The notes beneath the pieces were generated by a model. It was not told the origin of the DNA. It ran no database searches and saw only the letters and a program-made list of their open reading frames with translations. Below, piece by piece: positions 1 through 64,000 of a DNA stretch of 64,000 nucleotides (the first letter of the stretch is position 1; each line of letters begins with the position of its first letter). This DNA is from Pirellulales bacterium (GTDB lineage: Bacteria; Planctomycetota; Planctomycetia; Pirellulales; JBGAPH01), in NCBI GenBank assembly GCA_046349955.1, contig JAXMBI010000009.1, positions 147,443 to 211,442 on the forward strand. Reading direction: 5' to 3'. The position numbers and the translations under genes are program-made.

Positions 1-1097
1 AGCGGCTTGCCCAGCGGCACGACCTCGTTCGGCGAGAGGACCGCGGCGCCTGCGACGTTGAACTCGCCGAGAAAGTTCGCGTAGAGCCCTGCCTCGAGCC
101 AGCCGCTAGCCGCACTGTCGTCGCCTGGACCGAGCACCGCGAGCGCGTCGGCATGTCCCTGTGGCCCGGAAGCCGACCAATCGGCAATGCTTCGCCAACC
201 GACGGGATCAAGCTTGCCGGCCTGCGATTCGATCTGATAGGCGTCGAACGTAAGGGTGTCGGGGCCCAGGTTGGCGAGCTGCGCGGTTCCATCGGGCGCA
301 AACAGCAGCGCAAGCCCCACGGCTGCGAAGTCGACGTCCGTCGCAGTCAATTCGCCAACGACCGTGCCGGCGGGCGAGTTCTCCGGCAAGGTGACGTTCG
401 AAATGTTGAGCTGCCCAGGCCGCTCGTTGACGTTCGTAACATCGATCGTTAAGTCGCGCTCGAAGAACAGGCCGCTGCCGTCGGTCGTGCGGACGCGAAT
501 CACCTGGCTCTTGGCGGCCTCGTAGTCCAGGTCGGCGTTCGGAGCGACGGCCAGCAGATCGCCCGAAATCTCGAAGCGCCCGCCCGCCGAGTCGATCAGA
601 CTGTAGACAAACGTGTCGCCCACGTCCTGATCGACCGTGGTGAATTTGCCGACAACGAAGTGGGCGGGCGAGTTCTCGGGAACCTGCGCTCCATCGAGCT
701 GGATGCCCGTGGGCGTCTCGCTGACGTCGGTCACGGCGATCGGCAGCGAGACATCGACGCTCAGCCCCCCTGCGTCGATGGCCCGCACGGTGATCGAGTG
801 TGTGGGCGCCGTCTCGAAGTCGAGCTGCGGGCCGGCCGCGACCACGACCTGATCGCCGTCGAGGGTGAACCGCCCGCCTGCCGAATCAAGCAGAATGAAG
901 CGGTGTGTGTCGCCCGCGTCGGGATCGCTCACGTGCAGCGTGCCCACCGGCGCGAGCAGGCCGGAGTTCTCCCGCACGCTCGCCGGATCGAGGGTAATCC
1001 CGGTCGGCGCAACGTTGAACGCCCACCGCGGCTCCAACCGCTCGAGTTCAGCCCGCCGACTCCGTCGGCCGTGCGCCGCGCGCTGTTTCCGCCTCAT
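1..1097 (-). CDS. Cadherin-repeat exported protein (N-terminal ~365 aa; gene continues past the left edge)
   Basis: Absent from the ORF track because no stop lies inside the window. Hand translation of the minus strand from ATG 1097 stays open to nt 1: [37 protein letters not shown]... It has three ~100-aa tandem units with cadherin hallmarks (PENSPAGTVVGELTATDVD, DPDAGDTH / DQDVGDTF, LDFE / LDYE, VTDVSE.P / VTNVNERP). Plus-strand track ORFs 153-1149 are its antisense shadows. Confidence 0.7.
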   Translation of the reverse strand, partial: MRRKQRAAHGRRSRRAELERLEPRWAFNVAPTGITLDPASVRENSGLLAPVGTLHVSDPDAGDTHRFILLDSAGGRFTLDGDQVVVAAGPQLDFETAPTHSITVRAIDAGGLSVDVSLPIAVTDVSETPTGIQLDGAQVPENSPAHFVVGKFTTVDQDVGDTFVYSLIDSAGGRFEISGDLLAVAPNADLDYEAAKSQVIRVRTTDGSGLFFERDLTIDVTNVNERPGQLNISNVTLPENSPAGTVVGELTATDVDFAAVGLALLFAPDGTAQLANLGPDTLTFDAYQIESQAGKLDPVGWRSIADWSASGPQGHADALAVLGPGDDSAASGWLEAGLYANFLGEFNVAGAAVLSPNEVVPLGKP

Positions 1098-1280
1098 TGC
1101 AAGCCCAGAAGAAAGACCCGGTGATTCCGCAGACTCGGAACCAGTCTAACCAGGCTTTTCTGGGTTTGCACGGATTTCGCTTCAATCCGCCCCGAGCAGC
1201 GGACCAGCTGTGCGGGCAACGGTTGCCTGCGAGCCAAGTCGCGGAGCGACAAATCTAGATCGTCGGTCAGACCGACGCCT

Positions 1281-2366
1281 CTATTTCGTCGCCGCGGCCC
1301 CCACGTCCTGATACCAGGCCGCCGGCTCGAGCGGGAACGATTGCACCTGCTTCGACTGCGGATCGAACGAATCGAGGGTCGCGCGGCGGAGTTGCAAGTT
1401 TTCGTAGGTGCGGAAGTAGAACACTCGGTTCGTGAGGTCGGAGACCGACACCCACTCGGTGCGATCGAAGTGATCCTGGCCATTCACGAGGCTGGCCGCG
1501 GGGCCCACTGGAATGTCGACGTTGTTGAGCAGGTGCAGCGCCAGGTTGACCCCCGCCTTGACGTCGGCTGCTTGCTTGGCGAGACCCTGCAGGATCGCAG
1601 CCCGCACGAAACGGGCGGCCGGTGAATAGTCGCCCGGCAGCCCGCGGAGTCCCGAGCCCATGCCAAATTCCGCAATCGTTTGTCCTTCGAGCTCCAGCTT
1701 GGGCACGTCGGCGGCCTGCAGGCTGGTGTAGTTGCCCAGGTTGGTGATGTGCCAGTCGTAGGTCGGCGAGTTGGTGATGACGCCGAGCGGGGCGTCGTGC
1801 AACTTAAGCGTGCCGCCCTGGGTGTACTCGATCACGAGCGAGGCGCCCGTGGCATCGGTGACGCGGAAGTGGAGCGGCATCTCGAGCGGCACTTGCGGCA
1901 GCTTGCCGCTCACCACGGTGATTTCGTGGATCCGCTGCTTCGTCTCCGCCACCGTCGCGCAGTTGCCCAGAATCCACGATACGACGTGAACCGAGAGCAC
2001 CGCTTGCTCGGGCTTGGCTTCGCCCGGCGGCGTGAACTGGGCATAGCCGGGCAGATAGAACGCGCCGCAGCCGAGTCCCGCTTCATTCAGCCCTTCGCCC
2101 AAGAACGGCTGTCCGAAGAAGTTGATGCCCAGGCAGGCGTAGCGCGGCGTCCACGTTGCCCCTTGCTTGCCGTCGCCGAGGTCGGCAGTCAGCTTGTAGC
2201 CGCGCGGCACAAACAGCAGCGCGGCGTCGAGATCGATGCCGAATTCGAGCGAGCGGGCGCTGATCACCGTGCCGTCTTGGGCCACGAGGGTCACGCCCGT
2301 GCAGGCCAGGCCGATTTGGGCGGACAACAGGACAACGGCCAACAGGCCCAAGAGTTTCGCGTACAT
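1281..2366 (-). CDS. Choloylglycine hydrolase / linear amide C-N hydrolase family (Ntn hydrolase), secreted
   Basis: 361 aa. The signal peptide ends ...SAQIGLA|CTGV, which exposes the N-terminal catalytic Cys typical of this family. ATG start at 2366. Confidence 0.8.
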   Translation of the reverse strand: MYAKLLGLLAVVLLSAQIGLACTGVTLVAQDGTVISARSLEFGIDLDAALLFVPRGYKLTADLGDGKQGATWTPRYACLGINFFGQPFLGEGLNEAGLGCGAFYLPGYAQFTPPGEAKPEQAVLSVHVVSWILGNCATVAETKQRIHEITVVSGKLPQVPLEMPLHFRVTDATGASLVIEYTQGGTLKLHDAPLGVITNSPTYDWHITNLGNYTSLQAADVPKLELEGQTIAEFGMGSGLRGLPGDYSPAARFVRAAILQGLAKQAADVKAGVNLALHLLNNVDIPVGPAASLVNGQDHFDRTEWVSVSDLTNRVFYFRTYENLQLRRATLDSFDPQSKQVQSFPLEPAAWYQDVGAAATK

Positions 2367-2482
2367 GCGGGAGGCTCGCTACGGTGGGATTGCGGTGGGA
2401 AAAACGTGTCCCGGCGGACGGAGCAGCCCGCCATGCAAGCGTAGCTTGCAGAATTGCGCCCCTCGGCTCGCCCGACAGCTCG

Positions 2483-3916
2483 CTAATCCCGCTTGAGGGC
2501 CTTGAGCTGCGCCGCCTCGGGGAGCGCCTTGTAGTAGGGATCGAGCGGGTAGCAACCCGAGACGAGCCCGTTGCGGGGGGCGGTCGTGCAGTCGCTGAAG
2601 GTCCGGCAAATCTGCTTGCGGGCAAGCGTCCCTTGCTCGAGCGCGTCGGCCGGCAGCTCGGGATACGAAAGGACCATGCGGCCGAGGCCCACGGAGTCGA
2701 TCCAGCCCTGCCGCACGACGGCCTGGGCCACCTGCGGCAAGAAATCTTGCAGATAGCTGTAGCCCGTGCCCACCAGCGGCAGCCCTGGGACCGCCTGCCG
2801 GCATTGCCGTGCAGCATCGATTTGCCGGCAGACTCCCACGAGCGGGTCTTCCGGCGGCGCGTAGCCGTCGCTCGGCGGAAAGAGCGCCGGCCGCTGCAGG
2901 TGCGGGTTGTAGTAGGGGCTGCCAGCTGTGAGGTTCACCGTGGCCACGCCCCACTCGAGCAGCCAACGGAGCAGGTCGAGCGGTTCGCTCAGGTCGATGC
3001 GCGTGGGGTCGCTCGAGTCAACGCCGAAGCCGCAATCGTAGGGCAACATCTCACCGTACGGCATCGGCACGCCCACCTCGCCGCCGGCGACATAGGGGAC
3101 GCTGTCGAACACGCTCAACCGCACCCCGATGATCAAGCCCGGCGCTTCGCCGCGCAGCCGCTCGATGATCGTGCGGAGCAGCCGCGTGCGCCCCGCCAGG
3201 TCGCCGCCAAACGGGCCAGGGCGCCGGCGAGCGCTCAGGAACTCGTGCAGCAGATAGCCGTGGCAGGCCTTCACGTCGACGAAGCGGAAGCCCACCTGCT
3301 GGGCGAGCTTGGCGGCGTCGACATAGCGGTCGGCCAACCGCTCGAGATCGCTGTCGCTCCACACGACCGAGTCGTCCTGCGGCGCGATGCCGAACTTGGG
3401 GTCGAGCAGCGGATGGTGGTAGGCGATGCGCGGCTCGAACCGCGGTCCGCGCGGCTTCGAAAATCGGCCCGAGTGCGTTAGCTGCAGGCCGACGAGCAGA
3501 TCGTCGTCGCGGCCGAAGCGTTCGCGGTGGGCGCTAGTTAGCGCCTCGAGCAGCGCGGCTAAGCCGGCGCGGTTCTCCGGCGTGGCCAGCGTCTGACGAG
3601 GATTGGCCCGGCCATCAGGCTGCACGGCCGCCGCTTCGCCCCCCCAAATCAGCTTGGCGCCGCTCAAGCCGAAGTTCCGCCACCGCCGCAACGTGTGGGG
3701 CGAGGGGGCGCCATTGGGCTCGGCGTCCCAGCCTTCCATGGGATGGATGCACCAGCGGTTGCCGACCGTAACGCCCCCGATCTCGAGCGGCGCGGCCAGC
3801 GGCGAGCCCGCGGCGGCCGTGAGAATCGCTTCATCGACGGGCAGCTCGCAGCCGAGTTCGGCCAGCCGCTGCGCGAGTCCGGCGGCCCCTTTGAGTTGAG
3901 CGACGCGCGGAATCAT
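2483..3916 (-). CDS. NADH:flavin oxidoreductase, Old Yellow Enzyme family
   Basis: OYE-type motifs (CIHPMEGWD, LIWGGEAAAV, FVDVKACHGYLLHEFLS). The track start at 3937 is GTG. ATG 3916 overlaps the stop of the upstream ligase gene as ATGA, so I prefer 3916. Confidence 0.8.
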   Translation of the reverse strand: MIPRVAQLKGAAGLAQRLAELGCELPVDEAILTAAAGSPLAAPLEIGGVTVGNRWCIHPMEGWDAEPNGAPSPHTLRRWRNFGLSGAKLIWGGEAAAVQPDGRANPRQTLATPENRAGLAALLEALTSAHRERFGRDDDLLVGLQLTHSGRFSKPRGPRFEPRIAYHHPLLDPKFGIAPQDDSVVWSDSDLERLADRYVDAAKLAQQVGFRFVDVKACHGYLLHEFLSARRRPGPFGGDLAGRTRLLRTIIERLRGEAPGLIIGVRLSVFDSVPYVAGGEVGVPMPYGEMLPYDCGFGVDSSDPTRIDLSEPLDLLRWLLEWGVATVNLTAGSPYYNPHLQRPALFPPSDGYAPPEDPLVGVCRQIDAARQCRQAVPGLPLVGTGYSYLQDFLPQVAQAVVRQGWIDSVGLGRMVLSYPELPADALEQGTLARKQICRTFSDCTTAPRNGLVSGCYPLDPYYKALPEAAQLKALKRD

Positions 3917-5616
3917 GACGGGCTGGCCGCCGCGCACGCGGTTGCGGCTGGCGCCGCGTACATCCGCTCGATCACCTCGGCATGGCGGCGCGCGATCACT
4001 TCGCGCCGCAGCTTGAGCGTGGGAGTGAGCTCGCCCGATTCGATCGTGAAGGGATGCTCGAGCAAGGCAAACCGGTGGACCTGTTCGCAGTCGGCAACGT
4101 TCGCCAACCGCGCCGCGATTCGCTCGGCGACGACCGCGCGGACCTCGGCCTCCTCGAGCCGATCAGGCAGCGCGGCGGCCCGGCCGCGCAAGAGCAGCGT
4201 TTGATCGAGCTGAGCGAAGTCAGGCACGATCAAGGCCGCCAAATGGCTGCGGCCGTCGCCGAGCACGACCGCCTGGGCGATCAGCGGATCTTCGGTCAGC
4301 AATGCTTCGAGATAGACCGGCGCCACGTTCTTGCCGGCCGAAGTGACGATCAGTTCTTTCTTGCGGCCGGTGATCTTGAGATAGCCGTCGGCGTCGATCT
4401 CCCCCAGGTCCCCCGTGTGCAGCCAGCCCTCGCGGACGGTGGCGGCCGTGGCCTCGGGCAGATTCCAATAGCCCACCATCACGTGCGGACCGCGGGTAAG
4501 GATTTCGCCGTCGTCGGCGATGCGAATCTCCACGCCCTCCACAGCCCGGCCGGAATACCCAATTTGGTAGGCATTCAGCGATGAGGCGCTAATAACCGGA
4601 GAGCTTTCGGTGAGGCCATAGCCCTGCAGCAGCGGCACTCTTTGGCTGAAGAAGTACTCCGCCAAGTAATCAGGCAAGGCAGCGCCGCCCGAGCCGATGG
4701 CGCGCATCCGGCCTCCCAGGAGCGACTGCAGGGCGCCCGGGGTGTTGAGTTGCCCGACTTCGGACAGGCGGCGATGGAGCTTCTCGAAGAAGTAGGGCAC
4801 GCCGCTCATGATCGTGGGCCGCAGCCGCACGCAATCGGCGATGATCGTTTCGCGGCTGCCGGCCAGCGCCAACTGGTAGCCGCAGGCTAGCCACGAGTAG
4901 AAATCGCAGGTTCGGGCGAAGATGTGGCTCAAGGGGAGCCAGCAGAGGCGCAGGTCGTCGCCCGTCATCTCGAACGCCTGCATCGTCGCCAGCGCGTTGG
5001 TCGTGAGGTTGCCGTGGCTGAGCATTACGCCCTTGGGCTCGCCGGTCGTGCCCGACGTGTAGAGCAGCGTCGCCAAATCGCTTGGCTGAAGCTGCTCGAG
5101 GGCTTGTCGCTCCAGGCGTTCGCCGGCGGCCGCGTCTTCAGCCGCCGCCAGTTCGGCCAGAACCTGCGGCGCTTGCCCGTCAAAGCGCATGTCGGTCGCC
5201 TCGTGCGCGAGAAACCGCTGCGGCGTCGACAGCGTGTCGGCCGCGCCGGCCAGCCTTTCAGCAAGTTCCGCGTTCGAAACAATCGTCAGCCGCGCGCCCG
5301 AGTCGTTGATCTGGTACACGACCTGCGGCCCCGAAAGCACCGCATGGATCGCTACGTGAACGCCGCGGCAAAGCTGCACCGCGAGATCGACGACCAGCCA
5401 TTCGTAGCGGTTCTCGCACACATGGGCCAGGCGGTCGCCGGGCTCGAGCCCCAGCCGCGCGAGCGCTGCGGCCGTGCGGCGCACGTCGCCGGCGAACTCA
5501 GCCCAGGTAATCGGGCGATCGCCGCCGCTGGTGCGCTGCCAAAACGCGACGCGGTCAGGCGTCGACGCAATGCGGCGGTGAAACAACTCAACGAGCGTGT
5601 GGGGATGGTTCGTCAC
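3913..5616 (-). CDS. AMP-dependent acyl-CoA synthetase/ligase (long-chain fatty-acid-CoA ligase-like)
   Basis: 567 aa with AMP-binding signatures LLYTSGTTGEPKGVMLSHGNL, GYGLTESS and TGDLGEIDADGYLKITGRKKELI. GTG start. Confidence 0.9.
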   Translation of the reverse strand: MTNHPHTLVELFHRRIASTPDRVAFWQRTSGGDRPITWAEFAGDVRRTAAALARLGLEPGDRLAHVCENRYEWLVVDLAVQLCRGVHVAIHAVLSGPQVVYQINDSGARLTIVSNAELAERLAGAADTLSTPQRFLAHEATDMRFDGQAPQVLAELAAAEDAAAGERLERQALEQLQPSDLATLLYTSGTTGEPKGVMLSHGNLTTNALATMQAFEMTGDDLRLCWLPLSHIFARTCDFYSWLACGYQLALAGSRETIIADCVRLRPTIMSGVPYFFEKLHRRLSEVGQLNTPGALQSLLGGRMRAIGSGGAALPDYLAEYFFSQRVPLLQGYGLTESSPVISASSLNAYQIGYSGRAVEGVEIRIADDGEILTRGPHVMVGYWNLPEATAATVREGWLHTGDLGEIDADGYLKITGRKKELIVTSAGKNVAPVYLEALLTEDPLIAQAVVLGDGRSHLAALIVPDFAQLDQTLLLRGRAAALPDRLEEAEVRAVVAERIAARLANVADCEQVHRFALLEHPFTIESGELTPTLKLRREVIARRHAEVIERMYAAPAATACAAASPS

Positions 5617-5742
5617 GGGCAGCAGCGCGTCGATGCGAGTGGCGGGTTCAACCGACGGCTCGCGAGGGCTGAGAGCCGCCGGTCCGACCGATTCTACTAG
5701 CGGCCGACCGCCATTGCCACGCAGCCGACCTCAGCAGAGGCG

Positions 5743-6783
5743 TTAGCCCGCCGCCATCGCGCGCATCTCGGCTTTCCCGGCCGCTGAACTCGTCTGGCCG
5801 CGCCGCGTGGGACGCAGCACTTCGGCTTGGCCGCGTTTGGCTTGACCGGCGGGGGGCCGCGGGCCGAACACCATCCGCACCCATTCGGGCGGCACGAACG
5901 CCAGGTTGCAGATCAGCATCGCCAGACCAAACGTAGGCATGCCCAAGAAGAGCACGATGCCCAGGTGCAGCGGCAGGGCCAGCAGGAGCATCACGGGGCG
6001 TGTGAACCGCGGCCAGATCAGCGCCGCGTAGAACAGTTCCCAGAAGAGCACCGTGTGGGTGGCCAGCGCCACGAGCACCGGGTGGTGCGCGAGCCAGGTC
6101 ATGTCGATGGATTGATATTCTTGAATCGCCACCGCGCCCCACATCGCGGTCCCGTCCCACCAAGCCGCGCCTTGCAGCTTGGCCATCCCGGCGAACATGT
6201 AGATGATGCACAGATGAATCTGGGCGAGACGGATCGCCACGTTGGTGTTGATCCGCGGCGCGGCCGCCGGCAGCTTCAGCCCTTCGCGCCGGGCCGCCAG
6301 CCAGCGGTCGAGCGAATAGGCCTCGCCGCACGGCCCCACTGCCAGGTACATCGCCAGCATGGCGTTGCACTGGTCGAGTCCGTAGAGCGAACCGGTGAGC
6401 CGGTGGATGTACGAGACGGTGATCAGGAATGACAGCCCTGCCATCAAGCGGCTGTAGAGCCCGAGCGTGAGCAACGCGAAGACGCAGAGCGCCCCCAAGT
6501 GCAGCATCCAGAGCACTGCCGGCGAGCGGATCAGCCAGAAGTGGCTCCAGGCCCAACCATCGGCTTGCAACCGCGCAAGCAGATCGAGGTCGACCCAGGG
6601 GTTCGGCCCGAAAAACGCCTGAAAGTCCTTGGCCCACACCAGGTGGGTATAGAACAGCATGGCGCCTGCGAGGATGCGGATCAGCCCCAGCGTGGCGGCG
6701 TCTTGGGGCGTGAACCAGAAGCGGTTCCAGCCCTCCCAGGCGGTTTGCAGCCAGTCGACGATTGGCCGAGTGAAGCGGTTCAT
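5743..6783 (-). CDS. HTTM-domain polytopic membrane protein (vitamin-K-dependent gamma-carboxylase-like domain)
   Basis: Start taken at ATG 6783 (MNRFTRPIVDWLQTAWEGWNRFWFTPQDAATLGLIRILAGAMLFY...), which matches the HTTM N-terminal pattern and is followed by multiple TM helices. There is an ATGA overlap with the stop of the upstream ORF. The 502-aa track ORF reaching 7251 is a same-frame 5' over-extension. Confidence 0.7.
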   Translation of the reverse strand: MNRFTRPIVDWLQTAWEGWNRFWFTPQDAATLGLIRILAGAMLFYTHLVWAKDFQAFFGPNPWVDLDLLARLQADGWAWSHFWLIRSPAVLWMLHLGALCVFALLTLGLYSRLMAGLSFLITVSYIHRLTGSLYGLDQCNAMLAMYLAVGPCGEAYSLDRWLAARREGLKLPAAAPRINTNVAIRLAQIHLCIIYMFAGMAKLQGAAWWDGTAMWGAVAIQEYQSIDMTWLAHHPVLVALATHTVLFWELFYAALIWPRFTRPVMLLLALPLHLGIVLFLGMPTFGLAMLICNLAFVPPEWVRMVFGPRPPAGQAKRGQAEVLRPTRRGQTSSAAGKAEMRAMAAG

Positions 6784-7484
6784 CGCAGTTGCTCCGCCGT
6801 GAACGTCGCCAGCACTCGGTCGGGCGGGTAGGACCGCGGATCGTCGAGCTTGGCCCCTTGCGCCACTTCTTGCGGCGGGGCGATCAGGTGCCGCCGCAAG
6901 TAGAGCGTCACTTCTTCGGCCCCCGTGGTCTGCACCAAGTGCTTGGCGAAGGAGCGGACCATGGCGTCGCGCAGCTCGTTCTGCTGCTGGCTGTCGAGCG
7001 TGTTCACGAACTCGCTGAGCATGAAGTGGCGATGGTAGAGCAACCGCGGCCTCTGCTCGGCGACGCTCGGGAAGATGCCGGTGGTCTGCGAGCCGTCGGG
7101 CAGCCTGAGCTCGTAGCGAATTAGGTGCGCCGGCCCAGGCTCGGGAGCGAAGAAGCGATAGCCATTGTCGAGGAACGCCAGCCGCAGGTAGGGGTGCAGG
7201 GCCGACTCCAGCGTGCCTGAAAGGGCCGAGGTGGAGGGGGCCATGGCCCAAGGGCCGACGAACACGGCCGTCACGTGCAGGGCCACGAGCGCGCTGATCA
7301 CAAGGCGCCAGCGCAGCGCCAGGGGCGGGGCGGCTGGAGCGGTGGGGGTTGCCGTGCTCATGAGGGCTGCCGAGTGCGAGGGCTCGAGCGGGGCAAACCG
7401 AACTCGCCCCGACATCAGCCCGTTATCGGCCGCCGCACGCCCCGCGTCAAAGCCATTCGCCCCAGCCGGCCGCGCTCTCCCCAA
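6780..7484 (-). CDS. Hypothetical single-pass membrane protein, translationally coupled to the HTTM gene
   Basis: One TM helix (LRWRLVISALVALHVTAVFVGPWA) followed by a ~170-aa soluble domain. Its stop overlaps the HTTM start (ATGA). The start is uncertain, with in-frame ATGs at 7415 and 7361. I recognise no family by eye. Confidence 0.5.
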   Translation of the reverse strand: MGRARPAGANGFDAGRAAADNGLMSGRVRFAPLEPSHSAALMSTATPTAPAAPPLALRWRLVISALVALHVTAVFVGPWAMAPSTSALSGTLESALHPYLRLAFLDNGYRFFAPEPGPAHLIRYELRLPDGSQTTGIFPSVAEQRPRLLYHRHFMLSEFVNTLDSQQQNELRDAMVRSFAKHLVQTTGAEEVTLYLRRHLIAPPQEVAQGAKLDDPRSYPPDRVLATFTAEQLR

Positions 7485-7599
7485 AAAGCGAAACCCTCAC
7501 ACGGACCGCGGTCCGTGTGAGGGTTAAGCGCAATGTAACGTTGCACGCTTGTGGGCCGGCCGAGCACGTGAACGCGCCCCCGAGCCCAGCAGCGAGCGG

Positions 7600-8805
7600 T
7601 TACTTGGCCGAAGCCACTTCGGCGGCGGGCTGGGCCGAGAAGTCGAAGCTCAGCTCGGTGGTCTCACCGGCCTTGAGCGACACCTTCTCGTCCTTCACCT
7701 GGGTCCGACCGTCCTGCGTGTATTCGACACGCACGTCATAGTCGGCCCAAGCGGCGCCGGCGGGCAGCTTGGTGGTGGTGAACTCACGCACCGTGCCGGT
7801 GGCCTTCATCTCGTGTCCGGCCAGGGTCACCTTGGCGTCGGCCGGAACGTTCAGCACCAACTTGGTCGGCGCTTCGTCCTTGGCCACGGCGGTCTCGCCC
7901 GCCAGGTCGAACGACAGGTCGGCCCGCTGGCCTCCCTGCAGGCGAACGGTCTTCACCTGCTCGATCGTCTGACCGTCGCGGACCAGGGTCGCCTTGACCT
8001 CGTACTTGTAGCGGAAGCCCGGCTCCAGACCGCGCGACACGAACTGGCGATCGTTGCCGGTGCTGCGGGTGGGCAGGCCGTTCACCACGACCTGGGCCCC
8101 AGCGGGCACCTGCACGTTGAGCAGAGCGCTGCGCTCGAGCTCATCGGCCGGAAGATAGAGCGACGCGCCGGCCGGCGGGGTCGTCGTGCCGGGCGCCGTC
8201 GGGTTGAGCAAGTCATCGGTGGCGGGCGCAGTCGGAGCAGGCGTGCCGCCTTCGACGGGCGCCGCCGGCGCTTCGGCCGGCCTCATCGTCGAGGGAGCGC
8301 TTTCGACGTAGTCGGGCTCAGCCACGGTCCAGCCGCCGCTCGAGCCACCCGAGGATCCGCCGGACGACCCGCCGCTCGAGCCGTAGCTCCAGCCGCCGGA
8401 CGAGCCGCCGCTCGAACCCCAGCCGCCGCTCGAACCGCCGGAGCTGCCGCTCCAGCGCCAAGCCCGGCGCTGATGATGACGCCAGCCCCAGCCGCCGGAC
8501 GAGCCACCGCTCGAACCCCAACCGGAGTAGCCGCCGCTCGAACCCCAGCCGCCGCTCGAGCCGTAGTAGCCCCAGCCGCCGGACGAGCCACCGCTCGAGC
8601 CCCAGCTGCCGTAGCCGCCGCTCGAACCGCCGCTGGAACCCCAGCCGCCGCCGCTCGAGCCGCCCCAGCTGCCGCCGTAGCCGCCGCTCGAACCCCAGCT
8701 CCCGTGATGGCGCCAGCCGGCTTCGGCCACGCCCGTCAGGCCCCAGCCGCTCGTGGCGACAGCCGCGGCGGCGATGGCAAACATTTTCAGACTACGCACG
8801 AACAT
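7600..8805 (-). CDS. Secreted Gly/Ser/Trp-rich protein with two C-terminal TIGR03000 (planctomycete) domains
   Basis: Signal peptide MFVRSLKMFAIAAAAVATSG, then ~130 aa of SSGG(W/Y)G repeats. Two ~75-aa units fit the TIGR03000 pattern (LLNVQVPAGAQVVVNGLPTRSTGNDRQFVSRGLEPGFRYKYEVKATLVRDGQ... and LVLNVPADAKVTLAGHEMKATGTVREF...). ATG 8805 is preceded by GGGGGAG; the track start at 8823 is GTG. Confidence 0.8.
   Translation of the reverse strand: MFVRSLKMFAIAAAAVATSGWGLTGVAEAGWRHHGSWGSSGGYGGSWGGSSGGGWGSSGGSSGGYGSWGSSGGSSGGWGYYGSSGGWGSSGGYSGWGSSGGSSGGWGWRHHQRRAWRWSGSSGGSSGGWGSSGGSSGGWSYGSSGGSSGGSSGGSSGGWTVAEPDYVESAPSTMRPAEAPAAPVEGGTPAPTAPATDDLLNPTAPGTTTPPAGASLYLPADELERSALLNVQVPAGAQVVVNGLPTRSTGNDRQFVSRGLEPGFRYKYEVKATLVRDGQTIEQVKTVRLQGGQRADLSFDLAGETAVAKDEAPTKLVLNVPADAKVTLAGHEMKATGTVREFTTTKLPAGAAWADYDVRVEYTQDGRTQVKDEKVSLKAGETTELSFDFSAQPAAEVASAK
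8329..8718 (-). repeat. Coding low-complexity tandem repeat encoding (S/G)SGG(W/Y)G
   Basis: The plus strand shows reiterated ccgccgctcga(g/a)cc and ccagccgccggacgagcc units of 12-24 nt. WRHH motifs occur at the start and in the middle of the block. Confidence 0.8.
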
Positions 8806-8859
8806 GTAAGGTACTCCCCCCACTAGACTTTTGCGGTGTATTGGCCGTTTTCATCCGAA

Positions 8860-8887
8860 AACATACCAACCGTAGCTTGCAGTTCAA
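8860..8887 (-). promoter_or_regulatory. Possible sigma70-like promoter of the TIGR03000 gene
   Basis: The minus strand reads TTGAAC-N16-TATGTT in an unusually AT-rich patch about 55 nt upstream of ATG 8805. A perfect hairpin GTTTTC-GGAT-GAAAAC follows at 8847-8862. This is a pattern match only. Confidence 0.25.
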
Positions 8888-9169
8888 GCAAGCTGCGTTG
8901 ATTTTTTTGCCTAGCAAAGGTCTTTGGGGTGAGTAGACTATGCCGCCGCTTAGGCCATGCGGCGCGCCGGTCGGCGCATAAGACGCGATAGACAGTAGTT
9001 ACGGCGTCGCTACAACCGGCCGGGGGGCAGCGCGCGGCTTGGGGTGTTTCTGCCTCACCCACCTCGGTCGTGCGCGTTTTCAGGCGCTCGATACAGCGGG
9101 CGCGCGGATTCTGCGCTCGCTCCTCCTGACAACGTCGCAAGGAGAGTTCCGTTCGTAGCGAAGGCGCCG

Positions 9170-10414
9170 CTAACGCGGGCCAGGCCCCGCTTTTCGCACC
9201 GCTTCGATCTTCAAATCGTCGAAGCAAACCTCGCCCGTGGCGCCCATGAGGCCGGCGTGGATGATCGCTTCCCGCGCCGCGGCCGGCACTTTGAGCGTCC
9301 CCTTCTCCTCGCGCCAATCGAACGTCCCCCGCCACGGGCCGATCCAGGCGTGCCCCACCTGCGCCCGTCGCTCGTCGTAGAAGATGATGCCTACCGCCGC
9401 GAGATGCTCGGGGATCTGTCCCTGCCGCACGCCGGTGGCCTTGACCCACCCTGAAACATCGAGGGCCGACACCTTGCGGCCGTCGACCCCCATGCCTTGC
9501 AGCGCTTGCGCGCCACGCCCCGCCTGCTCGTTGCTGAACCGCGCGAAGCGTTTGCCCTCGGGCGCTTGCGAATCCTCCACGATTTCGAGCTGCCGCGAAT
9601 AGTGCCAGCCGGCGGGTCCGCCTTCTTTGCGGAGCTCCTCGAAGCCGCCGTTGACGATCTTGGGATTCGTGGGATCGGGCAACACCTGGCGGTTGTCCTC
9701 GGCCGTGCCGGTCATCGGCACGAACAGCGTGGGCCGCAGCGCCTCCGACACCAACTTGCCGTCCTTCTTGGTGTAGAGATACAGCACCTGCTGATAGCGC
9801 TCGCCGACGGGCACGATCATGCGGCCCCCTTCTTTGAGCTGCTCGACGAGCGGCTGCGGCACCTTTTCAGGCGAGCACGTGACGATGATCTTGTCGAAGG
9901 GGGCGTGCTCGGGCCAGCCTTTGTAGCCGTCGCCGATCTTCGGATGCACGTTCTTGTACTTGAGCTTGCGGAGCACTTGCGCCGCCTTGCGCCCCAGCGG
10001 CTGAACGATCTCGATCGTATAGACCTGATCGACCAGCGGGCTCAGCACGGCTGCCTGAAAACCGCTGCCGGTGCCGATCTCCAGCACCTTGTCGGTGGGC
10101 TGGGGATCGATCTGCTCGGTCATGTAGGCGACGATGAACGGCGGCGAGATCGTTTGTCCCTCGCCGATCGGCAGCGCCATGTCGAGATAGGCCATCTCGC
10201 GCTGCCCCGGGGCTACGAATTCGTGGCGCGGGGTGTCGCGCATCGACTGGATCACCCGCGCGTTCTTGACCCCCGCTTTGACGATTTCCTCGTCGACCAT
10301 CTCCTTGCGGGCGTCCTCGAAGTCGAGCTTGGGGCCGACGGCGAAGACTGCGGCCCACGGCGCGGCCAGCAACAGCAGAAAGCCAAGGACGAACGGCGAT
10401 CGGATGGTTCGCAT
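9170..10414 (-). CDS. pcm: Protein-L-isoaspartate O-methyltransferase with signal peptide and ~170-aa C-terminal extension
   Basis: PIMT core motifs are present (TPRHEFV, QTISPPFIVAYMTE, VLEIGTGSGFQAAVLS, IIVTCSPEKVPQPLVEQLKEGGRMIVPVG). The N-terminus is hydrophobic (MRTIRSPFVLGFLLLLAAPWAAVFA). Residues after ~245 are not PIMT-like. I prefer ATG 10414 over the track start at 10468. Confidence 0.85.
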   Translation of the reverse strand: MRTIRSPFVLGFLLLLAAPWAAVFAVGPKLDFEDARKEMVDEEIVKAGVKNARVIQSMRDTPRHEFVAPGQREMAYLDMALPIGEGQTISPPFIVAYMTEQIDPQPTDKVLEIGTGSGFQAAVLSPLVDQVYTIEIVQPLGRKAAQVLRKLKYKNVHPKIGDGYKGWPEHAPFDKIIVTCSPEKVPQPLVEQLKEGGRMIVPVGERYQQVLYLYTKKDGKLVSEALRPTLFVPMTGTAEDNRQVLPDPTNPKIVNGGFEELRKEGGPAGWHYSRQLEIVEDSQAPEGKRFARFSNEQAGRGAQALQGMGVDGRKVSALDVSGWVKATGVRQGQIPEHLAAVGIIFYDERRAQVGHAWIGPWRGTFDWREEKGTLKVPAAAREAIIHAGLMGATGEVCFDDLKIEAVRKAGPGPR

Positions 10415-10586
10415 AGCATGCCTCGTGAACTCCGCCCGGCGTCCGCATGTCCGCCTAGGCCAACCCATTGGACCCGCCTGCTCTCCCTGATTATCGCCGG
10501 AACGGCGGAAGACGCCAGATCGACTGCGGGCGGACCGCGAAAGCCCCGCCGAATCGGCAAGAGATTCTACGCTTCTGGCCGCGCGT

Positions 10587-12047
10587 TTAGGCGAGAACGT
10601 CCCGAATCACCCGGCCATGCACGTCGGTCAGCCGGAAGTCGCGGCCGCCGAAGCGGTACGTGAGCCGCTCGTGGTCGATGCCCAACAGGTGCAGCATCGT
10701 GGCGTGCAGATCGTGCAGAATGACCTTGTTCTCCACGGCGTAGTAGCCGTAGTCGTCGGTCGCGCCGTAGGCCACGCCCCCCTTCACGCCGCCGCCGGCC
10801 AACCACAGGGTGAAGCCGAACGGGTTGTGGTCGCGGCCATCGGAGCCCTGGGCCATGGGGGTGCGGCCGAATTCGCCGGCCCACACCACCAGGGTTTCGT
10901 CGAGCAGCCCGCGCGATTTGAGATCGCGGAGCAACCCGGCGATCGGCCGGTCGGTGGCGCGGGCGTTGTTTTCGTGCCCCTCCTTCAGGTTGCTGTGCTG
11001 ATCCCAGCGATCGGCGCTCGCCACCTGAGGGCACAGCAGCTCGATGAACCGCACTCCCCGCTCCACCAGCCGGCGAGCGATCAGGCATTGCCGGCCGAAG
11101 ACTTCCGTGGCCGGATCATCGAGCCCGTAGAGCTGCTGCGTCGCCTGCGATTCGGCCGCGATCGACAGCACCTCGGGCACCGCCGTTTGCATTTTGCAGG
11201 CGAGTTCGTAGTTGTTGATCGCCGCTTCGACGGCCGGCTCGCCTGCCAGCGGCGAGAGGAGGCCAGAGTCGAGCGTTCGCAGCAGATCGAGCTTGGCCTG
11301 CTGCCGCGCGGGGTTGCCCTCTTGGGGGATCAGGTCGGTCACCGGCGCGGGGCCCATCCGCATTGGCGAGCTCTGGAAGTTCGCCGGCAAGAAGCCGCTG
11401 TTGAAGCAGTCTTGCCCGCCCGGCGGGATCAACCCGGAGTTGAGCACAACGAAACCCGGCAACTCTCGGCATTCGCTCCCCAGCCCGTAAGTCACCCACG
11501 AGCCCATGCTCGGCCGCCCCTGGAACAGGCTGCCCGAGTGGATGAAGTAATTGGCCGTGGTGTGAACGCTCGAGGTGCTGGTCATCGAGCGGATGACGGC
11601 CAGATCGTCGCTGCACTCGGCGACGTGCGGAAACAAATCGCTCACCGGCAGGCCGCACTCGCCGCGGGGGCGGAACTTCCAGGGGGAGCGCAGCACCGTG
11701 CCGACGTTGTCGAACTGGGTCTGCGGCACCTTCATCTTGATCGGCTGGCCATGCTCGCGATCGAGCCGGGGCTTGGGGTCGAAGGTGTCGACCTGCGACG
11801 GTCCGCCGTCCATGAACAGAAAGATCACACTCTTGGCCCGCGCGGCAAAATGGCCGGGGCGGGGGGCGAGTGGATCAGCGGGCGCGCCGGCCCACAATTC
11901 TTGCTGCCCAAGCGCGGCCAGGGCGACCGCGCCAAAGCCGTTGGCGCAGCGCGAGAGCATTTCGCGGCGAGTGAGGCCAGGAGCGGCGAAGCGTCGGCAG
12001 TGCATGCGGCGGGACCCCAAGGGGCAGGCGAGAGTGCCTGACATCAT
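10587..12047 (-). CDS. DUF1501 domain protein (sulfatase-like fold, Tat-type leader), paralogue 1
   Basis: TRREMLSRCANGFGAVALAAL leader, then IFLFMDGGPSQVDTFDPKP, GEFGRTP, GRDHNPFGFTLWLAGGGVKGG and DLHATMLHLLGIDHERLTYRFGGRDFRLTDVHGRVI. Alternative ATG at 12005. Confidence 0.9.
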   Translation of the reverse strand: MMSGTLACPLGSRRMHCRRFAAPGLTRREMLSRCANGFGAVALAALGQQELWAGAPADPLAPRPGHFAARAKSVIFLFMDGGPSQVDTFDPKPRLDREHGQPIKMKVPQTQFDNVGTVLRSPWKFRPRGECGLPVSDLFPHVAECSDDLAVIRSMTSTSSVHTTANYFIHSGSLFQGRPSMGSWVTYGLGSECRELPGFVVLNSGLIPPGGQDCFNSGFLPANFQSSPMRMGPAPVTDLIPQEGNPARQQAKLDLLRTLDSGLLSPLAGEPAVEAAINNYELACKMQTAVPEVLSIAAESQATQQLYGLDDPATEVFGRQCLIARRLVERGVRFIELLCPQVASADRWDQHSNLKEGHENNARATDRPIAGLLRDLKSRGLLDETLVVWAGEFGRTPMAQGSDGRDHNPFGFTLWLAGGGVKGGVAYGATDDYGYYAVENKVILHDLHATMLHLLGIDHERLTYRFGGRDFRLTDVHGRVIRDVLA

Positions 12048-12094
12048 GGTAACCGATGGAGACGCCGCCGTCAGCCAAGACTCGCTACTTCGCG

Positions 12095-12280
12095 TTACTT
12101 CTTCTTCACGGGCTTTCGCGGCACTTTGCCGCCGGCCCGGCGGGCTTCCGACAAGCCGATGGCGATCGCCTGCTTGCGGCTCTTCACCTTCTGTCCCGAG
12201 CCGCTGCGCAGCGTGCCTTCCTTGAGTTCATGAACCGCCCACTTCACCTTGGCTTGCGCCTTTTCGCCGTACTTGGCCAT
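12095..12280 (-). CDS. Small basic protein, DUF6496-like
   Basis: 61 aa: MAKYGEKAQAKVKWAVHELKEGTLRSGSGQKVKSRKQAIAIGLSEARRAGGKVPRKPVKKK. It matches the remembered DUF6496 pattern (..[28 protein letters not shown]). The rest of the 241-aa track ORF upstream looks non-coding. Confidence 0.65.
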   Translation of the reverse strand: MAKYGEKAQAKVKWAVHELKEGTLRSGSGQKVKSRKQAIAIGLSEARRAGGKVPRKPVKKK

Positions 12281-12419
12281 GACAGAGAGCCCTGTGCGTG
12301 AGAGATGCTTGAGTGCCTGCTCCCGTGATCGATCAGCAAACATCGTGCCCGCCTTGCTTGCGCTTTTTGACGATCGGCGCCCGGCGATCGGGCATCGCCT
12401 TTGCTCAAGGGAGATGCTC

Positions 12420-12584
12420 ATGAATAAGTCTCTTGCCCAAACTAGTCCTTCGGTCCGCGCCAGCCGCGTGGCCGCGGTGGTGCAGCGGAACATCGAGAGC
12501 ATCAACCGCAACAAGCGGCAGCTCGAGCGCTCGAAGAGCCGCGAGGCGGATCGCCGCCCAACTGTGTTTGCGCTATCGACGTAG
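12420..12584 (+). CDS. Possible small ORF (54 aa), unknown function
   Basis: ATG 12420 lies 6 nt after AAGGGAG (12407-12413), in a lower-GC patch divergent from the DUF6496 gene. Product: MNKSLAQTSPSVRASRVAAVVQRNIESINRNKRQLERSKSREADRRPTVFALST. No family recognised. Confidence 0.25.
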   Translation: MNKSLAQTSPSVRASRVAAVVQRNIESINRNKRQLERSKSREADRRPTVFALST

Positions 12585-12918
12585 CACAACCATGACGTAC
12601 GGACGTCCGGCGAGTGATATCTGGACACCTTTTCGGACAGGCCGACACTTCGCTCTTCGCAGGCGGGGTTGCCGCCACAAACAAATTCGTAGTCCGCCGG
12701 TAAGTCAAAGCGGGGCCGCCGCGGACTGCCAAGGCGTCCCCCGCCCGCGCGAACCTGAACCACCGCCCCAGCGTCTCTCCTCGAACGCGGGGTCGTTTCG
12801 CCCCCACTGCCTGAGGGCAAATCTTGTCGGCGCTCCCGGCCCTTGGCCGCTTCCGCTGGGCAGCGTACGATCTGCGTCCCGTCTCGAATTCACTGCGGTC
12901 TGATCGGCCAACTTCGCC

Positions 12919-14358
12919 ATGATGCGCTTGCTCTCAACCTGGTGGAACCAGCCGGCCGGCGGACGCGAGGTGTTGCGGGTGACGCTCCCGCTGATGGTCT
13001 CGACCGCTTCCTGGACGGTGATGACCTTCATCGACCGGTTGTTCCTATTCTGGTACTCCGCTGACGCCCTGGCGGCTTCGTTGCCGGGGGCGATGGTGAA
13101 CTTCCTGGTGCTCTGCCCTTTCTTGGGCCTGGCGGCCTACGTCAACGCCTTCGTGGCCCAGTACTTCGGGGCCGGCAAGTACGCGCGGGTGGGTCCGGCG
13201 GTGTGGCAAGGCATGTGGCTGGGGGTGCTCGTCATTCCCGTGGCCCTGCTGACGAACCCCTTCGCCCCCGCCCTGTTCGCCCTGATTGGCCATGAACCGG
13301 CGGTGCAGGCGGCCGAGGTCGAGTACTTCCAGATTCTCAACTTCGGCTCGGGAGCGATGGTGCTGGCGGGGGCGATGTCGTCGTTCTTCACCGGTCGCGG
13401 CCGCGTGCGCACGGTGATGGTCGTCGACGTGACGAGCGCCGCGATCAACGTGGTGCTCGACTACCTGTGGATCTTCGGCTACGGGGGCTTTCCCGAGTGG
13501 GGGATCGCCGGGGCCGCCTGGGCCACGGTGGTGGCGCTGTGGTTCAAGCCGCTCGTTTATGGCGTGCTGATGGCCTTGCCGGAGCCCCGCGAGGTCTACG
13601 CCACGCTTTCCGGCTGGCGGCTCGACCGCGAGCTGATGGGTCGGCTGCTGCGCTACGGCAGCCCCAACAGCGTGCAGATGCTGCTCGAGGTGGGCTCGTT
13701 CTCGTTGTTTCTGATGATCGTGGGCCGGCTCGGCGCCCTCGAGCTGACGGCCTGCAACCTGGCCTTCACGATCAACAACCTGGCGTTCATGCCCGTCTAC
13801 GGCATCGGCATCGCCACCACCACGCTGGTGGGGCAGCGGCTCGGCGAAAACGAGCCTGACTTGGCGGCGCGATCCACGTGGTCGGCGCTGTCGATCGGCG
13901 GCGCGTACAACGCCTTTATGGCGGTGATCTACCTCACCTGCCCGGCCTTGCTGCTCAGGCTGGCCGGCATGAATCTGTCCGGCGTCGAGCATGCGGAACT
14001 CGAGCGGTTGGTCGTCGTGCTGCTGCGGTTCGTGGCCGCCTACTGCCTGTTCGACACCATGTACATCATCTTCTCGAGCGCCCTCAAGGGCGCCGGCGAC
14101 ACCAAGTTCGTGCTGCTGGTGACCTTGGCCCTGGCCGGGCTGCCGGGCTTGGGCACCGCCCTCGGCGTGAACGTGCTCGGCTTCGGCATTTTCTGGGGCT
14201 GGAGCGTGCTCACTCTTTGGGTGCTGCTGCTGGGGGTGATTTACCTGGCGCGGTTCCTGCAAGGGGCCTGGCGGAGCAAGCGGGTGATCGAAGGGGCGTC
14301 GCCTGACGAAGATTTGCCGAGTGTTGAGCGGTTTGCCGTGGAAGCAGCGATCGAGTGA
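12919..14358 (+). CDS. MATE family efflux transporter
   Basis: 479 aa with about 12 TM helices. The N-terminus is typical of MATE/NorM proteins (GGREVLRVTLPLMVSTASWTVMTFIDRLFL) and the internal duplication is visible. Confidence 0.9.
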   Translation: MMRLLSTWWNQPAGGREVLRVTLPLMVSTASWTVMTFIDRLFLFWYSADALAASLPGAMVNFLVLCPFLGLAAYVNAFVAQYFGAGKYARVGPAVWQGMWLGVLVIPVALLTNPFAPALFALIGHEPAVQAAEVEYFQILNFGSGAMVLAGAMSSFFTGRGRVRTVMVVDVTSAAINVVLDYLWIFGYGGFPEWGIAGAAWATVVALWFKPLVYGVLMALPEPREVYATLSGWRLDRELMGRLLRYGSPNSVQMLLEVGSFSLFLMIVGRLGALELTACNLAFTINNLAFMPVYGIGIATTTLVGQRLGENEPDLAARSTWSALSIGGAYNAFMAVIYLTCPALLLRLAGMNLSGVEHAELERLVVVLLRFVAAYCLFDTMYIIFSSALKGAGDTKFVLLVTLALAGLPGLGTALGVNVLGFGIFWGWSVLTLWVLLLGVIYLARFLQGAWRSKRVIEGASPDEDLPSVERFAVEAAIE

Positions 14359-14737
14359 ACCGCCGCCCCCCCCGCGGGAAGGGCAGGCCCCCGCCGGACC
14401 GTCGCCCGCTCCGGGGAACTCTGGGGGCAGCAGGGCGCCTCAACCAAGCGGCCCCAGCCATGATGCGGGCTAATTCTGCAGGGATCGGCCCTGCTGTGGG
14501 GGCGGGCGTTCGCGTCGCAAACGGTTCGCTCGGCGCTGCGCTGCTAGCAGCGAAGCCTCGGCCGAAGTCCTCCTCCGGCGACACTTCGCCACCTAAGTGA
14601 TTCGGCGGCAAACGACTAGAGGCCTTGTCGGCCGAAGCCGCCGCCCACCAGGAGCGGGCAAGAAATGCTTGACGCGGAGGCCCCCCACCGTTAGGCTATC
14701 ATGTCGAACGCAGATCATCCGCCGACATAGCATTAGA

Positions 14738-15793
14738 ATGTCTAATAAAGCGCCGTCGATGCAGCTCAAGTCGCTGAAGGTTTTCTGCGACGTGGTTGGC
14801 CGCCGTAGTTTTTCGCGCGCCGCCGACGAAAACGGCATTACCCAGTCGGGCGCCAGCCAGGTCGTCCACCAGCTCGAGGCCCATTTGGGGGTCAAGCTGA
14901 TCGACCGGTCTAAGCGTCCCTTCGTGCTCACCCCCGAGGGGGAAACTTACTACGAGGGGTGCCGCAAGCTCGTGCAGCGCTACCTAGCCCTCGAAGAGCG
15001 GGTGCGGACCCTGCACGAAGAGGTGGCGGGCAAGGTGCGCGTGGTCTCGATCTACTCGGTCGGGCTGCACCACCTTACGCGCTGCCGCGAACGGTTTCTC
15101 CGCCAACACCCCAAGGCCGACATCCGCGTGGAATACGCCCACCCCCGCCGGGTGATCGAGGCGGTGCTGGAAGAAGACGCCGATCTGGGGCTGCTCAGCT
15201 ATCCCAAGTCGTCGCGGCAGCTCCAGGTGATCCGCTGGCGCGTCGAACCGATGGTGCTGGCCTGCGCCCCCGGCCACCGCTTGGCCCGGGCCGAACGCGT
15301 GGCGCTCGAGCAATTGGCCGGCGTGAACATGGTGAACTTCGACAACGACCTGCCGATCCGCCGCCACATCGACCGCGTGCTCGAACAGCACGGCTGCGAG
15401 GTGAACGTGGCCATGGAGTTCGACAACATCGAGGCCATCAAGCGGGCCATCGAAATCGACGCCGGCGTCGGCCTGCTTCCCAAACCCACGCTCACGCGCG
15501 AGCTCGAGTCAGGCACGCTGGCCGCCGTTCCGCTGGCGACCGACGACCTGGTGCGGCCGCTGGGCATCGTTCATCTGCGGGGCAAGGAACTGAGCAACAC
15601 GGCGCGGCGGTTCATCGATCTGCTGCAGAGCGACAGCCAACAGCCCGAGAGCCTGCCATGGCCGCAGGCCACGAACGGACACGCCGAGCCCGCCGACGCA
15701 AGCCCCGCGGAAACGGCCGAGCGCCCGGCCGACGAGGGGCGCAGCGCCGCCGCGCGGTTCGCATCCGCGCCGCTGGCCGCCGCCAAATCTTAG
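14738..15793 (+). CDS. LysR-family transcriptional regulator
   Basis: HTH region LKSLKVFCDVVGRRSFSRAADENGITQSGASQVVHQLEAHLGVKLIDR followed by a LysR substrate-binding domain. ATG 14738 (MSNKAPSMQLKSL) replaces the longer track start. It lies directly upstream of gltBD on the same strand. Confidence 0.9.
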   Translation: MSNKAPSMQLKSLKVFCDVVGRRSFSRAADENGITQSGASQVVHQLEAHLGVKLIDRSKRPFVLTPEGETYYEGCRKLVQRYLALEERVRTLHEEVAGKVRVVSIYSVGLHHLTRCRERFLRQHPKADIRVEYAHPRRVIEAVLEEDADLGLLSYPKSSRQLQVIRWRVEPMVLACAPGHRLARAERVALEQLAGVNMVNFDNDLPIRRHIDRVLEQHGCEVNVAMEFDNIEAIKRAIEIDAGVGLLPKPTLTRELESGTLAAVPLATDDLVRPLGIVHLRGKELSNTARRFIDLLQSDSQQPESLPWPQATNGHAEPADASPAETAERPADEGRSAAARFASAPLAAAKS

Positions 15794-15874
15794 GAATCCA
15801 ATCGGGCGGCGGCTGCCGCCAGCCATCGTGTAGGGACACACGCCAGGAAATCCCACGCTAGTCAGGGTGAGATC

Positions 15875-20441
<4,567 letters not shown>

Positions 20442-20449
<8 letters not shown>

Positions 20450-21938
20450 TGTTCGCGGATTCATGAAGTTTCCCCGCAAGAAGTACGGGGAGGCGCCGGT
20501 CGCCGAGCGCTTGAAGCACTACCACGAGTTCACGCTGCCGCTGCCGGTGGCCGAGCTGCGCACGCAGGGCGCCCGCTGCATGGACTGCGGCGTTCCCTTC
20601 TGCCACACCGGCTGTCCGCTCGGGAACATCATTCCCGACTGGAACGACCTGGTGTTTCGCGATCGTTGGCAAGAAGCCCTCGACCGCCTGCACGCCACGA
20701 ACAACTTCCCCGAGTTCACGGGGCGCGTGTGCCCTGCGCCGTGCGAAACGGCCTGCGTACTGGGCATCAACGAAGACCCGGTGGCGATCAAGCAGATCGA
20801 AATGTCGATCGCCGACCGCGGCTTCGAAGAAGGCTGGATCAAGCCCGAGCCGCCAACCGTCGAAACCGGTAAGAGCGTCGCCGTGGTGGGCAGCGGCCCG
20901 GCAGGCATGGCCGCTGCGCAGCAATTGCGCCGCGCCGGCCACCGCGTCACCGTGTTCGAGCGGGCCGATCGTCCGGGCGGCCTGCTCATGTACGGCATCC
21001 CCGACTTCAAGCTCGAGAAGTCGCGCGTGGCGCGGCGTGTCGAGCAGATGAAGGCCGAAGGGATCGAGTTTCGCTGCAACGTAAACGTCGGCGTCGACGT
21101 GACGGCCAGCCAGCTTCGCTCCGAGTACGACGCGTTGCTGCTCACCGGCGGCGCCACCCACGGCCGTGACCTGCCAATTCCCGGCCGCAGCCTGCGCGGC
21201 GTGCATTTCGCCATGGAGTTTTTGCCGCAGCAAAACAAGCGCAACCAAGGCGACACGGTGCCAGAGGATATCGCGATCTTGGCCACCGACAAGCACGTGA
21301 TCGTCATCGGCGGCGGCGACACCGGCAGCGACTGCACCGGCACGTCGAACCGGCAGGGCGCCAAGAGCGTCACGCAGTTCGAACTGCTCAATAAGCCGCC
21401 GGAGTTGGGCTCGTACCCGCGCGCCAACGAGCGTCCGGTCGATTCTCCCTGGCCCTACTGGCCGATGATGCTCCGCACGAGCAGCTCGCACGAGGAAGGC
21501 TGCGATCGCCACTGGTCGATCCTTACCAAGGAGTTCCGCGGCGACTCGGGCGGCAACCTCGAGAGCCTGGTGACCGTCGAGGTGGAATGGGTCAAAGACC
21601 CCGCCACCGGCCGGCAGAACATGAAGGAGCGGCCCGGATCGGAGAAGGTCTGGCCGGCGCAGCTCGTGCTCTTGGCGATGGGCTTCGTCGGGCCGGAACG
21701 CAAGGGAGCGATCGAAGAGCTGGGCCTCGCCCTCGACCCGCGCGGCAACGTGCAGTGCGACGAAAGCTACCAAACGAGCGTGCCAGGCGTCTTCGCGGCG
21801 GGCGACATGCGCCGCGGCCAGTCGCTCGTGGTCTGGGCGATCCACGAAGGCCGCGAGGCCGCCCGCTCGGTCGACAAGCACCTGATGGGGGTGACGCACT
21901 TGCCGAGTGTGAACGAAGGGGATTTCGCCTGGCGGTGA
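20442..21938 (+). CDS. gltD: Glutamate synthase small subunit (NADPH)
   Basis: 498 aa with Fe-S Cys clusters ([19 protein letters not shown]) and dinucleotide folds ([30 protein letters not shown]). It overlaps gltB by 8 nt. Confidence 0.95.
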
Positions 21939-21996
21939 TAACTGCTCGCAGCTCTGCGGGTCAACGAGCGCTCCCTACAAGACTGAGGTAGACGCA

Positions 21997-22626
21997 ATGG
22001 GGGCATTTCTGAGCATGACGGGAATTGCGATCGGGGACTCCCAGTCGCGCAACGAGATAGCCAAGCTCCTTCAGGAGTTCGCAGAGGGCCGGAAGGGCCG
22101 GATGTTTCCCGATGGAGAGCGAAACAACGCATCTACGCTCGTGATTTCGGGAGGCGACGGATTGCCCGTAACGGTTCTCTATCCTTGGCTCTTCCTGGCT
22201 TGGGAGGACGCGACGCGGTTCCTTTCCGCGTCGCTGGGCGTGCCGGCGGTTTTCCTGCACATCCATGACGAGGATTTGTGGATGTACATGCTGTATTCCG
22301 GCGGCGAATTGATCGACCAGTTCAACCCACTCCCTGACTATTGGCGCGAGATCCCCGCGGAGGAGCGCGCCGCCTGGAAAGGTGACGCGCAGACTTTCGC
22401 AAAGCATTGGCCCGGCGTTACACAATCCTCGATCGAACGGTATCTCGTGCCTTGGGGTTTCGATCGTCCCAGAGGGGTGAAGGCGTACCCTGACGACCAC
22501 TTTGAAGTTGGGGACTGCTGGCAACTCAGGGACTTCATACGCAGGTTGGGCGTCTCCTATCCTCTTGACGAGCAGGGCAATCTCCTGGGCGACCGCTATT
22601 TCTTCGAGGTCCCAGCCAAAGCGTGA
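21997..22626 (+). CDS. Hypothetical protein (orphan by eye)
   Basis: 209 aa. GAGGT lies 8 nt upstream of the ATG. GC is visibly lower than in the flanking genes. No motif recognised. The antisense 187-aa ORF (21961-22524) is shorter and lacks a start context. Confidence 0.55.
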
Positions 22627-22641
22627 GTTGCCATTCGATCA

Positions 22642-23223
22642 TCAAGGCCGCTCGCCCGCACCCAGGTGGTGCTCCAGCACCCGCTCCACTAACCGCCGCG
22701 CGATCCCCATCGTTTCGTCGCTCTGCGTGACTTGCCGCGTCACGTAGGTTCCCTCGAGCACCAGGCAGAGCTCCTTGGCCATGCCCACGGGGTCGCGGGC
22801 GCCGGCCGCGGCGCAGAGTTCCGCCACCAGGGCTTCGATCTCCTGTTTGTTCCGCGCCGCTGCCAAGTGGGCCGGATCGTGAGGTAGCGGAAACTCCATC
22901 GCCACATTGACGAAGATGCACCCCTGGAACTGACCCGACCCGATGATGTCTTCCACCACGTCGAAGAGCGCCCGCAGTTGCCCGTCGGGCGAGGGGCCGG
23001 CCTTGGCGGCCATGGCGGAGCGGAACCGCTCCTGCAGCCACTGGTTCTGCGTTTCGAGCGCCGCCAGCATCAGGTCTTCTTTGCTCTCAAAGTGCTTGTA
23101 GAAGGCCGTCTTGCTGATGCCGACGTCGCCGAGCACCTGGTCGAGCCCCACGTTGCGAAACCCGTCGGCATAGAACCGCTTCAAGGCGGCGTCGATCAAG
23201 CGCTCTCGGCTGGAAACAGGCAT
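22642..23223 (-). CDS. TetR/AcrR-family transcriptional regulator
   Basis: N-terminal HTH RERLIDAALKRFYADGFRNVGLDQVLGDVGISKTAFYKHFESKEDL. It is divergent from the methyltransferase gene at 23369. Confidence 0.9.
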   Translation of the reverse strand: MPVSSRERLIDAALKRFYADGFRNVGLDQVLGDVGISKTAFYKHFESKEDLMLAALETQNQWLQERFRSAMAAKAGPSPDGQLRALFDVVEDIIGSGQFQGCIFVNVAMEFPLPHDPAHLAAARNKQEIEALVAELCAAAGARDPVGMAKELCLVLEGTYVTRQVTQSDETMGIARRLVERVLEHHLGAGERP

Positions 23224-23368
23224 GGCAAGCCTTTCGCGGCGGACGGATTTTGGCGGCGGTTGACTTCAAGTCAACCCGCAGGTGTACCCGTAGTCAACTA
23301 TTCGCGGGCGGCGCCGCACACGATAGTTCTCCGAGAACGAATCCACCCACCCCTTCTCGGAGCCCTCG

Positions 23369-24163
23369 ATGCGTCGCTTTTTGTTCCTGGCCTACGGCGT
23401 CGTCTGCCACCTGCTGTTCTTAGTGGTCTTTGCCTGGCTGGCCTGTTTTTTCGGCGGCTGGCTCGTGCCGAACACGATTGACGGCCCGGCGACCGGCGAA
23501 CCCTGGCCCCGCGCAGCGGCGATCGATCTGGCGCTGCTGGGGGTCTTCTGCCTGCAACACTCGGTGATGGCGCGGCCGGCGTTCAAGCGGCATTGGACGC
23601 GGCTCGTGCCGGCGCCGATCGAGCGCAGCACCTATGTGTTGGCCTCTTGCCTGGTCACAGGGCTCTTGATCTGGCAATGGCGCCCCATCGACCTGACGAT
23701 CTGGCACGTGAGCTCCGCAACCGGCCGCGCCGCGGTGTGGACCGTGTTCGGACTCGGCTGGCTGGCGGTGCCAGGGGTGAGCCTGCTCATTAGCCACTTC
23801 GACCTCTTCGGCACGCGGCAGGTGTGGCTGCACTGGCGCGGCCGCGACTATGAGCCGCTGCCGTTCGCCACGCCAGGCGCCTATCGCTGGGTCCGCCACC
23901 CGCTGTACGTCGGTTGGACGATCGCCTTTTTCGCTGCTCCCACGATGACCGCGGGGCACTTGTTGTTCGCCATTTCCATGACCGCTTACATGGCCGCGGC
24001 TTCGCTCCTCGAGGAGCGCGACCTGGTGGAGTTCTACGGCGAAGCCTATCGCCGCTACCGGCGAGAAGTGCCGGCCTTCGTGCCGCGGCCATGTGCTGCC
24101 ACAGTGTCGCCGGTGCAGACAAGTTCAGACCACCAGGGCGCTGCGAGCCAGTCTGCCGCGTGA
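23369..24163 (+). CDS. Membrane methyltransferase of the ICMT/PEMT superfamily, MddA-like (possible methanethiol S-methyltransferase)
   Basis: 264 aa with 4-5 TM helices. Contains the LQHSVMAR..FK pattern and the C-terminal ICMT signature (RHPLYVGWTIAFFAAPTMT ... EERDLVEFYGEAYRRYRREVPAFVP). Confidence 0.7.
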   Translation: MRRFLFLAYGVVCHLLFLVVFAWLACFFGGWLVPNTIDGPATGEPWPRAAAIDLALLGVFCLQHSVMARPAFKRHWTRLVPAPIERSTYVLASCLVTGLLIWQWRPIDLTIWHVSSATGRAAVWTVFGLGWLAVPGVSLLISHFDLFGTRQVWLHWRGRDYEPLPFATPGAYRWVRHPLYVGWTIAFFAAPTMTAGHLLFAISMTAYMAAASLLEERDLVEFYGEAYRRYRREVPAFVPRPCAATVSPVQTSSDHQGAASQSAA

Positions 24164-24194
24164 TCTTCGCTGACCACTATGGGGCCCGAGGCGC

Positions 24195-24236
24195 AAAAAA
24201 AAAGACCGCCAAGGTGGGGCAGGAACCTTGGCGGCC
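24195..24236 (-). terminator. Intrinsic terminator-like hairpin plus T9, oriented for minus-strand transcription
   Basis: The minus strand reads GGCCGCCAAGG-TTCCTGCCCCA-CCTTGGCGGTC followed by TTTTTTTTT (plus-strand A9 at 24195-24203). No annotated minus-strand gene lies upstream of it. Confidence 0.5.
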
Positions 24237-24506
24237 TCGACTGGCCGCTCGAGGACCGGGGCAGGAAGTCCAAAGTGAGCGGCCACCCATCAAGCTATCC
24301 ACCCTCCGAGGGCCTGACAAGCCCCAGGCCGCCGCCTTCCTCAGAAAAAATCTTGGGGCGGCCGCGCGGTGGGTTCTCGGCTACCGGTTGGCTTGGGGGC
24401 GTGCAGTTCGGCTGTTCGGTTGCTACGATGAGGCTGCCTTCCCTGCCACGCCCATGAACTCAGGCCTGCGCTCTGAGTTTCCCGCCTCCGTACCGTCGAG
24501 CCCGCC

Positions 24507-25889
24507 ATGCACGGCTTCGCGCTGCCGGTTCGCTGTTTCCTGGCCTGCAGCCTGACCTTGGGCGCTGCCCTGCTGCTCGCGGCCGATGCGCCGCCGGCTG
24601 AGCTGCGTTTGGCCCGCTTCGACATCGACTGCACACCTCCCGTCGGCTCGCTCATGGCCTATGACCCGGTCAAGGCCCAGGGCGAGGTCGGCCTGCGGGC
24701 CCGCGGCGTGGTGCTGCTGGGCGCCGGCCCGCCGATCGTGCTCTGCGCCGTCGACTGGATCGGCATCGCGAACGAAGCGCACGACGCCTTCCGCCAGGCG
24801 TTGGCCGAAGCCGCCGGCACTTCGCCCGATCGCGTGGCAGTGCATGCTCTCCATCAGCACGACGCGCCCGATAGCGATTTTTCGGCCGAGCAGATTCTGA
24901 AGGAGGCTGGCGTCGATCCGGGGCACTTCGCCAGCGACTTCCAGCGGCAGAAGCTCGCGGAGTTAGCGGGGGCCGTGAAGGCTTCGTTGAGCAGTGCACA
25001 GCCCCTGACTCACGTCGGCTGGGGCGCGGCCAACGCCGAAAAGGTCGCTTCGAACCGGCGGGTCATGGGGCCCGATGGCCAGGTCAAGGCGGTCCGCTAC
25101 ACCGCCTGCGCCGACGCGGCGCTGCGGGCCGAGCCCGAAGGGACGATCGACCCGCGGGTGTCGCTCGTGAGCTTCTGGAATGGGGATCGCCCGCTGGCGG
25201 TCCTCAGCTACTACGCCACGCACCCTCAGAGCTACTACCGCACCGGCATTCCCAGCCCCGACTTTCCGGGCCTCGCGCGCCTCTTCCGCCAGCTCGCGCT
25301 GCCGGAGGCGCTGCACGTTCATTTCACGGGCGCGGGGGGCAACATCGGCGCCGGCAAATACAACGATGGCTCGCCCGGCAACCGCGTGGTGCTGGCGGAA
25401 CGGCTGGCCGACGCGATGCGCCGTGCCTGGGAAGCGACGGAGCGGACGCCCATCACGGCGGCCGATGTCGCTTGGCGCGTCGTGCCGGTGCAGCTCCCCC
25501 CCTCGCGGCATTTGAACGAGGCGGAACTGCTTACGCAGATCAAGGCGGGCCAGATGCCGCAGGCCGCAACGGCCGCCACGCGGCTGGCCTGGCTGCGGCG
25601 CTGCCAATCGGGGCACGCCATCGAACTCACGCGCCTGAGCTTGGGACCAGTCAGTGTACTGCACCTGCCGGGTGAACTGTTCGTGGAGTATCAGCTTGCG
25701 GCTCAGAAGCTGCGGCCCGATCGCCACGTGGCGGTGGCGGCCTACGGCGACTACGGCCCCTGGTATATTGGCACCGAGGTCGCCTACGGCCAGGGGGGCT
25801 ACGAAACGAGCCCCACCGCGTCGAACGTCGCGCCGAATGTCGAGCCGGTGCTCACCGCGGGCATCGGAGCGCTCTTGGCCGACGACTAG
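24507..25889 (+). CDS. Secreted hypothetical protein, possibly neutral-ceramidase-like hydrolase fold
   Basis: 460 aa with a signal peptide ([18 protein letters not shown]). The layout is reminiscent of ceramidase_alk N-terminal domains (ARGVVL...[29 protein letters not shown]). The function call is weak. It sits immediately upstream of DUF1501 paralogue 2. Confidence 0.6.
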
Positions 25890-25905
25890 CCCGAAGGAGC
25901 TTGCC

Positions 25906-27408
25906 ATGCTGCGAATCCTGAGCTCGCCCCGCCGGCTGTGCAGCGGTCTGACCCGCCGCGAACTGCTGCGCGTTGGCGGACTGGGACTAGCCGGCCTTGG
26001 CCTGGGCGATCTGCTGGCCTTGCAAGACCGGGCGGCCGCCGAGCCGCACGAGCGGCCGAAGTCGTTTGGCGCGGCGAAGTCGGTGATCCTCTGCCATCTC
26101 TATGGCGCGCCCAGTCAGCTCGAGACCTTCGATCCCAAACCGCAGGCCCCGGTCGAAATCCGCGGCGAACTAGGCGTGATCGGCTCCAAGCTGCCGGGCG
26201 TGCAGGTGGGCGAGCTGCTGCCGAAGACGGCGCAAACGCTCGATCGCTGCACGATCCTGCGCTCGCTCACCCATCCCTATCCGATCCACGGCGTGGCCTA
26301 TGCCCTCACGGGCATCCCCACGATGGACGTGGCGATGGAGCTGAGCCCGCGCGACGCGCGGCACTGGCCGTTCTTCGGCTCGGTGGTCGACTACTTGACG
26401 GCGCAAGACGCGGCGGCGGCAAAGCCCGGGCGCACGCCCGTGAACATGGCGCTGCCGTTTCCCATGAGCACGCGCCGCGTGGGCGAGGTGCCCCGCGCGG
26501 GGCCGTATGCCGCGTTCTTGGGCGCGCAGTACGACCCGATCTGGACCGAGTTCGTCGGCCAGGGGACGCGTGGCATTCGCAAAACGCTGACCACGCGCGT
26601 CTTCGACGAGCCCGATCCCTACATGGGGACGACTCCCGAGAGCCACTTTGCCCTGCCGAGCGTGTCCTCGCTGCCGGGCGAGCTCACCCTCGATCGGCTC
26701 GCGCAGCGCCGCAGCCTGCTCGACCAACTTGGGGCCGGGCGGCGCGAACTCGACGCGAGCCTGGCCGGCCGCGAACTGAATCGTTACCAAACGATGGCCT
26801 ACGATCTGCTCCACTCGAGCAAGTTGGCTGAGGCCCTCGACGTGCGCCGCGAGCCGGTCGCCACGCGCGAACTCTACGGCCACACGCTGTTTGGCCAAAG
26901 CTGCCTGGCGGCGCGCCGCCTGGTCGAGGCAGGCAGCCGCGTGGTCAGCGTGTTCTGGGACGAATACGGCCTGGCGGGGAGCGGCTGGGACACGCACTGG
27001 AATCACTATCAACGGATGCGCGAGGAGCTGTGCCCTGGGTTCGACCAGGCTTGGTACGGCCTGATCAACGATCTCGATCGGCGCGGGCTGCTCGATGAGA
27101 CGCTCGTGGTTTGCACGAGCGAGCACGGCCGCACCCCGCGGCTCGACAACTCCCCGGGCGGCGGCCGCGATCACTGGTCGCGCGTCTACAGTTCGATCCT
27201 GGCCGGCGGGGGCATTGCCCGCGGGCGCGTGGTCGGCGCGAGCGACCGGCAAGCGGGGGACGTGGCCGACCGGCCGATCAGCCCCAAGGATTTGCTGGCC
27301 ACGATGTACCACCTGCTGGGCATCAACCACCACACGCTGCTCCACGACCGGCTGGGCCGCCCGCTGCCGCTGGTCGAAGGACAGGTGATCCACGAGGCGC
27401 TGGGCTAA
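25906..27408 (+). CDS. DUF1501 domain protein, paralogue 2
   Basis: ATG 25906 lies 6 nt after GAAGGAG. Tat-like leader LTRRELLRVGGLGLAGLG, then LCHLYGAPSQLETFDPKP, SEHGRTP, GRDHWSRVYSSILAGGGIARG and DLLATMYHLLGINHHTLLHDRLGRPLPL. Confidence 0.9.
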   Translation: MLRILSSPRRLCSGLTRRELLRVGGLGLAGLGLGDLLALQDRAAAEPHERPKSFGAAKSVILCHLYGAPSQLETFDPKPQAPVEIRGELGVIGSKLPGVQVGELLPKTAQTLDRCTILRSLTHPYPIHGVAYALTGIPTMDVAMELSPRDARHWPFFGSVVDYLTAQDAAAAKPGRTPVNMALPFPMSTRRVGEVPRAGPYAAFLGAQYDPIWTEFVGQGTRGIRKTLTTRVFDEPDPYMGTTPESHFALPSVSSLPGELTLDRLAQRRSLLDQLGAGRRELDASLAGRELNRYQTMAYDLLHSSKLAEALDVRREPVATRELYGHTLFGQSCLAARRLVEAGSRVVSVFWDEYGLAGSGWDTHWNHYQRMREELCPGFDQAWYGLINDLDRRGLLDETLVVCTSEHGRTPRLDNSPGGGRDHWSRVYSSILAGGGIARGRVVGASDRQAGDVADRPISPKDLLATMYHLLGINHHTLLHDRLGRPLPLVEGQVIHEALG

Positions 27409-27411
27409 CTG

Positions 27412-27725
27412 CTTGCGCCGTTTGGTCGGCCGGCTGACGCCAGGCCGCTCGCCGGGCGGTGGGTTGGCCCAATCACGTGGTCCTGTTTTCAACGGTTCCG
27501 GCGAGCGGCCAGCGTTAGCTGGCTGACTTTGACCGGCTGGGCTCACTTGCGCCGTATCGGCCGGCTTACGCCAGGCCGCTCGCCGAGGCGGTGGATTGGC
27601 CAAGCCGACCGTAGTCCTGTTTTCCAACCGTTCTGGCGAGCGGCCAGCGTTAGCTGGCTGACCAAGCCGGGTTGGATTGCTTGCGCTATATGGTCGGCCG
27701 GCTTACGCCGGGCCGCTCGCCGGGG
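27412..27725 (+). repeat. Tandem repeat, 134-bp unit x 2.3, each unit a long imperfect hairpin
   Basis: Units start at 27412, 27546 and 27680 (CTTGCGCC/T...). Each full unit has arm GTCGGCCGGCT(G/T)ACGCCAGGCCGCTCGCC and, about 46 nt later, GGCGAGCGGCCAGCGTTAGCTGGCTGAC. The third unit is truncated after the left arm. Confidence 0.9.
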
Positions 27726-27733
27726 ACGCTGCG

Positions 27734-27739
27734 TATAAT
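27734..27739 (+). promoter_or_regulatory. Perfect TATAAT box ~60 nt upstream of pqiA-like start
   Basis: gcgTATAATtggg sits exactly where repeat unit 3 diverges. No convincing -35 element is present. Pattern match only. Confidence 0.25.
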
Positions 27740-27798
27740 TGGGCGGCGCGCCCCTCCTTGGCTGTGCTCGCGGCGCGTCGGCACGCAACGCTTTGCCT

Positions 27799-28413
27799 AT
27801 GGCCTCCACTCCTTCCGCGCTGCGCGGTTGCCCCTGCTGCGGGCTGGTTCAGCAATTGCCGCCGCCTCGCTCCGGCTGGCGGGCCGCATGTCACCGTTGC
27901 CACGCGCCGTTTCCCACCGCGCGCAAGGGGACTCGTGGCCGGCTGCGCGCGGTCGCCGCGGCGCTTGCGGCCTTGATTCTCTACGTCCCGGCCATCACCT
28001 TGCCCATGTTGCGGCTCGAGCGGCTGGGCCAGGTTCGCGAAGACAACCTGCTGGGCGGCATCGTCAGTTTGCTGTCGGCCGGCCACTGGTTCGTGGGACT
28101 GGTCGTGCTCGTGTTCTCGGTGATCGTGCCGCCCCTCAAGCTGATCACCCTGCTCGTGCTCGGCCTCGGCGGGGCCGGCTTTGCCACGCGGCATCAGGCG
28201 GCGGCCTACCGGCTCGTGGAGCTCGTCGGCCGTTGGGGCATGCTCGACGTCATGCTCGTGGCCGTGCTCGTGGCCTTCGTCAAGCTCGGCAACCTGGCCG
28301 AAATCCAGGCCGGGCCGGGCCTGCTGGCCTTTGCGCTGTGCGTGTTGGCCAGTTTGATCGCCAGCGTTTGCTTCGATCCCCATGACCTTTGGCGCGAACC
28401 CTGCGATGGCTGA
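27799..28413 (+). CDS. pqiA: Paraquat-inducible protein A (PqiA) family membrane protein, single module
   Basis: Starts MASTPSALRGCPCCGLVQQLPPPRSGWRAACHRCHAPF (CxxC...CxxC zinc-ribbon-like), followed by 4 TM helices and the LVELVGRWGMLDVMLVAVLVAFVKLG motif. Confidence 0.8.
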   Translation: MASTPSALRGCPCCGLVQQLPPPRSGWRAACHRCHAPFPTARKGTRGRLRAVAAALAALILYVPAITLPMLRLERLGQVREDNLLGGIVSLLSAGHWFVGLVVLVFSVIVPPLKLITLLVLGLGGAGFATRHQAAAYRLVELVGRWGMLDVMLVAVLVAFVKLGNLAEIQAGPGLLAFALCVLASLIASVCFDPHDLWREPCDG

Positions 28414-29830
28414 TCCTGCCGACAACGCTCCGCCGCCGGCGGAGGTCCCCACCGCGCGGCTCGAGCGCGAGCCCCGCTGGACCTGGTTCTGGCTCTTGCC
28501 GCTCGCCGCCGCCGCGTTCGTCGGCTGGCTGGGTTGGCAAGCCTGGGCGCTCCGCGGACCGCACATCACCGTGCGCTTCGCGAGCGGCCATGGGCTCAAG
28601 GTGGGCGACGTGCTCCGCTTCCGCGGCGTAGCCGTGGGCGACGTGACCCGCGTCGAAATCGCGCCCGATCTCGAACGTGTGGAGGTCGATATCGCGCTCG
28701 GGGACGAAGGGACGGCCCTGGCCCGCGCCGGCAGCCGCTTTTGGATCGTGCGCCCACGCGTCGACCTGACAGGCATCGACGGGCTCGACACGCTCGTGGG
28801 GGCCAACTACGTGGCCGTGCTGCCTGGCGATGGCCCGCCGCAGACCAGCTTCGAGGGGCACGACGAGCCGCCCTTGGCCGAACGGCTCGAACCCGGCGGC
28901 CTCGAGATCGTGTTGCAGGCGCGTGAGCGGGGCAGCTTGCGCCCTGGCGCCGCGATTCGCTACCGGCAGCTCCGCGTCGGCACCGTGCTCGCCGTGGGGT
29001 TGGCCGCCGACGCCAGCCTGGTTGAAGCGCGGGCCTACATCCGCCCGGCGTTTCGCGAGCTCGTGCGGCAGAATTCGCGCTTCTGGGACGCAGGCGGCGT
29101 GGAGTTCAACGCCGGTTGGCTCTCCGGCATTTCCGTGGGGCTCGACTCGCCCGAGTCGCTCGTGGCGGGCGGAATCGCCTTCGTTACGCCGACCGAGGCG
29201 GGGCCGCGCGTCGCCAGCGGCGCGCGATTCGGCGTTGCCGAGCGCTCGGAGCCCGAATGGCTCGCTTGGTCGCCCGCCTTGCCCGTGGGACCGCATTTGC
29301 TGCCGCCGGGCTCAGAGGTCCCCCAGCCGCAACGGGCATCGCTCCTCTGGCGTCACGACGGCACGCTCTGGAACAGCAACCGGGAGCGGCAAGGCTGGAT
29401 CGTGCCGATCGAGGGGGGCTACGTGGGACCGGCCGATCTGCTGACCTTGCCCGACCGCACGCTCGAGGGTTCGGCGCGGTTGGCCGTCGGCGGCCGCGAG
29501 GCCCCCGTGGTCGGCGGCAAAACCCTGCCGAATGGGCTGGGGTTCTTGCCCGCTGCCGATCTCCGCTCCCCCTGGCCACGCAAACACATGCGGGCAGCGG
29601 CGCTGCCGGAAGACGCACTCGTGATCGCCGGCCGCACGGAGTCGCCGGTGCTCATCGCCGCGCCGCGGCTGCAGCCGGGCGACAGTTGGACGGTTGATCC
29701 GGCGATTGCCTTCGACCCGGCCTGGCACGGGGCGGCCGTGCTCGGGACGAGCGACGGGGCCCTGATCGGCGTGCTGCTGCTCGCGGCGGAGGGGGCCCGC
29801 GTGGCGCCGCTGCGGCTGCCGGCGGAGTAG
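28382..29830 (+). CDS. pqiB: PqiB/MlaD-family protein with MCE domains
   Basis: N-terminal TM helix (WFWLLPLAAAAFVGWLGW), then two MCE-like units (ITVRFASGHGLKVGDVLRFRGVAVGDVTRVEI; IVLQARERGSLRPGAAIRYRQLRVGTVLAVGL) and a ~170-aa C-terminal domain. It overlaps pqiA; an alternative ATG is at 28406. Confidence 0.8.
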   Translation: MTFGANPAMADPADNAPPPAEVPTARLEREPRWTWFWLLPLAAAAFVGWLGWQAWALRGPHITVRFASGHGLKVGDVLRFRGVAVGDVTRVEIAPDLERVEVDIALGDEGTALARAGSRFWIVRPRVDLTGIDGLDTLVGANYVAVLPGDGPPQTSFEGHDEPPLAERLEPGGLEIVLQARERGSLRPGAAIRYRQLRVGTVLAVGLAADASLVEARAYIRPAFRELVRQNSRFWDAGGVEFNAGWLSGISVGLDSPESLVAGGIAFVTPTEAGPRVASGARFGVAERSEPEWLAWSPALPVGPHLLPPGSEVPQPQRASLLWRHDGTLWNSNRERQGWIVPIEGGYVGPADLLTLPDRTLEGSARLAVGGREAPVVGGKTLPNGLGFLPAADLRSPWPRKHMRAAALPEDALVIAGRTESPVLIAAPRLQPGDSWTVDPAIAFDPAWHGAAVLGTSDGALIGVLLLAAEGARVAPLRLPAE

Positions 29831-30058
29831 GCGAGCGAGGCCATTTCGAGCACTTCGATCCGCCAGCGGGAATTTTTTTTCGCGCGAGGTTGCCGCTTTT
29901 CCGCCGTCTTGCAGTTCCCTTTTCGGCAGGGAATCCGTGCGGCTCGCGCTCGCAAGAGTTCGTGCAACCAGCGGAACCGGGTCGGGCCGTCGCTTCATGG
30001 CATTCGCGGCGGCCCGACTCGGCCCGTTGCATCCCCAGACGGACCGCGCCGCCGTACA

Positions 30059-31681
30059 ATGGGGCCCATGGCAGACCTCATTCCGCGGTATCTCGTTTCG
30101 TTCGAGCCGAAGCGCATCCCCCACCAGTTCACCGATGTGCTCATCATCGGGGGCGGGCTGGCGGGCCTGCGGGCGGCGTTGGCCATCGACCCAAAGCTCT
30201 CGGCCCTGGTCGTCACCAAGCAGGCGATCCAGCAGTCGAACAGCACCTATGCCCAGGGGGGCATCGCGGGGGTGCTCGACCCGGAAGACCGCTTCGAGAA
30301 CCATATCGCCGACACTTTGAGCGCCGGGCGCGGGCTGTGCGACGAAGCGGTCGTGGAACTCGTGGTGCGCGAGGCGCCCGAGCGAATCGCCGAACTCATC
30401 GACTGGGGCACGCGCTTCGACCGCGACGCGGGGGAACTGGCCCTCGGGCGTGAGGGGGGGCACAGCCACGACCGCATCGTCCATGCCCTGGGAGACGCCA
30501 CCGGGCGCGAGGTGATGCGGGCCGTGATCGAGCGGGCGCGCGGACTCGAGAACGTCGGCATCTGGCCCCACACGTTCACGCTTGATCTGCTGACCCACGA
30601 CGGCGCCTGCCGGGGCGCGCTCGTGTGGAACAAACGGCACGGCAAAACGCTCGTCTGGGCCAAGCAAACGATTCTCGCCACCGGCGGCGCCGGCCAGGTC
30701 TATCGGGAGACCACCAACCCCGACGTGGCCACCGGCGATGGGCACGCGCTGGCCTATCGCGCGGGGGCCGAACTCCGCGACATGGAGTTCATGCAGTTCC
30801 ATCCCACGGTGCTCTACATCGCCGGCAGCAGCCGCAACCTGATCACCGAGGCAATGCGCGGCGCGGGCGCCTATCTCATCGATCGCACGGGCCGCCGGTT
30901 CATGTTCGACTACGATGCCCGCGGCGAGCTTGCCCCGCGCGACGTGGTGAGCCGGGCAATCGTGTCGCAGATGGAGAAGACCCGGCACACGAGTGTCTAT
31001 CTGGACCTGAGCCATCTCGACGCCGAGATGGTCCGCAGCCGCTTCCCGCACATCGCGGCGATCTGCACGGAGTTCGGCCTCGATATCACCCGCGACCCGA
31101 TTCCGGTGCGTCCCGGCGCGCACTACATGATGGGGGGCGTGACCGTAGACCTCGAAGGACGCTCGACCGTGCCCGGTTTGTGGGCGGCGGGCGAAGTGAG
31201 CTCGAGCGGCCTCCATGGCGCGAATCGGCTGGCGTCGAACAGCCTCTTGGAAGGGCTGGTGTTCGGCGCCCACGTGGGCTTGGGCGCGAGCCGCGCCGCG
31301 GCCGCCATAGCCGACGACTACCACGCGCTGCCGCTCGCGAACCGCCGCACGGAAGAAGTCGGCGGCGAGCCGCTCGACCTGGCGGACATCCGCAACTCAC
31401 TCAAGAGCCTGCTCTGGCGGGCGGCCGGCGTGCGCCGCGAGCGCGAAGCGCTGGAAGATGCCCGCGAGACGGTCGACCGCTGGTGCCGGTATGTGCTCGC
31501 GCGGCAGTTCGCCGATCCAACGGGCTGGGAACTGCAGAACATGCTCGTGGTGGCGCGGCTCATCATCCGCGGCGCGCTCGAGCGCGAAGAGACGCGCGGC
31601 GTCCACTTCCGCACGGACTTTCCCGAGACCGACGACGAGCACTGGCGCCGGCACCTGGCGTTTCGTCGGGAAGGCGCCTAG
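30059..31681 (+). CDS. nadB: L-aspartate oxidase
   Basis: FAD fold FTDVLIIGGGLAGLRAAL, then STYAQGGIAGV, HPTVLY and RHTSVYLDLSHL. The length and C-terminus are typical of NadB. Alternative ATG at 30068. Confidence 0.9.
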   Translation: MGPMADLIPRYLVSFEPKRIPHQFTDVLIIGGGLAGLRAALAIDPKLSALVVTKQAIQQSNSTYAQGGIAGVLDPEDRFENHIADTLSAGRGLCDEAVVELVVREAPERIAELIDWGTRFDRDAGELALGREGGHSHDRIVHALGDATGREVMRAVIERARGLENVGIWPHTFTLDLLTHDGACRGALVWNKRHGKTLVWAKQTILATGGAGQVYRETTNPDVATGDGHALAYRAGAELRDMEFMQFHPTVLYIAGSSRNLITEAMRGAGAYLIDRTGRRFMFDYDARGELAPRDVVSRAIVSQMEKTRHTSVYLDLSHLDAEMVRSRFPHIAAICTEFGLDITRDPIPVRPGAHYMMGGVTVDLEGRSTVPGLWAAGEVSSSGLHGANRLASNSLLEGLVFGAHVGLGASRAAAAIADDYHALPLANRRTEEVGGEPLDLADIRNSLKSLLWRAAGVRREREALEDARETVDRWCRYVLARQFADPTGWELQNMLVVARLIIRGALEREETRGVHFRTDFPETDDEHWRRHLAFRREGA

Positions 31682-31691
31682 GAAGCTGCGG

Positions 31692-31943
31692 CTAACGCGG
31701 ATACTCGCCCCAGGCCGAAGGGTTCAGCGTCGGCGGGCTGGGAAACTCGGGGAGCGTGCGATGGGCGTAGACCATCGTGGCGGTCAGGAAGCCGAGCACC
31801 AGCAGGCAGAACGTGGCCACGCAGGCCATGGCGCTGGGACAGCGATCGGCGAACCGGCTGAGGGCGCCGTCGTCTTCGCAGTCGTCCCAGGTCGAAGCCT
31901 CGGTATGCATGTGATCCATCGTGGCGCCGCCCAGCGAATTCAT
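31692..31943 (-). CDS. Possible small membrane protein (83 aa)
   Basis: MNSLGGATMDHMHTEASTWDDCEDDGALSRFADRCPSAMACVATFCLLVLGFLTATMVYAHR... It has one TM helix. No family recognised. Confidence 0.35.
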   Translation of the reverse strand: MNSLGGATMDHMHTEASTWDDCEDDGALSRFADRCPSAMACVATFCLLVLGFLTATMVYAHRTLPEFPSPPTLNPSAWGEYPR

Positions 31944-32348
31944 GGTTGCTTCTCCGCAACGTGTTCTTGCAGACTGCTTGCCCCACAACCCCCGACTGGG
32001 GGCGTACACGGCAAACGTAGGACGGCGGATGGTCCCCGGCAATTCGAGAGACCGTAGGGCGGGAGCATTTTGGGCCGCATATCCGTCACGTCCGGCGTGC
32101 CGAGTGCATCGCGAAAGACCGCACCATGCGGAGGCCTTCGGAAATGGGCAGGGGACGGCTTGTAGCGAGTGAACTGCCGTCGGATAATCCTTGACAGCAG
32201 TCCAGCCGCCGGCGTGATGGGGTCCGCGGCATGCTGCCGCGAACCAGAGTGAGGAATGTTCCGCGACTCGAGGTTGATGATCTCTCGAGCAACGCGGCCC
32301 TAACTGCGCGCCGTGCGCGGCGCGCTTGGATCGTCGGGAGTTCCTCCA

Positions 32349-33101
32349 ATGTACAGGCGGATTTGCACGGCCCTGTGGGCCTGCCTTCTCGTGGCAGCCC
32401 CCGTCTCAGGAGCCGAGACCATCGTTCTGCAAAGCGGCTTCGACGAACAGAACTCGGTTTCGTGGTCGCCAGGGCAGTTCGACGCGGGGCTGACCTACCT
32501 CACGACAGGCACTTCCGCGTCCCCCTTCGGCTCAGCCTTCTCGGCCGCCGATTTTCTCGCGGCGCAAAACGGGAAGACGGCCTATACGATCGCCCCCCTG
32601 GTTCAGAACAACTTCCAGATCTACGCGCCGTCGTTGTTCGCGCCCTACCCGCTCGCGCAGTGGATCAACACGGGGCCGACGGCGCTGACTCCCTACACAA
32701 CCCTCTACGCCCTGCCGTTCCAAGTGGCCACCACGAACATCACGAGCGCTTCGCTGAGCATGAAGTGGGCGGTCGACGATTCGCTGGGCGACGCCACGAG
32801 CAGCGGCCCCAATCCCGTGGGCGTCTACCTCAACGGCACAGCCGTGCCCTCGGCGATTTCGGGGGGCGATCTGAAGCTGTTGACGACGGCCTTCGATCCG
32901 AACATCGGCCCGTTGCTGCAAACGGGGCAGAATTGGCTGTACATCTACGATCGCGAGCTTGGCGGCCCCGGGGCCGCCGGCGTGATGTTCGGAGCCACCA
33001 TCACCGTCGTGCCGGAGCCGGCCGCCGCGGCACTCGCCGGAATTGGCATGCTGCTGTTCGCGGGCATCGCGCGACGCCGGCGTCAAATCGGCGGAAGCTG
33101 A
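32349..33101 (+). CDS. PEP-CTERM sorting-domain exported protein
   Basis: Signal peptide MYRRICTALWACLLVAAPVSGAE. The C-terminus is VPEPAAAALAGIGMLLFAGIARRRR, i.e. a PEP motif, a TM helix and an Arg cluster. Confidence 0.8.
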   Translation: MYRRICTALWACLLVAAPVSGAETIVLQSGFDEQNSVSWSPGQFDAGLTYLTTGTSASPFGSAFSAADFLAAQNGKTAYTIAPLVQNNFQIYAPSLFAPYPLAQWINTGPTALTPYTTLYALPFQVATTNITSASLSMKWAVDDSLGDATSSGPNPVGVYLNGTAVPSAISGGDLKLLTTAFDPNIGPLLQTGQNWLYIYDRELGGPGAAGVMFGATITVVPEPAAAALAGIGMLLFAGIARRRRQIGGS

Positions 33102-33120
33102 GCGGCGGCGCCAAGAGCGG

Positions 33121-34155
33121 CTAGGCGTGGGCCTTGGCCAGCGTCGATTCGTAGCGGCCGAAGATCATCCGCCCGGCGCTCGTTTGCAGCACGCTGGTGA
33201 CGCCGATCCGCACGCTCTGGCCAATGTAGTCGCGGCCCCCTTCGACCACGATCATCGTGCCGTCGTCGAGATAGCCCACGCCCTGGCCAGGCTCCTCTCC
33301 CGCCTTGACGATCCGCACCTCGACGCTTTCCCCCGGCAAGAACACCGGCTTGAGCGCGTTGGCCAGGTCATTGAGGTTGATCACCCCCACGCCGTGCAGG
33401 CGCGCGACCTTGTTCAGGTTGTAGTCGCCGGTGACGACCTTTCCCTCGAGGTGCTTGGCCAGCGTGACCAGCTTGAGGTCGACCGACTGCCCGGCGAACT
33501 CCGGCAACTCGCGGTCGAAGATCTTGAGATCGACCTTTGGGTTGGCCCGCAGACGGTTGAGGATGTCGAGCCCGCGGCGGCCGCGGCTGCGGCGCATGCG
33601 ATCGCTGCTGTCGGCGATCGCCTGCAATTCGCTGATCACGAACCGGGGCATGATGAGCTGATTGTCCAGCACCTCGGTTTCCACGACGTCGGCGATGCGG
33701 CCGTCGATCACCACGCTGGTGTCGAGCACGTAGGGCTTGAGCCCCTTCACTTCCTTGGCGAACTCCACATACGGAATGATGAAGCGGAAGTCGTCTTTGG
33801 TCTGAATCAACAGGCTGATGCAGCCGTAGCACAGGATCACCGCCAAGAGGGCATTCACCCAGGCCGGCGTGCCCAACAGGACGTCCTGGACGAGCGGATT
33901 GATGGCCAGCCCCAAGATGTAGGTGAGGAACAGCCCGACGACGAGCCCAAAGTAAACGGCCGAAATGGTTTCCAGCCGCTTTTTCGGCACCAGAATATCG
34001 AGCACCACCACGCCGATGGCCAAGCCAATCACGCCGGCAAACGCGCTCCACGCTACGTAGCCGCGGTTGGTCACCTCCCCCAACTGCTGGGCGACGATCG
34101 TCGCCACGCCGGCCGCCGCCAGCATAAAGATGAACCGGAGTACGAGCAGCGGCAT
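33121..34155 (-). CDS. PIN/TRAM domain membrane protein (YacL-like)
   Basis: Start at ATG 34155 (MPLLVLRFIFMLAAAG). It has 4 N-terminal TM helices, a PIN domain (KPYVLDTSVVIDGRI...VTGDYNLNKVARLHGV) and a C-terminal TRAM domain (GESVEVRIVKAGEEPGQGVGYLDDGTMIVVEGG). Confidence 0.85.
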   Translation of the reverse strand: MPLLVLRFIFMLAAAGVATIVAQQLGEVTNRGYVAWSAFAGVIGLAIGVVVLDILVPKKRLETISAVYFGLVVGLFLTYILGLAINPLVQDVLLGTPAWVNALLAVILCYGCISLLIQTKDDFRFIIPYVEFAKEVKGLKPYVLDTSVVIDGRIADVVETEVLDNQLIMPRFVISELQAIADSSDRMRRSRGRRGLDILNRLRANPKVDLKIFDRELPEFAGQSVDLKLVTLAKHLEGKVVTGDYNLNKVARLHGVGVINLNDLANALKPVFLPGESVEVRIVKAGEEPGQGVGYLDDGTMIVVEGGRDYIGQSVRIGVTSVLQTSAGRMIFGRYESTLAKAHA

Positions 34156-34447
34156 GGTAGGCGTGCAAACGGCCAGGGGGGTCGGGCGCCCGGCCAACGG
34201 CCGCAGCGTTCCTCCCCATTCTATCCAGTCTGGGCGGCCAAACTCTATGGTCTCTGGCGCCAACGGCCGATGCCGTTTTCCCGGGCAGCCGCCAACTTGC
34301 CGAATTTAGGCGTTCTACCGCTCAGAAGGACGACCGGCCAGCGGCCTGTTTTTGGGGTCGGCGGAGCTTGTCGCGGACGTTGTTGTTCCCAGAATGACCG
34401 AACTCTGCAGCGACCAACTTCCTGCCTAGCCCCGGCGAAAGAGCAGT

Positions 34448-35353
34448 GTGACCATGCGCGTCTTTTACAGTCCTGCCTATGTCGCGGCTGGGTTTTCCTT
34501 CGAAACCACGCTTAAGGCCAGTTGGGTTGCGGCGTCGCTGGATGCCGAGCCGATTGCTGGCGTCGAGCTTGTCGAGCCAAATCCCCTTGCTCGCGACCAA
34601 CTCCTCGCGGTCCATGACGCCCACTACGTGCGCGCCATCGAAACGGGCGAGCCGCGCGAATTGGCCGAATCGCAGAGCTTCGCTTGGGACGCTGCCCTCT
34701 GGCCTGCGATGCTGGCGTCCAACGGCGGCGCGGTCGCGGCGGCGCTCGCGGCGCTCGAAGACGGCGTGGCCGGCTCGCTCTCGAGCGGGTTGCACCATGC
34801 CAAGCGCAGCTCGGGCGACGGCTTCTGCACGTTCAATGGCCTTGTGCTTGCCGCTCGCGCAGCCTTGGCCGCCGGCGCTGGGAGCGTGCTGATCCTCGAC
34901 CTCGATGCCCATTGCGGCGGCGGCACGGCTTCGCTGATCGGCGACGAACCGCGGATCACGCAATTCGACGTCTCCACGAGCCACTTCGACCAGTATCGTG
35001 ACACGGCCCAAGCGCGGCTGGCCATGGTCGACAGCGCGGCGCAATACATGGATTGCGTTCGACGAGCCCTGGACGATGCAAACGCCCTCGGCGTCGCCTA
35101 CGATCTGTGCCTTTACAACGCCGGAATGGACCCTTACGAAGGTTGCCCGGTCGGCGGCCTGCCGCGCATCGATCGAGAGATGCTCGCCGAACGGGAACGG
35201 CGGGTCTTCGCTTGGTGCGCCGAGCGGCGCTTGCCCGTGGCGTTCGTGCTCGCCGGCGGCTATCTGGGGCCGCGGCTCGATCGGGCGAAACTGGTCGGCC
35301 TGCACCGGCTAACCCTGACTGCCGCGGCGGGCATGTCTTGGCGTCCCGCCTAG
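34448..35353 (+). CDS. Histone deacetylase-family (arginase/deacetylase superfamily) amidohydrolase
   Basis: Motifs SGLHHAKRSSGDGFCTFNG and ILDLDAHCGGGT. The track start is GTG 34448; ATG 34454 is an alternative. Confidence 0.85.
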   Translation: MTMRVFYSPAYVAAGFSFETTLKASWVAASLDAEPIAGVELVEPNPLARDQLLAVHDAHYVRAIETGEPRELAESQSFAWDAALWPAMLASNGGAVAAALAALEDGVAGSLSSGLHHAKRSSGDGFCTFNGLVLAARAALAAGAGSVLILDLDAHCGGGTASLIGDEPRITQFDVSTSHFDQYRDTAQARLAMVDSAAQYMDCVRRALDDANALGVAYDLCLYNAGMDPYEGCPVGGLPRIDREMLAERERRVFAWCAERRLPVAFVLAGGYLGPRLDRAKLVGLHRLTLTAAAGMSWRPA

Positions 35354-35409
35354 TGCTGCGTCACAGCGAGAAGTTCGGGGCGCCCTCCGCTACGAGCCCG
35401 CAGCGCTAG

Positions 35410-35746
35410 TTTTGAAGTTGCGCTTTGGCATCTGCGAAGCGTGAGGCGCGGCATGCAGCCCCGGCAGGGGCGACCCGAGAATAGCCCCGGGCAAGGCCGG
35501 CGCAAGCCTGACGCCGCCCGGGGTTACGCTGGCAAGCAGTCCTGCGCTGGCAAGCAGTTCTTGTGTCGCCCCTGCGGGGCTTTGTTCCCTTCTTCTCACG
35601 GACCCCGGGCTGCGGTCAGCTCACTCTGCCCTGGCCCGGGGCTATTCTCGGGTCGCCCCTGCCGGGGCTGCACGTAGCCTTGCTCGCTCCAAGAGCAAAA
35701 CGCTTGATCCATGCCCCCACTTCCAACCAAAAGCGCAACTTCAAAA
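35410..35746. repeat. Composite inverted repeat with a perfect 38-bp core
   Basis: Core TGCAGCCCCGGCAGGGGCGACCCGAGAATAGCCCCGGG at 35454-35491 has its exact reverse complement at 35635-35672. Outer arms are TTTTGAAGTTGCGCTTTGG (35410-35428) and its complement (35727-35746). The spacer contains GCTGGCAAGCAGT twice. Confidence 0.9.
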
Positions 35747-35761
35747 AGCGCAAGCTAGGAG

Positions 35762-35831
35762 GAGCCACGTTTCCCTGGCCCAGCCTCGCGGACCCCTGCA
35801 CGGGCCGGACTGCATTTTCCGCCTGCGCGCG
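35762..35831 (+). repeat. Dispersed ~70-bp repeat, copy 1 (second copy 56365-56434)
   Basis: GAGCCACGTTTCCCTGGCCCAGCCTCGCGGACCCCTGCACGGGCCGGACTGCATTTTCCGCCTGCGCGCG compares with GAGCCACGCGTCCCTGGTCAAGTCTCGCGGACCCCTGTACGGGCCGGGGAGCATTTTCAGCCAGCGCGCC. Same orientation, roughly 80% identical by eye. Confidence 0.8.
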
Positions 35832-35918
35832 AAAAAGCGCTCGCGCACCTCGCTCGCGCTCTCGCTCTCGCGCTGCGGGCTCGTGTGGCACGACCCGAAA
35901 AGAAGCGATGACGCTGCA

Positions 35919-36281
35919 CTAGCCCTGCAGCAGTTCGACCATCTTGGCCGGATCGGCCGGCTTGAGCAGATGGTGGTCGAAGCCCGCCTCGGCCGAGCGG
36001 CGGCGGTCTTCGTCTTGCCCATAGCCCGAGAGAGCCAGCAGCCGTAGTTCCGCGCCCCGCGCCGCCCGCAGCGTGCGGGCGACTTCGTAGCCGTCCATGC
36101 CAGGGAGGCCGATGTCGAGCAGCACAGCCGCCGGCACGAATTCGGCGGCGGCCTTGAGCGCTTCGGGCCCCGAATGCGCGAGCCGCACCTCAAACCCCAA
36201 CGCGTTCAGCAGCAAGCCGGTGACGCGCGCGGAGTCGACGTTGTCGTCGACGACCAATACGCGTTTGGCGGCGTTAGGCAT
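35919..36281 (-). CDS. Single-domain response regulator (CheY-like receiver)
   Basis: MPNAAKRVLVVDDNVDSARV...AVLLDIGLPGMDGYEVAR...ALSGYGQDEDRRRSAEAGFDHHLLKP. The acidic pocket, phospho-acceptor Asp and conserved Lys are present. ATG at 36281. Confidence 0.9.
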   Translation of the reverse strand: MPNAAKRVLVVDDNVDSARVTGLLLNALGFEVRLAHSGPEALKAAAEFVPAAVLLDIGLPGMDGYEVARTLRAARGAELRLLALSGYGQDEDRRRSAEAGFDHHLLKPADPAKMVELLQG

Positions 36282-36647
36282 GGGCAAGAGAGCGAAGGTT
36301 GGGTACTCGGTCCGACATCGGGCTTCATAACGTCCACATCGTACCAAACCGCCCCCCTACTGGGCCATGTGCGCGATGCCGAGCGGCAATTGCGGGCGGC
36401 CTTCCTTGATTCTTAGCGTGAGCGGTTTCGAGCCCCCGGCTCTCGCCTAGCCCTCTCCCAAGGGGCCCGAGGGGCGAGAATCAAGTCGGGCCTGTAATCC
36501 TTGCCCCCCGCGGCCCGGTTGCTTAGTCTGAGGGGAGCGGAGTGGGACTGGCGTCGGCTCGGGTCCTGCCCGTCCCGCCTCCCTTGCCTGTCATCAGGGC
36601 TGCCCCCGCGGCTCTGGCCTGCCTCACCTCTTTGGAGCTTCCGGCGC

Positions 36648-38969
36648 ATGAATGCATCGCGCGGCGCCCTTTCCAGCGGTTTTCGGCTCGCGTTTCGCGG
36701 CGTGCTCGGCGTTCTCGTGGCGAGCGCCGCCGGTACGGCGCTGGCCCAAGCGCCCGCGGTTTCGTCGATCACCCCCTGGGCAGTCCCTCCAGGCGGCTCA
36801 GCCGACCTGACGATCGCCGGCGGCAACCTCCAAGACGCCACAGGGGTGTGGACTAATCTGGCGTGCAGCGTCGACCTGGCCCCCGGCGTCGAGAACAACG
36901 GCAAGACGCCCGAACGCGTGGTCTACCGCGTGACGGCGCCCAGCGAGGCCGCGGTCGGCATCTACGGTCTCCGCGTCGCCACGCAGCGCGGCATCTCGCC
37001 GCTGCGGCTGTTCATGGTCGACGATCTGCCCAGCATCGCCGAGAACGGCCAAAATCATTCGCCAGAGACTGCCCAGCAAGCGCCCATTCCCGTGGCGATC
37101 GACGGCGCGTGCGATCCGCAGGCGATGGACTACTACAAGTTCGATGCCCGCGCCGGCCAGAAGCTGACGCTCGAGGCCGTCGCCCGACGGCTGGGGTCGA
37201 AGCTCGACCCGATGCTTCGGGTGCTCGGGCCCGAAGGCCGGGAACTCGCCTACAGCGACGACGAGGAAGGTCTCGGGGCTGACGGCCGCGTGCGGCTGAC
37301 GATTCCGGCCGACGGAACCTACCTCGTCGAGATCCGCGACATCCGCTACGACGGCGGCGGCGAGCACCGCTACCGGCTGCGGATTGGCGATTACCCGCTC
37401 GTCTCGGTTCCCTATCCGCTGGCGGTTCGCGCGGGAACAAAGGGCGCGGTCGAATTCTGCGGCAACGTGGCCGACGAGCTGGCGTTCGAGACGAAGTCCA
37501 TCGTCGCGCCCGCCGCCGGCGGCCTCCTGCCTGTTTCCCTCCGCTGGCCGCAAGGACAGGGTTCGGCCTTCACCACGCTCGAGATCAGCGATCTACCGGA
37601 GTGCCTGGAGTTCGAGCCCAACGACACGCCGGAGACCGCCGTGGCGATCGCCGCGCCGTCGGCGGTGAACGGGCGCTTCGACAAGCCGCGCGACCGCGAC
37701 CAATACCGCTTCGACGCCAAGGCGGGGCAGCGTTTCCGCTTCACGGCGCACACGCGGCGGCTCGGTTCTCCCAGCGATCTCTACCTGCGCGTGTACAACT
37801 CCGAGGGGGGCCAACTCGCCGAGGCCGACGACTCGGGCCGCGACGACGTCGTGCTCGATTTCACGGCCCCGGCCGATGGGCAGTTTCGCCTGGCGGTCGA
37901 AGATCTGAACCGCCGCGGCGGGCCGCAGCATGCGTATCGACTCGAGTGCGTGGCCTATGAGCCGGGCTTTACGCTCTCGGTCGAGGCCGAGAAATTCGAT
38001 GTCCCCCACGCCGGCGTATTGGCGGCCAAGGTGACGAGCGGCCGCCGCGACTACAACGGCCCGATCGCGCTGGCGATCGAAGGGCTGCCGGAGGGGAGCA
38101 AGGTCGATGGAGCGACGATCGCCGAAGGGCAGAACGAAGCGAATCTGCGGGTGACGCTGCCGGCCAGCGCCGCGGCGGGAACCTTCGCCGCGCTCCGCAT
38201 CGTGGGCACGGCCAAGGTCGGCGAGCAAACGCTGAGCGCGGTAGCTACGGCCGAAGACGCGCTGCGCGATCCGCTGGGAGGTCAGCCCTTCCCCCCCGCA
38301 GACCTCTCGCGCGCGATCGGCCTGGGCATCGGCGGCGATTTCCCGCCGTTCCTCAAGCTGTCGGTCGATGGCGACGCGGCGGTGCTGCCGCAGTTGGCCG
38401 GAGGCGCCAACCTGGTCGTCAAGCTGGAGCGCAGCAACGGCTTCGACGGCGACGTGCCGTTGGCGGTGAGCCTCTTGCCCAGCGGCGTGTCGCTCGAAGC
38501 CAAGCCGATCGAAAAGGGGAAGAACGAGGTGACGCTCGCGATCAAGGCGCCCGAAGGATTGGCCCCTGGCGAATACCGCGCGCAGCTGACGGCCACGGCG
38601 ACGCACCAGAACCAGCCCGGTAAGGCTGAGCTCTCCGTGCCGCTGCGGATCGTGGCCCCAGCAACGGCGGCCATCGCACCGGCCGGGGCGCTCCCCGCCG
38701 GCGGAACTCAAAAAGTGAAGATCACGCTCACGCGGCTGGGCGAAGGGCATGGTCCGGCGAAGATCGAATGGCGCGGCCTGCCGCCAGGCGTGACGGCGCC
38801 CGAAACCGAACTGCCCGCGGACAAGCCGGAGGTCGAGGTGGAGTTCGCCGCCGCGGCTGATGCGCCCAAGGGCACGTACGCGATTCGGGCCGTAGTGCAT
38901 TACCAGGTGCGCGGCCGCATGCTGACCGCGGCCACCCCCGAGGTGGCCCTGGAGATTGCCGGGCAGTAG
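36648..38969 (+). CDS. Secreted multi-domain protein with two pre-peptidase C-terminal (PPC)-like domains
   Basis: Signal peptide (VLGVLVASAAGTALAQA). Two units of the PPC pattern are present (DYYKFDARAGQKLTLEAVARRLGSKLDPMLRVLGPEGRELAYSDD... and DQYRFDAKAGQRFRFTAHTRRLGSPSDLYLRVYNSEGGQLAEADD...). It lies directly upstream of DUF1501 paralogue 3. ATG at 36648. Confidence 0.75.
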   Translation: MNASRGALSSGFRLAFRGVLGVLVASAAGTALAQAPAVSSITPWAVPPGGSADLTIAGGNLQDATGVWTNLACSVDLAPGVENNGKTPERVVYRVTAPSEAAVGIYGLRVATQRGISPLRLFMVDDLPSIAENGQNHSPETAQQAPIPVAIDGACDPQAMDYYKFDARAGQKLTLEAVARRLGSKLDPMLRVLGPEGRELAYSDDEEGLGADGRVRLTIPADGTYLVEIRDIRYDGGGEHRYRLRIGDYPLVSVPYPLAVRAGTKGAVEFCGNVADELAFETKSIVAPAAGGLLPVSLRWPQGQGSAFTTLEISDLPECLEFEPNDTPETAVAIAAPSAVNGRFDKPRDRDQYRFDAKAGQRFRFTAHTRRLGSPSDLYLRVYNSEGGQLAEADDSGRDDVVLDFTAPADGQFRLAVEDLNRRGGPQHAYRLECVAYEPGFTLSVEAEKFDVPHAGVLAAKVTSGRRDYNGPIALAIEGLPEGSKVDGATIAEGQNEANLRVTLPASAAAGTFAALRIVGTAKVGEQTLSAVATAEDALRDPLGGQPFPPADLSRAIGLGIGGDFPPFLKLSVDGDAAVLPQLAGGANLVVKLERSNGFDGDVPLAVSLLPSGVSLEAKPIEKGKNEVTLAIKAPEGLAPGEYRAQLTATATHQNQPGKAELSVPLRIVAPATAAIAPAGALPAGGTQKVKITLTRLGEGHGPAKIEWRGLPPGVTAPETELPADKPEVEVEFAAAADAPKGTYAIRAVVHYQVRGRMLTAATPEVALEIAGQ

Positions 38970-38999
38970 GCCGGCCGAGGAGAAGGAGGAGAGCGATTC

Positions 39000-40463
39000 A
39001 TGAGCTGCCCCGACTGCACGCCGAACATTCCGCACTTCAATCCGGAACCGGTGCTCTCGCGCCGCCAGATGTTGGCGCGCGGCGGCACGGGGCTCGGCAT
39101 GCTGGGACTCGCTGGTTTGCTCAATGCACCAGGAGCAGCCCGGGCCGCCGGCGGCTATGTGAATCCCATGGCGCCCAAGGCGCCGCACTTTCCGGCCAAG
39201 GCCAAGCACGTCATTCACCTGTTCATGAACGGTGGGCCGTCGCAGGTCGACACCTTCGACCCCAAGCCCAAGTTGGCTGAATACGCCGGCAAGATGCTGC
39301 CCTTCGAGAATCTACGGACCGAGCGCAAGACCGGCGCCGCCTTCCCTTCGCCGTTCAAGTTTCAGAAGTACGGGCAGTCGGGCATCGAGGTGAGCGAGAT
39401 CTTCGCCAACACCGCCCAGCACATCGACCACATCTGTGTGATTCGCTCGATGCAGGCCGAGGTGCCCAACCACGAGCCGTCGCTGATGCTCATGAACTGC
39501 GGCGAAGCCCGGCTCGTGCGCCCCAGCATGGGCTCCTGGGTCACCTATGGCCTGGGCACCGAGAACCAGAATCTGCCAGGCTTCATCGCCATGTGCCCCG
39601 GCGGTTACCCGATCAAGGATTCGCAGAACTGGCAGTCGGCGTTTCTGCCAGGCGTGTACCAAGGCACGCACATCAACACGCAGCATACCGACGTGGAGAA
39701 ACTCGTCGAGAACATCCGCAACCCGCACCTCTCGCCCGAAGCTCAGCGCAAACAGCTCGATCTGCTGCGGGCCCTCAACGAGCATCATGCCCTGGCCCGC
39801 CCCGGCGACGGCGCGCTCGAGGCGCAGATTCACTCCTATGAGCTGGCCTATCGGATGCAAATGGAGGCCAGCGACGCGTTCGACATCAGCCGCGAGCCGG
39901 AGGACGTGCTCAAGGCCTACGGAGACGGCGTGCAAGCTCGCCAGATCCTGATTGCCCGGCGGCTCATTGAGCGGGGCGTGCGCTACGTGCAGGTGTGGCA
40001 CGGCCAAGGGCAGCCTTGGGACAACCACGACGACATCGCCGAGAACCACCGCCGACTGGCCGGGCAGTGCGACCAGGCAATCGGCGCGCTGTTGGCCGAT
40101 CTCAAACGGCTGGGGCTGTTCGAGGAAACGATCGTGATGTGGGGGGGCGAATTCGGCCGCACGCCTACGGTCGAGCTGCCGCAAGAAGGGGCCAACGCCG
40201 GCAAGATCAACGGTCGCGACCACAACCCTTATGGGTTCACAATGTGGCTGGCCGGCGGCGGCGTAAAGGGGGGCCAGGTCTACGGCGCCACCGACGAGTT
40301 CGGCTTCCAGGCCGTGGAGAACAAGGTCCCCGTGCATGATCTGCACGCCACGCTCCTGCACCTCTTGGGTTTCGACCACACCAAGCTCACCTACCGCTAC
40401 GCCGGCCGCGATTTCCGGCTGACCGACGTCCATGGGCGGGTGATCAAAGAGCTCGTGGCATAG
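39000..40463 (+). CDS. DUF1501 domain protein, paralogue 3
   Basis: AGGAGGA lies upstream of ATG 39000. Motifs: LSRRQMLARGGTGLGMLGLAGL, IHLFMNGGPSQVDTFDPKP, GEFGRTP, GRDHNPYGFTMWLAGGGVKGG and DLHATLLHLLGFDHTKLTYRYAGRDFRLTDVHGRVI. Confidence 0.9.
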   Translation: MSCPDCTPNIPHFNPEPVLSRRQMLARGGTGLGMLGLAGLLNAPGAARAAGGYVNPMAPKAPHFPAKAKHVIHLFMNGGPSQVDTFDPKPKLAEYAGKMLPFENLRTERKTGAAFPSPFKFQKYGQSGIEVSEIFANTAQHIDHICVIRSMQAEVPNHEPSLMLMNCGEARLVRPSMGSWVTYGLGTENQNLPGFIAMCPGGYPIKDSQNWQSAFLPGVYQGTHINTQHTDVEKLVENIRNPHLSPEAQRKQLDLLRALNEHHALARPGDGALEAQIHSYELAYRMQMEASDAFDISREPEDVLKAYGDGVQARQILIARRLIERGVRYVQVWHGQGQPWDNHDDIAENHRRLAGQCDQAIGALLADLKRLGLFEETIVMWGGEFGRTPTVELPQEGANAGKINGRDHNPYGFTMWLAGGGVKGGQVYGATDEFGFQAVENKVPVHDLHATLLHLLGFDHTKLTYRYAGRDFRLTDVHGRVIKELVA

Positions 40464-40596
40464 CCGAGCCCGCCCAGCCTCGGGTCGCTCGCAAGCCGCG
40501 ACTTCTTGCCGGATAACGCCGAGCCGTTTTGACCCGCGCTTCACGGGGCATTAGACTTTGCCTCGACGGGCAGCACTGTCAGGCTCGGAGGTTCGC

Positions 40597-41868
40597 ATGC
40601 AACGGCGTCAGTTTCTCCGCTCTACCGCGCTGGCCGCTCTTAGCATGTCGGCGCTGTCGTACCGCCGTGTGTTGGGAGCGAACGACCGGATCCAACTGGG
40701 CATCATCGGCGCCGGCAATCGCGGCCAAGCGCTGTGGCAAGACTTCCTCTCGCAGGCCGATGTTGCGCCCGTGGCCGTCTGCGACGTGTACGAACCCTAT
40801 CGCGCCAAGGCTGTGGAAATGGCGGGCGGCGCCACGCCCAGCTATGGCGACTTCCGCCGCTTACTCGACCGGCCCGAGGTCAACGCGGTTATCGTTGCCA
40901 CGCCCGACCATTGGCATGCCCTGCCGACGATCGCGGCCTGCCAGGCGGGCAAGGACGTGTACGTCGAGAAGCCCTTGGCCCTCAAGATTCACGAGGGCCA
41001 ACTCATGCTCGAGGCTGCCCGCAAGCACAACCGCGTGGTGCAAACCGGCAGCCAGCAGCGTTCCGGCGCCCACTATGCCCGCGCGGTGGAGCTCGTACGC
41101 TCGGGCGCGCTTGGGCAAGTGTCGCACGTCAGCGCCGGCTTCGTGCGGAACGCGATGCCGGGTTTCGGAGCCCATCGCGTAACGGCGCCGCCGGCGGGGC
41201 TCGACTGGGATTTTTGGCTGGGCCCGGCGCCCTACCGCGAATCGCTGCCGCTAACGCCGCTCTATCACTTCCGCAACTTCTGGGACTACTCGGGCGGCCA
41301 GATGACTAACTTTGGCGCCCATGATCTCGACATCGTCCGCTGGGCGATGAACGTGCGCGGGCCGCAGGCGGTCGCCGGCTTTGGGCGGCGCTATGCCCTG
41401 AACGACGGCGGCGAAACGCCTGACGTGCAGGAGGTCATCTACCAGTTTCCCGACTTCGTGCTCAACTGGTCGGTGCGCGAGATGAACGGCGCGAAGGAGA
41501 AGATGATCCTCGAGTTCCATGGAACGAAGGGAACGCTGAGCGTCACGCGCCAGGGGTTCGAGCTGAAGCCCGAGGTGTGGACGCAGTCGGAGGATCCGCA
41601 GGCGCCACGCGGTCAGGAGATCGTCGATCCCGGCTCCGAGCAGGGGCTCGCGCACATCCGCAACTTCCTCGATTGCGTGAAATCGCGGGCACGGCCCAAC
41701 GCCGACATCGAAGAAGGGCACCGCACGGCGGCGCTGTGCCACTTGGGCAACATCGCCACACGCACCGGCAAGCAACTGCGCTGGGACGCCGACAACGAGC
41801 GCCTTATTGGCGACGACGCCCCGACCTCTTGGTTGAGCTACGCCTATCGAACGCCGTGGGCGCTCTGA
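40597..41868 (+). CDS. Gfo/Idh/MocA-family oxidoreductase with Tat signal
   Basis: MQRRQFLRSTALAALSMSAL leader, Rossmann motif IQLGIIGAGNRGQ, and EKPLA in the catalytic region. GGAG lies 6-7 nt upstream of ATG 40597. Confidence 0.9.
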   Translation: MQRRQFLRSTALAALSMSALSYRRVLGANDRIQLGIIGAGNRGQALWQDFLSQADVAPVAVCDVYEPYRAKAVEMAGGATPSYGDFRRLLDRPEVNAVIVATPDHWHALPTIAACQAGKDVYVEKPLALKIHEGQLMLEAARKHNRVVQTGSQQRSGAHYARAVELVRSGALGQVSHVSAGFVRNAMPGFGAHRVTAPPAGLDWDFWLGPAPYRESLPLTPLYHFRNFWDYSGGQMTNFGAHDLDIVRWAMNVRGPQAVAGFGRRYALNDGGETPDVQEVIYQFPDFVLNWSVREMNGAKEKMILEFHGTKGTLSVTRQGFELKPEVWTQSEDPQAPRGQEIVDPGSEQGLAHIRNFLDCVKSRARPNADIEEGHRTAALCHLGNIATRTGKQLRWDADNERLIGDDAPTSWLSYAYRTPWAL

Positions 41869-41935
41869 CGAGACGGAGCGGGGCTCGTTGGCCGCGATCA
41901 TCGCAAGACTTTAGCCCGGGCGTGGTGGACGAGCA

Positions 41936-43561
41936 CTACCCCGGCCCCAACTCCGCCAGCACTTCGCGGGCGGCCCGCTCCCCTTGGTCGAACGCCTCTT
42001 CGAACAGGGGCAGGCCGCTTAGGTCGCTGTGGGCGAAGTGGACGCCGCCAAGCGGCTGGCGGGCGGCAGCCCGCGAGCGGCCCCAAACGAAGCCGGGGCG
42101 CGGGCGGATCATGGCGTGCCCCCAGCGCATCACGTCGAGCTGCGTTACCAAGCCCGGCAAATCAGCGTGCGCACGGCCGAGGTCGGCGATGGCCGTCTCG
42201 GCCCAGTCGCGCCAGCCCAGGCCGGCCAATCGTGTGCGGGCCGCGCGGCCGTCGGCGTCGCAGAGCGGGTAGTAGTAGGTGAAGACGGTCGGGCCGTGGT
42301 CGATGCCGCGCTGATGCGTGGCCACGACGTAGCCCAGCGCCGGGCTTTCGTAAAGCACGTTGTCCCAGCAGAGCGGAAAGCCACGCTCCGCCGGACGATC
42401 GCCCAGCGACAGGTTGGCCACCATCCAGGCACCGTAGTCGAAGTCGGCCAGGTGGGCCGGCGGCTGCTCGCGCCACGGCCGCAGCACGCGCCCGGCGACG
42501 AACTGCCCCGCAGCGAAGATCACCCGCTGGGCGCGGAACCCGTGCGGCCGGCCCTGCCGGTCGAGGGCAATCACCTCGACGCGGCCCTCCGGGGAAGCGG
42601 CCGGCGCTATCTCGGCCGCCAGCAGCCCGGGGCGAAGTTGTTTGCTTGCCAGGCCAGCCAAATGCCGCACGATCCGCGCATTGCCGTCGGGCCAGGTGAG
42701 CAGCGGCTGCGAGGGCTGGCCAGGCTCGCGCACCCGCGCGGCGAAGTAGAAGAGGGCGGCCCAGGCGCTCGTGTCGGCCAGGCAGAGGCCATAGTCGTCG
42801 CGGCAGCCGTAGTCGATCCACCACAGCAACCGCGGAGAGTCGAACCCGCGCTGGGCGAGCCAGTCGGCCATCGAGAGGCGGTCGAGCTCAGTGACGGCCG
42901 GATCGTCGGAGGCCGCGCTCACCGGCACCGCGAACGCCCGCCGGCCCTGACCATCGCGCCAGGCGACCCAGCGATCGATCTCGGCCTGAAACGCGGCGAG
43001 CTGCCGGCGGTCTTCGGCCGAGGCCCCAACGTGCAGGTAGAGGTCCTCGTACCACCGCCCCTTGAAAAACAGCCGCTCCTCCGGCTCGCGGACCAGGCAC
43101 TCCTCGGCCGCCACCGGCTGCCCCGCGGCGTCCCGCCCTTCGAGCGCACCGAGTTCCTCGAGCAACTCGACCAGTGGCGCATTGTCGGCGGTGGGAAGCG
43201 GCAGGTAGTGAGCGCCCCAAGGGTGGGCGAGCCCGCCGGTCGAGCCGCCCCGCGCCGTGCCGCCGGGGGCCGCCTCGAGTTCGAGGAGCACAAAGTCTTC
43301 GCGCCCTGCCTTGAGCAGCCGCCGCGCCGCCGCAAGCCCCGAGACGCCGCCGCCGACGATGGCCACCGAGACGTCAGACCAGGCATCATCGGCCGGCCGC
43401 GGAACCGCGCCGCCTCCCCGCAGGCGGTGCCCGAAGTCGTCGGCTGCGCCGACGAGTTGGCCGGGGAACTCGAGATCGCTCGCGCCGCGCTCGGCGCAGC
43501 CAGCCAGGGCCGGCAGGCCGAGGAGGGAGACGAGGAGCTCGCGGCGGGAGAGGGGGGACAT
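41936..43561 (-). CDS. FAD-dependent oxidoreductase (amine-oxidase-like), Tat/lipoprotein-type leader
   Basis: MSPLSRRELLVSLLGLPALAGC leader and dinucleotide fold VAIVGGGVSGLAAARRLLKAGREDFVLLELEAAPGG. Confidence 0.8.
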   Translation of the reverse strand: MSPLSRRELLVSLLGLPALAGCAERGASDLEFPGQLVGAADDFGHRLRGGGAVPRPADDAWSDVSVAIVGGGVSGLAAARRLLKAGREDFVLLELEAAPGGTARGGSTGGLAHPWGAHYLPLPTADNAPLVELLEELGALEGRDAAGQPVAAEECLVREPEERLFFKGRWYEDLYLHVGASAEDRRQLAAFQAEIDRWVAWRDGQGRRAFAVPVSAASDDPAVTELDRLSMADWLAQRGFDSPRLLWWIDYGCRDDYGLCLADTSAWAALFYFAARVREPGQPSQPLLTWPDGNARIVRHLAGLASKQLRPGLLAAEIAPAASPEGRVEVIALDRQGRPHGFRAQRVIFAAGQFVAGRVLRPWREQPPAHLADFDYGAWMVANLSLGDRPAERGFPLCWDNVLYESPALGYVVATHQRGIDHGPTVFTYYYPLCDADGRAARTRLAGLGWRDWAETAIADLGRAHADLPGLVTQLDVMRWGHAMIRPRPGFVWGRSRAAARQPLGGVHFAHSDLSGLPLFEEAFDQGERAAREVLAELGPG

Positions 43562-43764
43562 GCTCTAGCTCGATATGTTTCAACGGTCCACGCTACTGCC
43601 GCGGTTGCCGGTTCTCAACCCTTTGTTGGCAGACAAGGGTTTCGGCCGACACGCAGACCTCCCCGCTTCGGCGTTCCGCACTCGGCGGGTGCGGGCTACG
43701 ATGGAGCTTGTCGCCTGGGCGAAGACCGCTCGGGCGACAGGAACTGCAAACCCTGGCTGCTCCC

Positions 43765-45057
43765 ATGCCGCGCCGCAACATCGTACTCACTCTGGGGGTG
43801 ATCCTCTTCTCGCTGCTCTGTTACGCCAGGGCCGATCGCAATCCCCATGGGCGTTACTTCGCCGAGATTCTCGATCAGGTCGATCGCCACGCGCTCGAAA
43901 CGCTGCCCCGGCAGCAGCTCTACGAGTCGGGCGTGCGGGGAATGCTCTCGGCCCTCGACGAGCACACCGGCTATAGCAACCAGGCCGAGTCAGAGCAGCT
44001 CAACGAGTTGCTCGACCAGGAGTTCGCCGGCATCGGCATTCGCCTCGACATGACGGCCACCGACGGGCGGCTGACGATCCTCAGCCCCATCTTCGGCAGC
44101 CCCGCCTTCAAGGCCGGCCTGCGGGCGGGGGACCAGATCGAGGCCATCAACGGCGAGAGCACCCGCGACCTCTCGATGGACGACGCGGTGCGTCGGCTGC
44201 GCGGACCGGCGGGCCAGGCGGTGACGCTGCTCGTGTTGCATCCCGGCGAGAAGACGCCCGTCGAAATCAGCGTGGTCCGCGGCCGCATTCAGGTGGAGTC
44301 GGTCGTGGGGGACTATCGCTTGCCCGACGGCGCCTGGAGCTTTGTGCTGGCGGCCGATCCGCAGATTGGCTACGTCCGGATCAACACCTTCGGCGCCCGC
44401 ACGGTGGAAGAACTGCGGGGCGCGCTCGAGGCGATCGAAAAGGCCGGCTGCCGGGCCCTGGTGCTCGACCTGCGCGACAACGCCGGCGGGCTGCTGACCG
44501 CGGGGATCGAGGTGGCCGATCTGTTCCTCGAGTCGGGCGTGATCATGACCACCCGCGGCCGCGATGGGGACGTGCTCGACACTTACGAAGCGCATCCCGG
44601 CGGCATGCTGACAGGCTGGCCGCTGGCGGTGCTCGTGAATCGCTATAGCGCGAGCGCGAGCGAGATCGTGGCCGCGGCGCTGCAAGATCACGGCCGGGCT
44701 GTGGTCGTAGGCGAGCGGACGTGGGGCAAGGGGACCGTGCAGAACGTGCTCAAGGTCGAAGGGGGGCGGGCGCTGTTGCGGCTGACCACGGCCGCCTACT
44801 GGCGTCCCAGCGGCCGCAACATCCACCGCCGCCGCGACGCGCCGCAGACCGAAGTGTGGGGCGTCGATCCCGATCCGGGGCTCCACGTCGGCCTCGACGA
44901 AGACCAGCGCCGCAAGGTCAACGAACACTGGGAGCGGCGCGACATCGTGGGCGCCCCGACGCCCACGCCCGGCAGCGCCGCGGAAGCACTGGCCGACGAT
45001 CCGCAGTTGGCCAAAGCGGTGGATTACTTGCAGACCAGACTGAAGGTCGGGAAGTAA
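43765..45057 (+). CDS. S41-family C-terminal processing peptidase
   Basis: N-terminal anchor, a PDZ domain (SPAFKAGLRAGDQIEAINGES) and the S41 catalytic region (VLVNRYSASASEIVAAALQDHGRAVVVGERTWGKGTVQ). ATG at 43765. Confidence 0.9.
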   Translation: MPRRNIVLTLGVILFSLLCYARADRNPHGRYFAEILDQVDRHALETLPRQQLYESGVRGMLSALDEHTGYSNQAESEQLNELLDQEFAGIGIRLDMTATDGRLTILSPIFGSPAFKAGLRAGDQIEAINGESTRDLSMDDAVRRLRGPAGQAVTLLVLHPGEKTPVEISVVRGRIQVESVVGDYRLPDGAWSFVLAADPQIGYVRINTFGARTVEELRGALEAIEKAGCRALVLDLRDNAGGLLTAGIEVADLFLESGVIMTTRGRDGDVLDTYEAHPGGMLTGWPLAVLVNRYSASASEIVAAALQDHGRAVVVGERTWGKGTVQNVLKVEGGRALLRLTTAAYWRPSGRNIHRRRDAPQTEVWGVDPDPGLHVGLDEDQRRKVNEHWERRDIVGAPTPTPGSAAEALADDPQLAKAVDYLQTRLKVGK

Positions 45058-45842
45058 AGTTTACAAGTCCTGCCGCTGAGTTGGGCGGGCGGTGCAGCAA
45101 ACGCGCGCAGGGTGCGCGGCTCGTGCGCGCCGCGAGGGTCTTGCGAACCCGCGGCCCTCGCGCGTCGTCGCTTGCGCGACCACGCTCAGCCGACGCGAGG
45201 CCAGCCGACCAGCTTTCCCAGCCCTTGCCAGCGGTCTTCGGGGCGAGACGATTGGGCGAGCGGCGACGAAGCCGTGAAGATGGAGGCCACCGGCGGCGCG
45301 ACAAACCTCCGGATAGGCAGCGCCGAGGAAGCGATTCCTGCCGCATTGGTCCGGCAGTTGCACACCGGGTAGTCCGACCGTGAGGAACGCCTCGGGGCGT
45401 CTTCCCCACGTCGGTCCTGCTCGCACGGTGAGGGACTGCAATCATGCTGATCCGACGCGCTGCTCGTCGCAGTTCCAGCACTTCTCGTAGCCGCTTCGTT
45501 TTCCGGCCCCGTCCCCGGCGCGAAGCCCCGCCCCGTTTGCCAGACTGGCCGCCCCGTTCCGGCCGCACCCGCCCTGATGCTCCGCGCTCCGGGCCGCTCC
45601 CCCCGGCGATTTCGACGTAGACTTGCGCGCGCCGTTTCCGCGAGGCGTCGCAGCGTAGCGTGCAGGCAACATGCCGGCAGCATTCGCAGCGAGCGGGCCC
45701 AACTCGTTTCGCCGCCAATCCTGAGTGCGGCCAAGGGCTTAGCCTGCGTCCTCGTCAGACCGGCCGTGGCGAAACCGCGCGCGGCACTCGGTTTGCCTCC
45801 TCCGGGAGGGGAATCTGCCAAGAGACATCAGGGGGACCTCGC

Positions 45843-46607
45843 ATGGCGACCGTTGAAGCGCTGCCTGAAATCGATCGTGAGGATTCGCCGGCTTATCCGG
45901 TCGAGTCTTACGAGCCGCCCCGTCGGCGGCGGCGCAAACCGCCCATCTCGATTGCCGCGCTGCGGCTGTTGGCCGGCGAGCCAATCGTCGAGGCCGAAGG
46001 CAACCGCCAGGCCCTCTATCTAACCGCCAAACGGCTGCTCGACATCGCCGGCGCCCTGTTCCTGCTCGTGCTGCTCGGCCCTTTGATGTTGGGCGTGCTG
46101 GCCGTGCTCACCGTCACTACCCGGGGCAATCCGCTGTTCGTGCAAGAGCGGCTGGGCTATCGCGGCCGCCGGTTTCGCATGATCAAGTTCCGCACGATGC
46201 GGCTCGACGCGAACAAGGTGCAGCACCTAGTGAAGAACGAGAAGGACGGGCCGATCTTCAAGAACCGCCGCGACCCACGGATCACCCGCATCGGCCGCAT
46301 CTTGCGAATGACGAGCATCGACGAGCTGCCGCAGCTCATCAATGTACTCAAGGGGGAGATGTCGCTCGTGGGCCCCAGGCCCCCGGTGCCCGGCGAAGTC
46401 GCCAAGTACAAGCAGTGGCACCGCCGCCGCCTGGCCGTCCGGCCGGGGCTGACCTGTCTGTGGCAGGTGAGCGGCCGCTCCGAGGTGGGCTTCGAGGATT
46501 GGGTGCGGATGGATCTGTGGTATCTGCGGAATCAGAGCCTGAAAACGGATCTGCGGCTGCTGCTGGCCACCCCCTGGAAGGTGCTGACGGGCAAGGGAGC
46601 GTATTAG
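45843..46607 (+). CDS. Polyprenyl-phosphate sugar phosphotransferase (bacterial sugar transferase family)
   Basis: KRLLDIAGALFLLVLLGPLML, KFRTM, DELPQLINVLKGEMSLVGPRP and RPGLTCLWQVSGRS. ATG at 45843. Confidence 0.9.
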   Translation: MATVEALPEIDREDSPAYPVESYEPPRRRRRKPPISIAALRLLAGEPIVEAEGNRQALYLTAKRLLDIAGALFLLVLLGPLMLGVLAVLTVTTRGNPLFVQERLGYRGRRFRMIKFRTMRLDANKVQHLVKNEKDGPIFKNRRDPRITRIGRILRMTSIDELPQLINVLKGEMSLVGPRPPVPGEVAKYKQWHRRRLAVRPGLTCLWQVSGRSEVGFEDWVRMDLWYLRNQSLKTDLRLLLATPWKVLTGKGAY

Positions 46608-46673
46608 GCAAGAACCTCTAAGGTACGTTTGGGCAGCCGTATTCGCGCTCCTTCCTGCCCAGGCTCGCCCCGC

Positions 46674-47846
46674 ATGCCTTCGGTCCAAGCTCCGCTGGCG
46701 GTTTCGCCCGCCGCGCTCATCGATCCGGTCCCCGCGCCGCGCGCCATCGGACGCGTGCTGCACCTCATCAACGGCGAGCACTACGCCGGCGCCGAGCGCG
46801 TGCAAGATCTGCTGGCCGCCGCGCTGCCGGAGTTCGGCGCTGAAGTCGTCTTCGCCGCGCTCAAGGCAGGCAAGTTCCGCGCGGCGCGCGGCTGCCAGAC
46901 CGCGCCGCTCTACGACTTCCCGATGCGCCGACGCTTCGACCCGCGGCCGATCTCGCAGATCGCCCAACTCGTGCGCCGCGAACAGACGGTGCTCTTGCAC
47001 ACCCACACGCCGCGCACGCTGCTCGTGGGGCGCGCCGTCTCCGCGCTCACCGGCGTGCCCCTGGTGCACCACGTTCACAGCCCCACCAGCCGCGATTCGA
47101 CGCGCCGCTTTCGCAACCTGGCCAATGCCCAGCTCGAACGCTGGGCCCTGCGGGGCGCTGCGCGCGCCATCGCCGTGTCGGCCGCCATGGGGCGCTATGC
47201 CGCCTCGTTGGGGTATCCGACGAACCGGATCGAAGTGGTGACCAACGGCGTGCCAGGCCCGGCGGCCCTCCCCGAGCGCCGTCCGCCGCGCGGCCGCTGG
47301 ACCTTGGGCATGGTGGCCCTCTTTCGGCCGCGGAAGGGAATCGAAGTGCTGCTCGAAGCGCTGTCGCTCCTCCGCCGGCAAGGGCTCGACGTTTGCCTGC
47401 GGGCGATCGGCGAGTTCGAAACGCCTGACTACGAGCGGCAGGTGCATGGGCTCGCGCAAACGTTGGGGCTTGAACTGTGGATCGAGTGGACCGGCTTCTG
47501 CGGCAACGTGCCCGCGGCGCTGCCGGGGCTCGACGCTTTGGTGCTGCCGAGCTTGTTCGGCGAAGGACTGCCGATGGTGCTGCTCGAAGCCATGGCCTCC
47601 GGCGTGCCGATCGTGGCGACATGCGTGGAAGGCGTGCCTGAGGCGATTGCCGACGGGGAAGAAGGGGTGCTCGTCGAGCCGCAATCGCCCCAGGCGCTCG
47701 CGGCCGGCATCGAGCGGCTGGTCAGCGGACAGCTCGATTGGACCGCGCTCCGCGCCAACGCCCGCCGCCGTTACGAAGCACAGTTTTCCGACCGTCACAT
47801 GGCCCGGGCCGTGGCGCACGTCTATCGCGAGGTGCTCGGATGCTAG
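46674..47846 (+). CDS. Glycosyltransferase family 4 (GT-B)
   Basis: VLHLINGEHYAGAERV... and the C-terminal EGLPMVLLEAMASGVPIVATCVEGVPE motif (the E-x7-E region). Confidence 0.85.
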   Translation: MPSVQAPLAVSPAALIDPVPAPRAIGRVLHLINGEHYAGAERVQDLLAAALPEFGAEVVFAALKAGKFRAARGCQTAPLYDFPMRRRFDPRPISQIAQLVRREQTVLLHTHTPRTLLVGRAVSALTGVPLVHHVHSPTSRDSTRRFRNLANAQLERWALRGAARAIAVSAAMGRYAASLGYPTNRIEVVTNGVPGPAALPERRPPRGRWTLGMVALFRPRKGIEVLLEALSLLRRQGLDVCLRAIGEFETPDYERQVHGLAQTLGLELWIEWTGFCGNVPAALPGLDALVLPSLFGEGLPMVLLEAMASGVPIVATCVEGVPEAIADGEEGVLVEPQSPQALAAGIERLVSGQLDWTALRANARRRYEAQFSDRHMARAVAHVYREVLGC

Positions 47847-48688
47847 AACTCGAAATCGCCACCCCAGAACTCGATGTGAACGCCGCGCGGCGGCCCGAGC
47901 GGATCAGGCTGTTCGGGCTCGAGATCGACCGCGTGACGATGCCCGCGGCGGTCGAGCGCGTGCTCGCTTGGGCGGCTGCTCGCGATGGCGTTTGCCGGTT
48001 CGTGGTGACGCCGAACTTGGACCACGCCGTGATGTTCCAGGAGCATGCCGGCCTCCGCGCGGCCTATGCCGACGCCGCGCTCGTGTTGGCCGATGGCTGG
48101 CCGCTCGTGGCCGCTTCGCGCTGGCTCGGCAAGCCACTGCCGGAGCGTGTGGCCGGCAGCGACCTGGTGCCGGCGCTGTTTTCGGCCGCCTCTCAACAGC
48201 GGCAGCCGCTGCGGGTTTTTCTGCTGGGGGCAGCGCCTGGTGTGGCCGAGCGGGCGGCGGCCAACATAGAGCGCCGCTGGCCGGCCGTACACGTCTGCGG
48301 TTGCTATAGTCCGCCGCTAGGATTCGAGCGCGACGCCGTGGCCAACGCGGAGGTCCTCCGGCAGGTGGCCAACACCCAGCCCGACGTGCTGGTGGTTGGC
48401 CTAGGGGCGCCGAAGCAGGAACTTTGGCTGCACGAACATCGCAGCGAGCTGGGCGTGCCGGTGGCCCTGGGCGTTGGCGCGACGATCGACTTCCTAGCGG
48501 GCGAACGCCGCCGTGCGCCGCGCTGGCTCCAGCGGCTCCATCTCGAGTGGCTGCATCGGCTGGCCAGCGAGCCCCGCCGCCTGGCCGCCCGTTACGCCCG
48601 CGACGCCTGCGCGTTCCCCCAGCTCCTCTGGCGCGAATCGCGCGCTACGGCGAGCGGGGGACGATTCACGGCGAGCGGGGGACGATAG
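47840..48688 (+). CDS. WecB/TagA/CpsF-family glycosyltransferase
   Basis: VVTPNLDHAVM, ADGWPLV, VFLLGAAPGVAERAA, PDVLVVGLGAPKQELW and APRWLQRLHLEWLHRL. It overlaps the GT4 gene by 7 nt. The last ~14 codons are encoded by a repeat element. Confidence 0.85.
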   Translation: MLELEIATPELDVNAARRPERIRLFGLEIDRVTMPAAVERVLAWAAARDGVCRFVVTPNLDHAVMFQEHAGLRAAYADAALVLADGWPLVAASRWLGKPLPERVAGSDLVPALFSAASQQRQPLRVFLLGAAPGVAERAAANIERRWPAVHVCGCYSPPLGFERDAVANAEVLRQVANTQPDVLVVGLGAPKQELWLHEHRSELGVPVALGVGATIDFLAGERRRAPRWLQRLHLEWLHRLASEPRRLAARYARDACAFPQLLWRESRATASGGRFTASGGR

Positions 48689-48695
48689 TCCCCCG
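48649..48695 (+). repeat. Tandem GGCGAGCGGGGGACGAT(T/A) element ending in a 7-bp stem-loop that spans the wecG-like stop codon
   Basis: GGCGAGCGGGGGACGATTCAC is followed by GGCGAGCGGGGGACGATAGTCCCCC. The stem pairs 48677-48683 with 48688-48694, with loop GATA. The inverted partner lies at 51111-51134. Confidence 0.85.
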
Positions 48696-48825
48696 AGTCC
48701 TCCCCGGCGACACGGCTCGACACCGCGCCAAGCAGCGCGGCTGATTCTGCGGAGCTTAGCCCCGAAGGGGCGGTCGAAGGTAGCCTGGGGCGAAAGCCCC
48801 AGGTCGCCGACAGCGCTCGCGCTCA

Positions 48826-49336
48826 TGAGCCCCGGAAGGGGCGACAGGAGGCGCCTTGTTGCTCTTATCGCCAAAGGTAGCGCTCGTCGAAGGAAATCTG
48901 ATGTCTTTCGAGCAAGACACGAAACTCCTCCTGAAACGATAGTCGCTGATGGTGTTCGGCTTGGTTCTCGATGTACCGACGAACCTCCGCAAGGTTGGAT
49001 TGGCTGACGGCAAAAGCACCGTAGCCAGTTTGCCAACCAAATGGCGTTCCCGAAAACTGTTCCCGCACCCAGCGTGACGAGTTTGCTTTGAGGTCACGGA
49101 CGATTTCAGAGACAGCTAGTTCTCGCGAGAGGCCAACCAACAAGTGAACGTGGTCCGGCATCCCTCCGATCACGAGCGCCGGGCAATCGGCCGTCCGTGC
49201 GATCCCTCCGAGGTATCGGTGTAATCGCTCGGCCCGATCCGGCGCGATGAGGGGTGCGCGGTTCTTGGTGCTGAACACCAAATGAACGTGCAGACTCGCG
49301 TAGCTCTGGGGCATCTGTCGCCCTTCCAGGGCTCAA
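48826..49336 (-). mobile_element. IS200/IS605-like Y1 transposase (RAYT-type) unit bounded by inverted REP hairpins
   Basis: TGAGCCCCGGAAGGGGCGACAG (48826-47) pairs with CTGTCGCCCTTCCAGGGCTCAAA (49315-36), whose reverse complement is TTTGAGCCCTGGAAGGGCGACAG. Each contains a GC-rich stem-loop. More REP-like hairpins lie at 48758-48803. Confidence 0.75.
48865..49314 (-). CDS. IS200-like / REP-associated tyrosine transposase (HUH Y1)
   Basis: 149 aa starting MPQSYASLHVHLVFSTKNR. It has the HUH motif (PDHVHLLV) and a catalytic Tyr region (GWQTGYGAFAVS). Confidence 0.85.
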   Translation of the reverse strand: MPQSYASLHVHLVFSTKNRAPLIAPDRAERLHRYLGGIARTADCPALVIGGMPDHVHLLVGLSRELAVSEIVRDLKANSSRWVREQFSGTPFGWQTGYGAFAVSQSNLAEVRRYIENQAEHHQRLSFQEEFRVLLERHQISFDERYLWR

Positions 49337-49709
49337 AACCGTTGTTGGTCTGCCGGTCCCAGGGGCTTGCGCCCCTGATACCGTTTCCGTCGGCCGGCGT
49401 CGCCGAGCTTTAGGGCCTTTATTGGGCCCTCAGCAGAGCTCGGCGATGTTGGCCGCGGCCGATGTTTCCAACGTGCTGCATGATAGCATGACGGGCGTTG
49501 TTGACTCGTGTCTGCCCGAGCTCGCCTCGTCCGCCGTACGGTCTTGTCGCCCCGCCGCTGTGACGGACGTAGCCAGATCACCGGCGGCGGCCGCGGCGTC
49601 TGGGTCCACGTCTGAGAGAACCAAGCCTCGCGAAGGCCCTTGTATCAGGTGGACGCGTCCCAGCGCGCGGCGGGAATGGCAGGCAGTCTTCTAACCGTGG
49701 GCGCCAGCC

Positions 49710-50970
49710 ATGACCACTTCCCCCTCGCCGAACGCGTTCGCCTGGACTCATTTCGCCGGCTTCGATTGGGCCTGCGAGACCCATCAGGTCGTGGTGGTGG
49801 ACCAGACCGGACGCATCGCCGTGGAGCTAAGCTTCGCCGACGACGCCCAAGGCTGGCAACAGTTCCGCGAGCGGCTGGCGACGCTGGGCGAAGTGGCCGT
49901 GGCCGTGGAGACCAGTCGCGGCGCCGTCGTCGAGCGGCTGCTCGAAGCAGGCTTGGCCGTGTATCCCGTGCAGCCCAAAGCCGCCGAACGCTACCGCGAT
50001 CGCAAGGCCCCCAGCGGCGCCAAGAACGATTGGCTCGACGCCTGGAGTTTAGCCGACGCCTTGCGAACCGACGGCCACGCCTGGCGGCGCCTGGCGCCCG
50101 AAGATCCCTTGGTGCAAGAGCTGCGGCTGCTCTGCCGCGACGAGCGCAAGCTCATCGCCGCCCGCACCGCGCTGCTCAATCAACTGCAGCAGGCGCCGCG
50201 GGAATACTACCCCGCGGCGCTCGAGGCCTTCGACGATTGGACCTTGGCCGCTGCCTGGGAGTTCCTCCGCCGCTTTCCCACGCCCGAGGCCCTGCGGGCC
50301 GCCGGCCGCCGCAAGCTGGAGAAGTTCCTCCACACGCACGGCCTGGCCCGGCCCGAGCGCTATCAACAGCGGCTGGAGGTCTTCGCGCGGGCCACCGCCT
50401 TCTGCGGCCCGCCCGCGGTCACCCGCCAAAAGCCGGCTCGTCGTGCTGCTGGTCGAGCAACTTCAGGTGCTCGAGCGGCAACTGCAACAGTATCGGCAGC
50501 GGATCGAGGAGCTGTTCGCTCAGCATCCCGACCACGAGCTGTTCGGCTCGCTGCCAGGCGTCGGCCCCAAGCTCGGCCCGCGCTTGCTCAGCGAACTCGG
50601 CGACGATCGCGGCCGCTTCGACGGGCCCCAGGCCTTGCAGTGCTACGCCGGCACGGCCCCGCTCAGCTTCCAATCGGGCCAGATGCACCGCGTCCGCTTC
50701 CGCCGCGCCTGCAACAAGACTTTGCGGGCCAGCGTGCATCTCTGGGCCCACCTCAGCCGCCACTCCTCCCCCTGGGCCGAACGTTACTACCAGCACAAAC
50801 GCCAGGCCGGCATGACCCATGCCTGCGCCTTGCGCTGCCTCGGCCAGCGCTGGCTGAGCATTCTCTGGGCGATGTGGCAGGACCACACTCTCTACGATGA
50901 GGAACGCCACCAGGCGAACCAACGCCAACACGGCTCCCCCGTCGCCAGCCCCAACCCAAACCCCGCCTAA
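49710..50970 (+). pseudogene. IS110-family transposase gene split by a frameshift near 50424-50430
   Basis: The N-terminal DEDD/RuvC-like part (FAGFDWACETHQVVVVD...) is in the frame of 49710. The C-terminal Transposase_20-like part (LPGVGPKLGPRLLSELGDDRGRF...YAGTAPLSFQSGQ) is in the frame of 50443. Sense is restored by reading ...AVTR|AKSRLVVLLVEQL across gtcacccgcCaaaagccgg. The element ends are not defined. Confidence 0.8.
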
Positions 50971-51110
50971 ACCACCTCAAACCTCGGGGAAACCCTGTCG
51001 ATCCCATGTCAACAAAACGCCGCAAACGACCCTTGAAGACCCAGAGAACATCTGGCTACCCTCGTCCGCCCCTTCGGGGCTACTCGACCGACAATCACAA
51101 GCGTGCAGCA

Positions 51111-51134
51111 GGGGACTTTCGTCCCCCGCTCGCC
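51111..51134 (-). repeat. Inverted copy of the GGCGAGCGGGGGACGAAAGTCCCC stem-loop element, 2 nt after the acs stop
   Basis: The plus strand reads GGGGACTTTCGTCCCCCGCTCGCC. On the minus strand this is GGCGAGCGGGGGAC-GAAA-GTCCCC, matching 48670-48694. Confidence 0.85.
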
Positions 51135-51136
51135 GC

Positions 51137-53083
<1,947 letters not shown>

Positions 53084-53339
53084 GGCGAACGTGAGAGGCG
53101 TGGGGTGCAGGATGCGAAGGGAATCGCTCGGGCCGCGGAGGAGGCGCGGCGGAGCGAGGGGCTGGGCGTGGGGAATCCCCAGGCCGCCTGCTGTTTTAGG
53201 GAACGGCGGCCATTGTCGTCAACGAAATGCTGGCCGCTGTCGTGCTTTGCGGTCCCAGCCTGGGCGCAGCCCGGCCGTGCCCGTGATAGAATCAGAGCGG
53301 TCGCTGCCAGTTGCATCCCGCCTGCACGCCGCTCCACCC

Positions 53340-54350
53340 ATGCCTGCTGATTCGATCACCGTGTCGGCCCCCAGTCGGCTGCATTTCGGCCTGCTGGCCT
53401 TCGGCGGCGGGCAGCCTCGGCAATTTGGGGGCGCCGGCGTGATGGTCCGCCAGCCGGGGCTCGTGCTCCGCATCTCCGCCGCCCCGCAACTCGCCGCGAG
53501 CGGGCCGCTGGCCGAACGTTCGCTAGGCTTCGCGCGTCGGTTTGGAGAGTCGCAACTTGGCGGAGCGCTCCCCGCGTGTCGCATCGAGATCCTGGCTGCC
53601 CCGCCTGAGCACGTCGGTCTGGGGCTGGGCACGCAGCTTGGTCTGTCGGTGGCGGCGGGGCTTGCCGCCTGGTGCGGCCTCGAACGGCTGTCGCCGAGCG
53701 AGCTGGCGGCCAGCGTGGGCCGCGGCCGGCGATCGGCCGTCGGCGTGTATGGCTTTTGTCATGGCGGGCTGATCGTCGAGGCGGGTCGGCTGCCGACCGA
53801 AGCGCTCTCGCCGCTCGTGGCCCGCATCGTGCTGCCGGCCGCCTGGCGGTTCTTGCTCGTCCGTCCGGCCGACCCGGCGGGGCTTTCCGGCTCGGCGGAA
53901 GAGCAGGCCTTCGAAGCGTTGCCGCCCGTGCCCGCCGCAGTCACTGCCCAGCTTTGCCAAGAACTGCTGCAAGAGCTCATGCCGGCCGCTCGGGGCGGCG
54001 ATTTCAAGGCCTTCAGCGCCAGCCTGCGCCGCTATGGCTACGAGGCGGGCTGCTGTTTCGCCGCGCGTCAGGGGGGCGCCTATGCGACGCCTCGGCTGGC
54101 GCGGCTAGCAAAACGCATCCGCGAGTTGGGCGTGGAAGGGGTCGGCCAGAGCTCATGGGGACCCACTTTGTTCGCCGTGCTGCCCGGAGCAGCGGAAGCC
54201 AACGAGCTCGCCGCTGCCCTGGCGGCGGAGGACGGGTCGCTCGAAACCCAGGTCGTCGAACCGGCCGCCACCGGCGCAGTGGTGGAAGCTGAGCCCGCCG
54301 GGCAGGTCGACAGTCTTTCCCGCCGGCGGCCTCAGCCGGCGCCCCGTTAG
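53340..54350 (+). CDS. Beta-ribofuranosylaminobenzene 5'-phosphate (beta-RFAP) synthase-like, GHMP-kinase fold (methanopterin biosynthesis)
   Basis: ATG at 53340. N-terminus ITVSAPSRLHFGLLAFGG...QFGGAGVMV, followed by the GHMP motif HVGLGLGTQLGLSVAAGL. The call rests on remembered family signatures. Confidence 0.6.
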   Translation: MPADSITVSAPSRLHFGLLAFGGGQPRQFGGAGVMVRQPGLVLRISAAPQLAASGPLAERSLGFARRFGESQLGGALPACRIEILAAPPEHVGLGLGTQLGLSVAAGLAAWCGLERLSPSELAASVGRGRRSAVGVYGFCHGGLIVEAGRLPTEALSPLVARIVLPAAWRFLLVRPADPAGLSGSAEEQAFEALPPVPAAVTAQLCQELLQELMPAARGGDFKAFSASLRRYGYEAGCCFAARQGGAYATPRLARLAKRIRELGVEGVGQSSWGPTLFAVLPGAAEANELAAALAAEDGSLETQVVEPAATGAVVEAEPAGQVDSLSRRRPQPAPR

Positions 54351-54651
54351 GCCGCGGAACGCATCGTCGTTGGTCTTGGAAGCGCGAAGGCTTTCGGGGA
54401 GAGCGAGGGGTTGGGACCTCCTTGACTGTGTCGCCGTCCCTCACCCCCGGCCCCTCTCCCACAGGAGAGGGGAGAACTCGGCCGCCTCGGTTTTTTTCTG
54501 GCCCCACCGGCCCGAATGCTCGACCTCGGCGTTGAAAAGGGTAGGCACACTACCACGTGGCATTCGTAGTAGGCCTGTTTCGCCCGTCGGCAACTTTGGC
54601 GAGATTGTCGGCGGGCGTTTTCGCGCGCTGTCAGGCTGCGATTCTCGCGAT

Positions 54652-56193
54652 TTACAGCACCGGCCCGATGTTCCAGGGGACGAACTCGGCGGCCCCCACC
54701 CCCAGCCGTTCGCTCTTGGTCCGCTCGCCGCTGGCCACGGCCAAGATCCGCTCGAAGATCTGTCGGCCGATTTCTTCGACGCTCGTGCCGGCCAGGATCA
54801 TGCCGGCGTTGAGGTCCATGTCGGCTTCCATCCGCTCGTACATCGGCGTGTTCGTGGCGATCTTGAGCGAGGGCGTCGGCTGGCAGCCGAAGCAACTGCC
54901 GCGCCCCGTGGTGAACACCACCACGTTGGCGCCGCCGGCCACGATGCCGGTGACGCTGACCGGGTCGAACCCCGGCGTGTCCATCACCACGAGCCCCTTG
55001 GCGGTGATCGGCTCGGCGTATTCGTACACCGCCTCGAGCGCCGTGGCGCCCCCTTTGGTCACCGCGCCCAGCGACTTTTCGTAGATCGTCGTTAGCCCGC
55101 CTTCTTTGTTGCCGGGCGACGGGTTGTTGTCGAGCTGCGCGCCGTACATGCCGGTGTAGCGCTCCCACCAGCGGATGCGGTCGATCAGCTTCTGCGCCAC
55201 TTCGGGCGAGCGAGCGCGCCGGGTGAGGAGTTGCTCCGCGCCATAGATCTCGGGCGTTTCGGCGAGCACGCTCGTGCCGCCGGCGGCCACCAAGAGATCG
55301 CTGGCGACGCCGAGCGCCGGGTTGGCCGTAATGCCGGAGTTTCCGTCGGAGCCGCCGCAGTTCGTGCCGAGCACGATCTGACTGGCGGGAAACGCTTCCC
55401 GGCCTACGTCGTTCACGCGCGGCAGCATTTCAGCGACTGCGCGAACGACCGCGTCGACCGTGGCCTGCGTGCCTCCCAGGTCCTGCATGCTGAAGAGCGG
55501 GGGCCGCTCGGGCGCTCCGCCGAGGTTGAGTTGCACCAGCCCCTCGTTCTGCAGCAAGTTGCCCAGCGTGGCGGTTTCGCACCCCAGGCCCACGAGCACG
55601 TAGGCCCCGACGTTCGGGTGCCGCGCGACGCCTGCCAGCGCGCGGTTGAGCAGCTTGTGGTTCTCGCCGCCGTATTGCAGCCCGCAGCCGCCGCCGTGGG
55701 TGATGGGAAGCACGCCGTCGATGTTGGGAAAGTCGCGGAGCGCCGCCTTGTCGAACCGCTGCGCCACGAAGTGGGCCACCGAGGCCGAGCAATTCACATT
55801 CGAGATGATCGCCACGTAGTTCCGCGTGCCCACCTTGCCGCCAGGGCGCCGGTAGCCTTGGAACGTGCGGTCGGCGAGCGGCGCGGGACTCGGCGGAATC
55901 GCCGAGCAGGGGGCGTAGTCGCGCTCGAAGGCCTCGGCCCCCAGATTGTGAACGTGGACCCACTGCCCCGGCTCGATGGGGACAGTGGCAAAGCCGATCG
56001 TCTGGCCATACTTGGTGACCGGCTGGCCGGCGGCGACCCCGCGCAGGCTGAGTTTATGCCCCTGCCGGACCGGCTCGTTCAAGCGAACCGCGTGGCCGCC
56101 GATCGACACGGTCGACCCGGCTTCGAGATCGCGGGCAGCAACGGCCACGTTGTCGTCAGAATGAAGCAGAATCGCGTCGGTGCGGGTGGGCAT
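54652..56193 (-). CDS. UxaA-family sugar-acid dehydratase (altronate/galactarate dehydratase-like)
   Basis: N-terminal SAF domain (ILLHSDDNVAVAARDLEAGSTV...GHKLSL...PVTKYGQTIGFA...GQWVHVHNL) and a C-terminal UxaA domain (THGGGCG, TTGRGS). ATG at 56193. Confidence 0.85.
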   Translation of the reverse strand: MPTRTDAILLHSDDNVAVAARDLEAGSTVSIGGHAVRLNEPVRQGHKLSLRGVAAGQPVTKYGQTIGFATVPIEPGQWVHVHNLGAEAFERDYAPCSAIPPSPAPLADRTFQGYRRPGGKVGTRNYVAIISNVNCSASVAHFVAQRFDKAALRDFPNIDGVLPITHGGGCGLQYGGENHKLLNRALAGVARHPNVGAYVLVGLGCETATLGNLLQNEGLVQLNLGGAPERPPLFSMQDLGGTQATVDAVVRAVAEMLPRVNDVGREAFPASQIVLGTNCGGSDGNSGITANPALGVASDLLVAAGGTSVLAETPEIYGAEQLLTRRARSPEVAQKLIDRIRWWERYTGMYGAQLDNNPSPGNKEGGLTTIYEKSLGAVTKGGATALEAVYEYAEPITAKGLVVMDTPGFDPVSVTGIVAGGANVVVFTTGRGSCFGCQPTPSLKIATNTPMYERMEADMDLNAGMILAGTSVEEIGRQIFERILAVASGERTKSERLGVGAAEFVPWNIGPVL

Positions 56194-56364
56194 GCGGCTG
56201 GCGTGGGCGGGCGACGTGAGCGGGGGATGCGAATACACCCAGCTTACCGGATGCACCCCCGCATGTCGCCATGAGCCTCCCGTCCATGGACGGGGGCTGG
56301 CGCCGCGTCACAGTTCCGAGTTCGGTTTGCCCTCGGATACTAAGCCCGCGGCGCGAGCAAGGGA

Positions 56365-56516
56365 GAGCCACGCGTCCCTGGTCAAGTCTCGCGGACCCCT
56401 GTACGGGCCGGGGAGCATTTTCAGCCAGCGCGCCAGCGGACGCTCCCGTCCCTTGCTTGCGCTTCTGTGGCACAGCCTGTGGCCTGCCCCCTCGTGGCAC
56501 AGGCTTCCAGCCTGTG
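56365..56516. repeat. REP-type repeat cluster at the left edge of the RM-like island
   Basis: Copy 2 of the 70-bp repeat lies at 56365-56434. GTGGCACAGGCTTCCAGCCTGTG at 56494-56516 is the reverse complement of CACAGGCTGGAAGCCTGTGCCAC at 61763-61785 and 62229-62251. Confidence 0.8.
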
Positions 56517-56518
56517 TC

Positions 56519-56817
56519 CTACACCCCAAACACCTCGAGCACTTCATCCCCATAGTGGTTGATCACCTTGATAGCAATCTTTCCCCCCTCCGGCCGCCCA
56601 AACGGCCGGCTCGTCGTGCTGCACAGCGTTGCCCACGCCGCCTCATCAATCTCCGCCCGCAGCGCCCGCTTGAGTTTCTCCTACGGCTCGTCCGCCCCGG
56701 TAAAGTACGCCTGCCGCACGAAAAAGCTCTCACCGTTGTAGTCGGTGTCGATGAACCAACAGGCAATGTCGTCGGCCGAATGACTGCGGATCGCCCCGGT
56801 CGTCGCACAAATGCGAG
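56519..56817 (-). pseudogene. Relic: C-terminal ~98 codons of an N4/N6 DNA methyltransferase, with an internal stop
   Basis: Hand translation of the minus strand gives ...TGAIRSHSADDIACWFIDTDYNGESFFVRQAYFTGADEP*EKLKRALRAEIDEAAWATLCSTTSRPFGRPEGGKIAIKVINHYGDEVLEVFGV*. There is a TAG at 56681-56683 and a terminal stop at 56519-56521. This matches the remembered conserved C-terminus of PF01555-type MTases (WF.DTDY.G.SFF.RQAYF...AW..L.S..S.PF....G.IAVKVIN..G.EV). No N-terminal part is present. Confidence 0.7.
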
Positions 56818-59349
56818 CTATTCCCTCGCCACGACCGTGTCGTACAGCCCGATTTGGCTTAACCCAGGGTGGCTGTCGATGCCGGTGTACCTGAGCGAGG
56901 CGTCTTCGTACCGCCGGAAGGCAAACACCGCCTGGTTCATGTGCTCGGTATTGAAAACCCTCAATCGCACGAGCAGATGAAAGTCCTTCACCGTCAGACC
57001 GGTGACCGTGCGAAACAGCTTCGGCTCGAGCTTGGTGATCACATCCTGCAGCGTGTTCTCGCGGAAGTCCGTCAGATACATGAAGGCAGGAATTCGAGTA
57101 GCAAACTTGATCAGCTTTTCCTGAACCAGCTTGCGTTTCGACTTGTACTCCTTTTCCTCCTCGGTGAGCTGCTTCTTCTGCTTGGCCGTCAGCTCTTTAT
57201 CCTTGGCCTTGTTCTTGAGCCCCTTGACGCTCTCGCTCTTGTTGATGATCGTCTCGAGGATGTTGTCCCCCAGCGACCGCCAGCCTTCGATTCGCTCGAC
57301 GGCCTCCATCGCCTCCTTGTTGTCCATGATGCGGCGGAGCGTATCGTTGTCGACGTTCACGAGCCGCGCACTCTCCCACTTGCGCGCAAGCAGCGTGGCC
57401 GATGTCCCTGATATCGCGAAGTCGAGAATGCTCCCCGCGTCGATCTGGTGCATGTTGGCGCCATCGTAGGCCAACACCGGCAGAAACGACACGAGGTCCT
57501 TCACCGCGTTCTCCGGATTGGCCTCGTTGGGCGCCAGGCCGATCCCGTATTCCGAGAGCTGCCGCAGCGCACGCGTGGGCGCAAAGTCGAACACGAAACA
57601 GGTCGGCTTGAAGACCTCCTCCTCATGCGGGTTGTCACCGTTTGGGTTCTTGACCGACCACGGCGATTGCACGCGAAACGCGGCCTGAATGTAGGTCTCC
57701 GGCGACTTGAGGTTCCGCAGCATCAGCATCGACGACCACTGCGGCACGGTGACGCCGGTCGTGAGCTTTCCGCAAGAGAGCGTGATCGTCTTGGTGTCGA
57801 ACCCGTCTCCGATCGCTTTCCGCACCGGCGGTATCGCTTCGCGGCCGATGCCCGCCGCAGCGCCCGCGGCGACAACTACGTGGTAATCGCGCCAGAACGT
57901 ATTGTGCCGCTCCGCCAGCAGATTCGCCATCGCATGGCAGGCGGCGACGTTGGGCAAAAACCAAAACGAGTGCTGCAAGTAGGGCAGCAGATGCACATCC
58001 GAGTAGGGAAAAGGCGGACGCGTCCCCGTTTTCAGTTGCTCCGCCGCTTTGAGCGTGTGCCCGCCACGAATGATGTCGAGCCACTTTTGCACATCGCTCT
58101 TGTGCTTGAACTGCGCTTGGCGGCCGGCGCCCGTGGCCTCGAAGAAGGCGTTCAGGTCGAACTCATCGAACTCCCCGCCGCTCGCAATGGCCAGCAGCTC
58201 CTCCGGCATCTGATACGTCGCCAGGCATAGCTGCGGCAGCGCGCCATACGGGTTCCACTTGCGCGGGTTCTTGGCCGCAAACTCCTGCTTGGCTCGCTGC
58301 TCGTCGGTATAAGTCCAGTTGAAGATCTGCTCTTCGATGAACTCTCCTGTGGCCAGGGCCCTGAAGGGCGTCCCGGAGAGATAGAGATAGGCCTTGGTGG
58401 TGATCGGCAAGAACTCCGCTTCCCGCTCCGAAAGCTCCTCCAGGTCCTCGTTCACCTGCTCGAGCCCGCCGCCGTATTCGAGCTTGGCCTCCTGCTTGGC
58501 ATCGGCCTCTTCCTCGCCCTCGAAAAGCTCCTTCGCGGTGTCTCGCCACGCGCCGAAGTGGTACTCGTCGAAGACCACGAGGTCCCAATTCACCGTGTGC
58601 AGCCATTCGTTCTTGGCCTTGATGTTTTTTGCGGCATCGCGGCCAAGCAGGTCCTGGAACGACCCAAAATAGACAAGTGGCTGCTTCCCCTTGAGTGCGC
58701 TAGGATCGGAGTTTCCGGAAACGTACCGCCATCCGTCGAAATCGGCATGCGACTCGAGATCGGTCTGCCAGGCTTCGCCGACGGCGGGCTTGAACGTCAC
58801 CACGAGCACGCGCTTCGCGCCCAGCTTCTTGGCAAGCTGATAGGCAGTAAACGTTTTGCCGAACCGCATCTTCGCGTTCCAGAGGAAGCGCGGCACCGCC
58901 CGCCGATCTTCCTTCCAGACCGACGCGAAATAAGCATGCGTCTTCTCCACGGCCTCGGCCTGCTCCCGCCGCATCGCGAACGTCGCGTCGTGCGTGCCGG
59001 TGAACGGCTGGCCGGTGCGCAGCTCGGTGAGCACGGTCATGATGTCCGGCACCGAGCAGCGCATCCACTCCCGCTCGACTCGCTCGAACTTCTTGGCCGC
59101 CAAGGCTGCCCGCACTTCGTTGTCGGTGAAGGTCGTGCCGTCGTCGCGGGCGGCGGATTCATCGAGCTCGATCTTGAAGTTCTTGATCGCGGCGGTCCCG
59201 AGCTGCTCTGCGACACGCCGCTTCACGTCGCGAGTAGTCTGCCCCACCTTGAGCAGCCCCTCGTGCGCCGCGTCGCCAATCGAATACGCGTAGATCCGCG
59301 GCCGAGCTTCGGGCTTCGGCGCGAGCACCTCTTCGATGGACTTATTCAA
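56818..59349 (-). CDS. SF2 helicase/translocase with N-terminal GIY-YIG/T5orf172-like domain (putative restriction subunit)
   Basis: 843 aa. Residues ~17-110 read RIYAYSIGDAAHEGLLKVGQTTRDVKRRVAEQL...EREWMRCSV (T5orf172-like). Helicase motifs: I NAKMRFGKTFTA, II LVVFDEYHFG, III YLYLSGTPFRA, V-VI LSCGKLTTGVTVPQW and YIQAAFRVQS. The track start is TTG, overlapping the MTase stop (TTGA); GTG eight codons downstream is an alternative. Confidence 0.85.
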   Translation of the reverse strand: MNKSIEEVLAPKPEARPRIYAYSIGDAAHEGLLKVGQTTRDVKRRVAEQLGTAAIKNFKIELDESAARDDGTTFTDNEVRAALAAKKFERVEREWMRCSVPDIMTVLTELRTGQPFTGTHDATFAMRREQAEAVEKTHAYFASVWKEDRRAVPRFLWNAKMRFGKTFTAYQLAKKLGAKRVLVVTFKPAVGEAWQTDLESHADFDGWRYVSGNSDPSALKGKQPLVYFGSFQDLLGRDAAKNIKAKNEWLHTVNWDLVVFDEYHFGAWRDTAKELFEGEEEADAKQEAKLEYGGGLEQVNEDLEELSEREAEFLPITTKAYLYLSGTPFRALATGEFIEEQIFNWTYTDEQRAKQEFAAKNPRKWNPYGALPQLCLATYQMPEELLAIASGGEFDEFDLNAFFEATGAGRQAQFKHKSDVQKWLDIIRGGHTLKAAEQLKTGTRPPFPYSDVHLLPYLQHSFWFLPNVAACHAMANLLAERHNTFWRDYHVVVAAGAAAGIGREAIPPVRKAIGDGFDTKTITLSCGKLTTGVTVPQWSSMLMLRNLKSPETYIQAAFRVQSPWSVKNPNGDNPHEEEVFKPTCFVFDFAPTRALRQLSEYGIGLAPNEANPENAVKDLVSFLPVLAYDGANMHQIDAGSILDFAISGTSATLLARKWESARLVNVDNDTLRRIMDNKEAMEAVERIEGWRSLGDNILETIINKSESVKGLKNKAKDKELTAKQKKQLTEEEKEYKSKRKLVQEKLIKFATRIPAFMYLTDFRENTLQDVITKLEPKLFRTVTGLTVKDFHLLVRLRVFNTEHMNQAVFAFRRYEDASLRYTGIDSHPGLSQIGLYDTVVARE

Positions 59350-60968
59350 GCCTCAGCGCCTCCGCCAACGTCCATCGGACGGACGACCTTTTCGATGAAC
59401 GCAATCTCACTCGCAGTAATGTTGTACTTGGCGTAGAGCGCTTCATCCGTCCACTGCCTCGTCCAGCTTTGCTTCGGCACAAACGAAAAGACCTTGCGGG
59501 TGGTGTGCTGAGATGGCTTGTGCAGAAGGATCAGGAGACGCGTCAAGCGGCACGACAGGTACGACAGAACACTCTCTGCATGCTTCTTTGAGCCGAGCGG
59601 GCCAATACAGAGATAGGTCTCCGAAGAGATGGTTCCCGGTTCTCCGATGAACGGCGTGCTGAGAATCCTGTGCGGATAAGTATCCTTGTTACCCGTTCCG
59701 GGAGCGGCATACCCCATGAAGACTTTCCACTTGTCGATCAGGCGCGCTCCGGTCGAAAGTGCGCTTCTAGCGGTGTATCCCGTGCCGCCGTTCTGATAGA
59801 CCAGCACGTCATCAGCGTGCTTAGCAGCCTTGCCCTGAAAGGTCGTCTCCAGGCCGAAGGGTTTTCTGGAGCTAACCAGTTGGTCGAATCGCTTGCTCTC
59901 GGGCAACGACAGCGAATCACTTTGCTCAGTCTCGACAGCCACGACCTTCTTCAGGATCGACAGCCCCTCGTTGAAGCGAATGAACACATCCACGCCGTTC
60001 TCGAGCAGCGGACGCGTCGCCGTTGACGGCGCCTCGGTTTTGAAATGAGTAGCGACTCGGCACAGCCCCCGGTGGTCTCGATCCCAGAGGAAATAGCACA
60101 CTCCTCCCTTGAGCCCGACTCCTGGAAACACGTCGGCAGCGCTGAGAAAATCGTCGATCGAACGCACGCGGTCGTCGCTAAGCATCGACTCCCGAAATTC
60201 ATCGAGTCCCTTCCCGCCCGCAAACCAGCGGGAAGGAATCACCATCGTGAGGAAGCGCGCATCGAGCGCCTTGGCCTGCTCCACGAACTTGTGGTAAATC
60301 GGCGCCGCGCTCGTGCCATAGCCGCCATCGTCCAACTGGTAGGGCGGGTTTCCGATGATGACATCGAACTGCATTTTCTCTCCAAACAGCTCGGCGATGC
60401 GAGTCGTTATGTCGTTCGTGTGAATGAACACATACGCGTGGGTTTCGAAATCTTCGCCCCGGTCGAGACTACTACTACTCGCGCCGCAATACTCGCACTT
60501 GCCATCGACCCAAGTGTGCTGGGTTGGAGCGAACCAAATGTTCCCATCTTCCGTGTCGAACGACTTGGCGATCGAGTGCGGTCCGTTGGCGTGCTTCGAG
60601 CAATACACGCTCCGCCGCGCCAGCATGCCCGTCAACTGCGTGATGCCTATGCCGAACACCTGCTTCGTGACGATGTGATCGACGCGCTGCTCTCGGTTCG
60701 GAATCTGGTCGACGAGTCCCTCGTTCAGGCGGCGCGTGATCTCGCGCAGAAACACTCCTGATTTGGTGCAGGGATCGAGAAATCGAACCGTCTTGTCCGC
60801 CCACAAGTTCGCGCCGCCGTTCCCGCTCGCCCAGGCCTGGGCGAGCGTGTCGAGCATCCGGTTCGCGAACTCAGGCGGCGTGAACACCTCGTCGTTCGAA
60901 AGGTTCGAGATGCACGTCAAGATGTCCGGATTGCGGCCACGCAGCCTGAAGCCCGGCGGATCGCTCAT
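59346..60968 (-). CDS. Eco57I-type gamma-class N6-adenine DNA methyltransferase with C-terminal specificity-like domain
   Basis: 540 aa. Motif X NDEVFTPPEFA, degenerate motif I RFLDPCTKSGVFLREI, motif IV FDVIIGNPPYQ, a Cys cluster (KCEYCG), and then ~280 aa resembling TaqI/Eco57I-type TRDs (VFPGVGLKGGVCYFLWDR). ATGA overlap with the upstream gene. Confidence 0.85.
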   Translation of the reverse strand: MSDPPGFRLRGRNPDILTCISNLSNDEVFTPPEFANRMLDTLAQAWASGNGGANLWADKTVRFLDPCTKSGVFLREITRRLNEGLVDQIPNREQRVDHIVTKQVFGIGITQLTGMLARRSVYCSKHANGPHSIAKSFDTEDGNIWFAPTQHTWVDGKCEYCGASSSSLDRGEDFETHAYVFIHTNDITTRIAELFGEKMQFDVIIGNPPYQLDDGGYGTSAAPIYHKFVEQAKALDARFLTMVIPSRWFAGGKGLDEFRESMLSDDRVRSIDDFLSAADVFPGVGLKGGVCYFLWDRDHRGLCRVATHFKTEAPSTATRPLLENGVDVFIRFNEGLSILKKVVAVETEQSDSLSLPESKRFDQLVSSRKPFGLETTFQGKAAKHADDVLVYQNGGTGYTARSALSTGARLIDKWKVFMGYAAPGTGNKDTYPHRILSTPFIGEPGTISSETYLCIGPLGSKKHAESVLSYLSCRLTRLLILLHKPSQHTTRKVFSFVPKQSWTRQWTDEALYAKYNITASEIAFIEKVVRPMDVGGGAEA

Positions 60969-61627
60969 GCGGCCCCCCTCGAGGCGTCGCCTTGAATGGC
61001 CAACTCGCCGACTGTCGCGGGAGCATAGGTCTTCTCCGGCGTGAAGATCTCATGCTTGCCCAGATGGGCGAAGAGCGTGCCCTTCTCACTGAAGGCGGAA
61101 GACTGAGTGAGCGTGGCCAGGCGGAAGTCGCGCCGCTGGAACTTGCCTTTGCCCAGATATCCCCACTCGGCAAACGTAATCGGTTGGTTGTCGTGGGTAC
61201 GCATCGTCAGAGCGTCGCCATGCACCAGGTTTTGTGCGAGCACGTAGGCGGCCGCGCGATAGAGCTCATCCGAAACGGTGAGCTTCAAGTAATCGGCCAG
61301 CACGTCCAACATGTTGGCCCGGCACTCCGCGATGTTGTCGTCCAGCAGCTCGATTCCGTAGGTACACATGAGCGCCAGTAGCGCGTAGTGGCGGCGTTCG
61401 AACTCGGACTTGCCGAACTTGAACTCGACGGCCGCCAACTTCCGCTGCAGAATGCGGACGAGAAAGTTGCCGCTCCCGCACGCAGGCTCCAAGAAACGCG
61501 AATCGATCCGCTCCGTTTCGTCCTTCACCAGGTCGAGCATCGCCTCGACCAGCCACGCCGGAGTGAAGACCTCACCGTGGTCGGCCACACGTTGTTTGGA
61601 CTTAACGTAGTTCATGGTCCGGTGCAT
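60965..61627 (-). CDS. N6A-MTase-like protein lacking the catalytic (N/D)PP(Y/F/W) motif
   Basis: 220 aa. Motif X HGEVFTPAWLV, motif I RFLEPACGSGNFL, motif II/III-like YGIELLDDN, and a pre-motif-IV LVHGDAL. No NPPY or DPPY is present anywhere. Alternative ATG at 61615 (MNYVKSK). Confidence 0.7.
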   Translation of the reverse strand: MHRTMNYVKSKQRVADHGEVFTPAWLVEAMLDLVKDETERIDSRFLEPACGSGNFLVRILQRKLAAVEFKFGKSEFERRHYALLALMCTYGIELLDDNIAECRANMLDVLADYLKLTVSDELYRAAAYVLAQNLVHGDALTMRTHDNQPITFAEWGYLGKGKFQRRDFRLATLTQSSAFSEKGTLFAHLGKHEIFTPEKTYAPATVGELAIQGDASRGAA

Positions 61628-61702
61628 TCCGTAGGGTGTGCTTCCTGCGCAGCTTCACTTTACGGCAACCCGCGCAGGAGAGCAACGCAGCAGCGGCATT
61701 CC

Positions 61703-61785
61703 GGCGTTGGGTCCATGGGCTCGCGCCGCCTGGCTAACTTCGGAGCGCCCCTGCCGGGGCTGCACAGGCTGGAAGCCTGTGCCAC
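61703..61785 (+). repeat. 83-bp direct repeat, copy 1 (REP-containing)
   Basis: GGCGTTGGGTCCATGGGCTCGCGCCGCCTGGCTAACTTCGGAGCGCCCCTGCCGGGGCTGCACAGGCTGGAAGCCTGTGCCAC. A partial inverted copy (GTGGCACAGCGTTCCAGCCTGTGCAGCCGGCAGG) lies at 61903-61936, giving a REPIN-like doublet. Confidence 0.85.
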
Positions 61786-62168
61786 TGGTTGCGGCGCACG
61801 GAGTGTGCCTAGTACGTAGCCGGCACACTCCGTGTGCCGAATGCCTGGAGCGGCGCTTGCTGGGCGCGGGCGGCCATGATTGCGCGTTCGCGCCGCATTC
61901 TCGTGGCACAGCGTTCCAGCCTGTGCAGCCGGCAGGTTCTGTCTGCCGTTAGGCAGAACTCGAAACTGGCCCCACGTTTCAACGTGGGGTGGCCATGCCC
62001 TCGCGAGTCCTCTTTTCATTGCGTGCCGGCTGGCAAGTAGCGAGCCGGGGGTGCCTCGCGAGCGACCCCGCAGTGAACTGCGGGGCTATTCCCGGTCGTC
62101 GCTGCCGCGACTCGGGCCGCCGCCGCGAGTGATTCTGTCGCCCCCTTGGGGCTTTCATGTGGTCGTTC

Positions 62169-62251
62169 GGCGTTGGGTCCAGGGGCTTGCGCCGCCTGGC
62201 TAACTTCTTAGCGCCCCTGTCGGGGCTGCACAGGCTGGAAGCCTGTGCCAC
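62169..62251 (+). repeat. 83-bp direct repeat, copy 2
   Basis: GGCGTTGGGTCCAGGGGCTTGCGCCGCCTGGCTAACTTCTTAGCGCCCCTGTCGGGGCTGCACAGGCTGGAAGCCTGTGCCAC, roughly 90% identical to copy 1 and 466 bp downstream. It is preceded by CTGTCGCCCCCTTGGGGCTTTCA (62135-62157), which is like the RAYT-flanking REP. Confidence 0.85.
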
Positions 62252-62891
62252 GAATCAACGATCTGTGGCGCTTCGGCATACTGCTCTCGGAGAGAGCAGG
62301 CTACGTCGCGCAGGCTCTTCCGGCCCACCAATCCCCCTTGAATCCCCGCTACCCACGGGTTTACCCCGGAAAATGTCGCGCTGTTGTTTCTCGACGCGGC
62401 GCGGGCTTATCTGCCGGCTGCCGAAGGCCTTCGCGCCGAAATCGCTTCCGCGTGTTGCACCACACTCGCGCCAAAACACGGTTATTTTGTGATCTGGCTT
62501 GACTGGGGGGCAGTGCGGCCGCTGGCCGCGCGAGCGGTGCTAGCCCACACGAAAGCGGGCCGCGGGTTGGCTCTGCGATTCGTCTCGCGGGGCGTGCGGC
62601 CGGACGCGTATCTTGAACGCATACTCCGGCACGCCAACCAGTTACTATTGCGGGACTCGCCGCACACGGTCTGCGGTTTTCAAGCCCACGCCGCGGGCGC
62701 CGAGTAGGAGCACGGAAAGTTATAGTTGGCACTGCGAGGAACCACACGACCTCGAAGCAAAGCCTTTGCCAGGTTTTGCTCGGCGTCCGCGCGGGGCCCG
62801 CAAACCGGTTTTCACTGCGGCGAAAACAGGGTCGAAAAACACTTTCCGTGCAGCCGTTTTTCCAGCTTTTCGCTCGACTCGGAGCGGCAGG

Positions 62892-64000
62892 CTACTTGGC
62901 CGCCGCGGGCACCGGGAACTGCTTGCAGAGTTCCGAGACTTCGCCACGAATGCGCCCCAGCACTGCTTCGTCGGTCGGCGCTTTGAGGGCTGCGAGAATC
63001 CAGCCGCCGATGGTTTTCATCTCGGCCGTGCCCATGCCGCGGGTGGTGAGCGCGGGGGTGCCGATGCGGATGCCGGAGGGGTCCATCGGCTTGCGTTCGT
63101 CGTAGGGGATCATGTTCTTGTTGACGGTGATCCCGCAGTGGTCGAGCGAGTGCTCGGCCTGCTTGCCGCCCAGCCCCACGGTGGTCACGTCGACCAGCAT
63201 CAGGTGGTTCTCGGTGCCGCCGCTCACGAGGCGCACGCCGCCGGCCATCAGCGTTTCGGCCAGGGCCTTGGCGTTATCGAGGATGTTTTGGGCATACTGC
63301 TTGAAGTCGGGCCGCAGCGCCTCGGCGAAGCAGATCGCCTTGCCGGCCACCACGTGCATCAGCGGCCCGCCTTGAATGCCGGGGAACACGTTGCGGTCGA
63401 GATCCTGGGCATACTCCTGCCGGCACATCGCCAAGCCGGAGCGCGGGCCGCGGAGCGTTTTGTGCGTGGTGCTGGTCACAAAGTCGGCGACCGGCACCGG
63501 GTTGTCGTGCAGGCCGGCGGCCACCAGGCCGGCGTAATGGGCCATGTCAACGAACAGCTTCGCGCCCACCTCGCGGGCAATCTCGGCGAAGCGGCCGTGC
63601 TTGATCTCGCGCGGGTAGGCGCTCGCGCCGGCCACGATCAGCTTCGGCTTGTGCTCGCGGGCCAGCTTCACCACTTGATCGAAGTCGATGCGGTTGGTGT
63701 CGCGGGTGACGCCGTAACTCAGGAAGTGGTAGAGCTTGCCGGAGATGTTCAGCTTCATGCCGTGCGTTAGGTGGCCGCCGTGGGCCAGGTCGAGTCCCAG
63801 CACGGTGTCGCCCGGTTGAATGGCCGTGAGATAGACGGCCATATTGGCCTGGCTGCCGGCATGCGGCTGCACGTTGGCGTGCTCGGCGCCAAAGAGCTGC
63901 TTGGCGCGGTCGCGGGCCAGGGTTTCGACCACGTCGACGTGCTCGCAGCCGCCATAGTAGCGGCGGCCGGGATAGCCTTCGGCATACTTGTTCGTGAGCA
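62892..64000 (-). CDS. glyA: Serine hydroxymethyltransferase (N-terminus beyond right edge)
   Basis: ...[52 protein letters not shown]...[14 protein letters not shown]... The frame stays open to nt 64000, so the track start at 63932 is internal. Confidence 0.95.

Follow-up and report, generated by a model that had tools for sequence, protein, structure and literature searches.

A probable BIME-like cluster of REP-like units from a Planctomycetota-wide repeat family between a DUF1501 gene and pqiA

The spacer between a DUF1501 gene and pqiA in the window (the whole 64-kb stretch of DNA analyzed) carries a tandem array that we read, with a probability of about 0.7, as a BIME-like cluster of five REP-like units belonging to a Planctomycetota-wide family and grown by local tandem duplication. 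An initial annotation had described the same array as long hairpins and proposed a dedicated RNA element (stabilizer, attenuator or sRNA precursor). Each arm of these hairpins is one copy of a 28-nt unit that recurs at scattered sites in many Planctomycetota genomes. Rather than an RNA specific to this locus, or a gene devoted to one, the array is thus a REP/BIME-type repeat cluster of an ordinary kind. With this reading the window loses a candidate 'new structured RNA', and the array takes its place as a repeat cluster produced via local duplication.

The DUF1501–pqiA spacer is 390 nt long. The array extends over 27412-27724 with a period of ~134 bp and ~2.2–2.3 copies, and Tandem Repeats Finder reported 27425-27724 (period 135, 2.2 copies, 83% matches, score 397) as by far the strongest repeat in the window. 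The 134-bp period of the initial annotation was confirmed: the anchor CTTGCGC recurs at 27412, 27546 and 27680, exactly 134 nt apart, with internal indels that cancel out. Its placement between the DUF1501 stop codon and the pqiA start was equally correct (TAA at 27406-27408, ATG at 27799), as was its view of the array as non-coding, hairpin-forming and not CRISPR. Repeat similarity begins at ~27399, within the last DUF1501 codons, where GCTGGGCTAAC-TG-CTTGCGCCGT (27399-27421) matches GCTGGGCTCACTTGCGCCGT (alias GCTGGGCTCAC-TTGCGCCGT) at 27536-27555; the final ~10 nt of the gene fall inside the repeat period. Because the period reaches into the end of DUF1501, the cluster is taken to have grown by local tandem duplication. 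The last array element, L3, ends 12 nt before a TATAAT hexamer that is a possible -10 box for pqiA. A consensus scan around this hexamer returned no full sigma-70 match.

Table 1. Coordinates of genes, repeat units, linkers and inverted pairs in the window.
Feature	Position	Strand	Details
DUF1501 gene	25654..27408	+	stop TAA 27406-27408; start uncertain; Pfam domain from ~26074
Unit L1, bulged subtype	27425..27453	-	GGCGAGC GGCCTGGC GTCA GCCGGCC GAC; nhmmer E = 9e-4
Linker A, copy 1	27454..27499	.	'loop' of the hairpin in the initial annotation; 73% identical to copy 2
Unit R1	27500..27527	+	GGCGAGC GGCCAGC GTTA GCTGGCT GAC; E = 7e-8
Linker B, copy 1	27528..27555	.	right part repeats DUF1501 3' end and downstream (27399-27421)
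Unit L2	27556..27584	-	GGCGAGC GGCCTGGC GTAA GCCGGCC GAT; E = 7e-6
Linker A, copy 2	27585..27634	.	
Unit R2	27635..27662	+	identical to R1; E = 5e-8
Linker B, copy 2	27663..27692	.	
Unit L3, last array element	27693..27721	-	GGCGAGC GGCCCGGC GTAA GCCGGCC GAC; E = 7e-5
Tail-outward inverted pair R1-L2	27500..27584	.	start-to-start 60 nt; -54.9 kcal/mol
Tail-outward inverted pair R2-L3	27635..27721	.	start-to-start 62 nt; -66.6 kcal/mol, z = -8.5
TATAAT, candidate (possible) -10 box	27734-27739	+	59 nt upstream of pqiA ATG; outside the repeat
pqiA (PF04403)	27799..28413	+	ATG at 27799
Further family singlet	48670..48697	+	GGCGAGC GGGGGAC GATA GTCCCCC GAG
Further family singlet	51107..51134	-	GGCGAGC GGGGGAC GAAA GTCCCCT

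The family unit is ~28 nt long and directional, with a 5' tail GGCGAGC, a 7-bp stem, a GTNA loop and a 3' G-R-T. All five copies in the array were recovered by an nhmmer profile built from other genomes (E 5e-8 to 9e-4). They alternate in orientation (- + - + -) and are separated by two linkers, of which linker A occurs twice and linker B twice plus a partial copy. The R units represent a GGCCAGC/GCTGGCT subtype, and the L units a bulged 25-nt subtype that is also present in four loci of other genomes (L017, L070, L084 and L112). Between the two periods the units are 93–100% identical and the linkers 58–73% (73% for linker A, 58% for linker B), indicating that units are constrained or homogenized while linkers drift. 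Outside the array, the window holds two further singlets of the family (Table 1), the second of which starts 2 nt past the stop of a minus-strand gene (51137-53083). A partial copy at 48649-48669 lies just upstream of the first.

Consensus positions 1-24 are partly fixed by the search pattern. Independent support for the hairpin comes from sequences with tail and GTNA and a stem unlike that pattern (n = 49): all seven stem positions paired in 30 of them and six of seven in another 7, compared with 0.2% showing 7/7 pairs in a control of N7-GTNA-N7 without the tail. The variant stems include GGGGGGC/GCCCCCY, GGGAGGC/GCCTCCC, GGGATGC/GCATCCC, GGGGGAC/GTCCCCC, GGTCGGT/ACCGACT and GTGGGGC/GCCCCAY. 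Across 94 distinct units, 92.6% of cells were paired (73.4% in shuffles) and double changes, affecting both sides, were found at all seven stem pairs. The covariation score of these units was 0.491 versus 0.185, a value reached by none of 500 shuffles, and it collapsed once the partner column was slid. Stems that covary and yet stay complementary point to a folded single strand and not to a duplex sequence motif. Other copies and covariation, both of which the initial annotation had proposed looking for, were thus found. Rfam searches of the window and four canonical loci at gathering and permissive thresholds returned only sub-threshold miRNA-like matches, which are expected for any long hairpin; an Acido-Lenti-1 RNA match in the window proved on inspection to have nothing to do with the repeat.

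The family was delineated by scanning one genome per species (GTDB) for the pattern GGCGAGCGGCC N1-2 GCGT N AGC Y GGC, which matches both arms on opposite strands and for which ~1 chance match is expected. The arm pattern was present at no fewer than 114 loci (a lower bound) in about 48 Planctomycetota assemblies. Among the matches listed, assemblies are labeled Gemmataceae (including Fimbriiglobus, Urbifossiella and Frigoriglobus), Pirellulaceae/Pirellulales, Planctomycetaceae, Thermoguttaceae and other Planctomycetota, and single long-read MAGs contribute at least 10–13 loci each. Two further matches, in a Eubacteriales MAG and in Nonomuraea, lie inside coding sequence and look like chance. 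Six IMG/VR contigs also carry the pattern, including a Mu-like prophage region. When the window was compared with the 114 loci by megablast, its source genome proved not to be represented among them. PLSDB plasmids gave no match to a canonical doublet, and the window-specific linker A gave none in the metagenome scan. The unit (GGCGAGC, 7-bp stem, GTNA, G-R-T) is compact and easily searchable, and it marks many Planctomycetota genomes. REPIN-style population analyses thereby gain a marker in a phylum with hardly any descriptions of such repeats.

Within the family, arms are arranged in a strongly directional manner. Inverted pairs among the loci listed were tail-outward in 48 cases and tail-inward in one. 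Forty-nine tail-outward pairs, two of them in the window, fall into discrete start-to-start classes of 39-40, 61 and 74 nt. These doublets form long, often perfect palindromes (5'-GGCGAGCGGCCGGCGTNAGCCGGCTGRT ... AYCAGCCGGCTNACGCCGGCCGCTCGCC-3') with unrelated flanks; about half of the 49 are perfect, and the longer spacing classes (61 and 74 nt) retain a conserved internal sequence in either orientation. A further 97 arms in the loci listed lie outside tail-outward pairs, 72 of them without a partner within 130 nt, and tandem arrays, direct or composite, occur at L067 (seven units, ~38 nt), L084 (period 122) and L120 (period 60). The numerous arms outside pairs, together with the tandem arrays, identify the ~28-nt arm itself as the basic module. 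Moreover, hetero-doublets with non-complementary stems (L084, L116 and L087) show that what is conserved is the unit and its tail-outward pairing, and not a long inter-arm helix. The composite array of L084 resembles the alternating cluster of the window, whose pairs R1-L2 and R2-L3 deviate by no more than 1 nt from the 61-nt class in start-to-start distance and are aligned by BLAST as whole doublets to L093, L016 and L022. The initial annotation had the third unit breaking off at the TATAAT; the hexamer is where it was placed, but in the tail-outward register the array ends in a complete pair.

Most sites are intergenic (106/125 outside called genes, the calls being heuristic and derived from the GC3 frame). 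By spacer type, 42 sites lie between tandem, 15 between convergent and 16 between divergent genes, and 19 lie inside called ORFs. One of the loci, L104, carries a perfect 63-nt doublet in frame in a variable loop of a DUF1501 homologue; the unit can thus cause in-frame gene insertions, besides forming tandem arrays relevant to assembly. Where a gene 3' end is adjacent, the site starts ≤26 nt from the stop codon in 43/76 cases. Sites in tandem spacers lie a median of 26 nt from the stop, versus ≥41 nt from the next possible start codon, although this stop-side asymmetry is only mild because the spacers are short. Singlet orientation relative to local GC skew carried no signal (34:26, p = 0.44).

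The long hairpins of the initial annotation do fold. On the plus strand, 27425-27527 reached -71.4 kcal/mol (z = -6.9, with 0/200 dinucleotide shuffles as stable) and 27556-27662 reached -67.2 kcal/mol (z = -7.7, likewise unmatched by any dinucleotide shuffle), compared with -58.0 and -59.6 kcal/mol on the minus strand. The strand comparison that had been suggested thus favors the plus strand, by 5-14 kcal/mol in both hairpin registers, and DNA energy parameters point in the same direction (-38.2 vs -31.2). The minus-strand fold opens exactly three positions, which are those forming G:U on the plus strand, in line with the strand asymmetry that had been described at these positions. A second set of hairpins, spanning 27500-27584 and 27635-27721 (Table 1), is equally available, because the alternating orientation of the arms lets both sets form, and the minimum-energy fold of the whole spacer takes one hairpin per register. 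The pairs originally proposed, L1-R1 and L2-R2, correspond to the tail-inward arrangement: they can fold, but the normal inverted pair of the family is the other, tail-outward register. The three G:U positions exist because R and L differ in subtype and were then copied by duplication; inherited in this way, they represent one event of three sites and not independent evidence.

Could the array nevertheless act as RNA? If the hairpins were transcribed with DUF1501 as a 3' UTR stabilizer, terminator/attenuator or sRNA precursor, selection would act on the plus-strand RNA, in line with its better folding by 5-14 kcal/mol in both registers. Units very often begin 0-26 nt past stop codons (16 nt for L1, 2 nt for 51107-51134), the loop conforms to GNNA, 44/94 distinct units have G:U as their stem-base pair on the tail strand, and E. 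coli REPs stabilize upstream mRNA. We nonetheless regard a selected RNA cis element as unlikely, since strand bias is absent from the family as a whole. Singlets whose sole nearby gene end lies ≤60 nt away are co-oriented in 9 cases and anti-oriented in 9, and doublet wobbles favor the mRNA strand in 12 cases and the antisense strand in 9. Transition-type mismatches in the 49 doublets, on the strand as read, are G:T in 26 and A:C in 21 cases. None of these family-wide tests favors a strand-specific RNA role, and the window's three G:U sites reduce to a single inherited event that would occur by chance about 1 in 8 times. A Rho-independent terminator was rejected because U-tracts are absent (T-rich flanks in 3/94 doublet flanks vs 44/2280 random positions) and a terminator scan called none in the array. 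The family is also represented between divergent genes (16 sites), within ORFs (19, among them the in-frame doublet of L104) and in a prophage, Rfam had no match at the locus, and a related pqiA locus, L121, lacks the array. The repeat cluster may still have a secondary effect at the RNA level, for example if its hairpins form a barrier at the 3' end of the DUF1501 transcript. CRISPR, integron attC and coding-repeat readings were ruled out by the alternating orientation of the units, 'spacers' that are themselves repeated, dispersed single sites and the intergenic position.

Sharp doublet boundaries with unrelated flanks, and internal sequences kept in both orientations in the 61-nt and 74-nt classes, are what one would also see if the ~28-nt arms were terminal inverted repeats of a DDE-type insertion sequence and the loops its internal sequence, that is, a MITE. 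This origin is very improbable. No target-site duplication was present at 31/47 doublets and the longest at the others measured 3 nt; such an absence is expected from HUH-Y1 chemistry and speaks against a MITE of the DDE type. There are more arms outside inverted pairs than doublets (97 vs 49), and 72 of these arms lack a partner over a distance of 130 nt. Every arm forms a covarying hairpin of its own, with conserved tail and loop, some doublets join different stems, and no transposase is nearby. We give equally little credence to the units as double-stranded DNA sites for a conserved host protein (nucleoid-associated, gyrase-like or a regulator) that would insulate DUF1501 from pqiA. Several planctomycete families share the conserved tail and loop, the sites are intergenic, and in E. 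coli IHF, gyrase and Pol I bind to BIMEs, all of which would suit such a protein. However, stems that covary with complementarity kept indicate a folded single strand, we know of no candidate protein, and the cluster is missing from the related locus.

A BIME-like repeat cluster, by contrast, accommodates the layout of the array as well as that of the family. In E. coli, BIME-2 consists of Y and Z REPs arrayed in tandem, with both the orientation of the REPs and the linkers between them alternating. The array likewise combines two subtypes that alternate in orientation (- + - + -) with two alternating, recurring linkers, forms an intergenic tandem array just downstream of a gene, and has units more conserved than its linkers. 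It differs from E. coli BIMEs in its unit sequence, in having no GTAG tag and in comprising only 2.3 periods; IHF and gyrase binding is a feature of E. coli BIMEs. Unlike E. coli BIMEs, its linker also holds a copy of the 3' end of the upstream gene, which marks a purely local duplication. The family as a whole consists of dispersed, mostly extragenic palindromes with covarying stems, as REPs do, and its inverted doublets at preferred spacings are those of REPINs. As in REPINs (Bertels and Rainey 2011, PMC3116915), doublets fall into discrete spacing classes, singlets and doublets coexist, and the elements are extragenic and without target-site duplication. It departs from REPINs in that tail and loop are conserved across several families/orders and not within one lineage, no RAYT was identified, and hetero-doublet arms cannot pair over their full length. 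The canonical REP super-families are tagged GTAG or CGTC (PMC3733652), and with its tail GGCGAGC in place of GT[AG]G or CGTC the unit is not a canonical REP.

Closer relatives of the unit are the hairpins of class 3 HUH-Y1 proteins, a small class found principally in Planctomycetes, Acidobacteria and Proteobacteria (Quentin et al. 2018, PMC6006769). Class 3 TnpA_Y1 genes, recognizable by the motifs NHVH ... YV[VI]xEQ, have on either side atypical hairpins, which carry a 5' foot and reach up to ~600 copies per genome, the number reported for Solibacter usitatus, and REP-like hairpins beside class 3 genes have been described in Planctomycetes, Acidobacteria and Legionella (PMC6006769). The published architecture is a 5' foot (CnGA)-GC, a 7-8-nt stem and a GTNA loop, with examples in Table S1 from Planctomyces limnophilus (CACGAGCCGGAAGCGTGAGCGACGGGT), Legionella (CCGAGCCGCGACCGTAAGGGAGCGGA) and Solibacter (CAGAGCCGCGACCGTTAGGGAGCG...) (PMC6006769). 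Both there and here a ..GAGC tail lies directly 5' of a 7-8-bp stem followed by a GTNA loop, in the same phylum and at high copy number. One sub-variant, GGCGAGCCGGGAGCGTNAGCGACCGGAG, with 9 occurrences in 8 loci, is identical to the P. limnophilus hairpin CACGAGCCGGAAGCGTGAGCGACGGGT at 22/27 positions. The main subfamily here nevertheless has a perfect GC-rich stem (GGCCGGC/GCCGGCY), whereas published class 3 examples contain a 2x2 internal mismatch, and the tail GGCGAGC has the foot GCGA in place of CnGA-GC, the P. limnophilus hairpin itself having ACGA. Tail-outward doublets and tandem clusters are not described for class 3 hairpins (PMC6006769). A literature search by sequence string and by REP/RAYT/Planctomycetes terms found the unit undescribed apart from the class 3 table.

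We hypothesize that the units are single-strand DNA hairpins recognized by a class 3 HUH-Y1 (RAYT-like) enzyme, which would spread or maintain them. Going by the likeness to the published hairpins, we hold recognition and spread by such an enzyme to be slightly better than an even chance. No HUH..Y ORF was found in the window or in ~960 kb of loci (8-kb pieces around repeats), and the class 3 motif search over all loci DNA found nothing; the first HUH-Y search gave a single chance-like match, at L074. Nor did any transposase family recur among the proteins neighboring the loci. With no HUH-Y1/RAYT gene in the window or these ~960 kb, the likeness to published hairpins is what links the unit to the enzyme. 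At the locus itself, a ~134-bp block ([gene end]-L-linkerA-R) is repeated 2.3 times through local duplication, and the presence of several same-orientation units would let slippage or unequal recombination expand the cluster. Any influence on DUF1501/pqiA expression, whether through a hairpin barrier at the 3' end or by insulating against the pqiA promoter, would be a by-product. If the link holds, the unit would tie Planctomycetota genomes to little-studied class 3 HUH-Y1 enzymes and supply a concrete substrate for that class.

The unusually broad conservation of tail and loop is, along with this handle on class 3 HUH-Y1 proteins, the residual interest of the family. REPs tend to be lineage-specific, and the near-identity of the unit across families and orders, unusual for REPs, could point to a host function instead. 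The GGCGAGC-stem-GTNA unit would then be an ancient, phylum-wide element with a host-level role, an idea prompted by the near-identical tail and loop in Gemmataceae, Pirellulaceae, Planctomycetaceae and Thermoguttaceae together with the strong tendency of units to begin within ~25 nt of stops; we consider it improbable. In Planctomycetota the unit could serve as a signal for transcript 3' ends that needs no U-tract, or as one coupled to translation termination; alternatively, it could be the cognate substrate of a class 3 HUH-Y1 enzyme that has been domesticated and is inherited vertically. If so, clusters such as 27412-27724 would tune expression between adjacent genes.

The genes around the elements offer a further view of their context. 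The exact PqiA sequence of the window had no record in public assemblies; the closest pqiA locus found in metagenomes is L121, whose PqiA is 79% identical. It has a different upstream gene, a spacer of ~170 nt and no units upstream of pqiA, which indicates that pqiA control does not include the cluster as a conserved component. L121 likewise has a TATAAT upstream of its pqiA ATG, at a distance of 47 nt compared with 59 nt in the window, and the position of this hexamer suggests that pqiA has its own promoter, predicted to lie downstream of the array. Across the family, recurrent neighbor proteins belong to common planctomycete families (Pkinase, ABC-F, LepA, histidine kinase and DUF7133, as well as DUF1501, PQQ, DUF1559 and PSCyt2/PSD1). 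ORFs between or beside units include PIN, Mu Gp36 and portal proteins, and one ORF beside units is, by its translation only, probably glyoxalase-like.

Clusters of the repeat family expand recurrently: besides the main array of the window, tandem arrays built on periods from about 38 to 122 nt were found at three loci fetched from other genomes or contigs (L084, L120 and L067; see table). The array with the 122-nt period ends upstream of a gene start. Prophage DNA is also colonised by the family, because several hetero-doublets (inverted pairs of units with different stems) sit between phage genes in a Mu-like prophage region (Gp36, portal) of the IMG/VR locus L116 (870-2700). Within the window, two further units share a stem subtype and differ in their loops; the plus-strand unit is preceded by a 21-nt partial duplication, and the minus-strand unit begins 2 nt past the stop of the minus-strand gene at 51137-53083.

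Coordinates of repeat units, tandem arrays and other features
Feature	Location	Strand	Basis
Repeat unit, GGGGGAC/GTCCCCY stem subtype, GATA loop, with partial duplication	window 48649-48697	+	sequence
Repeat unit, GGGGGAC/GTCCCCY stem subtype, GAAA loop	window 51107-51134	-	sequence
Tandem array, three copies of a hetero-doublet with its linker, period 122	L084 1-350		
Tandem array, period 60, at least seven copies	L120 240-670		
Tandem array, period ~38, seven units	L067 1-310		
460-aa ORF, no Pfam match	window 24507-25889	+	
Acido-Lenti-1 RNA (RF01687)	window 48758-48803	-	Rfam, 52.7 bits vs gathering score 37

Two doublets (L104 1272-1334 and 111-173) accompany a DUF1501 gene whose ORF is 61% identical to that of the window. 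One of them, perfect over its 63 nt, is embedded in the ORF without breaking the reading frame and falls in a variable loop of the protein (net +9 aa); the second is located downstream of the gene. The C-terminus of this ORF looks frameshifted, possibly through a long-read assembly error. The 460-aa ORF of the window overlaps the extended start of its DUF1501 ORF, the real start of which is probably near 25990-26070.

A TATAAT stands upstream of pqiA at comparable distances in two related genomes (59 nt from 27734-27739 in the window; 47 nt from 2918-2923 in L121, the closest pqiA locus found). This motif may be a -10 element; a search for an accompanying -35 match found none.

The Acido-Lenti-1 RNA, which has no relation to the repeat family, contains two hairpins, of which the second is capped by a UUCG loop. 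A similar hairpin, GCCCCTTCGGGGC, is seen again near 51068-51083. Overlapping, densely packed AGCCGCCGCTCG-like tandem repeats of 12 to 84 nt at window 8331-8694 probably represent repetitive coding sequence or a region of low complexity.
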